A stretch of 63,417 nucleotides of DNA, filler included, from Octopus bimaculoides (Eukaryota), in NCBI RefSeq assembly GCF_001194135.2. It is 6 parts of 6 records of this genome, joined end to end, with 100 filler letters (N's around TTAATTAATTAA, not from the genome) between each part and the next. Parts side by side here need not be neighbours in the genome. Positions count along the whole stretch, not along the records: positions 22,770 to 41,669 come from NC_068983.1; 5 more parts are not named here. The stretch is one strand, 5' to 3'. Positions within the stretch are counted from its first letter, which is position 1, and each line of letters begins with the position of its first letter. Below are positions 1 through 63,417 of the stretch, piece by piece. Under the pieces are notes generated by a model. The model searched no databases. It was not told the DNA's origin and saw nothing but the letters and a program-made list of their open reading frames with translations. The translations under genes and the position numbers were made by a program.

Positions 1-41
<41 letters not shown>

Positions 42-59
42 AAGTGTGCTTATGGAAGT

Positions 60-880
60 ACACTTATTTTGAATAATAATAATAATTCATCTTTCTACTA
101 CAGGTACAAGGCCTGAAATTTTGTGTGGAGGTATGTAATCAATTACATCAACCGCAGTGCACAGCCTGTACTTATTTCATCAAGCCAAAAAAGATGAAAA
201 GCAAAGTCGACCACAGCGGAGTTCGAATTCAGAACGTAAAGATGCGAATGAAATGCCACAAAGCATTTTGTTTGGCACGGTAATGAGTCTGCCAACTCTC
301 CATCCTAATGGTTATAATAATAATTCTTTCCACTATAAACACAAGGCCTAATACTTTAGGGATATTGCATGGCCATTACATCGGCCCCATTGTGAAACTC
401 ATACTTATTTTATCGAATCGAACAGGGCGCAGTGACAATTGTACTAGTTCGCTGCCTTGGTAATGTCATTAATAATTCTTTCTACTATAGACACAAAGCC
501 TGAAATTTTGAGGGGAGGGGCTAGTCATACATATTTCACATTATATGATGGAAAGTAAATTCGTCTTCGGTGGGATTTGAACTCAGAAGGTAAAGACAGA
601 TGAAGTGCCGCAAAACATTATGTCCAGCGTTCTAACAATTCTGACAGCTCGCCTCCTTAATGATTATATTAATACTGGTTTTAAGTTTTGGCACAAGGCT
701 GACATTTTCGGGGAGAGGGGAAGCCAATTACATCGACCCCAGTACTCAACTGGTACTTATTTCATCACTGTAAGGCAAAATCGACCTCGACGGAATTTGA
801 ACTCAGAATGTAAAGACGGACGAAATGCCGCAAAGCGTTTTAGCCGGCGTACTACCGATTCTGCCGGCTCACTGGCAAAC
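60..880 (-). mobile_element. Cluster of about four same-orientation copies or fragments of SINE family A
   Basis: Recurrent cacaaggcctgaaattt tail, aaagtcgacc.cg.cggaatttgaactcagaa body, ctgccagctcgc head, separated by short (AAT)n. Confidence 0.8.
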
Positions 881-1506
881 TATCGTGTAGCAAACTTTCC
901 TAGAACCAGAATATGGAACAGCTTATATCGAATTTATATAGTCAACGATTTCAATTAAATGTTACTTCTTGTTGAAATATGCATGTGTGTGCGCGCGCGC
1001 TTATCTTTATATATACACATTTATATAATATATATATATATATATAATATATATATATATACACACACGTACGTGCACGAATGTACATACATACACATAT
1101 ATATATATTCATTCGCACACTACATACGGACACATATTCATATATGCAGGTGCAGCCATCGCCGTCTAGTTAACAAGCAAACTTCGCAACCTCGCTGCTT
1201 AGGCTTAAATCCCACTGAAATTTGTACCCTTATTGTTGCTCTAAGTGAGATATTGCGCAGATGTCTTCTAATGCAATCTGAATAAGAGATATGGGCCTCA
1301 AGCTTGGACGTTGCCCCTGCCATAGTCGATGTAATATGTATGTCTGTGATGATGTATACCGCCACTTGCGTGCTTTCCTCGTGATCAAAGTGACGGCATA
1401 CATACATACACACATACATACATACATACATACACATAAACACAAACACATATATATGTATATATGTAAAAGCACACGTACACACCCTCACGCGCGTATG
1501 AACATT

Positions 1507-1579
<73 letters not shown>

Positions 1580-2356
1580 TCTGAAAATAACTTTTTCAAA
1601 ATTCACAAAAAAAAAAAAAAAAAAATTCAAATATATTACATATTTTGTGCGAGAAATGAAGTCACTTTCACAATATCTTTGAAAATGTATGACATAGTGA
1701 AATGGAAGAACACTTTTATAACTATTTTAAAAAAAGAAAATTATGAAAGCTTACAAGAAATCGTCTCTACAGAGAGAAATGAGGTTCTTTTGGTGAAGCC
1801 GGTAGGATATTCTATAAAAGATATCGTATGATTTATGCATCTAGCAATATATATATGTATGTAAACAGAGAAGAAATATTTTTTTGGAAAATTTCCAAAG
1901 TAAATAATATTTGAACAAAGTATTCAATGAAACAGAGTAATAAAAGAAAGAAAATACTAAAGTGTAAGCCGGTAGCTTATTTCTCAGCAAGCATAGCTTT
2001 ACCGAGATTAGTTTCTCGTTTTATGACACTTAAATATCTTACTTGGCTTTACAGAGCAGCTATTTTAATACAAGTAATCGGTGGAAATGTTTCTTGCGGA
2101 ATTGCAGTGTACATGCTTCAATGGACATTTTTTCTGAATATCTATGTAAATTATAAAGGCCGGTTGAAACATATGTATATGTACACGCACAGTTGTGCTC
2201 ACGCGTACACAAATATTTGTGTGCATGGTTATATAGAGTGGAATGGGTGTTGCTGAAGTTTTATGTTTATATATGTGTGTGTGAGTGTGTGTGTGCGTAT
2301 GGGTGTGTGTGTGTGTATGTATGTGCACCTTTCATACGTTTCAGCCATATACATAT

Positions 2357-2411
<55 letters not shown>

Positions 2412-2731
2412 NNNNNNNNNNNNNNNNNNNNNNNNNNNNNNNNNNNNNNNNNNNNNNNNNNNNNNNNNNNNNNNNNNNNNNNNNNNNNNNNNNNNNNNNN
2501 NNNNNNNNNNNNNNNNNNNNNNNNNNNNNNNNNNNNNNNNNNNNNNNNNNNNNNNNNNNNNNNNNNNNNNNNNNNNNNNNNNNNNNNNNNNNNNNNNNNN
2601 NNNNNNNNNNNNNNNNNNNNNNNNNNNNNNNNNNNNNNNNNNNNNNNNNNNNNNNNNNNNNNNNNNNNNNNNNNNNNNNNNNNNNNNNNNNNNNNNNNNN
2701 NNNNNNNNNNNNNNNNNNNNNNNNNNNNNNN

Positions 2732-2802
2732 CCCAGGAGGACATCTCCTCCAGCTGGCTTATCGTGTGTCGATAAGCCAGCTGGAGGAGATGTCCTCCTG
2801 GG
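2732..2802. repeat. Perfect 33-bp inverted repeat, 5-nt loop
   Basis: cccaggaggacatctcctccagctggcttatcg-tgtgt-cgataagccagctggaggagatgtcctcctggg; left end cut by a gap. Confidence 0.97.
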
Positions 2803-3357
2803 GCTAAAAGCAACAGTAACATCCACCCCTAGGGGTCAGCCACACTTAAGTGGCAATATACTACACTTTATCGTGCAGTTACTGTTAATACTTCATTTAG
2901 AGAATTAACATTGCTTATATATATATGCATATATATATATGCGTGCCTCTGTGTGTGCCTCTGTATATTGTAGTAGGTACAAGCAAGCGGTGTGTAAGTA
3001 AACAAGCATTTCGATCAGTTCAAATATGACCGTTTTCACTGATGTTTGCCTTTAAGAACAATTCTCGCTCTAGTCTATAGGTGTTAAAAACTCCAACAGT
3101 CATTTCAAGGCGTTCTCTAGTAGAAGCGCTGAATGTATTTCTAGTTCCTTGGTTATCATCAGCACCGTATACCTGCAACTGAGACAACCCTGAAATAACT
3201 CTAGAACCCTTTACTTCGTTATCGTGAGTATAAAAAAAAAAGAGCTGACTACGAGTGGCGTTAGCCTTAGCTAGAACATAATATTGTAGTAGTTGAAGTG
3301 ATCTTGATCTACCCACCTACCTACCTACCTACCTACCTACGAATCTATCTATCTATC

Positions 3358-3388
<31 letters not shown>

Positions 3389-4529
3389 CTGAGCTGTGGG
3401 CTTATGTCGAACGACTGCTGTCACGTGTGGGACGAGTCGGTTTATCAACCGAGTCTATCGTCAATATCGTCACGCCTCCTTCCTTTAAACGGGAAGGAAG
3501 AGCTGTATTTATCGTACTTGTGGCTATGGCGAAAGAATGCATCTGGTGGACGCGTCTGAAAGGATTAGAGACAAATACTTTCCTCTCTGGTCAANNNNNN
3601 NNNNNNNNNNNNNNNNNNNNNNNNNNNNNNNNNNNNNNNNNNNNNNNNNNNNNNNNNNNNNNNNNNNNNNNNNNNNNNNNNNNNNNNNNNNNNNNNNNNN
3701 NNNNNNNNNNNNNNNNNNNNNNNNNNNNNNNNNNNNNNNNNNNNNNNNNNNNNNNNNNNNNNNNNNNNNNNNNNNNNNNNNNNNNNNNNNNNNNNNNNNN
3801 NNNNNNNNNNNNNNNNNNNNNNNNNNNNNNNNNNNNNNNNNNNNNNNNNNNNNNNNNNNNNNNNNNNNNNNNNNNNNNNNNNNNNNNNNNNNNNNNNNNN
3901 NNNNNNNNNNNNNNNNNNNNNNNNNNNNNNNNNNNNNNNNNNNNNNNNNNNNNNNNNNNNNTTGGGAATTTTCTGTATTATTTCGTATTTTGTGTAAATA
4001 CCCCAAACGTTTTGCGATGTATTTTTTTTCATCGTTGTCCCCACTTTTGTTTTTTTTCTGCTTTGTTTTCGCCCCCCTCGAAAAGAAAAACTCTACATTT
4101 GTATTTTGTCCCCTCTATGTGGCTAATAAAGAAACATATCTATCTGTAGTGGTCTACGTAGCTTTATAGTTGAATGATCTCCCTTGCAAGAAAGATTATA
4201 GAGTAACCTCTCTTTACTAAGTTTCTCCAAGTATCTGTGTCATGAGACGTGATTCTAGATTATTCAAGAAGCTTAGCGTTTCTCTTGGAAGTTTCTAGAA
4301 TGTCTAGCGTTCCATTACTAAAAAGAGATTGCTAACCCTGCTCTTCGCTTCTCAATCGATTAAACAATACTGGTAAAACCACTTGTTTAGAGCCGACCAA
4401 AAAAGATTTTATCAATAAATTAATGATGACATAGAACGTGGAAGATTAGTTCCTGACAGTTCTGGGGTAAGATATGGAATATTGCAGCTGAATGGCTCTG
4501 CAGCCCTAATAAAACAGCTTCTTAGCCCC

Positions 4530-5780
4530 AGCAAGTGGCTATCGACTTCACAGAAGACAGTATCAGAACTATGAGTAAAAAAAGATAATGCAATCGAAAA
4601 GCAGCAGGACCTGATGGTGTACAAAGATTTTGGATAAAACAGTTCAGTCTGTGCCATAAATTGATCGCTAAGCAGTGTAATGCTTTGATCTATGGAGAAG
4701 AAAAAATCGCGGGTTAGTTGATAAAAAGGACGAACGGTGATGTGTCTGAAGGATGCATCAAAATGAAATGCTACCGACAATTATAGGCCAATTTCTTGTC
4801 TCCCATTAACGTGTAAGTTACTGTCAGGAGGAATTGGAGAACTGTGAAAATTTCTTGATGAGAATGATACGTTACCGACAGAACAAAAAGGTTGTAGGAG
4901 GAGATGCAGAGATACCAAAGACCAATAAGTGACAGATAGAATGATAATGCAAGTTTGTAGACGAAGGAGAACAGATTTGGGAATGGCTTGGATTGACTAT
5001 CTCAAAGCTTATGATATGATTCCGCATTCGTGGATCATCGAGTGCTTAGATTTGTTTGGAATTGCGTGGAATGTAACGTGTTTTCTGAAGAGAAGTATGG
5101 TGCGGTGGAAAAATGAGTTAACATCCTATGGAAAAGCTTGGGCACCCTGGGAGTCAGAAGAGGGATTTTCCAGGGTGGTAGCTTATCGCCGTTGCTTTTT
5201 GTTCTCTGCATGACCCTTCTGACCTTGGTACTTCGGAAATTGAATCTGGGATACCAACTAAAGGGAAACATCTCAAACGATCGACCACCTCCTCTTCATG
5301 GATGATTTGAAACTGTATGGTAAGGATAAGGCACAAGTGAGTTCTTTGGTGAACACGATCCACTGTTTTAGTGCTGATATTAGAATGGAATTCGGACACA
5401 AGAAGGGTGGTGTAATGTACCCGAAAAGAGGCAAGGTACAGTCCCTAGCAGGAATAGAATTACTTAATAGAGAACTGATTAAGCAAATTTAAAAGGAAGA
5501 CTACAAATACCTTGGCATACTAGAGTTCATCGAAATAATGGAGAAGGGAGTGAAAGAGCAAATGAGGATGGAATATTTCCGAAAGATAAGATAGGTGTTG
5601 CGTTCAAAACTGACCGGATGGAATAAATTCCAAGCAGTTAATACATGGATGATAGCATCGCTTCGATATGAAGCTGGAATAATAGAATGGTAAAACAAAG
5701 AACTGATGAACATGGATAAGAAGTCAAGAAACGTGTTGACGATGCACGGAGCTTCTGCCCTAAGAGTGACACTTTCTACA
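4530..5780 (+). mobile_element. Decayed R4/Dong-type non-LTR retrotransposon, RT region
   Basis: Frameshifted motifs KAAGPDG, NYRPI, EQKGCRR, AWIDYLKAYDMIPHSW, GIFQG-like, LLFMDDLKLY, YKYLGILE, MHGA. Confidence 0.9.
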
Positions 5781-6026
5781 AATAATCTACTAATAATCCT
5801 TTCTACTATAAGCACAAGGCCCGGATTTTTGTGAGGAGGGTGAAAATCGATCATATCGACCCCAGTACATGGTTGGTACTTTATTTATCGACCCCGAAAG
5901 GATGAAAAGCAAAGTCGATCTCGACGGAATTTGAACTCAGATGTAGCGACAGGCGAAATACCGCTAAGCATTTCGCTCTGTGTGCTAACGATTCTGCCAG
6001 CTCTCCTAATAATAATACCCATACAT

Positions 6027-6413
6027 GGTGGTGGTTGGCACTCCGTCGGTTACAACGACGGGGGTTCCAGTTGATCCGATCAACGGAACAGCCTGCTCGT
6101 GAAATTAACGAGAAGTAGCTGAGCATTCCACAGGCACGTGTACCCATAACGTAGTTCTCGGGGATATTCAGCGTGACACAGTGTGCGACAAGCCTGGCCC
6201 TTTGAAATACAGGTACAACAAAAGCAGGAAGAAAGAGTGAGAGAAAGTTGTGGTGAAAGGGTACGGCAGAGTTCGCTACCATCCCCTGCCGGAGCCTTGT
6301 GGTACTTTAGGTGTTTTCGCTTAATAAACAATCACAACGCCCGGTCTGGAAATCGAAACCGCGATCCTACGACCGCGAGTCCGCTGCCCTAAACACTGGA
6401 CCATTGCGCCTCC
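6027..6413 (-). mobile_element. tRNA-derived SINE family B
   Basis: Reverse complement aligns along its length to 9933-10316. Confidence 0.9.
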
Positions 6414-7158
6414 ACACCCATACATATACCCAAACGTATACACACGTATGTATGTATGTATGTATGTATGTATGTATGTATGTATGNNNNNNNNNNNNNN
6501 NNNNNNNNNNNNNNNNNNNNNNNNNNNNNNNNNNNNNNNNNNNNNNNNNNNNNNNNNNNNNNNNNNNNNNNNNNNNNNNNNNNNNNNNNNNNNNNNNNNN
6601 NNNNNNNNNNNNNNNNNNNNNNNNNNNNNNNNNNNNNNNNNNNNNNNNNNNNNNNNNNNNNNNNNNNNNNNNNNNNNNNNNNNNNNNNNNNNNNNNNNNN
6701 NNNNNNNNNNNNNNNNNNNNNNNNNNNNNNNNNNNNNNNNNNNNNNNNNNNNNNNNNNNNNNNNNNNNNNNNNNNNNNNNNNNNNNNNNNNNNNNNNNNN
6801 NNNNNNNNNNNNNNNNNNNNNNNNNNNNNNNNNNNNNNNNNNNNNNNNNNNNNNNNNNNNNNNNNNNNNNNNNNNNNNNNNNNNNNNNNNNNNNNNNNNN
6901 NNNNNNNNNNNNNNNNNNNNNNNNNNNNNNNNNNNNNNNNNNNNNNNNNNNNNNNNNNNNNNNNNNNNNNNNNNNNNNNNNNNNNNNNNNNNNNNNNNNN
7001 NNNNNNNNNNNNNNNNNNNNNNNNNNNNNNNNNNNNNNNNNNNNNNNNNNNNNNNNNNNNNNNNNNNNNNNNNNNNNNNNNNNNNNNNNNNNNNNNNNNN
7101 NNNNNNNNNNNNNNNNNNNNNNNNNNNNNNNNNNNNNNNNNNNNNNNNNNNNNNNNNC

Positions 7159-7326
7159 GTGCTGAAAAGTTCCTGTCTTTAAGCGTCTCACGAAAAGCCT
7201 GGTTCGAGGCACAGCTTTCCAAGTTCTTTTACAGGGCTTAGATAAAATGAAGGACCGCTGCAATAAGTGTGTGAATCTGAGAGAGAGGAATATTCTGAAT
7301 AAAATCATAATTAACTGATCCTCCTG
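7159..7326 (+). mobile_element. Mariner 3' end, remainder in gap
   Basis: C-terminal pattern SF...GLDKMKDRCNKCVNLR.EYSE, then ttaactgatcctcctg|TA terminus. Confidence 0.6.
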
Positions 7327-7482
7327 TATTTTCTTTTATCCAAAGCCGGTAGAGTATGTATATATAAATGTATATATACATTACTGGATATATACTCGTG
7401 CACACGCGCACCCACACACAAAACCCTGTGTGTGTGTGTGTGTAGGTGGGTGGGTGGTTGTTAGTGTGTATTTGTGTGCGCG

Positions 7483-7522
<40 letters not shown>

Positions 7523-8620
7523 GTCCCACACATAAAGCTAAATAGCCTTGTACACAAAGTTTACATTGTATTACTCTTTACTCTTCACTCTTTTACACGT
7601 TTCAGTCATTTGACTGCGGCCTTTAGTCGAAGAATTCGAACCCAGGACTTATTCTTTATAAGCCTAGCACTTATTCTATCGTTCTTTGTTACCGAACCGC
7701 TAAGTTTTGGGGACATAAACAAACCAACATCGGTTGTCAAGCGATGGTAGTGGGGACAAACACAGACACAAAGACACACATATAAATTTATATATACACG
7801 ACGGGCTTGTTTCAGTTTCCGTCTACCAAATCCACTCATAAGGCTTTGGTTGGCCCGAGGCTCCGAGGCTATAGTAGAAGCCACTTACCCAAAGCACCAC
7901 GCAATACGACTGAACCCAGAACCATGTTGTTGGGAAGCAAGCTTCTTACTACACAGCCATGCCTGCACCTATTGCACAAGCAATTTTCCAGATTCATGCA
8001 ATTTTATCCACCGTTATTGATGTTTATATATATATTAGTATTCTTGAACGTCCTGCTTTTACAAAATAAACAACACTTGTTTTTTAACTGTTTAGTTCGG
8101 TAAGAGTTAAAGTGATACCTCATACATATTTCATTACTAACACCCATGTAGTGCATTGAGAAGTGTCAGTGAGTGGAGACATGAGAACACCGACACCAAC
8201 TTCAAAAGCAAGAGATGATTCGCCACCTGCAGAGACCTAAAATGTCATAACATCGTGAAAGAGCGGCAGCATATGAAGATGGATGCACTCGAAGTTTCTA
8301 AATATGATCTATTACAAACTATCGATGGTGTCAAAAGCATTAATCAGGACAAAGAAAGCTAAAGTTAATCTCGTATTTGTATACTCGGCCTCTTTCAACG
8401 TTTACTGAGCGACATCAGTTGAACTACAATAAAGAATGCAGCTAGCTTGAAACTCTAGAAGCTCTCTCCAAATTATCCTGGAGAGGAGGCATAGTTACAG
8501 GCAGGGCGCATAATCACAGGGGGAATAGTCACAGGGCGCATAGTCACAGGGTAAAATCTGAAAGAATTATTCCACGTCTTTTATTACAAATCAGAGTGAC
8601 CACTTTCCTTTTTGTACATA

Positions 8621-9099
8621 CGAGGTGGTATCAAAAAGTTCCCAGACTAGTTATGTTAGATAAAAAAAATGACTAAGTTTTAACATCACCTCCTTCGAAA
8701 TAGTAACCTTACTCAGCAATACATCAATCTCAGCGTTCCTGCCACTTTTAGAGTCCGACCTAGAAGACGTCTGTGATTCGCTCTGAAACTCTAGAACGGT
8801 GTTAAAGCAGCGACCTTTGAGCTGCCTTTTCATCTTGGGTAAGAGATGGAAGTCTGTAAGTGCTAATTCTGGTGAATAGGGCGGATGCGGAAGCGATACC
8901 ATGTTGTTTTTGGCAAGAAACTCTCAAGTGAGGATAGCTCAGTGACAGGGTGCATTGTCGTTGCGAAGAATCCACAGTGATGTGATTCGGCATATTGCTT
9001 CATGAAGATCACTGCTAGTTCTCACTGCGCACGCAACCGTGTGCTGCCATCCGTTGTCGTGCTACAGAACTTGTCTGGGAACTTTTTGATATCACCTCG
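8621..9099 (-). mobile_element. Internally deleted mariner (D,D34D type) with both TIRs
   Basis: 27-bp TIRs (cgaggtg[g/a]tatcaaaaagttcccagac), TA on both sides, peptide LPHPPYSPELALTDFHLLPKMKRQLKGRCF. Confidence 0.92.
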
Positions 9100-9189
9100 T
9101 AATTGTATCTCGTTTGTATGCTTCCAAGAATCAGATATTTTGCCATTCTCCCAGCAAACTATTCATGTATGTATGTTTGTATATAGATG

Positions 9190-9890
9190 CACATGAGTTT
9201 TGTTTAAGTTTTTCTTGAGAGAGTTTCGCTAACAAAACGATGAGACTTGTTGTGTTAAGAGGGTTCCCGGTGTTTGTAATTATGTGACTGAGTTGGTGTG
9301 TTGGTTGAGCTGTCGATGCATCTATTCACCTAAAGAATCTCAAATGGAAAATCTATGGAATGTCTTACAAATCTTCACAGTGCCGCTAACAGATTGAATA
9401 TTTTGTTTACTCTTTCTTCGAAAAATGTTATATTTTTTTAGTAAATTTGTAGGTGTTAGTGTAAATTTGTAGTTAGAAGAACTGTAAGATCCGCATTAAC
9501 CCACCATAAATATTCTTTTTTTCCTGGTTGTATATTCACATCCGCTAGGCAGAAATGAAGTTTGTTGTATTTGCACCGAATCGCTGTTTTTATTGGAGTG
9601 TTCCACCAGTATTTCTTGTTTTTAAAGAAGTGAATACACGCTGGTTCTGACATGTCTTTGATACACACTTCAAGGTAAATATTCCTGCAGATAGCATTGT
9701 AAATAGGCTTTGCAACAATATCATACCTCAGAGGCAGGTAGTATCTCATAGACAATTTGAGACTGTTGCTTATGATGCGGATGATATCTTCCACTCTGGA
9801 ATAGCAGAGCCGACATTCCCTATCACAACGTGGAGGTTTTGTGGTATCTTTGTTTCTCTTGTTCATAAGGTATTTAATAGCTATACATAC
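9190..9890 (-). mobile_element. 3' fragment of a second R4/Dong-like LINE lineage
   Basis: CRLC..VEDI..IIS, RYYLPLRYDIVAK, YWWNTPIKTAIRCKYNK, GTVKICKTF. Ends at a (TACA)n repeat. Confidence 0.8.
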
Positions 9891-9932
9891 ATGCATACAT
9901 TCTTGTATGTATGTATGTATGTATATATGTGT

Positions 9933-10316
9933 GGAGGCGCAATGGCCCAGTGGTTAGGGCAGCGGACTCGCAGTCATAGGATCGTGGTTTCGATTCCCAG
10001 ACCGGGCATTGTGAGTGTTTATTGAGCGAAAACACTTAAAGCTCCACGAGGCTCCGACAGGGGATGGTGGTGAACCCTGCTGTACTCTTCCACCACAACT
10101 TTCTCTCACTCTTACTTCCTGTTTCTGTTGTGCCTGTAATTCAAAGAGTCAGCCTTGTCACACTGTGTCACGCTGAATATCCCCAAGAACTACGTTAAGG
10201 GTACACGTGTCTGTGGAGTGCTCAGCCACTTGCACGTTAATTTCACGAGCAGGCTGTTCCGTTGATCGGATCAACTGGAACCCTCGACGTCGTAAGCGAC
10301 GGAGTGCCAACAACAG
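9933..10316 (+). mobile_element. tRNA-derived SINE family B, full length
   Basis: tRNA-like A/B boxes (tggcccagtggttagg...ggtttcgattccc), (CAA)n tail. Near-identical copy at 6027-6413 on -. Confidence 0.9.
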
Positions 10317-10359
10317 CATGTATGTATGTGTGTATGTATGTATGTATGTATGTATGTTT

Positions 10360-10555
10360 TTCTTTCGAGTTTTAAGTTCTTCTTAAGAGAGTTCAAGCCG
10401 GTCGCTAAGTAGCAAGGATTTTCGAGCTAAGAGAGTCCCCGGTATTTGTAAATATATGGTTGAGTTGGTGTGTTGGTTGAACTATCCACGCATACATTTA
10501 AGTGTGTGCATCTATTCACATAAGAATTTTAAATGGACAATTCTTGGAATGTATG
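10360..10555 (-). mobile_element. Second copy of the same LINE 3' end as 9190-9360
   Basis: Clear by-eye homology to 9196-9365 (shared gagttggtgtgttggttga and catctattcac). Abuts (TACA)n. Confidence 0.65.
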
Positions 10556-12969
10556 TACTTATGTAAGTATGTATGTATGTATGTATGTGTGTATGTGTGT
10601 GTGTGTGTGTGTGTCTGTGCGTGTGCGTAAGTGTGTGTATAACATTTCTACAAATCTGACTATGAGTGACAAGAACAACAAGAGCATGCTAAATGTAAAG
10701 ATAGTGATAATGATTTACGTAGATGGTAGATGAATAGATATTTAAATGTATTAATACACAACGGGTTAGATAAATCATTTTAGAATGTAATATATATATA
10801 TATATTACTTAGGATGTTGATGCATACGTCCCTCTGAGACTCTTTATTAGCAGCATTTCCCTGCGATGCAATACTGTCAACTGATTTCAATTTACTTTTC
10901 GAATTGAATCATATATTATGAATATCAATCTTCCGCTCTTAAATCGAAATCTGAATTCCTTTTGTTTTTCTAAGGAGTAGGGAATCTATTGTTTTTGATG
11001 CCCTTAAGCATGGTTTTCTGTAATACACCGACATACTTTTTGGTTACAAGTTATTAATTTCATTCATAGGTTATTAATTTCTCGAAAAGCCGTCAAAAAG
11101 TTAGTTTACATTTATTTTCTAATATTTATAAATACGTTATCCACAAAAAAAGTAATAGCAATTACTGATATAGAATATGTTCTTTAATGTGGCCTTATTA
11201 GATTACACTTAATTCAATGCATCTTTCAAAAATAAGAAGCCACCCGTCGTTCTATCGTCTTTATATCATAAAATAATATATTTGCTTTGTCCTTTGTTCC
11301 AATTATTTTAGTTTCTGTTCCCTACTTCATTCCCACACAAAACCATCCGTTCTTTCTTTCTTTCTTTATTTCTTTCTTTCTTTCTTTCTTTCTTTCACGC
11401 ATTACGTTCTAATTTGTTTCACATATACATAGTGCAAACCTATCTTCTTCTTCTTCTTCTTCTTCTTCTTCTTCTTCTTCTTCTTCTTCTATACATACAT
11501 ACATACATACATATGTTTGTTAAATCAAAGACAGAAAGTAGAACTAACGAGATTCTTTATTTAAAACCTCTTCAACTGCTCGGACGAATTACTGAAGTGT
11601 ATCCATTAGCATGTGTCTTTCCACTGTATGTTGACATCAGGTAGCGAATAACTGAGGATGAGCTTTGCACAGCATTCTACAAGATTCCCCACCACCACCA
11701 CCGTAATCTTACTTAACTATATACGCTTGTTATGTATGCATACATACCCGCAGTCGATTCTACGTTATTATACGCCGCATAATTCCATAAAACGGTGAGC
11801 CGCATACCTTCAAGCGAGTGAACCATTTACCATCAAAATGTGTCTAAAAAATTGTTTGGTTAATTAGACATGCAAATAACGTCAATTTCGATTGACTGCA
11901 TAAGATGCTTTTTTCTTTCGATTATCAGTAAAAAATAATACCATAGAACTGAACATTAATTTATTTTATTATGAATAAAGTTATTTCTAGAAGTTTCCGT
12001 TTTTATGACGAGTTAAAACGGCGGTAGTCTGGAGTTCAATGTTTACAAACAACAGATGTCAAAATATGTTAAATGTATTCTAGTTATTCTTATCATTTCA
12101 ATGAATCTGAGACCATCGATGCTTAAATTCCGGTGTATTTATTTTTGTTTTGAACTTTCAGGCATGGCTACATGCTTACGAAGTTCGTTTTGCAACGATG
12201 TGATTTCGGCTTCACCTTAAGCAAGTATTTTCCATTATGTTACCGAACCGACCAATGCTTTGTGAAAGTATTTGGTAGAGAGAAACTGTATGGGAGGCCA
12301 TCGTTATCTTTTACTTGTTTCAGTCATTAGACTACGACCATGCTGGGGCACTGCCTTAAAGAAATTTCCTCGAACAAATCGACCCCAGTGCTTTGTATTC
12401 TGTTTAAGAATGGTACTTGCTCTGTCGATCTCTTTTGCTGAATTGCTAGACTACGCGGACGTAGAGACAAGAATAACCACTGTCAAGCGTGAGCAGGTAG
12501 AATCGTAAACACTCCGGACGAAATGCTTGGTGGCATTTCGTCCGTCTTTACGCTGAAAGAAATGCATACCAGTATTTCGCCTGTCGCTACGTTCTGAGTT
12601 CAAATTCCGTCGAGGCCGACTTTACCTTTCATCCTTTCAAGATGGTGATTATTTTATCACCCTCCCACCAACGGATGTGTATGCTTGTATGTGTATACAT
12701 ACATTCTAGCTATTCTGTCTCAATACGTTTTGGCTAATTCAAACATGAATATGCCGACTGTTGTTGTTCTCCGTCATCGGAGAACGTCTCCTGTCATTGA
12801 GACAACGCTGTGTTTCGACATTATTGTGTTTCCTCAACCAAAGCTACCCTTGGCCCAATGATCTAACAAAAGTACTGGTTTTCGTTTATAAAAATTAGCA
12901 AACAAATTATTTACTGATGCATACTAATATCTGACAAACTGATGATAATTCATGAGGTACACAGAACAG

Positions 12970-13195
12970 AGAGCTGGCAGAAACGTTAGCACGCCGGGCG
13001 AAATGCTTTGCGGTATTTCGTCTGCCGCTACGTTCTGAGTTCAAATTCCGCCGAGGTCGACTTTGCCTTTCATCCTTTCGGGGTCGATTAAATAAGTACC
13101 AGTTACGCACTGGGGTCGGTATATTCGACTTAATCCGTTTGTCTGTCCTTGTTTGTCCCCTCTGTGTGTAGCCCCTTGTGGGTAGTAAAGAAATA
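12970..13195 (+). mobile_element. SINE family A, near full length (other copies about 5790-6005 -, 12500-12640 +, 20280-20450 -, 53070-53265 +)
   Basis: gagctggcagaaacgttagcacgccgggcgaaatgc head; central gtcgactttgcctttcatcctttcggggtcgat..aagtaccag (resembles a conserved metazoan SINE central domain, from memory). Confidence 0.85.
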
Positions 13196-14729
13196 ACACA
13201 TAGAACAGAGAGAATCCAAAAATTAATGTTGCTATTCATTCCGAATATGCTGATCACGTGGGTCTCCGTCATTGGAAAAATTCTTCTCCCTTTAGACGAT
13301 GCCAATGCATAGATAGCTCATTATATTTTCTAAACAATCATCAAAGGGCTTATTATAAATTATTATAAAGTTATAGGTTCTAATTTTTATAAGCTATCGA
13401 TAGAGGGCGTATTGTAATGTATTTTAAACACATAAACGATAGCTATTATAGACTAATCGATTATTGATTATAATATCCTCCATTATTTGCTAAACACAAA
13501 TCCTCTGGGAATCGTTACTCCCAATATTTTTTTATGCTTCTTTTCTTCTTTTTTATCTTACAACCTTCAACTGATACATATTCGAACAGAAAATCTATGT
13601 TATCGATCTTGCCAGCCTGGGAAGTCCAACGAAATCAAAATCATTGTTTCTCTTGTTCAAGACAAAATAATTTTGCAACACTAACAACAGTAGTTGTAGC
13701 AACAACAACATCAATATCAAATGAAAAATTTGCTCATCATAAATTGCTAAATCACATCTTTTTATTATAATTCTTTTCATAAACAAAAACAATATAAAAA
13801 GAAATAGGTATTTTAAAAATTATACTTCTGGAAGTGCCACCATTTTGTTTTTACTTTTGGTCCATCTCCACCATTTTAATAAATCACATCTAAAAGCAAA
13901 TAGACTTCTATTTTACGAGCAACAACAACAATAACAGTTCCTCTTGTCTTTCACTTTGCAGATTATTTCCAACATCATAATCTAATGTGACATTTTCGTT
14001 TTACTACGAATGACATGTTCATCATTGTTGTACCAGACGACTTAACTAATGTCACCCTGTTTCTCCGCGCACACATGCACACACACATGCTCATACAAAC
14101 ACACACACACACACACACACAAACACAGACACACAAACACGCACACACACACCCAGACTGAACTCCACATTCTACTTTACTGGTAATGTTCACCTGTCAA
14201 AATACATCCTTTGCGTAATTCCTACATGTTGCAGAAAAGATTGAATTGTATTGTATTAGCGTGTAGAAAAGACGCTATCTATCTATCTATCTATCTATCT
14301 AGCGACATTTGCATATATGTATATATACCTGCATATATACATATACATACCTGTATATGCATACATACATACGCACACTCACACACATATATATACATAT
14401 GCATACATACACTCACAGATATTTTCAGATGAATGTAATACATGCATATATTCCAATGTTCTATTTTGTCAACGTAATAGAATAAAACCGCCCATTACCT
14501 GTGGTAGAGAATATTATTTAATTAAATTGAATTTCATTTTCTCCGCAACCACCACCACCAAAACTACCCCGAACAACAGCAACAACAACAACAGCATCTT
14601 GTTGCCTTAATGTTGATATTGATATTAATATCCATGAAATATAATATTCCATCTAGTGTTGAAACGATCGTAATTAAAGGATTAGATGTCATAGCGTAAC
14701 TTCCAATCTTTAACTTGATATGTGTTTGC

Positions 14730-14775
<46 letters not shown>

Positions 14776-16387
14776 TTGTGTATTCGACAAATATTTACCT
14801 GTGAACATTCTGGCTGAACACAAACGTTTAGGGGGATCTCTCAACATTTGGTCAGTAACTTAGAGAAAAAATTCTCTATATACCCAAATGTAGATTGTTC
14901 TTCCCATTCTGCTATAAAATATCCAGGTCCGGGCATATTTTTCTGTCCTTTGAGTTTAAGTCCTGCAGAGGTCAAGTTTGCCTTTCATCCTTATAGGTCT
15001 ATCAAAGCGTTTCAAACCACAGCGATGGACGGGCTGAACTGTACAATCGTCGGACTCGATTCTTTGTGGTATTTATCCCGGCTCTGTGTTTTGAGTTCAG
15101 ATGTCATTATATCCTACTTGCTAGACTTAATCCGTCCCCTGGTTTAACCCTATGCCACTTTGCTACTTTGGCTAGCTTTAAAGAAGTCCATTGTATTGCA
15201 GGCATTTGGGCGGCGTCTTCGGCTAAAGACTACCCTCTGGCTTCCCTTCCCAATGGTTTCAGATACCTTGTAAAGAGCTATGAACATTCACGGCCCTCCT
15301 AATTAAAAGATGAAAAAGTGCCTGGTGAGTGCTGTGTCCTACGGACTACGAGTGCATTACGCGTGTGTAAGGAAACAGTGTAATGTCAGTATTGATTGCT
15401 TTAGTAGCAAAGGAGATTTATTCTCTAGAAAAAAAAAAACTGTTTAAGATCTCACGTGATACGTTTATTTTATGCTTTCTATGTATATATATATATTTTA
15501 ACGTGTGGGTTGTTTAGTATTTTCCTGTTTTCATTTCACATAGTTTTTTTACTCTTAAGCTTTAATAACTGATGAAATGAAAAGAAGAAAATGAGGTTAA
15601 TACGATTAATAATGAGAACAACAACAACAACAACAACAACCATGACTACAACATTATAACCGCTGTCACTAATAACAAAAACGATAAAATCATTATTAAA
15701 TAATAAAAAGATTGCAATATATATATTCACAGACACGCATATTTGTACATATATTTGTATTCATATAAGAATTTTTAGGATGCTATTGCATATATTGATG
15801 CATCTATATCATTTATGAGTAGGTGCAAAAATTGAAATGTAAATAGTATCAGAAGACAACTTCCAGCACCTCTATCATCCCCAGCACCGCCGCCGTCACC
15901 ACCACCACCACCACCACCACCACCACTACCACCACCACCACCGGCACCACCACCTCTCACCACTACCACTATCATTACACCCCCACCCCGCCCAAAAGAT
16001 CCCAAACAAACTCTTGCCATGTTTTGTTAACATTTATATTCTGCTTTTATCAGTGCAAATTCAGTTCGTTGAAATATTTAATTAACATTTAAAAACAATC
16101 TTTTGGGTTCATCTCTAAATGAAAAAAATTACTTTTGGACGGNNNNNNNNNNNNNNNNNNNNNNNNNNNNNNNNNNNNNNNNNNNNNNNNNNNNNNNNNN
16201 NNNNNNNNNNNNATAATTTTTTTTAGTCATATGCCTGTATGTATGTGTGTATGTATGTATGTATGTATGTATGTATGTATGTATGTATGTTATTCAGTTT
16301 ATTTCAAGATTTCTTGCCAATAAAGAGTATTTGTGCATGTATGTAGTATCTGGAGTTTTGTATATTTTATTTTATATATGTATGTAT

Positions 16388-16424
<37 letters not shown>

Positions 16425-16432
16425 TGATGATG

Positions 16433-16484
<52 letters not shown>

Positions 16485-16531
16485 TAATAATAATAATAAT
16501 AATAATGATAATAATAATAATNNNNNNNNNN

Positions 16532-16579
<48 letters not shown>

Positions 16580-16899
16580 TATATGTCTACAGAACGTCAC
16601 GAACTGTGCAAACAACATGAAATACGTAAACGAGTTAAATACGTAAACAACGAGTGCAAGAAAAATAGGAAACAGGACAAGTAAACACAGAGAAATGACC
16701 CTTCATTAGTTGTCGGTAGTCTATCTACTCCTCATTTCGAGCATTCAGCGACAATATGGGTCTTCAAAGACAGTTGCTCCCATAAATTTGAAAATGAAAC
16801 TTAGGATTTATGAAGGGTCGCGTTCATGTATGCATGCATGTATGTATGTTTGTATGTATGTATGTATGTATTTATGTATGTATTTAAGTATATATGTCA

Positions 16900-17230
16900 T
16901 TATTCAGTTTCATCACAAGATTTCTTGCCAATAGAGAAAGAACCGGTTTCTAACCTAGATCTTAAGGCTCCTTCATTGGAATTTCAACATCAACATGGTT
17001 TTATGAAGTGTCGGGTTCATGTATGTATACATGTATGTGTGTATGTATGTATATGTACAGATTAGTATGTTTTGTTTTATGTGTGTATTCTCATGCATAC
17101 AGCTGCATGTCTAGACATGCTTATACATCCTTAAATGATAACTTCTGGAAATTTTTACAGATGTTTACGTTTTTGAATCAGCTTTCTCCTTCGAATTAGC
17201 TTTCTCTTTTCTGGTTTCCCTAGATTGGTA
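16900..17230 (-). mobile_element. Degenerate LINE 3' end, Dong-like lineage
   Basis: VNICKNFQK resembles the GTVKICKTF terminus. Abuts (TACA)n, and its terminal motif ttattcagtt...aagatttcttgccaata recurs at 16290-16322. Confidence 0.4.
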
Positions 17231-18457
17231 TTTAGATTGGTTTTGATTATTTAATTACATAAATATCAACGGCTAATAATGATGCTTATTAATGTAACGA
17301 GATCCCATTACGGATCTTACACCTCACATTACTGACTCCATCAATAGCTCACGTACTAAGTTATTTCTAACGTTCTCTCAAACATACTGGCTTTTGCCTT
17401 TCTTCTGACCGGCGATAATCGAACAAGTAAAGTTGCTTAATAAGTAATAGGACAATCTCTAGGTAATTCAAACCAGTTCTAGCAAAATATTTTCCCGAAA
17501 CTAATCATTCCTTTTCGACAGCTTGACTCCGTTCTATATTCCTCTATTCACCGCCAATCGTTTTACCATCCATCACCTTAGGACTTCATTACCTATCTAA
17601 TATTTCCGTCCCTATTTTTAAACACATGCAGGAAATTTTAGCTGCTATTTCTAACATATTTAGTAGTCACACCGTAGCTTATTCAGTTGATTTTGCGCCT
17701 TCCTTACCAACTGTCTTGGCTCTTTACCAAAGGAAGGAAATCTATTCCGTCACCCACTTAGATTGTCAAAGAAATTACTTGAAACCATAGACTTCTATTA
17801 AATTACCTCACACTAACACCCACATCTCCCAAAAAAGAAAAAAAAGAAGTAAGTAAATCAAATGAAATGCGCAACAACAACAAAAGAAGAACAAACCAAA
17901 CAAAGCATTACTATTTTGTCATAATGGTTATTTTCACAGGAAAGCCGCCATGAAGATTCCCTTAGCGTTTTTGATAATTTTTAGGTAGACAGTAACTCGT
18001 AGTAATAATATACAATAATGCTCATATAATATAATAAAATATGAGAGAAAACCAATAATGTAACATAACATGGCATAATATGATATAATATAATATAATA
18101 TAATGTCTTTATCATATGTAAGGAAGTGTGTTGTTTTCTCCCGCTAACACTGTAAGATCGTATGTATTCTTTTCTTTGCTTAAACAAATCTAAGATGGTC
18201 GCTAACGAAGTGATACTGGCTTTTAGTTTGAATTGTGAGTTCTTTAATGTATATGGTTGGTGTAATGTATGAGTTATGGAGTGTGCCGCACGCGTTTGTG
18301 TGCACGTGTGTGTGTGTGTAGCGTGTGTGTATATATCAGTGTACGCATACGTACGTACGAATCCGAGTGGGCATTCTTATGAAAATAAATGCACACACAC
18401 ACACATATGCATATTTGTGTGTATATATATATATATACATATAGATATATTCATATA

Positions 18458-18506
<49 letters not shown>

Positions 18507-18739
18507 TCACACACATATGCATCCACGAACACATACGCACACATATTACATATATACTTATATATGATTATATATGAAGCCAATATATGTGTATATGTAT
18601 ATCTGAGTATTTATACGGACACATGTTTCTACGTATGAATGAATATCTGCATATATTAATGTATGTGCATATATATATATATACACACACGCGGATATAT
18701 GAATGTTAGTCTGCATCCAGGTACATATATATATATATT

Positions 18740-18776
<37 letters not shown>

Positions 18777-19184
18777 ATGAATGTATGTATGTATATACAT
18801 ATATACATACACACACACACTCACACACACACACAAACACACAAATATATATATATGTATGTGTCTATGCATGTATGTATCTATGCATGTATGCTTATGT
18901 ACGCATGTATCTATGATTATATGTATATGCATATGTATATATATATATGTATATATACACACATTTACATTTATATATCTATCTATATATATATACACAC
19001 ACACACACATATATGTATATATATATATATGTATATGTATATATATGTACATACATGTATGTTATTGTTTCTCATGTGGCGGAAAAACCTGAGAACAAGG
19101 TTGTGTTCAGTGTGCGTGTGCGTGTTCTGCTTTAAGAAGCGGTTAATGGTTCACCAGACATTCCTATGGATTGCTCACCATTGA

Positions 19185-19232
<48 letters not shown>

Positions 19233-19649
19233 AAAAGCGGGAAAAACCGAATAAGTAAGAGAAGACAAAGGAAACATGGTTAAAGAAAGTAAAAGTGGTT
19301 CAGCAGATAATACACAGTGGTGGCCGTGTTAGGATCGTGATAGGTGTAGAGAGAAGGTGAAAGAGTGAAAAGGGGACTGTTAATGTCAGATCATTCATGA
19401 CGTCAGAGATGACAAAAGCAACACCTGCATCTGCTGCTGGTGCTGCAGATGTGCATTACATGCTAGACTGCATTACGTGTAGATGTTGCAAGATGTAATG
19501 TACAAAGCCCAGTTCTCTGCTATTAATAAGGTAATTTTCGCCATCTATTAAACCTTATCTTTCAAACGTACCTTTACACCATATCTATGTATACTGCCTT
19601 TCAAACGCAACGGTTAATGTCTGCGATTGTAATCAGATATCCTCTTCCG

Positions 19650-20085
19650 CCTTCCTCCTCATTCTCCCTCCTCCCCTCTTCTTTTTCTTCTTCTTCTTCT
19701 TCTTCTCCTCCTCCTTCTTCTTCTCCTTCTTCTTCTTCTTCTCCTCCTTCTTCTTCTTCTTCTTCTTCTTCTTCTTCTTCTTCTTCTTCTCCTTCCTCTT
19801 CATCGTCGTTTTCGTCATTATCATCATCATCTTTATAACCAAATCACCATCTTCTTCTTCTTCTTCTTCTTCTTCTTCTTCATCGTCGTCGTCGTCATCA
19901 TCTTTATAACCAAATCACTATCTTCTTCTTCCATCTTCCTCTCCTTCCTCTTCTTCCTCTCCTTCTTCTCCTTCTTCTTTTTCTTCTTCTTCTTCTTCTT
20001 CTTCTTCTTCTCCTTCTCCTTCCCCATCCTCCTCCTCCTCATCATCATCATCATCATCACCATCACACTCTTCTTCGCCTCCGTT
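19650..20085. repeat. (TTC/TCC/TCA)n trinucleotide field containing a short internal direct repeat (catcatctttataaccaaatcac x2)
   Basis: Direct reading. Confidence 0.9.
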
Positions 20086-21736
20086 TCACTCCTTAGTTGT
20101 GCCCATTTCACGTCACCTTATTTCCTTCCTGTTTCAAGTACTTCTAAATGAGTGAACTCTGGCGAATGCAACAAAAGTTCAGGTTTGAGAGGGTTAAACC
20201 AGCTCATAGAAATAATTATACCTGTCCAGAACACAAAGCTCAAAGAGATGAGACCAAATACCTCAAGGTATCTTGTCTGACCCTCTCAAAATAAATTCCC
20301 TCCATGGACTGGTACCATCATTTATCGATCTTAGAGGAAAGTAAGATAAAATTTGTCCAGAGCGGGATTTGAACTCAGAGTATAGAGAGCTTGAACAAAT
20401 ACTGCAATGTGTTTTGACCTGCACTCTAATGACTCGGCTAATTCAAGCTGGATTCCGACAAACATGTATATTCATGGGTAAAGGAACAAGAGCATGATAC
20501 TTACTAACCTGCGTTTAGATATAATGTGTCGTGAGAAACGAATACAAAACTTTTAAGAACTATTTTCCGTTATCTATTCCCGTTCTCTGTTCAAATTCCA
20601 CGGATGCCAAATTTTACCTTTCGTTCTTTTTGGAGCTGATAAACTAGAGTGTTTTTAACGTATTTGACTGACAGAATTATTAACGCATTGGACGAAATGC
20701 CATGCGGTACCTGATCCGACTTTTACATTTTTGTCTGCAACGACTGGGACCTCATGAACGGCGGCTTATATCGTCGTTGGCTATCTCTGGGACAATACCG
20801 GTGGTGTGGAGAGCAAAAATGTATTAGTGACCAAACGCAAAAAATAAGATTAAACTTTTCCCAATGCTGCATACCAGAGAGTAATTTTCTACGTATGGAT
20901 TCGATTCTTAGTATTCTCGTCAGAATCACGGAGGTCCAGGGTACGAATTCAACTCAGGGTAATGTATATATTCCAGAATAAGAACTCTTATAATGATTGG
21001 ACACCATACCGATTGTGGGGTATAGTGAATATAAATGTTGTGAATATACACTCTAATGATGAAGCGAATATGCTAGACATCCCAGATACGATTCGTAATT
21101 TCATCAGATATACGGTGATCCTGAGTTCGAATGTACATATTCCGAAATCAGAAATCATATAATAATCGTCATCAAACCAATTGTGGGGTGTATCGACTGT
21201 AAATTTTGTAAATACGTGCAGACGGGGTAGTATGGCAAGAAGCTTGCTTTCAAATTACATGGTTCCAGGTTCAGTCCCACAGCGTGGTATCTTGGGCAAA
21301 GTATTTTACTATGGTCTCAGGCCAACCAAAGTCTTGTGAGTGGATTTTCTCGTGTATGTATATATATATAATTCTGAAATTACTGAGCACCAAACACCAG
21401 AGACATTGTAAAGGTTTATCCGTATACGCAACACTCTTATTTCAAGATGACCTTTCAGGATTTCTACCAAATTATATCCATGAAGTACTACAGTGAACTT
21501 TCGCTTTGCTGTTTACTTCTACGCATTTTTCTACAAAATTATATTTATACTCATGTCTGTTTTACTACTTTACAAATGTTTTCATATTATTAACAACAGC
21601 CTACCTATCATATATGTTACAGCAATACATAAATACATACTTACACTTACTACATATATATATATATATATATATTCTCTCAAACGCAACGGTTAATGTC
21701 TGTGATTGTCATCAGATATCCTCTTCCTCCTTCATC

Positions 21737-21785
<49 letters not shown>

Positions 21786-22181
21786 GTATGTATGCATATA
21801 GAATGTGATTATCTTAATTCAGAGATCAAGAGGACCATTCATGCAAAAATAAAAGGACAGAAGACATTCAAATGTAGACTTCGATATGTTTTAATATACA
21901 AAGAACGTTCAAGAGTTGTAGGAACGATCCGGAATCAATACATGTGAGTCTATTGGCTTCTTATCATTCTTACCAATGTGAAACCAATAAACAAACGCGC
22001 GCGCGCACACACACACATAAATAGATACATAGATAGATAGATAGATATACATGTGTATGTATATATGTATGTATAATAGTTTCGAAATAACTGTACATCT
22101 TTTGGACCTGCTGTGTATAAATAATGATGATGACGATGATATCGATGCACCAATATGTGCGTCTGTGTTTCTGTTTGTATT

Positions 22182-22231
<50 letters not shown>

Positions 22232-22669
22232 TATGTGTGCATGTATTTATGTATGTATGAATGTATATATAGGAAAATACATTCACAAGCACACGCCTGG
22301 CATTACACACTCATATCTGTATGGTTGCATAATAGTTTCTCATTAAACATTCTATAACACAGGCATACACACATTCAAATACACACACACGCACACAACA
22401 CACACACAAAACACACATACACACTAACGCACACACAACTGAAATTCCAAAGTCAGCGCAGGAACATTTAGTTAGAATCGTAGACTTGCATTGTCATCTA
22501 AGACGAAGATGTGTGTATACGTGTGTGTGTATGTGACTAAGTATATGTCAGTGCAAATGTGTTTGAGTATTTAAGCAATACGTAGTGACCTATGCGTATA
22601 GATATGTTATTAACTAGCCTTCATTTAGTATGTTTATGCTTGTATCTAAGTATATATATATATATATAT

Positions 22670-22769
22670 NNNNNNNNNNNNNNNNNNNNNNNNNNNNNNN
22701 NNNNNNNNNNNNNTTAATTAATTAANNNNNNNNNNNNNNNNNNNNNNNNNNNNNNNNNNNNNNNNNNNN
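22670..22769. other. Artificial scaffold spacer N44-TTAATTAATTAA-N44 (also 41670-41769, 56789-56888, 59533-59632, 61893-61992)
   Basis: Five identical 100-nt structures. The 12-mer is self-complementary and has TAA in all six frames. Confidence 0.95.
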
Positions 22770-22776
22770 TATATAT

Positions 22777-22970
22777 AGGGAGAATTCACAAAAAAACAAC
22801 AGACGAAGACAGGTGGTGTAGAAAACAAATAGATGTATTAGTATAATGCTCGGGAATTGAAAAAGTCTTTAACATTACAAGCCTACGCTCTTCCACAGAA
22901 AGAAACAAGGAGAAAAAAAATGTGTGTAGTGGTCAGCGATCTGTCATGGCAAATATATATATATATATAT
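22777..22970. mobile_element. Probable Penelope-type terminal repeat fragment between (TA)n tracts
   Basis: gaagacaggtggtgtagaaaacaaa...gagcctacgctctt-like text recalled as a common octopus repeat. No coding evidence. Confidence 0.3.
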
Positions 22971-23503
22971 ATGAGAGAGTGAGAGAGACAAACACACACA
23001 CAAATGTATATACATTCAAATACTGACGGTGGCACATAGAAAGCACCCACTACACTCTCGGAGTGTTTGGTGTTAGGAAGGGCATCCAGCTGTAGAAACT
23101 TTTTCAGATTGGATTGGAGCCTGGTGCAGCCTTCTGGCTTGCCCGCCCTTAGTCAAACTGTCCAACCTATGCCACCATGGAAAGTGGATGTTAAACAATG
23201 ACGACGACAATGATGATGATGACTGTATGTAGTTGCACTCTTATGCAGACAAATCTATCAGGAAGTTATATTTGCAGTCTTCTAGGTCTTTGGGCATTTC
23301 TCAAAATATAAGCACTCTAGTTTTCTATGCAACCCTGTAGCATAAAATATAAAAGTGCTGAGTTCTAATGATGACAAAATAGCTGCTTAATGAATCGATA
23401 GCAGTGCTTTTAGGTTTCAAATTTTTTCTCTGATCTTTTGCCAATGGTTTTCAAAGAAATTGGCTGGAGATTCCATATATTGACCTTGAGAAGATATTTC
23501 TTC

Positions 23504-23890
<387 letters not shown>

Positions 23891-23905
23891 ATATATATAT
23901 ATATA

Positions 23906-24802
23906 TCAAGTTGAGTAAAAAGTAAGCAACGTTTTGAACCATGAGGAATTTGTACTGGATTTCCACAGAGTTTTGAATTTTTTAAAAACATTTTTGCAAT
24001 TGTCTGATAATACAGACATAGACTTGCCCAAATGCATCAATAAATTAACATTGATATTTATTTTCACCATTGTTACAATCATCTGAAATGGAACTGTCAA
24101 TGTGTGATATTCAAGCAATTTTGCTATTCAACTTCAAAAAGGATGTAAAGCAGCTGAAACTGCTCACGGTATCAGTGAAATGTTTGGTGAAGAAATGACC
24201 AGGGAGTGATCAGCTCAAAAATGGTTTAAACGATTTCGCAGTGGAGACCTGAGCTTTGAAGGTTGTGAGCATAGTGGACGCCCATCTGTCTTCGATGATG
24301 GTCAATTAAAGACCGTCATTGAGAAAAATCCATGTAAAACCACTCGAGAACTGGCAAAAGAACTTCAAGTTAGCCAGAAAACTGCCTGTAACCATTTGCA
24401 TGTGATCTGCAGAAACATATTGCCATGAAATTGCCAAAATGAACAAAAACTGCTAGTCCCCCATCCCATACTGGTCAACAGAAAAGAGCCAATCATTCTT
24501 CAGAAGTTGAGGGAACTTGGCTATGAAGTCTTTCTTTTACCAACTACCACTTTTTCAGGCACCTTGATGGTTTTCTGCAAGAGAAGGAGTTCAAAAATCA
24601 AACTAATACTGAAAGTGCATTCAAAGAGTTCATCAGTTTCAGAGCTCCAGATTTTTATGTTACTGGAATAAACAAACTTGTAACTTGTTGGCAAAAATGT
24701 GTTGATTGTAATGGTACTTACTTTGATGAATAAAATTTCTGCATTGTTGAAATGTGATGAATTTCATGTTTCAAAATGTTGCTTACTTTTTACTCAGCCT
24801 GA
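23906..24802 (+). mobile_element. Internally deleted mariner with TIRs, flanked by (TA)n on both sides
   Basis: ~36-bp TIRs tca[a/g]g[t/c]tgagtaaaaagtaagcaac.ttttgaa. HTH region (AQKWFKRFRSGDLS, SGRP, NPCKTTRELA) and C-terminus (QKLRELGYEV, GINKLV..WQKCVDCNG.YF). Confidence 0.92.
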
Positions 24803-24959
24803 TATATATATATATATATATATATATGCATACACACATGCACACGCACACACACATGCACACACACATACATGTATGTATATGGTGGGTGGATTTGGTG
24901 GACAGAAACTGAAAAAAAAGCCTGTTGTGTGTGTATATGTATGTATATGTGTATATTTT

Positions 24960-25602
24960 ACCAGGGGTGTAGCCAGCCAACTTATGCGTACCTTTCCTTC
25001 TTTGGACACTAAACTCTGCTTGCAAAGACCTGTTGAGGCAAGTGAAATTGAAATTGAAATCAAACCAAATTTGATGACTGGCACCCATGCCAACCTTCCT
25101 TCATTGGACACTAAACTCTGCTTGCGAAGACCTGTTGGAGCAAGTGAAATCGAAATTGAACCAAATTTGATGACTGGCACCCTTGCCAGTGGAGCGCTAA
25201 CAACACCATCTGAGCGGGATCATTGTCAGAACATGCTGGTGGCATGCAAAAAGCACCATTTGAGCATGATCATTACCAGCATCACCTTACTGGCACGTGA
25301 ACAAAACATTTGAGTGAGGTTGTTGCCAGTGCCGCTGGACTGACTCGTGTGCAGGCGGCATGTAAAAAACACCATTTGAGCGTGGCCATTGACAGTACTG
25401 CCTGACTGGCCCTCGTGCCGGTAGCACATAAAAGCACCTGCTACACTCTCGGAGTGGTTGGCATTAGGAAGAGCATCCAGCTGTAGAAACTCTGCCAGAT
25501 CAGATTGGAGCCTCTTGCAGCCATCTGGTTCGCCAGTCGTCAGTCAAATCGTCCAACCCATGCTAGCATGGAAGGCGGACGTTAAACGATGATGATGATG
25601 AT
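24960..25602 (+). mobile_element. Composite repeat family D with modular internal subrepeats and (GAT)n RTE-like tail (other copies about 23025-23222 +, 26114-26424 +, 30577-30865 -, 35188-35475 -, 37285-37615 +, 37805-37990 -, 40100-40300 -)
   Basis: Shared 3' end ttaggaagggcatccagctgtagaaac...cccatgctagcatggaa.gcggacgttaaacgatgatgat; ~100-bp tandem unit at about 24995-25195. Confidence 0.85.
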
Positions 25603-26806
25603 AAGCNNNNNNNNNNNNNNNNNNNNNNNNNNNNNNNNNNNNNNNNNNNNNNNNNNNNNNNNNNNNNNNNNNNNNNNNNNNNNNNNNNNNNNNNNNNNNN
25701 NNNNNNNNNNNNNNNNNNNNNNNNNNNNNNNNNNNNNNNNNNNNNNNNNNNNNNNNNNNNNNNNNNNNNNNNNNNNNNNNNNNNNNNNNNNNNNNNNNNN
25801 NNNNNNNNNNNNNNNNNNNNNNNNNNNNNNNNNNNNNNNNNNNNNNNNNNNNNNNNNNNNNNNNNNNNNNNNNNNNNNNNNNNNNNNNNNNNNNNNNNNN
25901 NNNNNNNNNNNNNNNNNNNNNNNNNNNNNNNNNNNNNNNNNNNNNNNNNNNNNNNNNNNNNNNNNNNNNNNNNNNNNNNNNNNNNNNNNNNNNNNNNNNN
26001 NNNNNNNNNNNNNNNNNNNNNNNNNNNNNNNNNNNNNNNNNNNNNNNNNNNNNNNNNNNNNNNNNNNNNNNNNNNNNNNNNNNNNNNNNNNNNNNNNNNN
26101 NNNNNNNNNNNNATGGACTGGCTCTTGTGCGAGTGACACATGAGGTTTTTCGAGCGAGATCGTTGCCGGTGCCCCTGGACTGGCTCTTGTGCGGGTGGCA
26201 CATAAAAGACACCATTTCGAGCGTGGCTGTTTTCGTGCGGATGACACGTAAAAGCACCCACTACACTCTCTGAGTGGTTGGCGTTAGGAAGGGCATCCAG
26301 CTGTAGAAACTCTGCCAAATTAGATTGGAGCCTGGTGTTGCCATCCGGTTTCACCAGTCCTCAGTCAAATCGTCCAACCCATGCTAGCATGGAAGGCGGA
26401 CGTTAAACGATGATGATGATGATAAGCAGGAGTCTGCTAGTAGAACCATCTTACTTTAAATGACTCTGTTGATATACAGTACATCCCCCATTACATTTTC
26501 CTATTTTGGTGAAGGTGTATCTCCCCCAGCTCCCACACAATACCACAGAATCTTAGCTGAGTCATTTGGATATTGGACTGTTGCCCAAAGTATTGATTCT
26601 TGAGATCAACACCACCCTGTTGTTTCCATGAATAAGACCTTTTACTTTCACTGATCCAGTTCACCTAACAATAACTAGACACCACGGGTAGGTGCAGCTC
26701 ACCACTGTAATAAAGGCTTTTGCTACATCAATAAAAAGGCAGGAGATGGTAAGTTTGGTAGAGCAACAAACAAAATTCTTTACTGGTTTTAGCTATGTTT
26801 AACTAT

Positions 26807-27201
26807 AGGCGCAGGAGTGGCTGTGTGGTAAGTAGCTTGCTTACCAACCACATGGTTCTGGGTTCATTCCCACTGCGTGACACCTTGGGCAAGTGTCTTC
26901 TACTATAGCCTCGGGCCGACCAAAGCCTTGTGAGTGGATTTGGTAGATGGAAACTGAAAGAAGCCTGTCGTATATATGTATATATATATATGTTTGTGTG
27001 TACCTGTGTCTGTGTTTGTCCCCCCAACATCACTTGACAACTGATGGTGGTGTGTTTATGTCTCCGTAACTTAGCGGTTCGGCAAAAATAGAATAAGTAC
27101 TAGGCATCCAAAGAATAAGTCCTGGGTTGATTTACTCGACTAAAGGCGGTGCTCCAGCATGGCCACAGTCAAATGACTGAAACAAGTAAAAGAGTAAAAG
27201 A
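26807..27201 (+). mobile_element. SINE family C, CORE-like (other copies about 7570-7965 -, 12160-12500 +, 21220-21360 +, 28565-28750 +, 35475-35865 -, 36150-36665 +)
   Basis: ggagtggctgtgtggtaag head, ccttgggcaagtgtcttctactatagc core, internal (TG/TA)n, (AGAGTAA) tail. Confidence 0.85.
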
Positions 27202-28224
27202 GTATGTTTCTTCACATTTTGAGTTCAAATCTCACCCTAAAGCATGGTTCATTTCATGCATGTTTTAATATTTTGGAGTGTTGAATTCAAATTTCTTGTT
27301 TGAGGATGGCAGGCACAGCAAGAAACAATATCAATATTATATTTCTTACAAAGAAACATCTCAGAATCTTGAGTTTATAGCACAACAAGCAAGCATCTTC
27401 TTGGATTTGATGACTGGCTTTATCATCAGTAGCATAAAGCTGTTACTTCCAATAGGATGTACTGGTATGGCTGATACTTCAAATGGAAGTGTGCTAATGG
27501 AAGATTAATTTCAGTGAGCAACTGATAGAATATTTTATAAGATATTTTACAGGTATGTTGATACCTTCTCACTGTTATAACGATGTAAATAACAACCACT
27601 CCTAAATCTAACATTAAATTGGTTATGATGCTAGATTACAGTTTTATAAGACTGAAGATTCATGTAGGTGTATATGTATAACTAGTGTGTATATGTATGT
27701 GTGTATATATATTCATGTGTGTGAATGGTTACTACCTTTCTTCTATAAGTGTATGTGAGTGTACCTGAACTTATATGTGTGTTGTGAAAATTGAAAAAAT
27801 AAAAAGTATTTCTCAAAGTTCTTTAGTAAAATGTCTTTTCAAGTGCTTAGCTTGTTTTAGCATATGGCATGGGTTTGATGGGTCTGCTGCTATAAAGCAC
27901 ACTTCCAGTCACACTTTCATGTGCTGTCTTGTGTTTTACAAACCAGAGTTTTTCAGTTATGCGAAGTTGTGTACATAAACATGCAGAGAGAAAGAGAGAG
28001 AGACACACACACACACACACACACACACAATTAAGTACAAACACACCTACACAAGTAGGTGTGTATGTACAAACACATATTCCCACTCACACTGACACAC
28101 ATTCATCCCAAACATGCAGACACACCTTGCATACATTTTAGTTTATTTATGATCCTAGTTAACTTTCATACACACACATACACATACTTTATATCCATTT
28201 TTCATTGCTTGCATGGGGGTTGGA

Positions 28225-28264
<40 letters not shown>

Positions 28265-29548
28265 TGAATTAAAAAAGTCCTTAAAGTATTAATAGTACTT
28301 TCTGGTATTTGTTTTGGTTCTATGTTTTCTGAGTTTAAATCCTGGCAAGGACAGTTTGTTTTTTCTCTTTTCAAGGTCAATAAATTAGGTACCAGTTAAA
28401 TGCTGGTCTCCTTAATTTCACTGTCTCTCTAATTTTACTCCTAAGGCACAGGCCAACCACAGGCTATAGTAGAAACTTGCCTTATATGAAGTGCAATATG
28501 ATCAAACCTGACACTATGTGGTTGTGAAGTAAATTTCTGAGTCACTTGGTCATGTATATGTGTTTAGGCACAGGAGTGGCTGTGTGGTTAAGAAGCTTGC
28601 TTCCCAACCATGTGGTCTTGGGTTCAGTCCCACTGTGCAGCACCTTGGGGAAAGTATTTTATACTCTGGCCTCAGACCAACTAAAGTATTGTGAGTGGAT
28701 TTGGTAGGCAGAAACTGAAAGAAGCCTGTTGTGTGTGTTTGTGTGTTTGTGTACACCCTTATCTAGCCATTTTGTGATAGTTGTAAATGAGCATTACTAT
28801 CATGCTAGCAACGTTGTTTGCTTCCAATCTTCCATGGTGAAATATTCCTTTGCTTGAAAACAAGTAAGGGTTGGTGACTGAAAGGACTTCTGGATGTAGA
28901 AAGATCTGCCTCAACAAAGTCTGTTTGACCCATGCAAGCATGGAATAGTGGACATTAAATGATGATGATACACATGCACACATGCACACATGTACACATG
29001 TACACATGCACACATGTACACATGCAAAAATGTTAGAAGTGGATGCAAATGATAGAAACACATGACAAATGATAATTAAACCCTTATCAATTATCTCATT
29101 GAGAAATATAGTATTTCAGTGCCTCAGCTAGAATTGTGTAGGAGTGTCAATGACTATTGAATATAGCTGTTGGACAATAGGAATGGGAGGAGATGAGACT
29201 AAAACATATAGTGGAATCTTTGCAAATATGACAGAAAAAACACAAATGCTGGGAAAGAAATTTAGTTATGACCAGTAAATGGGGCAGAGAAAGTAAAAGT
29301 GTAGGTCTGCTTATAATAATGTTAAATAATATGTAACTTTTTTTGTGACAAAAATAAAACATTAAGTGATCAGAAAGAAACAACAAAAAAAATGTTCCAG
29401 TTGAGAGAGAAAGAAAGTAAGCAATAATTGCGGGACAAAGTTTTTGAGTAAGTAAGGGAGGAGAGAATATGTTTGCCCACTTGATGATCTGAGAGATAAA
29501 AGAGAGAGATCAGTAGATAGAATGAAAGAAAAAAAGTGGCTAGCTGGG

Positions 29549-29631
<83 letters not shown>

Positions 29632-30100
29632 ACAGTAAGAAACTGTGTGAGAAAATGGTTGTTTTTAGTTTGGTTGTAAATGGAACTTCTTAATTACATA
29701 AGTCATGGATGTGTGTGTGTGTTTGTGTTTTACTCATTGTCTTGACAGGTTTGCATGCTGTATAAACACTGTCACATGTAGACTGTGTCATTGTTTAGTT
29801 TACTGCAAAAACAAGTCTGGTTGTCTGAGCACTCTTTAAATAATGACCAGTGTCTTTGCTTACATATGCTGTGAAAACAGGTCTAGTCGTTGAGAGCAAG
29901 TGAAATACTTCTTTACTTGCAAAAAAAGTGAAGGTTGGAGACAGGAAGAGCATAGCACTATAGAAAATCTTGCTTCAGAAAGTTTTGTCTAACATTTGCT
30001 AGTATAGAAAAACTGGATGCCATTTAAATGTTATACATACTCTATCAGAAGTACACTGTCTCATGTAAAAATATATGCTGTTTTTTTTTTTCTATTTCAG

Positions 30101-30144
30101 TATGTAAACCTCAAGTAGCTCAGGGCGAAATCTTGTCACACGAG
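30101..30144 (+). CDS. ITPK1: ITPK1 (inositol 1,3,4-trisphosphate 5/6-kinase) internal exon, (V)CKPQVAQGEILSHE
   Basis: Poly-T tract plus TTTCAG acceptor, GAG|GTAAGT donor, 44 nt, phase 1 to 0. Aligns with human ICKTRVAHGTNSHE and joins in frame to the 32747 exon. Confidence 0.9.
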
Positions 30145-30495
30145 GTAAGTAAATAAATTAGAAACTTAGAACCAAAGTATTAAGATTCTTCTTCACTACT
30201 CTCCCTGTTGCTATTAAATCTACCAAATAGTTTATTTACTTTTTGATATTTTATGGTTGACACGTGTAATACATTCTCATCTATTATGTTAAATTTCACA
30301 TTCTATGTGTACTAATAATATCTGCTATGGGATGACTATTGTATCACACAATTAAGCCACATTTGGTATTATCCCTTGGTTTTGGTGTCAAAGTCAATAA
30401 TACCTGAGTGAAAGGCATGCTAACCACAGCTTCATGTTTCTTGTGAGACTCTAAATATGAGTGATTCATTTTTATTTTTTGCATAAGAAACTATG

Positions 30496-30545
<50 letters not shown>

Positions 30546-31373
30546 GGTACATGTATATATATGTATATAGATATATCATCATCATCGTCGTTTAACGTCC
30601 GCTTTCCATGCTAGCATGGGTTGGACGATTTGACTGAGGACTGGTGAAACCAGATGGCTACACCAGGCTCCAATCTGATTTGGCAGAGTTTCTACAGCTG
30701 GATGCCCTTCCTAACGCCAACCACTCCGAGAGTGTAGTAGGTGCTTTTACGTACCACCATCACGAAGGCCAGTCAGGCAGTACTGGCAACGGCCATGCTC
30801 AAAATGGTGTATTTTACTTGCCACCTGCACAGGAACCAGTTTGGCGGCACTGGCAATGATCTCATATATGTATATATTTATATGTATGTATAAGTTTATC
30901 CCAGAAGTTCTATTTCTATTAGATGCTGTAAATAATCAATAAAACCTTAAGCAGATCTATGATGACATGAACGAATTGAAATATTCAACTGAATCATCAT
31001 AAGATTAACTTTCATTTCAATGCAATATTGAAACCAGCTTCAATCTTTTATAACCTGAACCGTCAGTGACTCAACAGGTCACTGGTAGTCTAGTATATCG
31101 GTATATATATGTGTGTGGATCATTAATTGAAAATGTCTTTTTTACACTCAGTTGCCTTACTGATGATATAAATAGTGTGAACAGATTATGCTTTCAATTT
31201 CATTCCATAGTTAAATGTTATGTATGTAGATCACAGTTGATAGGTCCACAGTTGTCCGGTTTCTCTTATGGATCTGGTCCCTTCAAAAAGGGTTATAGGG
31301 AAAGTGGGTTATATGTGCAAAGTCTTTTGGGAAATGGGAAAGTAATGAAAATATTATCGTTTTGTTTTCAGGA

Positions 31374-31405
<32 letters not shown>

Positions 31406-31659
31406 AGTAGTACAGGTATACTTACTACACAGTGACACACACAGAGACACTCAGTAAAATGGTTGGTGTTAGGAAGGGCATCCAACTATGAGACACTGGA
31501 GCAACGAATACTTCTTTGACCCACTTGATTCTGTGAAAACCTTTTAACTACGTAATCATGTGTGCGTGCATGTGTATACACACACACACACACACATGCT
31601 TACAACAATACATACATATATGTAAGAACGACCGTGCGAACCCAAAAGGAGAAATGGTG

Positions 31660-32445
31660 ACGAATGGAAAAAGAGGGCTCCTTTTATTAAACACGTCACA
31701 CGGTCGAACACAAAAATATATATCAAATGATATAAATATGTTATACTTCGATAACATAGTGAATTCGTAAATGGCCAGTAAGGAAGACGATAGAACACAA
31801 CCGATAAAGATGAATAACGGTAATATTTATTGTAGCATTAAAATGTATGTCTGTGTGTGAGTGTGAATGCGACATATTAAAACATAATAAAAGACAGGCC
31901 GTCGTGTAAAGAAAAGAGTGTGTGTAAGTGATACATGTATGTGTATGCGTGAGATACAGCAGATAGAGAAAGAGTCAGTAACACATATAAGAATTTGCCA
32001 GGTCTTAGAGTACACAATAGTAACAGTCTGTATATAAGAAGTTGAGGCGTGTGGGGAAGAGCGATCACTCGTCATGATGTTAAGGCTTCCATGCCAAGCC
32101 GGGTTTTTGAGTACAGATGTTCATCGCAGGCTGGGCTCTTGTCTATTATTTATCGTGGTGAAGATGAATCACACAAACAGAATCGAAGAGAGATGCGCCG
32201 CGGTTGTTTGGTTAGCTGGTGTACGTAGAAGTCATGTTGACGATGTTGGCGATGCTGGTGGCGAATCTTGTAGTTCGTAGTTGAAGTGGTGCTGATGCTG
32301 GTGACGACGATGGTGGTAGTCATAGTGTCGTGTTGACTGGCGGCGGCGATGCTGGTAGTCGCAGTTGGAGATGCTGTTGATGTCGTCGCTGGAACTGCTG
32401 CTGCTGTGTGGTACACGGAACAGGTCTCTAAGAGATCTGAACTGA
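31660..32445 (-). ncRNA. Putative intronless antisense transcript (lncRNA or small-ORF mRNA) nested in ITPK1 intron
   Basis: TATA and Inr upstream, CpG-rich body, no strong minus-strand donor seen, AATAAA on - at 31826-31831 and 31683-31688, the latter followed by a U-rich tract. No expression data. Confidence 0.4.
32150..32323 (-). CDS. First-AUG small ORF of the putative antisense transcript, 57 aa (MTTTIVVTSISTTSTTNYKIRHQHRQHRQHDFYVHQLTKQPRRISLRFCLCDSSSPR)
   Basis: First ATG after the predicted start site (ACACT ATG A). Low-complexity N-terminus; no homologue recognised. Confidence 0.2.
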   Translation of the reverse strand: MTTTIVVTSISTTSTTNYKIRHQHRQHRQHDFYVHQLTKQPRRISLRFCLCDSSSPR

Positions 32446-32670
32446 GACGAATTAGCTGGGTATCTAGCAGGCTATTTATAGCTGAAAGTAGGCTACAGAG
32501 AGCATCTGAAAAGCACTTCATCACGTGACCTTATTAGGGGCCACGGTTGGTCAGTTTGTGTTCTGGCGGGAACGGTATGCAGCAGTTGCCACTTCAAATA
32601 ATAGTTAGTCACGTGATGGATACAGTAGGCTGCTCTCCGCTACGCCCGCGCTTGTTTATATATAATGGCG
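32440..32670. promoter_or_regulatory. Candidate compact (possibly bidirectional) promoter in a CpG-rich island inside an ITPK1 intron
   Basis: TCAGTT Inr-like on - (32440-32445). CTATTTATAG, both a MEF2 consensus and TATAAATA on - (32472-32481). TCACGTGA (32521-32528), CArG CCTTATTAGG (32529-32538), GTCACGTGAT (32608-32617), TATATATAA on + (32657-32665). Confidence 0.6.
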
Positions 32671-32746
32671 ATAGTAGTTTTACTACATATATATTTGATA
32701 TATTTATCTCACATTATATTTTAAGATTCTGTCGTATATTTTGTAG

Positions 32747-32906
32747 ATGGCAATCATTTTTAATGAAGAAGGTTTGAAAGACGTGCGACCACCATGTGTA
32801 GCTCAAAGTTTCATCACTCATAATGCTGTACTGTACAAAGTGTTTGTTGTTGGTGATGAACAATTTATCTGTGAGCGGCCATCTCTCAAAAACTTGACTG
32901 CTGGTG
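32747..32906 (+). CDS. ITPK1: ITPK1 exon, MAIIFNEEGLKDVRPPCVAQSFITHNAVLYKVFVVGDEQFICERPSLKNLTAG
   Basis: TTGTAG acceptor, G|GTAAGT donor, 160 nt, phase 0 to 1. Strongly matches human MAIVFNQEGL...PPCVVQNFINHNAVLYKVFVVG...RPSLKNFSAG (ATP-grasp core). Confidence 0.97.
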
Positions 32907-33942
32907 GTAAGTTCATTTTATTTTATTTGTTGTATACAGTAGTTATCATTTTAAAGATACAGTGTATGCTAACCATTTGGTATTTGGTATTCAAATCTTT
33001 CTTTTGTATCCACTACTTTGATCATGTGATTGCTGAGATAGGTTCAAATTTTCTTACCTGGTTAATTATTGGTGGAGTGTGTGGTTGGTCAACTTGATAG
33101 GATGTCAACCAACCATATGGTTGGTTGGTTCATAGTCAGTCATGAGCACTATGTTGTATCTGTGTTCAAGACAGTTCTCAGAGCAGTGGATAGGACTTAA
33201 TGACTGAAGGAGGTGGATGGAAAAACAAAAACAATATCCTTATCAATTGAAATCTGGTTTTGTCCTCCTGTTAATCCAAGGTTGATAAATATGAACAGCA
33301 GAGCAAAATAATATAAAATATTGACAATGCCTGGTATATTTATTTTGTAGGTTGTTTTGATAAAACCACCAAAGTTTTTAGACTGTTTGGTCAAAGCTAC
33401 TTAATAAACAGCAGTGTTATTACACAACTTCACAATGTGACATCTGACATTTGGATTACATGAAAATTTATACTTTTGTCATATTTATTTGCAACATAAA
33501 TGTAGTGAAATGCTTCAAAGTAGGATTTGAAACCAAACCACAGACTTGCTTCAATGTAACTTTAGTTTGGACTATGTACCAGAAACAATAATATAAATTA
33601 CATTTATAACTACTATTTTAATCTTGCTTTTGTCTTTTTTATGATGTCTACCTCCCCCATTGAAAACTGATATAATAGTTTATAAACTGTTACTTCTACA
33701 TCACCTTTGTACCCCAAGCTTTCAGCTAATCAACTACAATATCTCTCCACCTTCTTTGTATTCCAGTGTATTCCATGAATTGACAACTGGTTTATACCAG
33801 TTGGGCTGCACCTTTGCTAAAACTGTCCAAACCTATTTAAATATGATATTTGAATTTAGCAGTTTTCAATCTTATTTTTCGTTCATTGTTAAGATAGACA
33901 TGTTTGGCCATGACTAGAAGGAAAATAATAAATGTAAACATA

Positions 33943-34730
33943 TACAAGGTCTGATCAGTAATGTTCTAGCACACTTCTGCTGCTTACAGCAGTGCTTGGA
34001 AAGAAGGTGTGTAGTGTGTGATCGTCACATTGACCATGACAGAGAAAGTTGTCCTGGTGATACCTGCTCAGAGGCCTACACAAAGTTGCAGAAAGTGTAT
34101 GGAGAGGACTGTATGAGCCACACACAAGTGTATGAGTAGTCCAAGATGGCTGAAAAAATGTCAATATCGATGAACATTCTGGGAGACTCACAACCAGCAG
34201 AACTGAGTAAAACATCACAGATGTGCATGCAACTGTGAGGGGAAATTGTCAAATCACCATCCATGAGTTATCAGAGGAGGTACAGATTAGTTATGGTTCA
34301 GTTCAGTCCATTATCACTGAAGATTTGGGTATGAGACGCGTGTCAGCCAAGTTTGTGCAAAAACTGCTTTCAGCTGACCAAAAAGACACTCGGGTTTCAG
34401 TTGCACAAGATTTCCTTGATGGTGTCGAGAACGATGAAAACTTTTTGAAAACTTTGCGTAGGCCTTTGAGCAGGTATCACCAAGCTTTTGGCAAAATTTG
34501 ATGCAGATTCTCTGCTCAACTTTCTTTGTCATGGTCAATGAGACGATCACATGCGACACATCTTCTTTCCAAGCACTGCTGTAAACAGTGGAAGTGAGCT
34601 AGAACATTAAAACTTATTGCGTATGCATAGCAGAGTTCAAGGTCAATCTGTGCCAAGCAGCTTCGATCTGTGTGCTTCAGCTTTGTTACTATGGCAACAG
34701 TCCGGATACTTATATCAATAAGACCACGTA
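33943..34730. mobile_element. Mariner fold-back: forward 5' half (33943-34457) fused to an inverted 5' end of the same family (34451-34730)
   Basis: Forward HTH peptide ITIHELSEEVQISYGSVQSIITEDLGMRRVSAKFV. Reverse peptide MTKKVEQRICIKFCQKLGDTCSKAYAK. Arms align by eye. Confidence 0.85.
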
Positions 34731-34952
34731 TTTTGTAATTGCTGTCTATTAGTGTCACTCATTTCAAGTCAGTTTATTTAAGAAGATATTCAATTCTTCT
34801 TTGCTACAGATATCATTTATAAAAAACAACACAAAAACACACCTGTAATTGAGATTTGTTGTGTATACTTTTTTAATATTCCCTTCCCCTTCTTCTTGCT
34901 TCAAGAGTAGCTTTCCAAATAAAAAAAAAAAAATTTTGTTTCTTTGTAATAG

Positions 34953-35020
34953 ATGACAAGACCATATTTTTCAATACTAATGATGTGTCAACACCTGATG
35001 CCACCCACTTCTTGAATGAG
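34953..35020 (+). CDS. ITPK1: ITPK1 exon, DDKTIFFNTNDVSTPDATHFLNE
   Basis: TAATAG acceptor, GAG|GTAAGT donor, 68 nt, phase 1 to 0, in frame with the previous exon. Aligns with human DRESIFFNSHNVSKPESSSVLTE. Confidence 0.92.
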
Positions 35021-35045
35021 GTAAGTCTTGGCTAGGAATTCTTTG

Positions 35046-35092
<47 letters not shown>

Positions 35093-37239
35093 ACAAGGTA
35101 GTTAATGGTACTGGGTGTGTGTGAAAAATTTAATTTATACTAATAGATTCAGTAAGTATATCATAGGAAAGAATCTGTTGTTTGAAATCATCATCGTCAT
35201 CATCGTTTAACGTCCGCTTTCCATGCTAGCATGGGTTGGACGATTTGACTGAGGACTGGTGAAACCAGATGGCTACACCAGGCTCCAATCTGATTTGGCA
35301 GAGTTTCTACAGCTGGATGCCCTTCCTAACGCCAACCACTCAGAGAGTGTAGTGGGTGCTTTTATGTGTCACCCGCACGAAGGCCAGTCAGGCGGTACTG
35401 GCAACGGCCACGCTCAAAATGGTGCATTTTATGTGCCACCCACACAAGAGCCAGTCCAGGGGTACTGGCAACATTTTATATTTTACTTGTTTCAGTAATT
35501 AGACTGAAGCCATGCTGGGGCATCGCCTTGAAGAATTTGTAGTTGAATGAATCAACCTCCAGTACTTATTTTTTTTAAAGCTTGGTATTTATTCTATAGG
35601 TTTCTTTCGCCAAACTGCTCAGTTACAAGGGACACAAATACACCAACACTGGTTAAGTGGTGGTGGGGGACAAACACACACGTGTGTGTGTGTGTGTGTG
35701 CATCCCATCCCCACGCACAAAGGGCCTTCTTTTAGTTTCTGTTTACGAAATCCACTCACAAGGCTATAGTAGAAAACATTTGCTCAAGATGCCACACAGT
35801 AGGGCTGAACCTGGAACCATGTGGTTGGTAAGCAAGCGTCTTACAATACAGTCACCTCTGTGCCCATGATAATTATTGCTCTTAAAACAAAATTGTTAAT
35901 TAAATGAATTTTTACTTTTCTAACAAATTTACAAAAAGAAACGAATAGATGAACTTTGGGAACTATATTGAAGTCCTTAGGAATATAACAGCAGGATTAT
36001 AAGCATTAACTTCATGGAAAATTAAAGAGTACTTGGTCCCTGATGAGATCCCAACATAGGACTGAAACTAGTGTGGCTGGTCATTTTTTTTATTTTGTCC
36101 ATGAGAATACTGTATATAAAGAGAGTGTTTCTGTTTGTCTATTCTGTATAGGTGCAAGTATGGCTGTATGGTTAAGAAGCTCACTTTGTAGCCATGTGGT
36201 TTTGGGTTCAGTCCCACTGTATGGTTCCTTGGGCAAGTGTCTTCTACTTGTATCAGGCCAATTACCCCTTATAGGACAATTCCCCCTGACAACTACTCCC
36301 AGGACAATCCCTTGGTAAATTACCCCCTATCCAATATATTAAGAAGTTTTAAATCATCGTCTGTTGTCCTTGGGGGGTTATTGTCCAGGTTAATGTTCTA
36401 GACTCCTTCTACTATAGCCCTGGGCCTTGTTAAAGTTTTTGGAAGATGGAAACTGTTGTGTGTGTGTATGTAAACATGCATACATACATATGCATGCATG
36501 GTTTTGTTAGTCATACTCTGTGCTTGACAATCAGTATTGGTTTGTTTATGATTAATAGATCAATAGAACAAATACCAGACTTCAAAACAAAATGTTTGTT
36601 CGACTAAACACTTCAAGGTGGTGCCTCAGCATGGCTGCAGTCTAATGACTGAAACAAATACAAGTGCTAACTAAAACCTACAGATATATTCTGCCGTATA
36701 GTATAGCACTGAAATAAAACATTGTTAATGCCTCAGCAAATTATTAACTGATTTAGCTCCTTAGCTAATGTAGTATATATGCAAATTAGTCTGTCTGATT
36801 TAGTAATAGCAGGTCTATAAGTGATATTCTGCAGGCGGTTAATGAGGGTACTCAGGAACTGATGAAATCACAATAAAAGACAGAAACTAGTCCAGATGAT
36901 TTCTCTTTTTGTGTTGAAGATTTTGTCTATGTGAAGACAATGATGTACAGTATTAGCTAAATACCTATTCGTCCATTCATTTATCCAATCCTTTGTTCAT
37001 AAGTTGTTTTTTTTAAGCAAAGAATATTAAGATAAATGTTTTCTTCAAACTTTCATTTCATATTTCAAAAAAATATTCAAACAGTGAATATTTGAAAAGA
37101 AAAGCAGGCTTGGATTACCAGCTTATGATCGGACATGTGTAACTTAAAGTACTGGAAATAGGGGCCTTTCAGTTAGAATGTATTAGAGAATACACTTGTA
37201 TAGAGTTCTGTAATTTATCACTTCTAGTGAATCAACAAA

Positions 37240-37282
<43 letters not shown>

Positions 37283-37759
37283 CCCTGTCAGTGGCGTGTA
37301 AAATGCACTGTCTGAGCGTTGGGCCTCATAGAGGCAGTGAAGGTGACTGAGACTTTTGGCGATATACTGTCCTTGTGTAGACCTGTCAAGCCAAGTGAGA
37401 TTGTAGTCATGGCCAATGCTGGTGGCACATTAAAAGCATCCACTATACTCTTGGAGTGGTTGGCATTAGGAAGGGCATCCAGCCATAGAAACCTTGTCAA
37501 ATTGGACTGGAACTTGGTGTAGCTTCCTGGCTTACCAGTTTTCAGTCAAACCATCCAACCCATGCCAGCATAGAAAGCAGATGTTAAACAACAACAATGA
37601 TGATGATAATGATTATCATGATCATCCAGTGTTTTAAATCTGGGTTTTGTCTCTGTTAACAGGGGTGGCTAGATCTATCTCAATGCCATAGCAACTGAGG
37701 TAGGCAGGTGCAGCCCACCCCAACCTTTGGGCTGGCTGGCTGGTGCCCATTCTCCTTTG

Positions 37760-37805
<46 letters not shown>

Positions 37806-39699
37806 TCATCATCATCATTTAACATCAGTTTTCCATGTTGGCATGAGTTGGATGGTTGGACAGAAGTTGGGAAGCCAGAAGACTGCACCAGGTTTCACTG
37901 TCTGCTTTGGCATGGTTTTTATGGTTGGGTGCCCTTCCTAATGCTAACTGCCTTAGTGGACTGAGTGCTTTTTATGTGGCACCAGCACTAGTGAAATCTG
38001 TTTTAGCACATTATATATATAATATATTCAAATTTCACTAATTTTGATCGCCTTGATAATGTTATGTTAACATATATTTTTCAGAAATATTAATATAAAT
38101 TTTAATATTTTCTAATATGTGTGTGTGTGTGTGTGTATGTGTGTATAAATGCAATAGAAACAGTTGTTGGCTTTATAAAGTGAGAACTATAATAAAAATA
38201 TAATTTTCTCTATACATATTTTTTGTTGTCAAATATTCTAAATTTCTTAGAATTCTGCCCAAAGATATTTGAATTTACCTGTCATTCATGAGGATTTACC
38301 TGGGATCTGTATTCTACTTACATTTACTGGTGTCTAATTGTTGAACATTTGTAACCAAATTCTTTTCATACTGAGAGCTTTATTGACATCTGCCAGAATG
38401 TTTTAATCCCTTTTACTCCTATGTATATATATATGTGTATATATAGTTATACATCTTAAAGGTAATTGTTACTAAATTAATGTCAAACAAAAAAATTACT
38501 GTGACTTTATTTTGTCTTTGTTGTGCTGGCACTTCTTTGGCACACTATTGGAAATGTATTATACCAATAATTGGTCAAATAGAACGTATAACTAACATTA
38601 TTGTTCATAAAAATCTTGATATGAGCTATGAATAAATAAAAAAAAGCAACCAGTGTTTACAAGCCACTTATCTTGTTTGTCACATTTCACCACTCTTACT
38701 GCCATTGATATTGCACCTTCAACTCACTCACCTTCCCCTCATTGGTTACCAGAAGTTGTCGAACAACTCAGAATATTTCAGTCTTTTCACTCTCTTTATC
38801 TTTCTCTTCCTCTCGTCATCTCTTTTCATTTTGTTCTCGTTCTATTTCTCTATTTGTTTTCCTCTCTATCTTGCTATTGCATTGTGTCTTAGTCTTTCTA
38901 GTTTTCTTTCCTTCTCTCTCTCTTTCTACCTCCCTTCTTTCTCTCTCTCTCTCTCTCTCTAATTGCTTTAAAGACTAAAATGCATACACAGAAACCTGCA
39001 ATATACAGGCTTAGATGTATCACATTCACATGACAGTGATTTCTCCTTCAGTGCAAACATATATTCATATGCAAAGACCTATGTATGCATTCCTATTCAT
39101 AAAACACAGACATGTAAAGGAGACCTTGCTTCTGGTAGACATACACAAACATCCATGAATATCCAAATATGCACAGACAATCTTGTAGATAGACATACAC
39201 ACAAAATTGACTTGCATACACATAAGCATAAATGTAGAAACATACACACAAAATTTGTCTCTTCTCTCAGACTACATGTATTCATGTCCTGCTCCATATA
39301 TGTACTGACACACGTGTGCATGCTGGCACACATACACACATCTGCCTACTGGCTCATAGGCATTGACACACATGTACTTATGCTTACACATTGATACAGA
39401 CAACACATATGTATTAACATTTGTACCCACCCACATGCACGTACTACATAAAAGCCATGACATTTTACTGTTATTGTGTCAAAGTTTCATTTAATCTGTT
39501 TGCGTGACTTTTCTTCCAAATATAGTCCTTCTAAATGTGTATTCATTTGCTGCTTTTATTCAAATGATGCTACTAATAGTTATCAGTTGAAGAATTTATC
39601 AGGTTTACAATACTATAAAAGATGTTTTAAAATGACATCCTTTCTCCCACATAAAGGATGTTGTTGTTGTGCAGCCCCTGACTGAGAAAATTTATAATC

Positions 39700-40085
39700 A
39701 AAGCCATTCTAGCCTTGAAGATCCTGTCTTTTTAGCATATGTTGGTTGGGTCTAGCTGCTTGTCATTTCCTTTGTAAGGTTCAGTATCCTGAGATCAGCT
39801 TTCACCATTTCTTCCCACAGTTTCCTTGGTCTTCATCTTTCACAAACTCCTGCTGCATGTGTTGGTTTTCAGTTTTTCACTTAAATTTTATCTTCCATAT
39901 GCATTATATGACTGAACCAGCATCAAACCAGCTCTGGTTCACCCTTTCACACCTGATTGTTCTCATAAACACTTACTCTCTCAGCTCATCTAAACATTGC
40001 TATTCATGTATACTATCATTTACACATCTACCAAAGCATTCATCTTCATTTTCTATTTCTTGCCAATACACCTCTTCCTCATTCA
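39700..40085 (-). mobile_element. RTE-like LINE 3' end, degenerate
   Basis: Minus strand loosely follows the RTE terminal pattern (LRW.GHV.RM...GRGRPRKTW.EVVK.DL..L.LT.EMT), with stops and frameshifts. Confidence 0.5.
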
Positions 40086-41492
40086 GTGATACACATACAC
40101 ATCATCGTCATCAATCTTTAATGTCCATGATCCATACTGGCATGGGTTGTATAGTTTGACAAGATTCAATGGGCCCAAGGCCTGCATCATGCTTTAGTGT
40201 TTGTTTGGCATGGTTTCTATGGCTGAATACCCTTCCTGATGCCATCCACTTTACAGCATGTACAGGGTGCTTTTTTTCAAGCTACTAGCACAAGTGAGGT
40301 AGTCATGAAGTTTGCAAGACTACAAACCTCAAGTGGACACACTCACACACGTACTAGGCATGGGTATGGTTCTACTAGCGTAGCTGAGGAGAAGGGGTGA
40401 GGTAGTAGGGGTAGTCCACTCCTAGGAAGCACTTTTGAGTCTGTTGTAGGCAATATGTGTTTTTTGTGGAGTCCAGGAGTGAGAAATGGAAAGGTCACAT
40501 CTTGAGGCACACAGTCTAGCTACATGGTTCTGTAGTTATGAATTTTGCCTTAACTTTTTTTATACAGAAAATGTAGTGAAAACCAGTGCAAGAAAGATAT
40601 TGCCTCTATAGGTGTTTTCACAGACCATAAGAATGTGCTTGTTTGGTACACTGTGCACATATTTTGCCCTGATGATTAAGCTAAATTATAAGACATTCTA
40701 TGTGGGTGTCCTTGTCATTTTTTTACATCTGCTTTCCATGGTGACATGGGTCATCATGGTCCATGTCTGCTCTTTATTTGGATGGTTGCTAGACTGTTTT
40801 GTTTGTATGTTTCACTTTTGGCATGGTTTCTTTGGCTGAATAACCCTTTCTAACACCAATCACTTAACAGATTGTACTGTATGTATTTTATCGTAGCATG
40901 AGCACTAAAGAGGTTGTCATGTCCTTGGCAAGACTACAGAGTCTTCTGTACCTTACATTGTCACTGTTCATTTGCCAACCACCTAAGAGTATACTGGGTG
41001 CACAGCACCCAGTACACTCTTAGTGTTGGACTTGTGATCATAAGATTGTGGTTTCAATTCCTGGTCTCTCTTCATTTCCCGTTGCTCCAGCCCACACAGC
41101 TGGCAAAAGTGAATAATCCTGTGATGGACTGGCATCCTGTCCAAGTGGGGAATATACCATATTTTGGTGTTTATAAGGAACCATTTTTTGCCAAAAATTA
41201 GGTTAAAAAAATATGGGAGTTTCTTATACATGGATAGTATTAGAATCCCTTACGAAACATTTTTTCCAAATTTTAAGCCCCCAAAATTAGAGGGTTCCTT
41301 GTACAGGTTAAAATACAGTATATGCCACAGAACCTAAGAAACTGACGCTCTGAATCTATATGACTTGGAAAGGATCTTTTTATCCTACATATATATTGTC
41401 AGTGGCCATTGGAGTCTGACGAGTTGTCTATAAAGCTAAGCACTTTATGGATGTGAAACTGTTGGTTGGTCACTCTATGACTGGACATGTAA

Positions 41493-41530
<38 letters not shown>

Positions 41531-41769
41531 TAAATATATACTTTTATAAAACAAATTTTACAAAATATATAGTATCTGTTAACAGTCTTAGCCAAAAACT
41601 CACAGTTGAGTTTTTGTATATATATATGTATACGTATGCATTTTATAAATAGGAATTACCGGAATGTGTNNNNNNNNNNNNNNNNNNNNNNNNNNNNNNN
41701 NNNNNNNNNNNNNTTAATTAATTAANNNNNNNNNNNNNNNNNNNNNNNNNNNNNNNNNNNNNNNNNNNN

Positions 41770-43995
41770 AGACACTCTATGAATAAATGGCAGACCGTGC
41801 TACAGCTCCGAACAAAAGAGGGACTCGTGAAAACCAAAGCCATCCCCATTAGAAGAGGAATATTCCAGGTAGACACGCTCTCTCCACTCCTGTTCTGCCT
41901 GGCACTCACACCTTTAACTGAATTGCTAAATAGAACTGGATGCGGATACAAATGTTACGGCAAAACAATCAGCCGCCTTTTATATATGGATGACCTAAAA
42001 CTATACGCTACAAATGATAAACAGCTGGAAGCACTACTACAGACAGTACATGGATTTACCAAAGAAATAGATATGAAATTTGAATTAGAAAAATGTGCCA
42101 AAGCAACCCTGAAAAGAGGAAAACTAGCTGAGAGTAGCAACATCACACTAGATAAAGCCAATGAAATAAGAGAATTAGACCAAAGCCAGACATACAAATA
42201 TTTAGGAATCAATGAACTAAATAGGATGCAACACACACAAATGAAAGAGAAAATAAAGAAAGAATACTATAGACGAGTTAGATCAATACTAAAAACAGAG
42301 CTCAATGCTAAAAACAAAGATAATAGGTATTAACACTCTAGCCGTCTCAGTTATAAGTTACAGCTACAATATCCTTAACTGGACACTAAACGAACTATCT
42401 AAAATAGACAGGAAAACAAGAAAAATAATGACAGGATCTAGGATGCACCACCCAAAATCTGACATAGAAAGGTTATATATACAGTGTATTGAAGGTAGTA
42501 GAGGCCTTATACAACTAGAAAACTATTACAAAATAACCACCATAGGACTACAGAAAGACCTACTTCAGAAGCAAGGAAAACTAATACAAATATCCACAAA
42601 ACACGAACAAAACAAAATACTGTTTTCACTCTTTACGGAAGCTGACAAATACGAAAAGGAAGATTTAGTACCTAACAACTATGAAGAAAAAGAAGAAACA
42701 ACAAAAGTTGTAAAACTTCTAAAATCCAAACTAAAACTGGAACATCAACGGATCATGATAAAACGATGGCAAGAAAAGCCCCTTCATGGCAAATACTGGG
42801 TTTAGCTAAACAGAAAAGAAATAGACAAAGCAAAATCCCAACAATGGCTGAGAAACTCAGAACTCAAAGCAGAGACTGGAGGATTTTTAATTGCAGGACA
42901 AGACCAAAGCCTCACCACCAGAAATTACCAAAAACATATAATGAATAACAAGCACAAGTAACTGCAGAATATGTGGAGATGGACAAGAAGTAATAAATCA
43001 TATTGTCTCTGGCTGCCCAGTCCTGGTTAAGAAGGAATATATTCACAGACATGACAGAGCTGGGACCTATATACACTAGAAGTTATGTGAAGGCGCGTGG
43101 CTTAGTGGTTAGGGCATTCGGCTCTCGATCGTAAAGTTGAGAGTTCGATTCCCGGCGACGCGTTGTGTCCTTGAGCAAGACACTTTATTTCACGTTGCTT
43201 CAGTNNNNNNNNNNNNNNNNNNNNNNNNNNNNNNNNNNNNNNNNCACTCAGCTGGCAGAAATTAGTGCCTGTATTTGAAAAGGCCGGCCTTGTCACGCTA
43301 TGTGTCACGCTGAGTCTTCCTGAGAACTACGTTAGGGGTACACGTGTCTGTGGAGTGCTCAGTCACTTGCACGTTAATTTCATGAGCAGGCTGTTCCGTT
43401 GATCGTATCAGCTGGGACCCTCATCGTCGTAACCGACGGAGTGCTACTACTTACCTACTAGAAGCTATACCAACACTATGGAATAACAACAGAAAAAGAT
43501 GGTATAGGCACACGCCAGAAAAGGTCACAGAAAATGAGAAAGCAACCATACTCTGGGGTATGCCAATGCACACAGAGAAATTAAGGCCAAAAGGCCGGAT
43601 ATAGTTGTCAGATTACCAAGAAAAAAAAAAGGTTTCTAATCGATGTATCAATACCAACAGATGGCCATGTTTCTGTAAAAGAAACGGAGAAACTTTCAAA
43701 ACACAAAGATCTGGAAATAGAAGTAACTCAAATGTGGAGCCTAAAAACAGAAACAATTCCTTTCATAGTAGACGCATTAGGTATGATAAAAAACATTCAG
43801 GCAAATACATAACAAAAACACCAGGACTTACAAGTATATATATCATACAGAAAATTGCACCACTAGGCACCGTACTCATCCTACGTAAAACACTTACAAT
43901 GCAGTAAAAATAAGAGCGTCACAACAAACCACAGCACACACCCAAGGTACACAGAGCTGCGCCCGGTAGTGCAGTGAAAGCACGTGATAAAAATA
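41770..43995 (+). mobile_element. R4/Dong-type RLE LINE, 3' half (RT C-terminus, CCHC knuckle, restriction-like endonuclease, 3' UTR), interrupted by a SINE at 43088-43456
   Basis: RRGIFQVDTLSPLLFCL, LLYMDDLKLY, YKYLGI, HPKSDIERLY, KPLHGKYW, CRICG...HIVSGC...RHD, RPDIV, IVDALG. Tail runs into (GAT)n(AAT)n. Confidence 0.93.
43088..43456 (+). mobile_element. Family B-related SINE (variant tRNA head) inserted in a LINE
   Basis: A/B boxes, 3' half shared with 9933-10316, flanking 13-bp duplication ACTAGAAG[T/C]TAT[G/A]. Confidence 0.88.
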
Positions 43996-44005
43996 AGACT
44001 ACTGA

Positions 44006-44076
<71 letters not shown>

Positions 44077-44394
44077 TTGAGAATGATCCTTAGATTACCT
44101 ATTGATGCAGGAAGTGCAAAAGATTCTATTAAATGTTACGTCACACATATTGGGAAGAGCGTTGTTGCTGTGAATTTTCTTTCCTTTTTTGCCTTTTATT
44201 CTCTTTGTTTACTTTTATATTTTATATATTTTTATTTTTCTCTCCGTCTTTCTTCCCCTTTTTTCTATCACATGACTTTGTAAATGAACAATCTAGTGCG
44301 ATTATTTTAATGGCCTACAAATGTATACAGTGCGTGCCTCTGCCCTGGGTGTCAGGAAGGTACTCCGCAAGAAAAGGAAACAGAATTGCAAGAA

Positions 44395-44631
<237 letters not shown>

Positions 44632-45059
44632 NNNNNNNNNNNNNNNNNNNNNNNNNNNNNNNNNNNNNNNNNNNNNNNNNNNNNNNNNNNNNNNNNNNNN
44701 NNNNNNNNNNNNNNNNNNNNNNNNNNNNNNNNNNCACACACACACACACACACACTATTATACAACCCCCGTCCAAAAGCATACAAGAATAAACTCGTAC
44801 TGTAAATACCCAGCAAAATGAACAAAACCCGCAACATTTGCCATAGAAGGCCGATACCCGACAGAAGAACATAACCTGCACTACACTAACAACACATAAT
44901 ATAAAAACTAATACAGCCTAAGACTCAAACAAGACCCCATAACAAAACGTACTGATACAATACAATATCCACCCCCGCCAAAAATTGCAGCAGACACCAC
45001 CTCACCAGCACAAAAATGCAACAAATGATGCAATAGAAAGTTGCTTGAAACTTTCAGAT

Positions 45060-46616
45060 GTCGAAAAATAATAGTGGTGATGACGATGGTGATGAACGTT
45101 ACCTTACCTCAGTTTATGAGAGACAGGAGTTACCAAAAGACTCAGGTTGTAACAGCCAAAATGAAGCTGGACCTTTAAGGGAAGGCCTCTTGCTTGGTAG
45201 TAGTTCAGTAAAGATGCAGACTTATCATAGTTGGTACCCTAATACAGCATCAGCAGATGCAAGGAGGAGGAAGTGGACCATTGAAGAAAACAAGATAGTG
45301 ATGCAGTGCTACTTAGAAAGTGAACCTAAAAGAAGAGGCCATAGAAAACAGATGTTACCACTTTGGGTAGAGAAGAGTATGTTTAAAGTGACTGAGCAGA
45401 GATTAGTTGATCAAGCTAATACTATTAAGAGAACAAAGTGAATGACAGAATTGGAGGTAGAAGAGACCACAAGAGAACTGGAAAAGAAAGACCAGGCAGT
45501 GGGAAAGACAAACAACAACATAGAAGAGATACAGCTCAAACCAAAGAAGAACCTAAAGGAAAAAATAACAATAACACTACCAATAATGAAGGGACAACTG
45601 GCACCAACGACTTAAGGGATTTAAGTGAGGAAGATCAGAAGATTTTAAATGAGTTGCAGGAAGTAATGAGTAAAGAAGTAAGGAAAAGATTGCCAGCATC
45701 AAAAGGCACCAACAGAAGGAAGCTACAAGAAATGACTTGGAAAGGAGATTCTGTTACTAGTTGGATAGACACTAAAAATATAAGACACGCTAACTTATTG
45801 ATCTATGCAGGAAGGGCAGTAGCCACCAGAAGATTAGATATCTCACAGGGAAAGATTGAAAAAGAGCAAATGGGGAAAAGGAGATTAAAAAATAAAGTGA
45901 AGACTTTAAGACAAGATCTGAGTAGAATAGAAGAATGGAAACTCAACAAGTTAGGAAACACTAAATGCAAATCTTCCTCCGAGAAAATATATTTAGTCGA
46001 AGAGAAAGGATTTGGGACATTAATAGAAAAGTTGAAACATCGTATCATAACAGTAGCAGGCAAGCTCTCCAGATACCAGAAAAGAATAGATCAATATCAA
46101 CAGAACAGATTATTTGAGACAGACCAGAGGAGATTTAATAACCAAATAAATGGTAGAGAACGAAGTACTGAAGATGAGAAACCTAATGCAGAGGAAGCTA
46201 GAAAGTTCTGGAGTAATATTTGGGATAAACCAGTCAATCATAATGGAGATGCAGTATGGTTAAAGAAAGTAAGGGAAGAAGTGAGTGAGAAGCAGCCAGA
46301 TCTAAGATTAACTAGTGCATTAATGAGTAAAGTGCTAGCAAAAATACCGAATTGGAAGGGCCTAGGACCAGATTTACTTCAAGGGTACTGGCTAAAGAAA
46401 TTTAGTAGTTTACATGGGGGGGGGGCTGAGGGAACAACTTCAAGATTGCCTTCAGGGGGGAATAATACCAGATTGGATGACTAGAGGGAGGACAATACTC
46501 ATTTTGAAGAATCAGAGTAAGGGTAATACAGCTAGCAACTATAGACCAACTATAGACAGTCGCACTCCTGCTAAACATTTCGCCCGGCGTGCTGACGATT
46601 CTGCTAGCTCGCTGCC

Positions 46617-46705
<89 letters not shown>

Positions 46706-47880
46706 TTCTATTATAAACGCAAAGCCTGGAGTTGGTGGTTGGGTGATGAGTCGAAAACATCGACTCCATGACTCATATAGTACTTATTTTATCGACCTCG
46801 AAAGGATGAAAGGCAAAGTCGACCTCGGCGGAACTTGAACCCAAATAATAAGCAACGGCATGGATCGATTACCAAAATGCATATAATAGTGTGTACACTC
46901 ATAGATCTTTGAATGCCTCAAGATATCTGGGATAGCTGATAAGTCAACAACAAAACAGTATGGCCAAAAGAGATGACTTTATTAACATCAGATCGAGATA
47001 AGTTAGATGAATATTCCCCTACATAAGTAGGGGAATATTCCAAGGTGATCACTCTCTCCACTACTATTCGTAGTTGCTCTTAACGCTCTTACATTGACCC
47101 TGAGAGAGGTTAAACTATTTAGGAGAGGTTAGAGAATAAACCATCTCCTGTTTAATGGACGACCTGGAATTATTTGCCAAAAGTGTGGAAACTTTAAATT
47201 CATTTGTACAGACTGTTGGTACGGAGTTTAGAACAGATAAGTGTGCGATGTTTGTGATAAAGAGAGGGAAAATATCCAAGTCAGAAGGGATTAAGTTCCC
47301 AAATAAGACATCTATCCGAGCAATGAATGAGGGTAACCGTTACATGTACCAAGGTGTATTGGAGGCAGATAGAATTCTCTGCCAAGAAATCAAAGAAGTT
47401 AAGAAACGAATATCTCAGGAGAGTAAAAAAAGTGCTAGGCTCAAAACTAAATGGAGGGAAAAGCGTCTCTACAGTAAACTCAGGGGCGGTTTCTCTCATG
47501 CGATAGTTTGCATCTTTCTTGAACTGGACTAAGGAAGACTTAAGAGACACAGATTGTTAGACCAGAAAGATAACGTCCAGGTACAAAGTACAGTTCGTTA
47601 CGTCCCAGAGAGTGTCGATAGATTATACCTACCATGGGAGTAGTGAGAGAAGACTGATATCAGAAGAAGACTGTGTAGAGATGGCAAAATGTCATATAGA
47701 AGAGTATGTAAGAAGCAACTCAGAAAGACTAATTCCAGCTGCCGACGGAGAGGAGAAAGAAGCTGCGGAGACGGGAATGGAACACACGAAAAAAGGCAGC
47801 AGGAGCGAGAAAGAAACATTTGGGGAAAAGAACTACACAATCAGCATCTCAGCCAAACGCAGGACGTAGCTGATGGATTT
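45060..47880 (+). mobile_element. R4/Dong-type LINE, N-terminal region plus internally deleted RT, with SINE fragments at 46556-46850
   Basis: RRKWTIEENK..MQCY..SEP, YQQNRLFETDQRRF, FWSNIW, PNWKGLGPDLLQGYWLKKF, DWMTRGRT, NYRP, WIDYQNAY, MDDLELFAK. Confidence 0.9.
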
Positions 47881-48096
47881 TAAGCGAATTTTCCTCGTCC
47901 TGTCTTTTCGTTTTTTATCTTAGGACGGCCCACGGTTTTTTAAAACTATTTTTTCTGTTTCGTTTTTCTCCGACATCAGTCTTTTTTGGTGGATTCAATT
48001 CCTCCTCATCTCACAATAAAGTTTCCGAATCGTCAGTAAATCACATATCTGTGTTACCAGTCTATAGTGATGGTTGAGCGCTGTTTGTTTCTACCG

Positions 48097-48460
48097 CTAC
48101 AGTTGTTGGCATCGGTGTTGTGATAGGATCGTGTTGTTGAAGTTGCTGCTTCCGAGGCTGTTGCTGCAGTGATTGTTGTTGCTAATTTTGGTTGTCTTGT
48201 GGTGGTGGTGACAGAAAGGCCATTCCCTTAGCTCCATTTGTTGTTGTTGCGGGCAGAGTGTGTTAGATCCACAAGTGTAACATCTCAGTTTTCTGCTTTC
48301 AACCACAACCTGGAGTTGTGTTCCATTTGGCAATTCAATGAGGTTGGGGATCTTGTTCAGAGATTCAGGTTTTACCTGGATCAAAATCTCCGACCCAGTC
48401 TCAGTCCAGTTCACCTTACGATACTTTAATATCTAGAAGCGAATCCAGGCCTTCGACCAC
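48097..48460 (-). mobile_element. L1/Tx1-like ORF1 fragment with zinc knuckle
   Basis: IPNLIELPNGTQLQVVVESRKLRCYTCGSNT..CP resembles a gag-type CCHC knuckle. Confidence 0.55.
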
Positions 48461-48805
48461 TACACAAGCAACCAACCACCAAATTTCTAATTCTGGTGGC
48501 AGCTCTAAAATTTTAATCCTCACCACAAATTTGAAACTAATATTTCTTAAACGTCAAGCGACCGTATATAGGTTACGTTGTTGCACTCGTATTGCACAGT
48601 GACAGAACAGCAATGATTGGGAGAAGTATTTCCTGATATCATATCATATGATATCATATGATATGCTATAGCGACTTCGTCTCCAGATGTCATTCTCTAA
48701 AATGTCAACGGTCAACTGTTGAAAGTTTTCCACTAAAGGAAAAACAAAGACAAAAGAACAACAACACAAGAAACAACAGATTCATCATTCAAAGGAAAAA
48801 CAAAA

Positions 48806-48865
<60 letters not shown>

Positions 48866-49084
48866 TAGTAGTAGTAGTAGTAGTAGCAGTAGTAGTAGTA
48901 GTAGTAGTAGCAAATTGTTACTGTTGTGGACCTTGTTATTATTATTGTTATTATCAAAAGACATCACCATCATCATCATCGACATATTTATTATTTGTAT
49001 TGTTGTTGTTGCTGTTGTTGTAAGGACGGCATTGAAGGGCAAGTCACAAAACTGACTGTAGTGGAAGTGCAACAGTAACAGGAA

Positions 49085-49263
49085 GTGGAGGAGGAGGAGG
49101 AGGAGGAGAAGAAGACGAAGAAGAAGAAGAAGAAGAAGAAGAAGAAAAAGAAGAAGAAAAAGAAGAAGAAGAAGAAGAAGAAGAAGAAGAAAAAGAAGAA
49201 GAAGAAGAAGAAAAAGAAGAAGAAGAAGAAGAAGAAGAAGAAGAAGAAGAAGAAGAAGAAGAA
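49085..49263. repeat. (GGA)n(GAA)n polypurine tract
   Basis: Direct reading. Confidence 0.95.
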
Positions 49264-49824
49264 ATATGAAACAGTTTAGAAGAGAAATATTTTGACAGTT
49301 TTGACAGTAAATTTGGTTGTTGCGAAAGGGTTATTGTTAATGTTTGTGAAAGAAAAAGAAAACAAAAAAACAATAGAAGCAAAAAAAGAGGAAAAGTAAA
49401 GAAAAAAAAAAAGAAAAAAGGGTAGAAGAGAAAAAAATCCAAAAATGGTAGAACTGTCTGTCTAAATGTGATTTTGAAATAATTGCTTTTAAAAATGACA
49501 ACAGCAACAACGGCAGCCACAAAAACTACTACAGCAACATCAAGAAGAACAAGAGCGACAATAATATCAGTAACAGTAAAAAAAAAACAAGGACGAAGAA
49601 AAGAAAGAGTCTGCGTACGGTTACAGGACCTGCTAGAAATAGCAGAAGTAGACAAAAGTCGCTACTAAAGACCTTAAGAAAAAAGGCACATTGGATAATA
49701 TTGTTCTAGCAACAGTATATCTATAAAAAGAGATGTGCAGCATCGTCACGGTTGGACCGCTTTCGACTCTTGATCAAGACTGAGATGAGGCTAAACAATG
49801 TATGTATGTATGTATGTATGTATG

Positions 49825-49923
<99 letters not shown>

Positions 49924-50269
49924 ATGCACACATAAATTCAAAACAATTACAAAGGATATGGAAACTTGTACATCTCCAAATTTTCCTTTTAATTTTAACA
50001 GTTAATTATATATATATATACATATTCAAACTACAAAAAGCCTTACGAATAGGGTTTCCTGGTCGAAATAGCAGTGAAAACAATAAGTTTTACAATCAAC
50101 GTTTGGATGAGCATGCGCATACAGAAAAAGACAGAGAAACGAAGCGGGGATTATTTGACTTTACAGTAAATATAACCAGTGTCTTACTAATATCAATAAT
50201 TACATAAACCATCACTAGAATGCGTTATGATGCCTCTAGTGGTTTATCTTTAATTTTCGCTAAAATATA

Positions 50270-51900
50270 TTTTATAAAGTTCGGACATGAAAATAAAATT
50301 TGCTCCTGGTTTTAACATAATCGCTGGAGGTTCTTAAGTTTTACAAAAGGTAGTTTCTCAAGCGAGCATTTGAAGACGTTCTTGCCCCTAAGTTTCCATA
50401 TTAATGCCGAAAGCGTTGTTGCATGTCTCTTCCAGAGGGTCTAACTGTTGAATGATGGTTGTTGTGTCTGGACCTAAATTTTCCTTCCACAGATCCAATA
50501 GAACGCTTGGTCACTGTCCAGCCGTTGCCATTGTTTGTTGATACCTGTGCTTCCTAGAGGACATTTAGATTTATCTGTGCATATACATCCAGGGCATCAG
50601 TTGTTCATTGATATAGACCTTTACATTAGAGGAGCATGAATATGTGATTTTAACTGCGTGCCTATTAAATATCTTTCTATACCTATGGTTGCTAGGAAAG
50701 TGATTATCTAACAAGTGTAAGAATTGTTTACCTATATTTGTTCTAACATTTAGGGAGAAGGGTAGGCGAGCCATAAAATATTGCTGGACCTGTTCTTAGG
50801 ACCAGATGATTGAGGAGGTGCAGGGTTATAAAAGATTTTATCTGTGAAGCCGCTAGTCTGTAAAGCCTTATAATATGGTGATCCCTTTTGAAATAATTCT
50901 CTAGATGAAGAAAGACGTAGATCTATGGCTAAATGTATTAGGTGGGTGGCAACAGTGTTTATTGATAGATTTCAGATTTTCATTGGGCTTTTGGAATGAT
51001 TCATAAGAATTAGTTTTGAGGTCTCATGGAACATCTAAATAGTCTGTCCTAGTTAACTTAGTGTCAGTAGCAATTCTAATTCTAAAGACATATAGGCGGA
51101 AATCAACTGTTTCGTTAAGGAATCCATAGCATGGCCATTACAATTGTGTGATTGCCAAAGCATTATCCCGGTATATACCAATGCTCTGGTTGGGGAATTT
51201 TGAATTTAGATGGTATCTGCGATATCATATGAACACACTAGGGTACAGAATAGTTCATAAGTGTAATCTATTTTGGTCCAACTAAATCTATTACTAAATA
51301 ACAATCTCTTACGTGCATGCATAATGAGGTTTGTATACAAACCGACTTTTAAACTCCAATGCAACAGTGGTTCATACATTGACAGGTATAAATCCACACT
51401 ATCAAACTATGTGAATTTTGCTTTATTTTCATTGTAGATGGATTGAACCATCACTAAAAAACTATTTCTCCATAGTAAAAAGTTTGAAGATTTCTTAATT
51501 TTAAAATTAATATTCCCTAAAATTCTTTTGCTTACTAAACCTAGTTCCAACCAAGTTGGGTTAATTCGTCTGAATTTTGGTTTATTGTAAAAGTCAGGTT
51601 TATAATCAGTCAGTGTCATGAAAGCTTTCCTCTTAGCTAGACATTCAGTTCTTTGATCAATATTAACATTTCCCGCAAGGACAACTTCCATGTTAATAGA
51701 AGAGTAAGTATCTGTCAGACTTTCGAATGTATCATGCATATCCGTATCTGCCTAATATAGATCATTAGTCTCATCCGAAAATGTAAACTTACTATTAGAG
51801 TTCTTAAACAGGCGTGTATCTTTAGCTAGCTAAGATTGAAAACGGTCACAGTGAGGGTACTTACTAGATTTAATCGTGGAAATAGGATCCAGCAAATCGG
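50270..51900 (-). mobile_element. Decayed Penelope-like element (RT plus GIY-YIG)
   Basis: ECLAKRKAFMTLTDYKP..NKPKFRRINP..ELG.VSK.IL..IN, LPFSLNVRTNIGKQFLHLLDNHFP..HRYRKIFNRHAVKITYSC, CIC.DKSKCPLG linker. Confidence 0.88.
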
Positions 51901-52336
51901 TCTCGAAAGGGACAGGTCTTTGACACGAGGGAGAAATTTTCGGGATTTAATACATATACACATGTGTGTGTAGATATAGATAGATAGTATTACTAAATGA
52001 GGTTCTATTGAATACATCGAGAGAGATCAAAAGTGAAATGAAGGCTTCACAATATGACATAAATCAACAGATAAGACGATCCATTCAGTAAGCGAAAGAG
52101 GCATCAGGGAAAAGAAGTTCGTTGGTAGTTGGTATTTTGTAAATCCAAGATTATCCAAAGTTAAATATTATATAATGCCACTTTATGCATTGGTGTAATA
52201 TAATAATAATAAAACAGATGAATGGAATGTATAGTATATCTACAAATGCTTCATTCAGAAATATTATTGTGATGCAGCATCTAACACTAGACGCGGTCTA
52301 ATGACGGAAACAAATAAAAGGTTATATATATATATA

Positions 52337-52528
52337 TATTCGTTTATATTTATATAAAGGGCATTATTACAGAAAAATAATAACGCCACACAGTGGACTT
52401 CTCAAAATAACCACATTTAGTACCTAATGCGAGGATTAGGTACTAAATGTGGTTATTTTTTGAGAAGTCCACTGTGTGGCGTTGTTATTTTTCTGTAATA
52501 ATGCCCTTTATATAAATATAAACGAATA
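52337..52528. repeat. Near-perfect palindrome, 92/94-bp arms, 6-nt loop
   Basis: One substitution and a 2-nt A-run difference between arms; loop gcgagg at 52429-52434. Confidence 0.95.
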
Positions 52529-53655
52529 ATTATATTCTTGGGAATAGAAATTTCCCTAATGAATTTTTTTTACACACTGGCTTCTTGATAAAATTTTTGT
52601 AAAAGAGTTTTATCCTTTTTTGAATTTATATATATNNNNNNNNNNNNNNNNNNNNNNNNNNNNNNNNNNNNNNNNNNNNNNNNNNNNNNNNNNNNNNNNN
52701 NNNNNNNNNNNNNNNNNNNNNNNNNNNNNNNNNNNNNNNNNNNNNNNNNNNNNNNNNNNNNNNNNNNNNNNNNNNNNNNNNNNNNNNNNNNNNNNNNNNN
52801 NNNNNNNNNNNNNNNNNNNNNNNNNNNNNNNNNNNNNNNNNNNNNNNNNNNNNNNNNNNNNNNNNNNNNNNNNNNNNNNNNNNNNNNNNNNNNNNNNNNN
52901 NNNNNNNNNNNNNNNNNNNNNNNAAAAAGAGAAATAAAAGGGAAAGTAAATTGAATTAAATTTATCTTTCATATTAGTTTGGGAAGTTCTCATGATATTT
53001 TTTTTTCTTTTTTTATTACAAAAATCACATACTGAAAATTCGTTAAGCCATGATGATTGTAACTGTTGTTTAAGGCGGCGAGCTGGACGAAATGCTTAGC
53101 GGTATTTTGTCTGCTGCTACTTCTGAGTTCAAATTCCGCCGAGATCGACTTAACCTTTCATCCCTTCGGGGTCGATAAATAAAGCACCAGTTACGCACTG
53201 GGGTTGATGTAATCGACTTAATCCGTTTGTCTGTTCTTGTTTAGCGCCTTGTGGGCAATAAAGAATATGATTGTAACTGTTGTTTTTTTTTTTTATAATA
53301 GACAAGGTTCTTCTTTAAAAGTTTCAACAAAGTTTTGTCAGGATCAAATTTAAAGTTGTTCGCCGCTTGAGTAATCTTTCCTTTCAAATTGTTTTTAATT
53401 CTACAATTGCATTTAAAAAACATATTGCGTGGTTCATTTTCTTTCTTCTCCCGTGAATTGATTTGAAACGTTACTTGGCTAACTTCTTTATATTAAGATG
53501 TATGTATCTTTTATATAGATATGCTGCAATATATGTAATGTTTCAACCACTTATGTAGAAATATTCGTATGTAATCTTTTTACACTTTGTAGCTCAACTT
53601 TTCCAATATTTGGTATGTTGCCCTCATCTGAGCAGCAATTACACACGTCCGCCAT

Positions 53656-53687
<32 letters not shown>

Positions 53688-53714
53688 TGTATGTATGTAT
53701 GTATGTGCGTGCGA

Positions 53715-54620
53715 CTGTTTATTTTAAATGAGAGTTTGCATAAAAGTTATAGAAAACACAATATCCCATCAAAATATAATATTATTTTAAAAATCAAAAA
53801 TATCAACTAGATTATGGCTGGGATAAAACAGCTTACTCAAAGTAGCTACCCTCAGTTTCCCCAGCCTCAAGACTTTTCTGGAACATGGCGCATGCGCTCC
53901 TGACTGGGATCCTGAGAAAATCTTCGAAAACTTTGACCTTCGCTATTAGCTCGGCCTTTGTGTTGCAGGCAGAGAAGTTGATGCCTTTTTCAACGGTATC
54001 CCACACTTAGTAACACTTGGGTTACAATCGGGGGGTTTATAAGGCCATAAATTGGGGCTGGCGAAGTTGTAGAAATTCTTCCAGCAATTACTTCTAACTC
54101 TTTCCAGAGGAATGGCAAGGAGTCGAACCCTGCTGCCACACATATGGCCTTCCAGCAGCAACTATTTCCAGTCAGGATTTGATCACAGTCTCCAGCGGGT
54201 TCATATGGCAATCTGAATTGAGTCTAAAACCCTGTTCAAAAATGCACAGATAAATTCCGGCGTCTACATGAACTTTGAATGTCTGTTGTGTCCCTTCCTG
54301 CAGGCCCCGGCTTTGTAGTCTCCGTTGCAGTTGTCCATGTCCCATCTTACAGCCTTTACAACATTCAAATAGTACTGAGCAGCCATCATGGTACAGGTAA
54401 CTCTTTTCCAATATTCAGATGGTTTCCAATTCTCCATGTCAGCTAACTTTTTCTCAACTACAACATTAACCTTTATGCTCTCCAGCGCCTTCAGCTGTTC
54501 GTCATGAAGCTGTTCCTGAAGAAAAAAAAAAAAGACATAAAATATCGTCAGATTTAACAACCGAATTAAAACTCAGAAAAGTATAAGTGTATATTGTTAT
54601 ATTTCGAGATGGTCATGTTT
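53715..54620 (-). mobile_element. maT/DD37D-like Tc1-mariner relic (5' start joined to catalytic C-terminus)
   Basis: MENWKPSEYWKRV start, FEQGFRLNSD, AAGRPYVWQQGSTPCH, NFYNFASPNLWPYKPPDCNP, NTKAELIAKVK, EGSYFE*. Confidence 0.85.
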
Positions 54621-54877
54621 TTTTCTTGCCAAATAGACACACGCACTATATATTCATTCTTCACTTGTTTATTATTGTTCTTATTTTATGTCCATTGTCT
54701 GGAAATCTTTCGTCACATTTCCTTTGACTTCTTCAGTGGCTCCCCACCCCACATGTTTCCTCCTGTTCTGTTCATTTAGCAAGAAAAAATATGACCATCC
54801 TAAAATATAACAATATCTCTTTCAATACACGATTTCATATCAGGGATCCTACAAAGCAATACATAAACGTATATATA

Positions 54878-55442
54878 CAGTAGCGTGCAAATTAATCCGG
54901 ACAGAATCAAATTTCGTGACTTTTTCATAATACGTCGTAATCTGTGACTAAACTAATGAAGTTTTTGTTGTTTTTCGTTCAGAATAGTATAGTGGCGACA
55001 TCTGGTATCTAATCAGTAGTGGCTTCAATACAGCATTTCATTCAGAATGCTACACTAGAGCTTGTTCTGTGTTGTTCCTGCATGCGTTCGTTATTAGCCT
55101 TTCAATTCGTGATGGATTTAGTATCAGACAAATTACTAAAAAAATGAGTGTGGTAAAGTCAACTGTTGGTGAAATTGTGAAGAGAGTTGAAGACACTGGT
55201 GTACAAACAACATATTACGATAATAATCTGTGCTATTAAGGCTTGGTACCATGACGAAGGAAAATGTGTTCAACATTGATGGATTCAATGCCAAACCGTG
55301 TGAAAATGTTTAGTCATGCAAAAGGAGGCCATATTTCAAATGAATTGAATTATCGCGCATATAATTATCACGTGTTTTCAGAATAAATATTAGTTTAATA
55401 AATAATTGTATTATTTCATCACAATTTGCACAGTGCAGTGTG
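54878..55442 (+). mobile_element. Internally deleted Tc1-like element
   Basis: TA|CAGT start, C-terminal remnant ICAIKAWYHDE..K.CSTLMDSMPNRVKM...AKGGH, degenerate right TIR (aatttgcac). Confidence 0.65.
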
Positions 55443-55664
55443 TATATATATATATATATATATCATAATTCTCCTTTTTGGTGAAACATTGTAAACTGGT
55501 GTTTATATTGCTATATATATATATATATGAGAGGTATTGGTATCCAGAAGACCCAAGATGGCAAGTAAGGCTATGTAAGCGCTACGGGAGGACCTTAGTT
55601 AGATTCTCGGTTCTATAATAATACGAGTGAAGAGTCTAATGCGGGTCTTGCGTGAGCATGTATA

Positions 55665-55776
55665 TGTTAAATAAAATGAGACAACAAAGCCAAGGCTGTG
55701 TGGAATTTATAGGACGTTTATAAATGTCCTATAAATTCCACACAGCCTTGGTTTTGTTGTCTCATTTTATTTAACA
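55665..55776. repeat. Loop-less palindrome, 56-bp arms, 2 mismatches
   Basis: Centre between 55720 and 55721 (…ggacgttta|taaatgtcc…). Confidence 0.95.
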
Positions 55777-55779
55777 CAG

Positions 55780-55828
<49 letters not shown>

Positions 55829-56888
55829 CACATTCAGTTAATTCTAGGAAGTCATATCCTCATTAGAGATTATATAATTCAAGGTATTCCACTGGTTTAA
55901 TCTCCATCATATAATGCGAAAGTCATTGGTATAATTTCGGGATTATTGAAATAATAAAAAGAAAATGGAGAAGAAATGGACGTAATTAATAATTTATTTG
56001 TATGTCGCAAAAAGATGAGTTTTTTTAATAAAAAAAAAACAACATAACTACAAATTAATTGAATTACAGGCTGAAAGCTCAAAAAATGCATTTAATTAAA
56101 ATAAGGAACCTACATGTTTGTTTCAGTCCTATCATCTAGTTGATGGGAATTTCGAAGCATTTGGTTTAATGCTTAGAAAGTTACCATATTCTAATTCTAT
56201 GGTGGTAGGACTTCTTCAGGGTGAATATAAAGCTGATGGGAGTTAGGTAATCGTTTTTTTCCTTTTGAAGGAAGTATAGGGTTAAAAGTTAAAAGCTAGA
56301 TATGAAAGTATATTTGATTGATGGTTTTTATATATTTGTGAATATTCTATATACTAATTATAATTTGTAAACAAAAAATAAATAGATAAATAAAAGTTAA
56401 AATTAAGCTAAAGATAAAATAAAATAAAATTAAAATCAAGCTTAAGATAAAATAAAATAAAATATTTTTTTGTTTTATCTTTAGCTTGATTTTGATTTTT
56501 CTTTATCTATTCATTTATCTGTTTTCTTATTCTCCGTTTTCTTCTTCTTGCTTCCCCCGCCCCCACATATATATTAATATTTAAGTTAGCTTACCAATTA
56601 TTTTTGTTGGTAGTTAATTTATAATATATATATATATCAGTATAACTAAATGTGAGACCGATAGTACTATTGAAATACCATCACTAGTGGCAAGTGAATA
56701 CGAGCCGTACAGGCAAATTAATGAAATATACATGCATACATACATACATACATACATACATACATACATACATACATACATACATACANNNNNNNNNNNN
56801 NNNNNNNNNNNNNNNNNNNNNNNNNNNNNNNNTTAATTAATTAANNNNNNNNNNNNNNNNNNNNNNNNNNNNNNNNNNNNNNNNNNNN

Positions 56889-56928
<40 letters not shown>

Positions 56929-57822
56929 TACATACATATTATCCCTTTGAGAATTATTCGGTCTTAGTAGACACATGACATGTGATCTTCTTCTAGCACA
57001 TTAGCAGTCCACCTAGTGGCCTTCTTTATATGTATTTTTAGATCTCCTTTGAGATCTCAGATATATTTTCTGAAGCTCCCTGATTTTAACGTGCTTGTTC
57101 CCTTGTAATAAATTTATATCAATTAATATCCAATTTTTTTTACCCTATTGTTTAATTTATATATTATATATATATATAATATACACACACATAAATATTA
57201 TATATATAATATGCACACACACATATATATATTATACATATAATATACACACGCATATATATACGCACATACATATAGATGTATAAATAAATATGTACAC
57301 ATGTATATGCATGTATGTCTGTATATACTTACATATATGTATATGTATACATACAAGCCGACCCTATATATGTGCGTGAGTGTGTGTGTATGTATGCATT
57401 GCAAAATGGAAATCTCTTTTATGTATCTGAAAGTATGGAGAATAACACAGAATATTGTAATCAGGTTCTAAATGTCTTAAACAATGAGATTATGCAATAC
57501 GTAAATAATAACAAACCTGTATTTATTCCTATATGATGTTATTCCATACACACTCGCACACTATATTTACATGTGTATGTATATGTAAATGGCAACACGA
57601 ATTGGTATATGTATCACCTGTGTACGTGTATATAAGTGCGGATGAATGACCATTTATAGGTACATACATTTGTTTATTTATTCCTATATACATGCGTATT
57701 TATATATGCTTATATATATGTGTGCGTGTGTGTATATTAGGTATATACATATATATGTGTGTCTGTATATACATAGTATATATATATATATATGCATACA
57801 TGCACATTCATACACAGACACT

Positions 57823-57875
<53 letters not shown>

Positions 57876-58713
57876 CTATATGTTTATGTGTGTGTATGTG
57901 TGTGAATGTGTTGCTATATGCAGATATATATATGTATATGTATATATATATATGTATATATATATANNNNNNNNNNNNNNNNNNNNNNNNNNNNNNNNNN
58001 NNNNNNNNNNNNNNNNNNNNNNNNNNNNNNNNNNNNNNNNNNNNNNNNNNNNNNNNNNNNNNNNNNNNNNNNNNNNNNNNNNNNNNNNNNNNNNNNNNNN
58101 NNNNNNNNNNNNNNNNNNNNNNNNNNNNNNNNNNNNNNNNNNNNNNNNNNNNNNNNNNNNNNNNNNNNNNNNNNNNNNNNNNNNNNNNNNNNNNNNNNNN
58201 NNNNNNNNNNNNNNNNNNNNNNNNNNNNNNNNNNNNNNNNNNNNNNNNNNNNNNNNNNNNNNNNNNNNNNNNNNNNNNNNNNNNNNNNNNNNNNNNNNNN
58301 NNNNNNNNNNNNNNNNNNNNNNNNNNNNNNNNNNNNNNNNNNNNNNNNNNNNNNNNNNNNNNNNNNNNNNNNNNNNNNNNNNNNNNNNNNNNNNNNNNNN
58401 NNNNNNNNNNNNNNNNNNNNNNNNNNNNNNNNNNNNNNNNNNNNNNNNNNNNNNNNNNNNNNNNNNNNNNNNNNNNNNNNNNNNNNNNNNNNNNNNNNNN
58501 NNNNNNNNNNNNNNNNNNNNNNNNNNNNNNNNNNNNNNNNNNNNNNNNNNNNNNNNNNNNNNNNNNNNNNNNNNNNNNNNNNNNNNNNNNNNNNNNNNNN
58601 NNNNNNNNNNNNNNNNNNNNNNNNNNNNNNNNNNNNNNNNNNNNNNNNNNNNNNNNNNNNNNNNNNNNNNNNNNNNNNNNNNNNNNNNNNNNNNNNNNNN
58701 NNNNNNNNNNNNN

Positions 58714-58751
<38 letters not shown>

Positions 58752-58899
58752 GCATACATATGTTAGGAAGAGGACCAAAAAAAAACAGTGAGATAAATAT
58801 AATATAACATTTTGTCATATCCGCAAACATGCAGACATATATATGTAAGCACATACACAGACACACACAAATATGTATTTACCTCTATCTCTCTATCTC

Positions 58900-58952
<53 letters not shown>

Positions 58953-59420
58953 TTATCTATATACAGTTTTAGACATGCGCTTATGTATATAACGACGTGT
59001 TTCACACTTGTCTTTGACGTAATCACCAAACTTGGTGTCATCAACATCTCCCAATAGTGTCATCACCATGTCCCAGACCGTCTTGATATTCTTGTTATTG
59101 TTCTTGTTGTCTTTACTATTATTTCTAATGCTATTTTAATGGTGGTGATGGTGGTGGCGGTCTCGCTATTGTTGTTCTTCCCTTTTTATAGGTTTCCGTT
59201 GCCGTTGTCTTTGTTTGTTAGTGGTTGTTGTTGTTCTTGTGACAGCTGTCATTTCATCTCATCACATTCTTGATTCAGATTCTGTTAGATGCCGGCACGA
59301 ATAAATGTATACATACTCACACACACACATATATATACATGCATTCATACATACACGCACATAGATATGTATATGCATGTCTGTATATGTGCATATATAT
59401 GTATGTATGTACATGTATGT

Positions 59421-59466
<46 letters not shown>

Positions 59467-59483
59467 GTGTGTGTATATATGTT

Positions 59484-59532
<49 letters not shown>

Positions 59533-59714
59533 NNNNNNNNNNNNNNNNNNNNNNNNNNNNNNNNNNNNNNNNNNNNTTAATTAATTAANNNNNNNNNNNN
59601 NNNNNNNNNNNNNNNNNNNNNNNNNNNNNNNNCCCTTCCCCATCCCAAAAAGAAAAGCTCTACATTGTATTTGTCCCATCTTCGTTGAGCCCTGTGTGGC
59701 TAATAAAAGAAATG

Positions 59715-59771
<57 letters not shown>

Positions 59772-60399
59772 GTCTGTCTGTCTGTCTGTCTAGATCTGTC
59801 TATCTTATATGTCAAAGGCGAGGTGACAAGAAATAAAGTCTCTTCTAGTATTGACCATTCTTAGATCTAGTAACTGGTGCTTCCTTTATATCAAGGTCCC
59901 AAGCGTTATATATTAAAATCGTTAGCTGCCAAGATGTGAGGATCATTTTGTCTACTTCCCTTGTTTGGCTGCGTACAGCAATGCGTAAACAAAATAGTTT
60001 AGGACTAATTTTGCAGCCATAGCTACCTGATGGAAGACAAATAGTCACCCATCTTTCACTTTTGGTTGTCTGTCAGAGTTTACTCTCTTAGCATTTACAC
60101 TTTTACTAGACACTCACACGGTGATAATTGCAGATGTTATGGAAATGGTAGTCAAGTCTAAGGAAATAGTCAAATCCATACTGCAGGACAACAAAATATT
60201 TGTGAATCTACTACTATTTAGAGCAGGGATTTCTGCCAGTTTGAGACGCAACTTAGCGCAAGGGTGAACTTAAATGATGATAGCTAAATGTCTTGATCAT
60301 AGACATGATATGAACTGTCAAAATCTCTGCAAGTTGCTCAAGCACTATATTTCACTATCCTCATCTTCGCAACGTTCTGGAATAAACTAAATTAATATT

Positions 60400-60790
60400 G
60401 GCTTCAAAATTTGGCACTAGGCCAGCAATTTCGGGGAGGGGAGGGGAGAAGAGTTGATCCACGAAAGGATAAAAGGCGAAGTCGACCTCGATGGGGTTTG
60501 AACTCAGAACATGAAGACGGACGAAATACTGCTAAGCATTATGTCCGGCGTACTAACGATTCTGCCAGCTCACCGCCTTGAACTTAAAACCTGTTAGCAC
60601 GTCGGAAAACCTGTTTAGCGGCATTTCTTCCATCTTTACGTTCTGAGTTCAAATGCTGCCGAGATTGACTTTACCTTTCATCCTTTCGGGGCCAATAAAA
60701 TAAGTACCAATTGAAAACTTGGGTCGATGTAATTCGGCTTATCTCCTCCCACAAAATTGCTCTGTACAAACATTGGAATTTAATATTATT
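60400..60790. mobile_element. Head-to-head inverted pair of family A SINEs
   Basis: Minus copy about 60400-60580, plus copy about 60590-60790. Confidence 0.8.
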
Positions 60791-60930
60791 CATTCTATTG
60801 CAACTAAGATCAATCTTATAAAATGGCATATGGTCTTTAACATCCACACATGTGAAAAAGGCCAGTGCATATACGTTTCTACATTTGAATTTGCATTTAC
60901 TCTACACGTGTTTATTTTCTCCCCTTAAAG

Positions 60931-61167
60931 ATGTAAATATAACTCCAGAAGATCCCAGATGGATTGGCGCTTGGTGGCTGGGATTCTTAAGTTTTGGCGG
61001 TGTATCTATAATTTTGTGTATCCCATTAATATTCTTTCCGAAACATTTGCCACGTAAACATAATGATGATGGTAAGACGACTGAAATGGTGGAAATGACA
61101 GAAACGAAGAAAGACAAGAAGCTAAAACCAGAATTTAACAAAGCAAATGTTATAAAATATATTAAAG
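60931..61167 (+). CDS. SLCO/OATP organic anion transporter internal exon (DVNITPEDPRWIGAWWLGFLSFGGVSIILCIPLIFFPKHLP...KYIK)
   Basis: Family hallmark DPRW-x-GAWWLGF followed by a TM helix and FFPK-x-LP. Pyrimidine tract plus TTAAAG acceptor, AAG|GTAGGT donor, 237 nt, phase 1-1. Subfamily not assignable from one exon. Confidence 0.93.
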
Positions 61168-61634
61168 GTAGGTTTGTTTGTTCAATAACATTGCTTCCTG
61201 ATTCTTGTTTTCTTTACATATGTGTATGTCCATACATGCATACGTTCGCTGCTTTAGAAATAGGTCTATTGAAACAGATATGATTCAATGGAGTATTTGA
61301 AATAAAATTATTTCTTAATTCTCACTTTCTTACATATCAAGACATAGATATATTCACTGCTACAGTAACAAGTACGTTGATATAAAGTTGACATAATGAA
61401 GTGAGAAGAATGTTATATCCTCGATTAGTGAAAATGCTACCAATCATAATTCTGCAATAATAATTTCCTTGGTTACGTAAATTACAATGTCATATGACGT
61501 CATATTATACTGCTATTTAGGAACGATTTTGTACTGACTACATGAATTATCGCTGTAAACAAGCAATTATAAAGACAACAATAAAAAATACCATCCAAAG
61601 AAATAATAACAGAAAATTTAAGTGTTACTATTTC

Positions 61635-61639
<5 letters not shown>

Positions 61640-61704
<65 letters not shown>

Positions 61705-61892
61705 GTTCAGTAGTTTTATTTTTATAACGTGCTTTCACTTCACTACCGAGCGCGGCTCTGTGCGCCTTGGGTATGTGCTGTGGTTTGCTGTGGTGCTCTT
61801 ATGTTTACTGTATTGAAAGTGTTTTGCATAGAATGTGTGCAATACCCAGTAGTGCAATTTTTTGTATGTTATATATATTTGTAAGTCCTGGT
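61640..61892 (-). mobile_element. 3' end of the Dong-type LINE family seen at 41770-43995, with (TAA)n tail
   Basis: Reverse complement matches 43830-43995 (aaaccacagcac..acccaagg..cacagagc.gcgc.cggtagtg.agtgaaagcacgt.ataaaaataa). Truncated by a gap. Confidence 0.85.
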
Positions 61893-62044
61893 NNNNNNNN
61901 NNNNNNNNNNNNNNNNNNNNNNNNNNNNNNNNNNNNTTAATTAATTAANNNNNNNNNNNNNNNNNNNNNNNNNNNNNNNNNNNNNNNNNNNNTATAAATA
62001 TATATAGACATATATAGACATGTATATATATATATAAGATGTTC

Positions 62045-62760
62045 AGGTTAATTTTGAAGACCTTTATTTCTTCTTCATTTTTCAGAAACACCTTTATGTA
62101 TTTATGATCAATTAACGGCGTTGAAGAGCATAGAAATCAATGTTGCATCCAGGAAACAGTTAACTGACAGAGAGGACACGAAACTATTTGAATATTGGAA
62201 AAGAGTTACCTGTGTGTTGATATTTCACGCGGTATATCAGAATGCCGACATCAGGACGGCTGTTCAATGCTTTCTGGACCCAGTAATGACTGTACGACGC
62301 GACATGGCCGCTGCAATAACGACTGCAAAGCTATTGCCAGCTGAGAAAACATAACAGGATTTCTAACTGCATCCACATGCCGAAATTCGTTCACCACGCT
62401 GTAGGACAAGGTGATGAAATATCCAAGCGAAGGAATCCAGGTTTTGGCGAGAGAGATCGATGTTAAAGTCGTCACTATGAAGCCGGTCCTGAATAATGAA
62501 CGTCTCTACCATTAGTACAAGAAGCGCAAGAACTAAATCTTGTCAGTCAAGGCCATGATGAACCACTTGACGAAGGCAAAAAAGCTCTTGAACAAGCTGA
62601 GGTATCCGGTTGAGTCGAAGATAGTTTGTTGTCAGAGGAAAACAAAAGCATCTGCCAAGATGAGTTGCGCAACATTCAACACCCAGCATAAGACGTAGCT
62701 TATATACAATCCATGTAAGGTCCCAAAAAAGCGCAGTGAATAATCAGCTGGAAGAAATGT
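62045..62760 (+). mobile_element. maT/DD37D-like relic, N-terminal part, same family as 53715-54620
   Basis: Shares tgaatattggaaaagagttacctgt with the other copy. Peptide LTKAKKLLNKLRYPVE is typical of this family. Confidence 0.8.
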
Positions 62761-62871
62761 CTTGCTGGGGTTAAAATAGCAGTATCATCGACTCTTACAG
62801 CATACCCACAGTAAAGTGGCGATAAAGACTACTTTTTGGTCCATATAGTGCTTCTATCTCAAACAAAGACT

Positions 62872-62923
<52 letters not shown>

Positions 62924-62948
62924 GCAGACACACACACACAAATATATA

Positions 62949-63417
62949 CAGGGTTTGGACAAATTAATGGAAATACCTTAAAAATTTCAAACAAATTTAT
63001 TTTAATATGGGGTATGACCGTCCTTGGTAGTAATTACAGCTTCAATTCTACTCGTGCAAAGTTTGAATTGTTTCCAAAGGAATTTTTGTCCATTCTTCAG
63101 CTAAAACAGTCTCCAGTTCTTGTCCTGATGATGGTGGAGGACATCGACTTCATACTTGTTTTTTTCTAAAACGCACCATAAATGTTCAATAATACTGAGA
63201 TCTGGGGACTATGGTGGCCAGATAAGATTTTCAACTTCACTAGAGTGCTCCTTGTGCCATTCAGTAACAACTTTAGCTGTCTGAATTGGTGCATTATCAT
63301 CCTGGAAGATTGCGTTTCCCTTCCAAAAAGAGTTCCACAACCAAAGGATAAATTTATTCAGATAAAATGCTTAAATAGTCTTGACCATTAATTCTGCCAT
63401 GAAGGTAAACCATGGGG
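62949..63417 (-). mobile_element. Tc1 (DD34E) transposon 3' part, continues beyond window
   Basis: FQDDNAPIQTAKVVTEW, WPP*SPDLSIIEHLW, EEWTKIPLETIQTL. Terminus TA|CAGGG. Confidence 0.9.

What the first reader, a model, noticed from the sequence alone, without database searches (positions are those of the whole stretch)
32440..32670. Symmetric promoter: MEF2/TATA, CACGTG, CArG, CACGTG, TATA
The minus-strand TATA starts 42 bp from the left CACGTG core (32480 versus 32522). The plus-strand TATA starts 42 bp from the right core (32615 versus 32657). A perfect SRF CArG box abuts the left E-box, and the minus TATA is also a perfect MEF2 site. SRF, MEF2 and bHLH combinations typify muscle and activity-induced genes; GTCACGTGA also fits USF/MiT-TFE or clock E-boxes. 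Function is inferred. The Inr-like TCAGTT lies 37 bp from the TATA, slightly far.
Basis: partly seen in the sequence, partly recalled or inferred. Interest (0 to 1): 0.7.

Follow-up and report, generated by a model that had tools for sequence, protein, structure and literature searches.

The report
Mirror-symmetric promoter module inside intronic insertion
The motif pattern is real and far beyond chance, but it lies in a roughly 1.06-kb piece of DNA that a related species lacks, inside an intron of the ITPK1 gene, so it is most likely a promoter carried in by an inserted (probably mobile) element and not a conserved host promoter for muscle or activity genes.

Summary
Two TCACGTGA E-boxes lie inside a perfect 11-nt inverted repeat. 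One CArG box abuts the left E-box. Two outward-facing TATA boxes, each also a MEF2-consensus match, sit exactly 42 nt from their E-box. Simulations put this far above chance.

The context changes the reading.
- The plus-strand "gene" 82 nt downstream of the TATA is an internal ITPK1 exon (human residues 170-222) with a conserved splice acceptor, so the module is intronic.
- Contigs from a related species (exon 97% nt identity) join window 31621 directly to 32684. The whole segment 31622-32683 is absent there, and in the window it is flanked by a perfect 9-bp duplication, TACATATAT.
- The segment is the only part of the 18.9-kb piece that is not CpG-depleted (observed/expected about 1.1, against 0.33 overall and 0 just downstream).
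- Read on the minus strand it is a self-contained unit: E-boxes, TATA, initiator, about 760 nt with no credible ORF, then AATAAA. With shifted borders it reads TG...CA with a 4-bp duplication, like a solo LTR.

Best reading: a lineage-specific, probably mobile, promoter-bearing insertion. No other copies were found and no transcription data could be consulted. The muscle/activity interpretation is not supported.

The parts
31613..31621 (.). Left copy of the 9-bp direct duplication TACATATAT (a candidate target-site duplication)
   Evidence: The L001-L003 contigs hold a single copy where the window holds two. L001 1-253 aligns to window 31384-31621 and L001 245-968 aligns to 32684-33446.
31622..32683 (-). 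1,062-bp segment absent from the related species. It carries the whole motif cluster, is not CpG-depleted, and has no credible ORF. An alternative border reading is 31621-32687, giving TG...CA ends with a 4-bp TATA duplication.
   Evidence: Searches show the empty site in L001-L003. CpG observed/expected is 1.05-1.15 (52 CpG), against 0.33 for the piece and 0 CpG in 32970-33869. There is no second copy in the piece and no protein homolog in any frame.
32684..32692 (.). Right copy of the 9-bp direct duplication TACATATAT
31683..31688 (-). AATAAA polyadenylation-signal match on the minus strand, about 755 nt downstream of the predicted minus-strand start and 61 nt before the end of the segment. 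T-rich sequence follows it.
   Evidence: This is a sequence match only; function is inferred.
32150..32440 (-). Low-complexity stretch, C/A-rich on the minus strand, with degenerate 21-29-nt repeats. All minus-strand frames are partly open. The first AUG, at 32323, opens a 57-codon ORF with no homologs.
   Evidence: (repeat families D1, D2). Pfam gives only a sub-threshold low-complexity match (New_glue, 23 bits against a cut-off of 31).
32440..32455 (-). Initiator-like matches on the minus strand: CTAATTC (32455->32449, A at 32453, 27 nt from the TATA) and TCAGTT (32445->32440, A at 32443, 37 nt from the TATA)
   Evidence: Read directly from the sequence. No transcript data were available.
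32472..32481 (-). Minus-strand TATA box CTATAAATAG, which is also a perfect YTAWWWWTAR (MEF2 consensus) match
32519..32529 (.). Left arm of the perfect 11-nt inverted repeat, CATCACGTGAC (E-box core 32522-32527)
   Evidence: (pair I23).
32529..32538 (.). CArG-consensus match CCTTATTAGG, abutting the left E-box
   Evidence: It is one of two matches in the whole piece.
32608..32618 (.). Right arm of the inverted repeat, GTCACGTGATG (E-box core 32610-32615)
   Evidence: (pair I23).
32656..32665 (+). Plus-strand TATA box TATATATAA (32657-65), which is also a second YTAWWWWTAR match (32656-65). The predicted start, near 32687, falls on the right border of the segment.
32747..32906 (+). Internal exon of ITPK1 (inositol-tetrakisphosphate 1-kinase). 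The AG acceptor is at 32745-46 and the GTAAGT donor at 32907-12. The exon happens to begin with an ATG that is the first ATG after the predicted plus-strand start.
   Evidence: PDB 2odt residues 170-222 match at E = 2e-19. It is the only ITPK1 exon in the piece. The acceptor is conserved in L001 and L004. The donor was read. There is no ATG in 32666-32746.

Best explanation
The motif cluster is the promoter region of a roughly 1.06-kb, non-coding, lineage-specific insertion (31622-32683). The insertion is most likely a mobile element and resembles a solo LTR. It landed in an intron of ITPK1, 63 nt upstream of the 3' splice site of an internal exon.

Proposed mechanism, inferred from anatomy only:

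- Class B bHLH-Zip factors (USF or MiT/TFE type) bind the two TCACGTGA sites. An SRF-type factor may bind the CArG box.
- They recruit the Pol II machinery to the TATA box about 42 nt away.
- The main unit runs on the minus strand: TATA at 32481-72, initiator near 32453-32443, about 760 nt of non-coding RNA, then AATAAA at 31688-83. That RNA is antisense to ITPK1.
- The mirror-image plus-strand TATA could fire outward across the insertion border. Such a transcript would have the exon's own ATG (equivalent to human Met170) as its first AUG, giving an N-terminally truncated ITPK1 product.

The module is not the ITPK1 promoter and not a conserved host regulatory element.

Shown: the motifs and their spacing, the intronic position, absence from a related species, the flanking duplication, the CpG contrast, and the lack of coding capacity.

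Inferred: insertion rather than deletion, mobility, factor binding, and any transcription.
For: 1. Indel with a duplication.
   - L001-L003 (contigs from at least three sequencing runs of a related species) align to window 31384-31621 and 32684-33446.
   - They hold one copy of TACATATAT where the window holds two, flanking 1,062 bp.
   - No register of the indel gives GT-AG ends, so this is not a splicing artefact (sequence).
2. Distinct mutational history with matching borders.
   - CpG observed/expected is 1.05-1.15 across the whole segment, including its AT-rich left half. It is 0.33 for the piece, 0.18-0.45 to the left, and zero CpG for about 900 bp to the right.
   - It is the only undepleted segment in 18.9 kb.
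   - In octopus, methylation is concentrated in the bodies of a subset of genes and is scant in promoters and transposons (PMC9476566).
3. Self-contained layout on the minus strand: E-boxes/CArG, TATA, initiator, about 760 nt, AATAAA, T-rich tail. With borders shifted, the element reads TG (31621)...CA (32687) with a 4-bp TATA duplication and TGTA/TACA termini, as LTRs do.
4. The module is non-random, so it probably evolved as a promoter somewhere.
5. The host context rules out a canonical promoter.
   - The neighbouring exon is internal.
   - The 63 nt between the insertion and the exon are 92% identical to L001, against 76% for the rest of the intron. The insertion therefore spares the constrained branch-point and polypyrimidine region.
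6. The more distant relative L004 has no comparable motifs or CpG-rich stretch in the 538 bp upstream of the same exon.
Against: - No second copy of the segment was found: none in the piece, and none through six-frame ORF searches of 5.8 billion and 1.84 billion proteins.
- These negatives are weak. The gene caller behind those collections skips many non-coding ORFs, and no eukaryotic genome could be searched at the DNA level.
- There are no terminal inverted repeats beyond 4 nt, no poly(A) or simple-repeat tail, no tRNA or ribozyme feature, and no transposase or reverse-transcriptase remnant.
- The LTR reading needs 5 of the 9 duplicated bases to match by coincidence. It also implies an unusually long R region of about 760 nt.
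- A microhomology-mediated deletion in the other lineage would leave the same pattern, and the site is low-complexity (CATA/TA-rich).
- An unmethylated host promoter island would also stay CpG-rich.
- No transcript, CAGE or chromatin data could be consulted.
Confidence: 0.55

Rival explanations
1. The segment is an ancestral host intragenic promoter island, later deleted in the related species. On this view it is a genuine, germline-unmethylated bidirectional promoter inside ITPK1. It would drive an antisense non-coding RNA and possibly a short ITPK1 isoform. The lineage of L001 lost it through a deletion between two TACATATAT microhomologies.
For: - Motif architecture is beyond chance.
- CpG observed/expected is about 1.1, as expected for an unmethylated promoter inside a methylated gene body (PMC9476566).
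- The duplicated 9-mer is low-complexity and could serve as microhomology.
- There is no ATG between the predicted plus-strand start and the exon's in-frame ATG.
Against: - The CpG step coincides with the indel borders on both sides to within a few tens of bp, which would be a coincidence for a pre-existing island.
- The AT-rich left 500 bp of the segment carries no promoter motifs but is equally undepleted.
- The more distant relative L004 has nothing comparable in the 538 bp upstream of the exon.
- Loss of a functional promoter would have had to be tolerated.
- Both 9-mers would have had to stay identical while neutral intron sequence diverged by about 24% between the species.
Confidence: 0.2
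2. The segment is a one-off capture of ectopic DNA and is not a mobile element. A fragment copied from the promoter and 5' region of some other gene in the same genome was inserted at a double-strand break. It brought a real promoter with it, but the insertion has no family of copies.
For: - There are no TE hallmarks apart from the flanking duplication: no TIRs, no tail, no TE protein remnants, and no second copy detected.
- The left half of the segment resembles ordinary AT-rich octopod non-coding DNA with (TG)n-like tracts.
- The right half looks like a promoter plus a 5' UTR.
Against: - Break-repair captures do not usually produce a clean 9-bp duplication of the target.
- The fragment would have to end within a few nt of the predicted plus-strand start and just past a poly(A) signal on the other side. 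That completeness is more typical of a unit that moves as such.
Confidence: 0.13
3. The cluster is a chance or relic motif cluster with no promoter function, made of consensus matches that are not bound or used in vivo.
For: - The motifs were picked after looking at the sequence.
- TATA-like strings are common in this AT-rich genome (328 TATAWAW matches in the piece).
- The arms are otherwise dissimilar.
- There is no conservation and no transcript evidence.
Against: - Two identical 11-nt E-box arms, mirror-exact TATA positions, a CArG box and two 10-nt MEF2/TATA matches fall within 231 bp.
- The expected counts are 0.005, 0.001 and 0.007.
- These are the only TCACGTGA sites in 18.4 kb.
Confidence: 0.1

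Closest known systems
Solo LTRs of LTR retrotransposons, which are self-contained promoter/terminator units, often with antisense promoter activity
   Same: - Length of about 1 kb and no coding capacity.
- Enhancer sites, then TATA, then transcribed region, then AATAAA, all in one orientation.
- TG...CA ends with TGTA/TACA termini and a 4-bp flanking duplication are available under shifted borders.
- Presence/absence difference between related species, and no CpG depletion.
   Different: - The most parsimonious duplication is 9 bp, not 4-6 bp.
- The implied R region of about 760 nt is unusually long.
- No second copy and no full-length element with gag-pol was found.
- A mirror-exact second TATA at the U3 edge is not a standard LTR feature.
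Intronic TE-derived alternative promoters that produce N-terminally truncated host proteins, such as the intronic MT-C LTR that drives the oocyte Dicer isoform in mouse (from my own knowledge, not checked here)
   Same: - A promoter-bearing insertion sits in an intron just upstream of an internal coding exon.
- The first AUG of the predicted plus-strand transcript is the exon's in-frame Met.
   Different: No transcript evidence exists here. The predicted product would lack the first approximately 168 residues of ITPK1, and whether it would fold or act is unknown.
TATA plus upstream USF-type E-box core promoters, such as the adenovirus major late promoter, and CLEAR-type elements (GTCACGTGAC) bound by MiT/TFE factors (from my own knowledge)
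   Same: - The left site reads TCACGTGACC and both sites contain TCACGTGA.
- Each 10-mer matches GTCACGTGAC at 9 of 10 positions.
- Each E-box lies upstream of a TATA box, about 70-80 nt from the predicted start.
   Different: - The E-box-to-TATA spacing here is 42 nt start to start, which is longer than I recall for the adenovirus promoter.
- No lysosomal or other target gene is attached, and factor binding was not tested.
TATA-containing bidirectional promoters of divergent gene pairs, such as histone H2A-H2B pairs (from my own knowledge)
   Same: Two outward-facing TATA boxes lie about 177 bp apart, with shared upstream sites between them.
   Different: There is no gene pair. One side holds an internal exon of a much larger gene and the other holds non-coding low-complexity sequence. 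The module is not conserved.

Membership tests
Bidirectional promoter of a divergent gene pair | Two head-to-head genes whose first exons flank the promoter | tested here: not met
   The plus side holds an internal ITPK1 exon with an acceptor site (human residues 170-222). The minus side has no ORF with any homolog.
Bidirectional promoter of a divergent gene pair | Divergent transcription starts less than 1 kb apart | not testable with these tools
   No CAGE, RACE or RNA-seq data were available. Only TATA and initiator matches are present.
Bidirectional promoter of a divergent gene pair | Conservation at the orthologous locus | tested here: not met
   The whole segment is absent from L001-L003. 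There are no such motifs upstream of the exon in L004.
Solo LTR | 5'-TG...CA-3' termini with short terminal inverted repeats | tested here: inconclusive
   TG at 31621-22 and CA at 32686-87 are available, with TGTA/TACA termini (6 of 10 positions match). This holds only if the borders are shifted from the most parsimonious 9-bp register.
Solo LTR | Target-site duplication of 4-6 bp | tested here: inconclusive
   A 4-bp TATA duplication fits the shifted borders. The observed perfect duplication is 9 bp, so 5 bases would have to match by coincidence in a low-complexity target.
Solo LTR | Promoter (U3) and polyadenylation signal (R) in the same orientation | tested here: met
   The minus strand carries a TATA at 32481-72 and AATAAA at 31688-83, followed by T-rich sequence. 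These are sequence matches only.
Solo LTR | Other copies in the genome, including pairs that flank gag-pol | not testable with these tools
   No eukaryotic genome could be searched at the DNA level. Indirect ORF-based searches were negative but weak.
DNA transposon with a 9-bp duplication (Mutator-like or Merlin-like) | Terminal inverted repeats | tested here: not met
   The ends GTAAGAACGA and GTAAAACTAC (reverse complement of the right end) share only the first 4 nt. The repeat finder reports no terminal inverted repeat.
DNA transposon with a 9-bp duplication (Mutator-like or Merlin-like) | Target duplication of 8-11 bp | tested here: met
   A perfect 9-bp TACATATAT lies on both sides, and the related species has a single copy.
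Non-LTR retroposon or processed retrocopy | 3' poly(A) or simple-repeat tail, or a tRNA/7SL/5S-derived head | tested here: not met
   Neither end has such a tail. There are no tRNA genes and no Rfam family in the segment.
Muscle-type MEF2 / SRF / myogenic bHLH regulatory module | MEF2 site YTA(A/T)4TAR | tested here: inconclusive
   There are two perfect matches (32472-81 and 32656-65). Both coincide with the TATA boxes, so sequence alone cannot assign them to MEF2.
Muscle-type MEF2 / SRF / myogenic bHLH regulatory module | CArG box CC(A/T)6GG | tested here: met
   CCTTATTAGG lies at 32529-38.
Muscle-type MEF2 / SRF / myogenic bHLH regulatory module | Myogenic (class A) E-box, CAGCTG or CACCTG type | tested here: not met
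   The CANNTG sites in 32440-32670 are CACGTG (twice), CATCTG and CAGTTG. CACGTG is the class B site (established knowledge).
CLEAR-type (MiT/TFE) promoter | GTCACGTGAC-like palindromes close to the start of a lysosomal or autophagy gene | tested here: inconclusive
   There are two 9-of-10 matches (ATCACGTGAC and GTCACGTGAT), but no such gene is attached.

The most novel reading that the evidence does not exclude
A compact, non-coding mobile Pol II unit with a base-exact mirror-symmetric core promoter (TATA, 42 nt, TCACGTGA, 82 nt, TCACGTGA, 42 nt, TATA) has inserted 63 nt upstream of an internal ITPK1 exon that begins with Met. It is active in both directions. It produces an antisense RNA and a species-specific, insertion-driven ITPK1 isoform that lacks the N-terminal approximately 168 residues. 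It would represent a type of cephalopod mobile element that has not been described.
Probability: 0.1. Interest if true: 0.55.

Novelty: new member of a known kind. Interest (0 to 1): 0.3.

Why it matters
If the module is active, it would be a clear case in a cephalopod of an inserted element bringing a ready-made promoter into a housekeeping gene. Possible consequences are antisense transcription and a truncated inositol-phosphate kinase isoform. That would bear on how the transposon-rich octopod genomes generate lineage-specific regulation.

As it stands, the main value is corrective. A striking textbook motif cluster turns out to be non-conserved, intronic and probably imported. It should not be annotated as a host muscle or activity-response promoter, nor as the ITPK1 promoter.

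Tried and rejected
- **Long palindrome or inverted duplication.** Ungapped mirror identity over 130 nt is 32%, unremarkable against the rest of the piece. Gapped alignments of the outer and inner arms, excluding the 11-nt repeat, are not significant (P = 0.4-0.8). Rejected: only the sites and their spacing are symmetric.
- **Small RNA gene between or beside the TATA boxes.** Rfam at E <= 1 gives only sub-threshold mir-297/466-type hits on a (CA)n/(TG)n tract at 31551-31613, outside the segment. No tRNAs were found.
- **Coding first exon on the minus strand.**
  - The 124-aa ORF has no homolog in 5.8 billion proteins.
  - In the 1.84 billion representatives it gives only two weak multi-stretch matches, which I read as low-complexity.
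  - Pfam gives a sub-threshold low-complexity match.
  - Eleven other stop-free stretches from all frames, concatenated into one query, also gave nothing.
- **Exact look-ups** of the 124-aa ORF and of the 116-aa exon ORF found nothing on record. The window's own species therefore appears to be absent from the contig collection.
- **Viral, phage or prokaryotic origin.**
  - No phage match.
  - No exact 20-mer in viral contigs.
  - No 18-mer in prokaryotic genomes.
  - Seven metagenome 18-mer hits do not extend beyond 20-23 nt; I read them as chance matches.
- **Splicing artefact.** None of the ten possible registers of the indel has GT-AG ends, and the compared contigs come from a different species.
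- **Sigma-70 promoter and terminator scan.** Counts were at background level and the scan does not apply to a eukaryote.
- **Identifying the species behind the Logan runs.** A literature search by run accession found no paper.
- **Mariner-type transposase at 34223-34501.** This was my guess from reading the ORF. Pfam and PDB searches did not support it.

Full report
**1. The observation**

- The minus-strand TATA, CTATAAATAG, lies at 32481-32472 and also fits the MEF2 consensus.
- CACGTG cores lie at 32522-27 and 32610-15.
- The CArG box CCTTATTAGG lies at 32529-38.
- The plus-strand TATATATAA lies at 32657-65. Together with the preceding T it is a second MEF2-consensus match.
- An initiator-like TCAGTT has its A at 32443, and a second initiator match, CTAATTC, has its A at 32453.

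The two E-boxes sit in a perfect 11-nt inverted repeat, CATCACGTGAC and GTCACGTGATG (pair I23). Both TATA boxes are exactly 42 nt from their E-box. All four elements therefore share one symmetry centre at 32568.5.

The arrangement is well beyond chance.

- In 18.4 kb of non-N sequence, TCACGTGA occurs twice, both here. CArG occurs twice (one here) and YTAWWWWTAR three times (two here).
- First-order Markov simulations give expected counts in 231 bp of 0.005, 0.001 and 0.007 respectively.
- The chance of a TATA at the exact mirror position is below 1e-3.

The symmetry is limited to these sites. Outside the 11-nt repeat the arms are not significantly similar.

**2. Gene context**

The ORF that starts 82 nt downstream of the plus-strand TATA is not a first exon. 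Its translation matches human ITPK1 residues 170-222 (PDB 2odt, E = 2e-19).

- It is preceded by an in-frame TAG and a ttttgtag acceptor.
- It ends at a GTAAGT donor (32907).
- It is the only ITPK1 exon in the piece.
- The same acceptor is present in two other species.

The motif cluster therefore lies in an ITPK1 intron. More than 9.9 kb of this piece upstream and more than 8.7 kb downstream hold no further ITPK1 exon.

**3. Comparison with relatives**

A search with the exon returned two close relatives, and their contigs were fetched.

Contigs L001-L003 come from at least three sequencing runs of one related species. Their identity to the window is 97% in the exon and 76% in ordinary intron. 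They align to window 31384-31621 and then directly to 32684-33446.

- The 1,062 bp between those points, which carry every motif of the finding, are absent.
- The related species has one copy of TACATATAT where the window has two flanking copies.
- This is the classic filled-site against empty-site pattern of an insertion with a target duplication. A microhomology-mediated deletion would look the same.
- No register of the indel gives GT-AG ends, so it is not a splicing artefact.

The more distant relative L004 has no E-box, CArG box, MEF2 match or CpG-rich stretch in the 538 bp upstream of the exon.

The 63 nt between the segment and the exon are 92% conserved. The extra DNA therefore sits just outside the constrained 3' splice region.

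**4. Nature of the segment**

The segment is the only part of the 18.9-kb piece that is not CpG-depleted.

- It has 52 CpG and an observed/expected ratio of 1.05-1.15. This holds even in its AT-rich left half.
- The ratio is 0.33 for the piece overall and 0.18-0.45 immediately to the left. There are no CpGs at all for about 900 bp to the right.
- The step coincides with the indel borders.
- In octopus, methylation marks the bodies of a subset of genes and is scant in promoters and transposons (PMC9476566).
- The contrast therefore means the segment is either recently arrived or unmethylated. It has a different history from the surrounding intron.
- SINE-like repeats in the same intron show intermediate values of 0.46-0.85.

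Other properties:

- It has no credible ORF and no homolog in any frame.
- It has no Rfam or tRNA feature, no terminal inverted repeats and no tail.
- It has no viral or prokaryotic counterpart.

Read on the minus strand, it is laid out as a complete Pol II unit:

- upstream E-boxes and CArG box;
- TATA and initiator;
- about 760 nt of low-complexity RNA;
- AATAAA at 31688-83, followed by a T-rich tail 61 nt before the border.

If the borders are shifted within the low-complexity duplication, the element reads TG...CA with TGTA/TACA ends and a 4-bp TATA duplication. That is the form of a solo LTR. This reading needs five coincidental matches, so it remains a lead.

**5. Most likely mechanism**

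The cluster is best read as the promoter of an imported, probably mobile, non-coding element. Class B bHLH-Zip factors would bind the two TCACGTGA sites, perhaps with an SRF-type factor at the CArG box. They would support initiation from the TATA 42 nt away.

The minus-strand unit is the complete one, and its RNA would be antisense to ITPK1.

The plus-strand TATA points out of the element. Its predicted start, near 32687, falls on the border. No ATG intervenes before the exon's in-frame Met at 32747. If active, it could therefore yield an N-terminally truncated ITPK1. All transcription and binding steps are inferred.

**6. Rivals**

- An ancestral host promoter island deleted in the other lineage (0.2).
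- A one-off capture of a promoter fragment from elsewhere in the genome (0.13).
- A functionless motif cluster (0.1).

Copy number could not be tested. No eukaryotic genome can be searched at the DNA level here. The protein collections omit many non-coding ORFs, so the negative homolog searches are weak evidence.

**7.

- A promoter-like, possibly bidirectional architecture is supported.
- A host promoter serving genes on both sides is not supported.
- The muscle and activity reading is not supported. The E-boxes are class B sites, not the myogenic type, and the MEF2 matches cannot be separated from the TATA boxes.

**8. Verdict**

This is a real and statistically striking motif arrangement. 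It sits in a lineage-specific, intronic, probably mobile segment. I rate it a new member of a known kind (a promoter-bearing insertion, LTR-like) and of modest interest unless transcription data show that it drives an antisense RNA or a truncated ITPK1 isoform.

Noticed in passing
window 23024-23214, 25309-25606, 26149-26427, 30574-30864, 35187-35473, 37417-37609, 37801-37991: At least seven copies, in both orientations, of a 190-290-bp SINE-like repeat family at 70-92% identity. CpG observed/expected is intermediate, about 0.46-0.85. No tRNA-like head was detected by ARAGORN.
   Followed up: partly
window 33959-34051 and 34517-34609: 93-nt inverted repeats at 89% identity bracket a segment of about 650 bp, which looks like a TIR-type non-autonomous DNA transposon. 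The ORFs inside it gave no Pfam or PDB match.
   Followed up: partly
window 32684-32746: The last 63 nt of the intron before the ITPK1 exon are 92% identical to the related species, against 76% for other intron sequence. This probably reflects a constrained branch-point and polypyrimidine region. The extra segment lies immediately upstream of it.
   Followed up: yes
window 25607-26112: A run of 506 N (an assembly gap) lies between two SINE-like copies.
   Followed up: no
window 31551-31613: Sub-threshold Rfam hits to mir-297, mir-466 and related families on both strands (best 41 bits against a gathering score of 90). They fall on a (TG)n/(CA)n palindromic microsatellite next to the left border, so they are most likely a low-complexity artefact.
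   Followed up: partly
window 32970-33869 and much of 27270-29369: These intron stretches have zero or one CpG per 300 bp. Such extreme depletion is consistent with ITPK1 being a gene whose body is methylated in the germline (PMC9476566).
   Followed up: partly
window 28770-30269 and 38270-39769: Strong and opposite GC skews (+0.32 to +0.36, and about -0.28) mark strand-biased low-complexity tracts, for example CT-rich sequence near 38800.
   Followed up: no
L004 860-1498: The contig of the more distant relative carries a called 212-residue gene downstream of the ITPK1 exon. It has no Pfam hit, and its translation under table 11 contains nine stops. It may be a repeat-derived call or a call made under another genetic code.
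   Followed up: no
L006, L007, L008 (metagenome contigs): Three of the seven metagenome 18-mer hits share 20 identical bases, CATCACGTGACCTTATTAGG, with the window. I guess they reflect a conserved microbial coding motif. The similarity does not extend further.
   Followed up: partly
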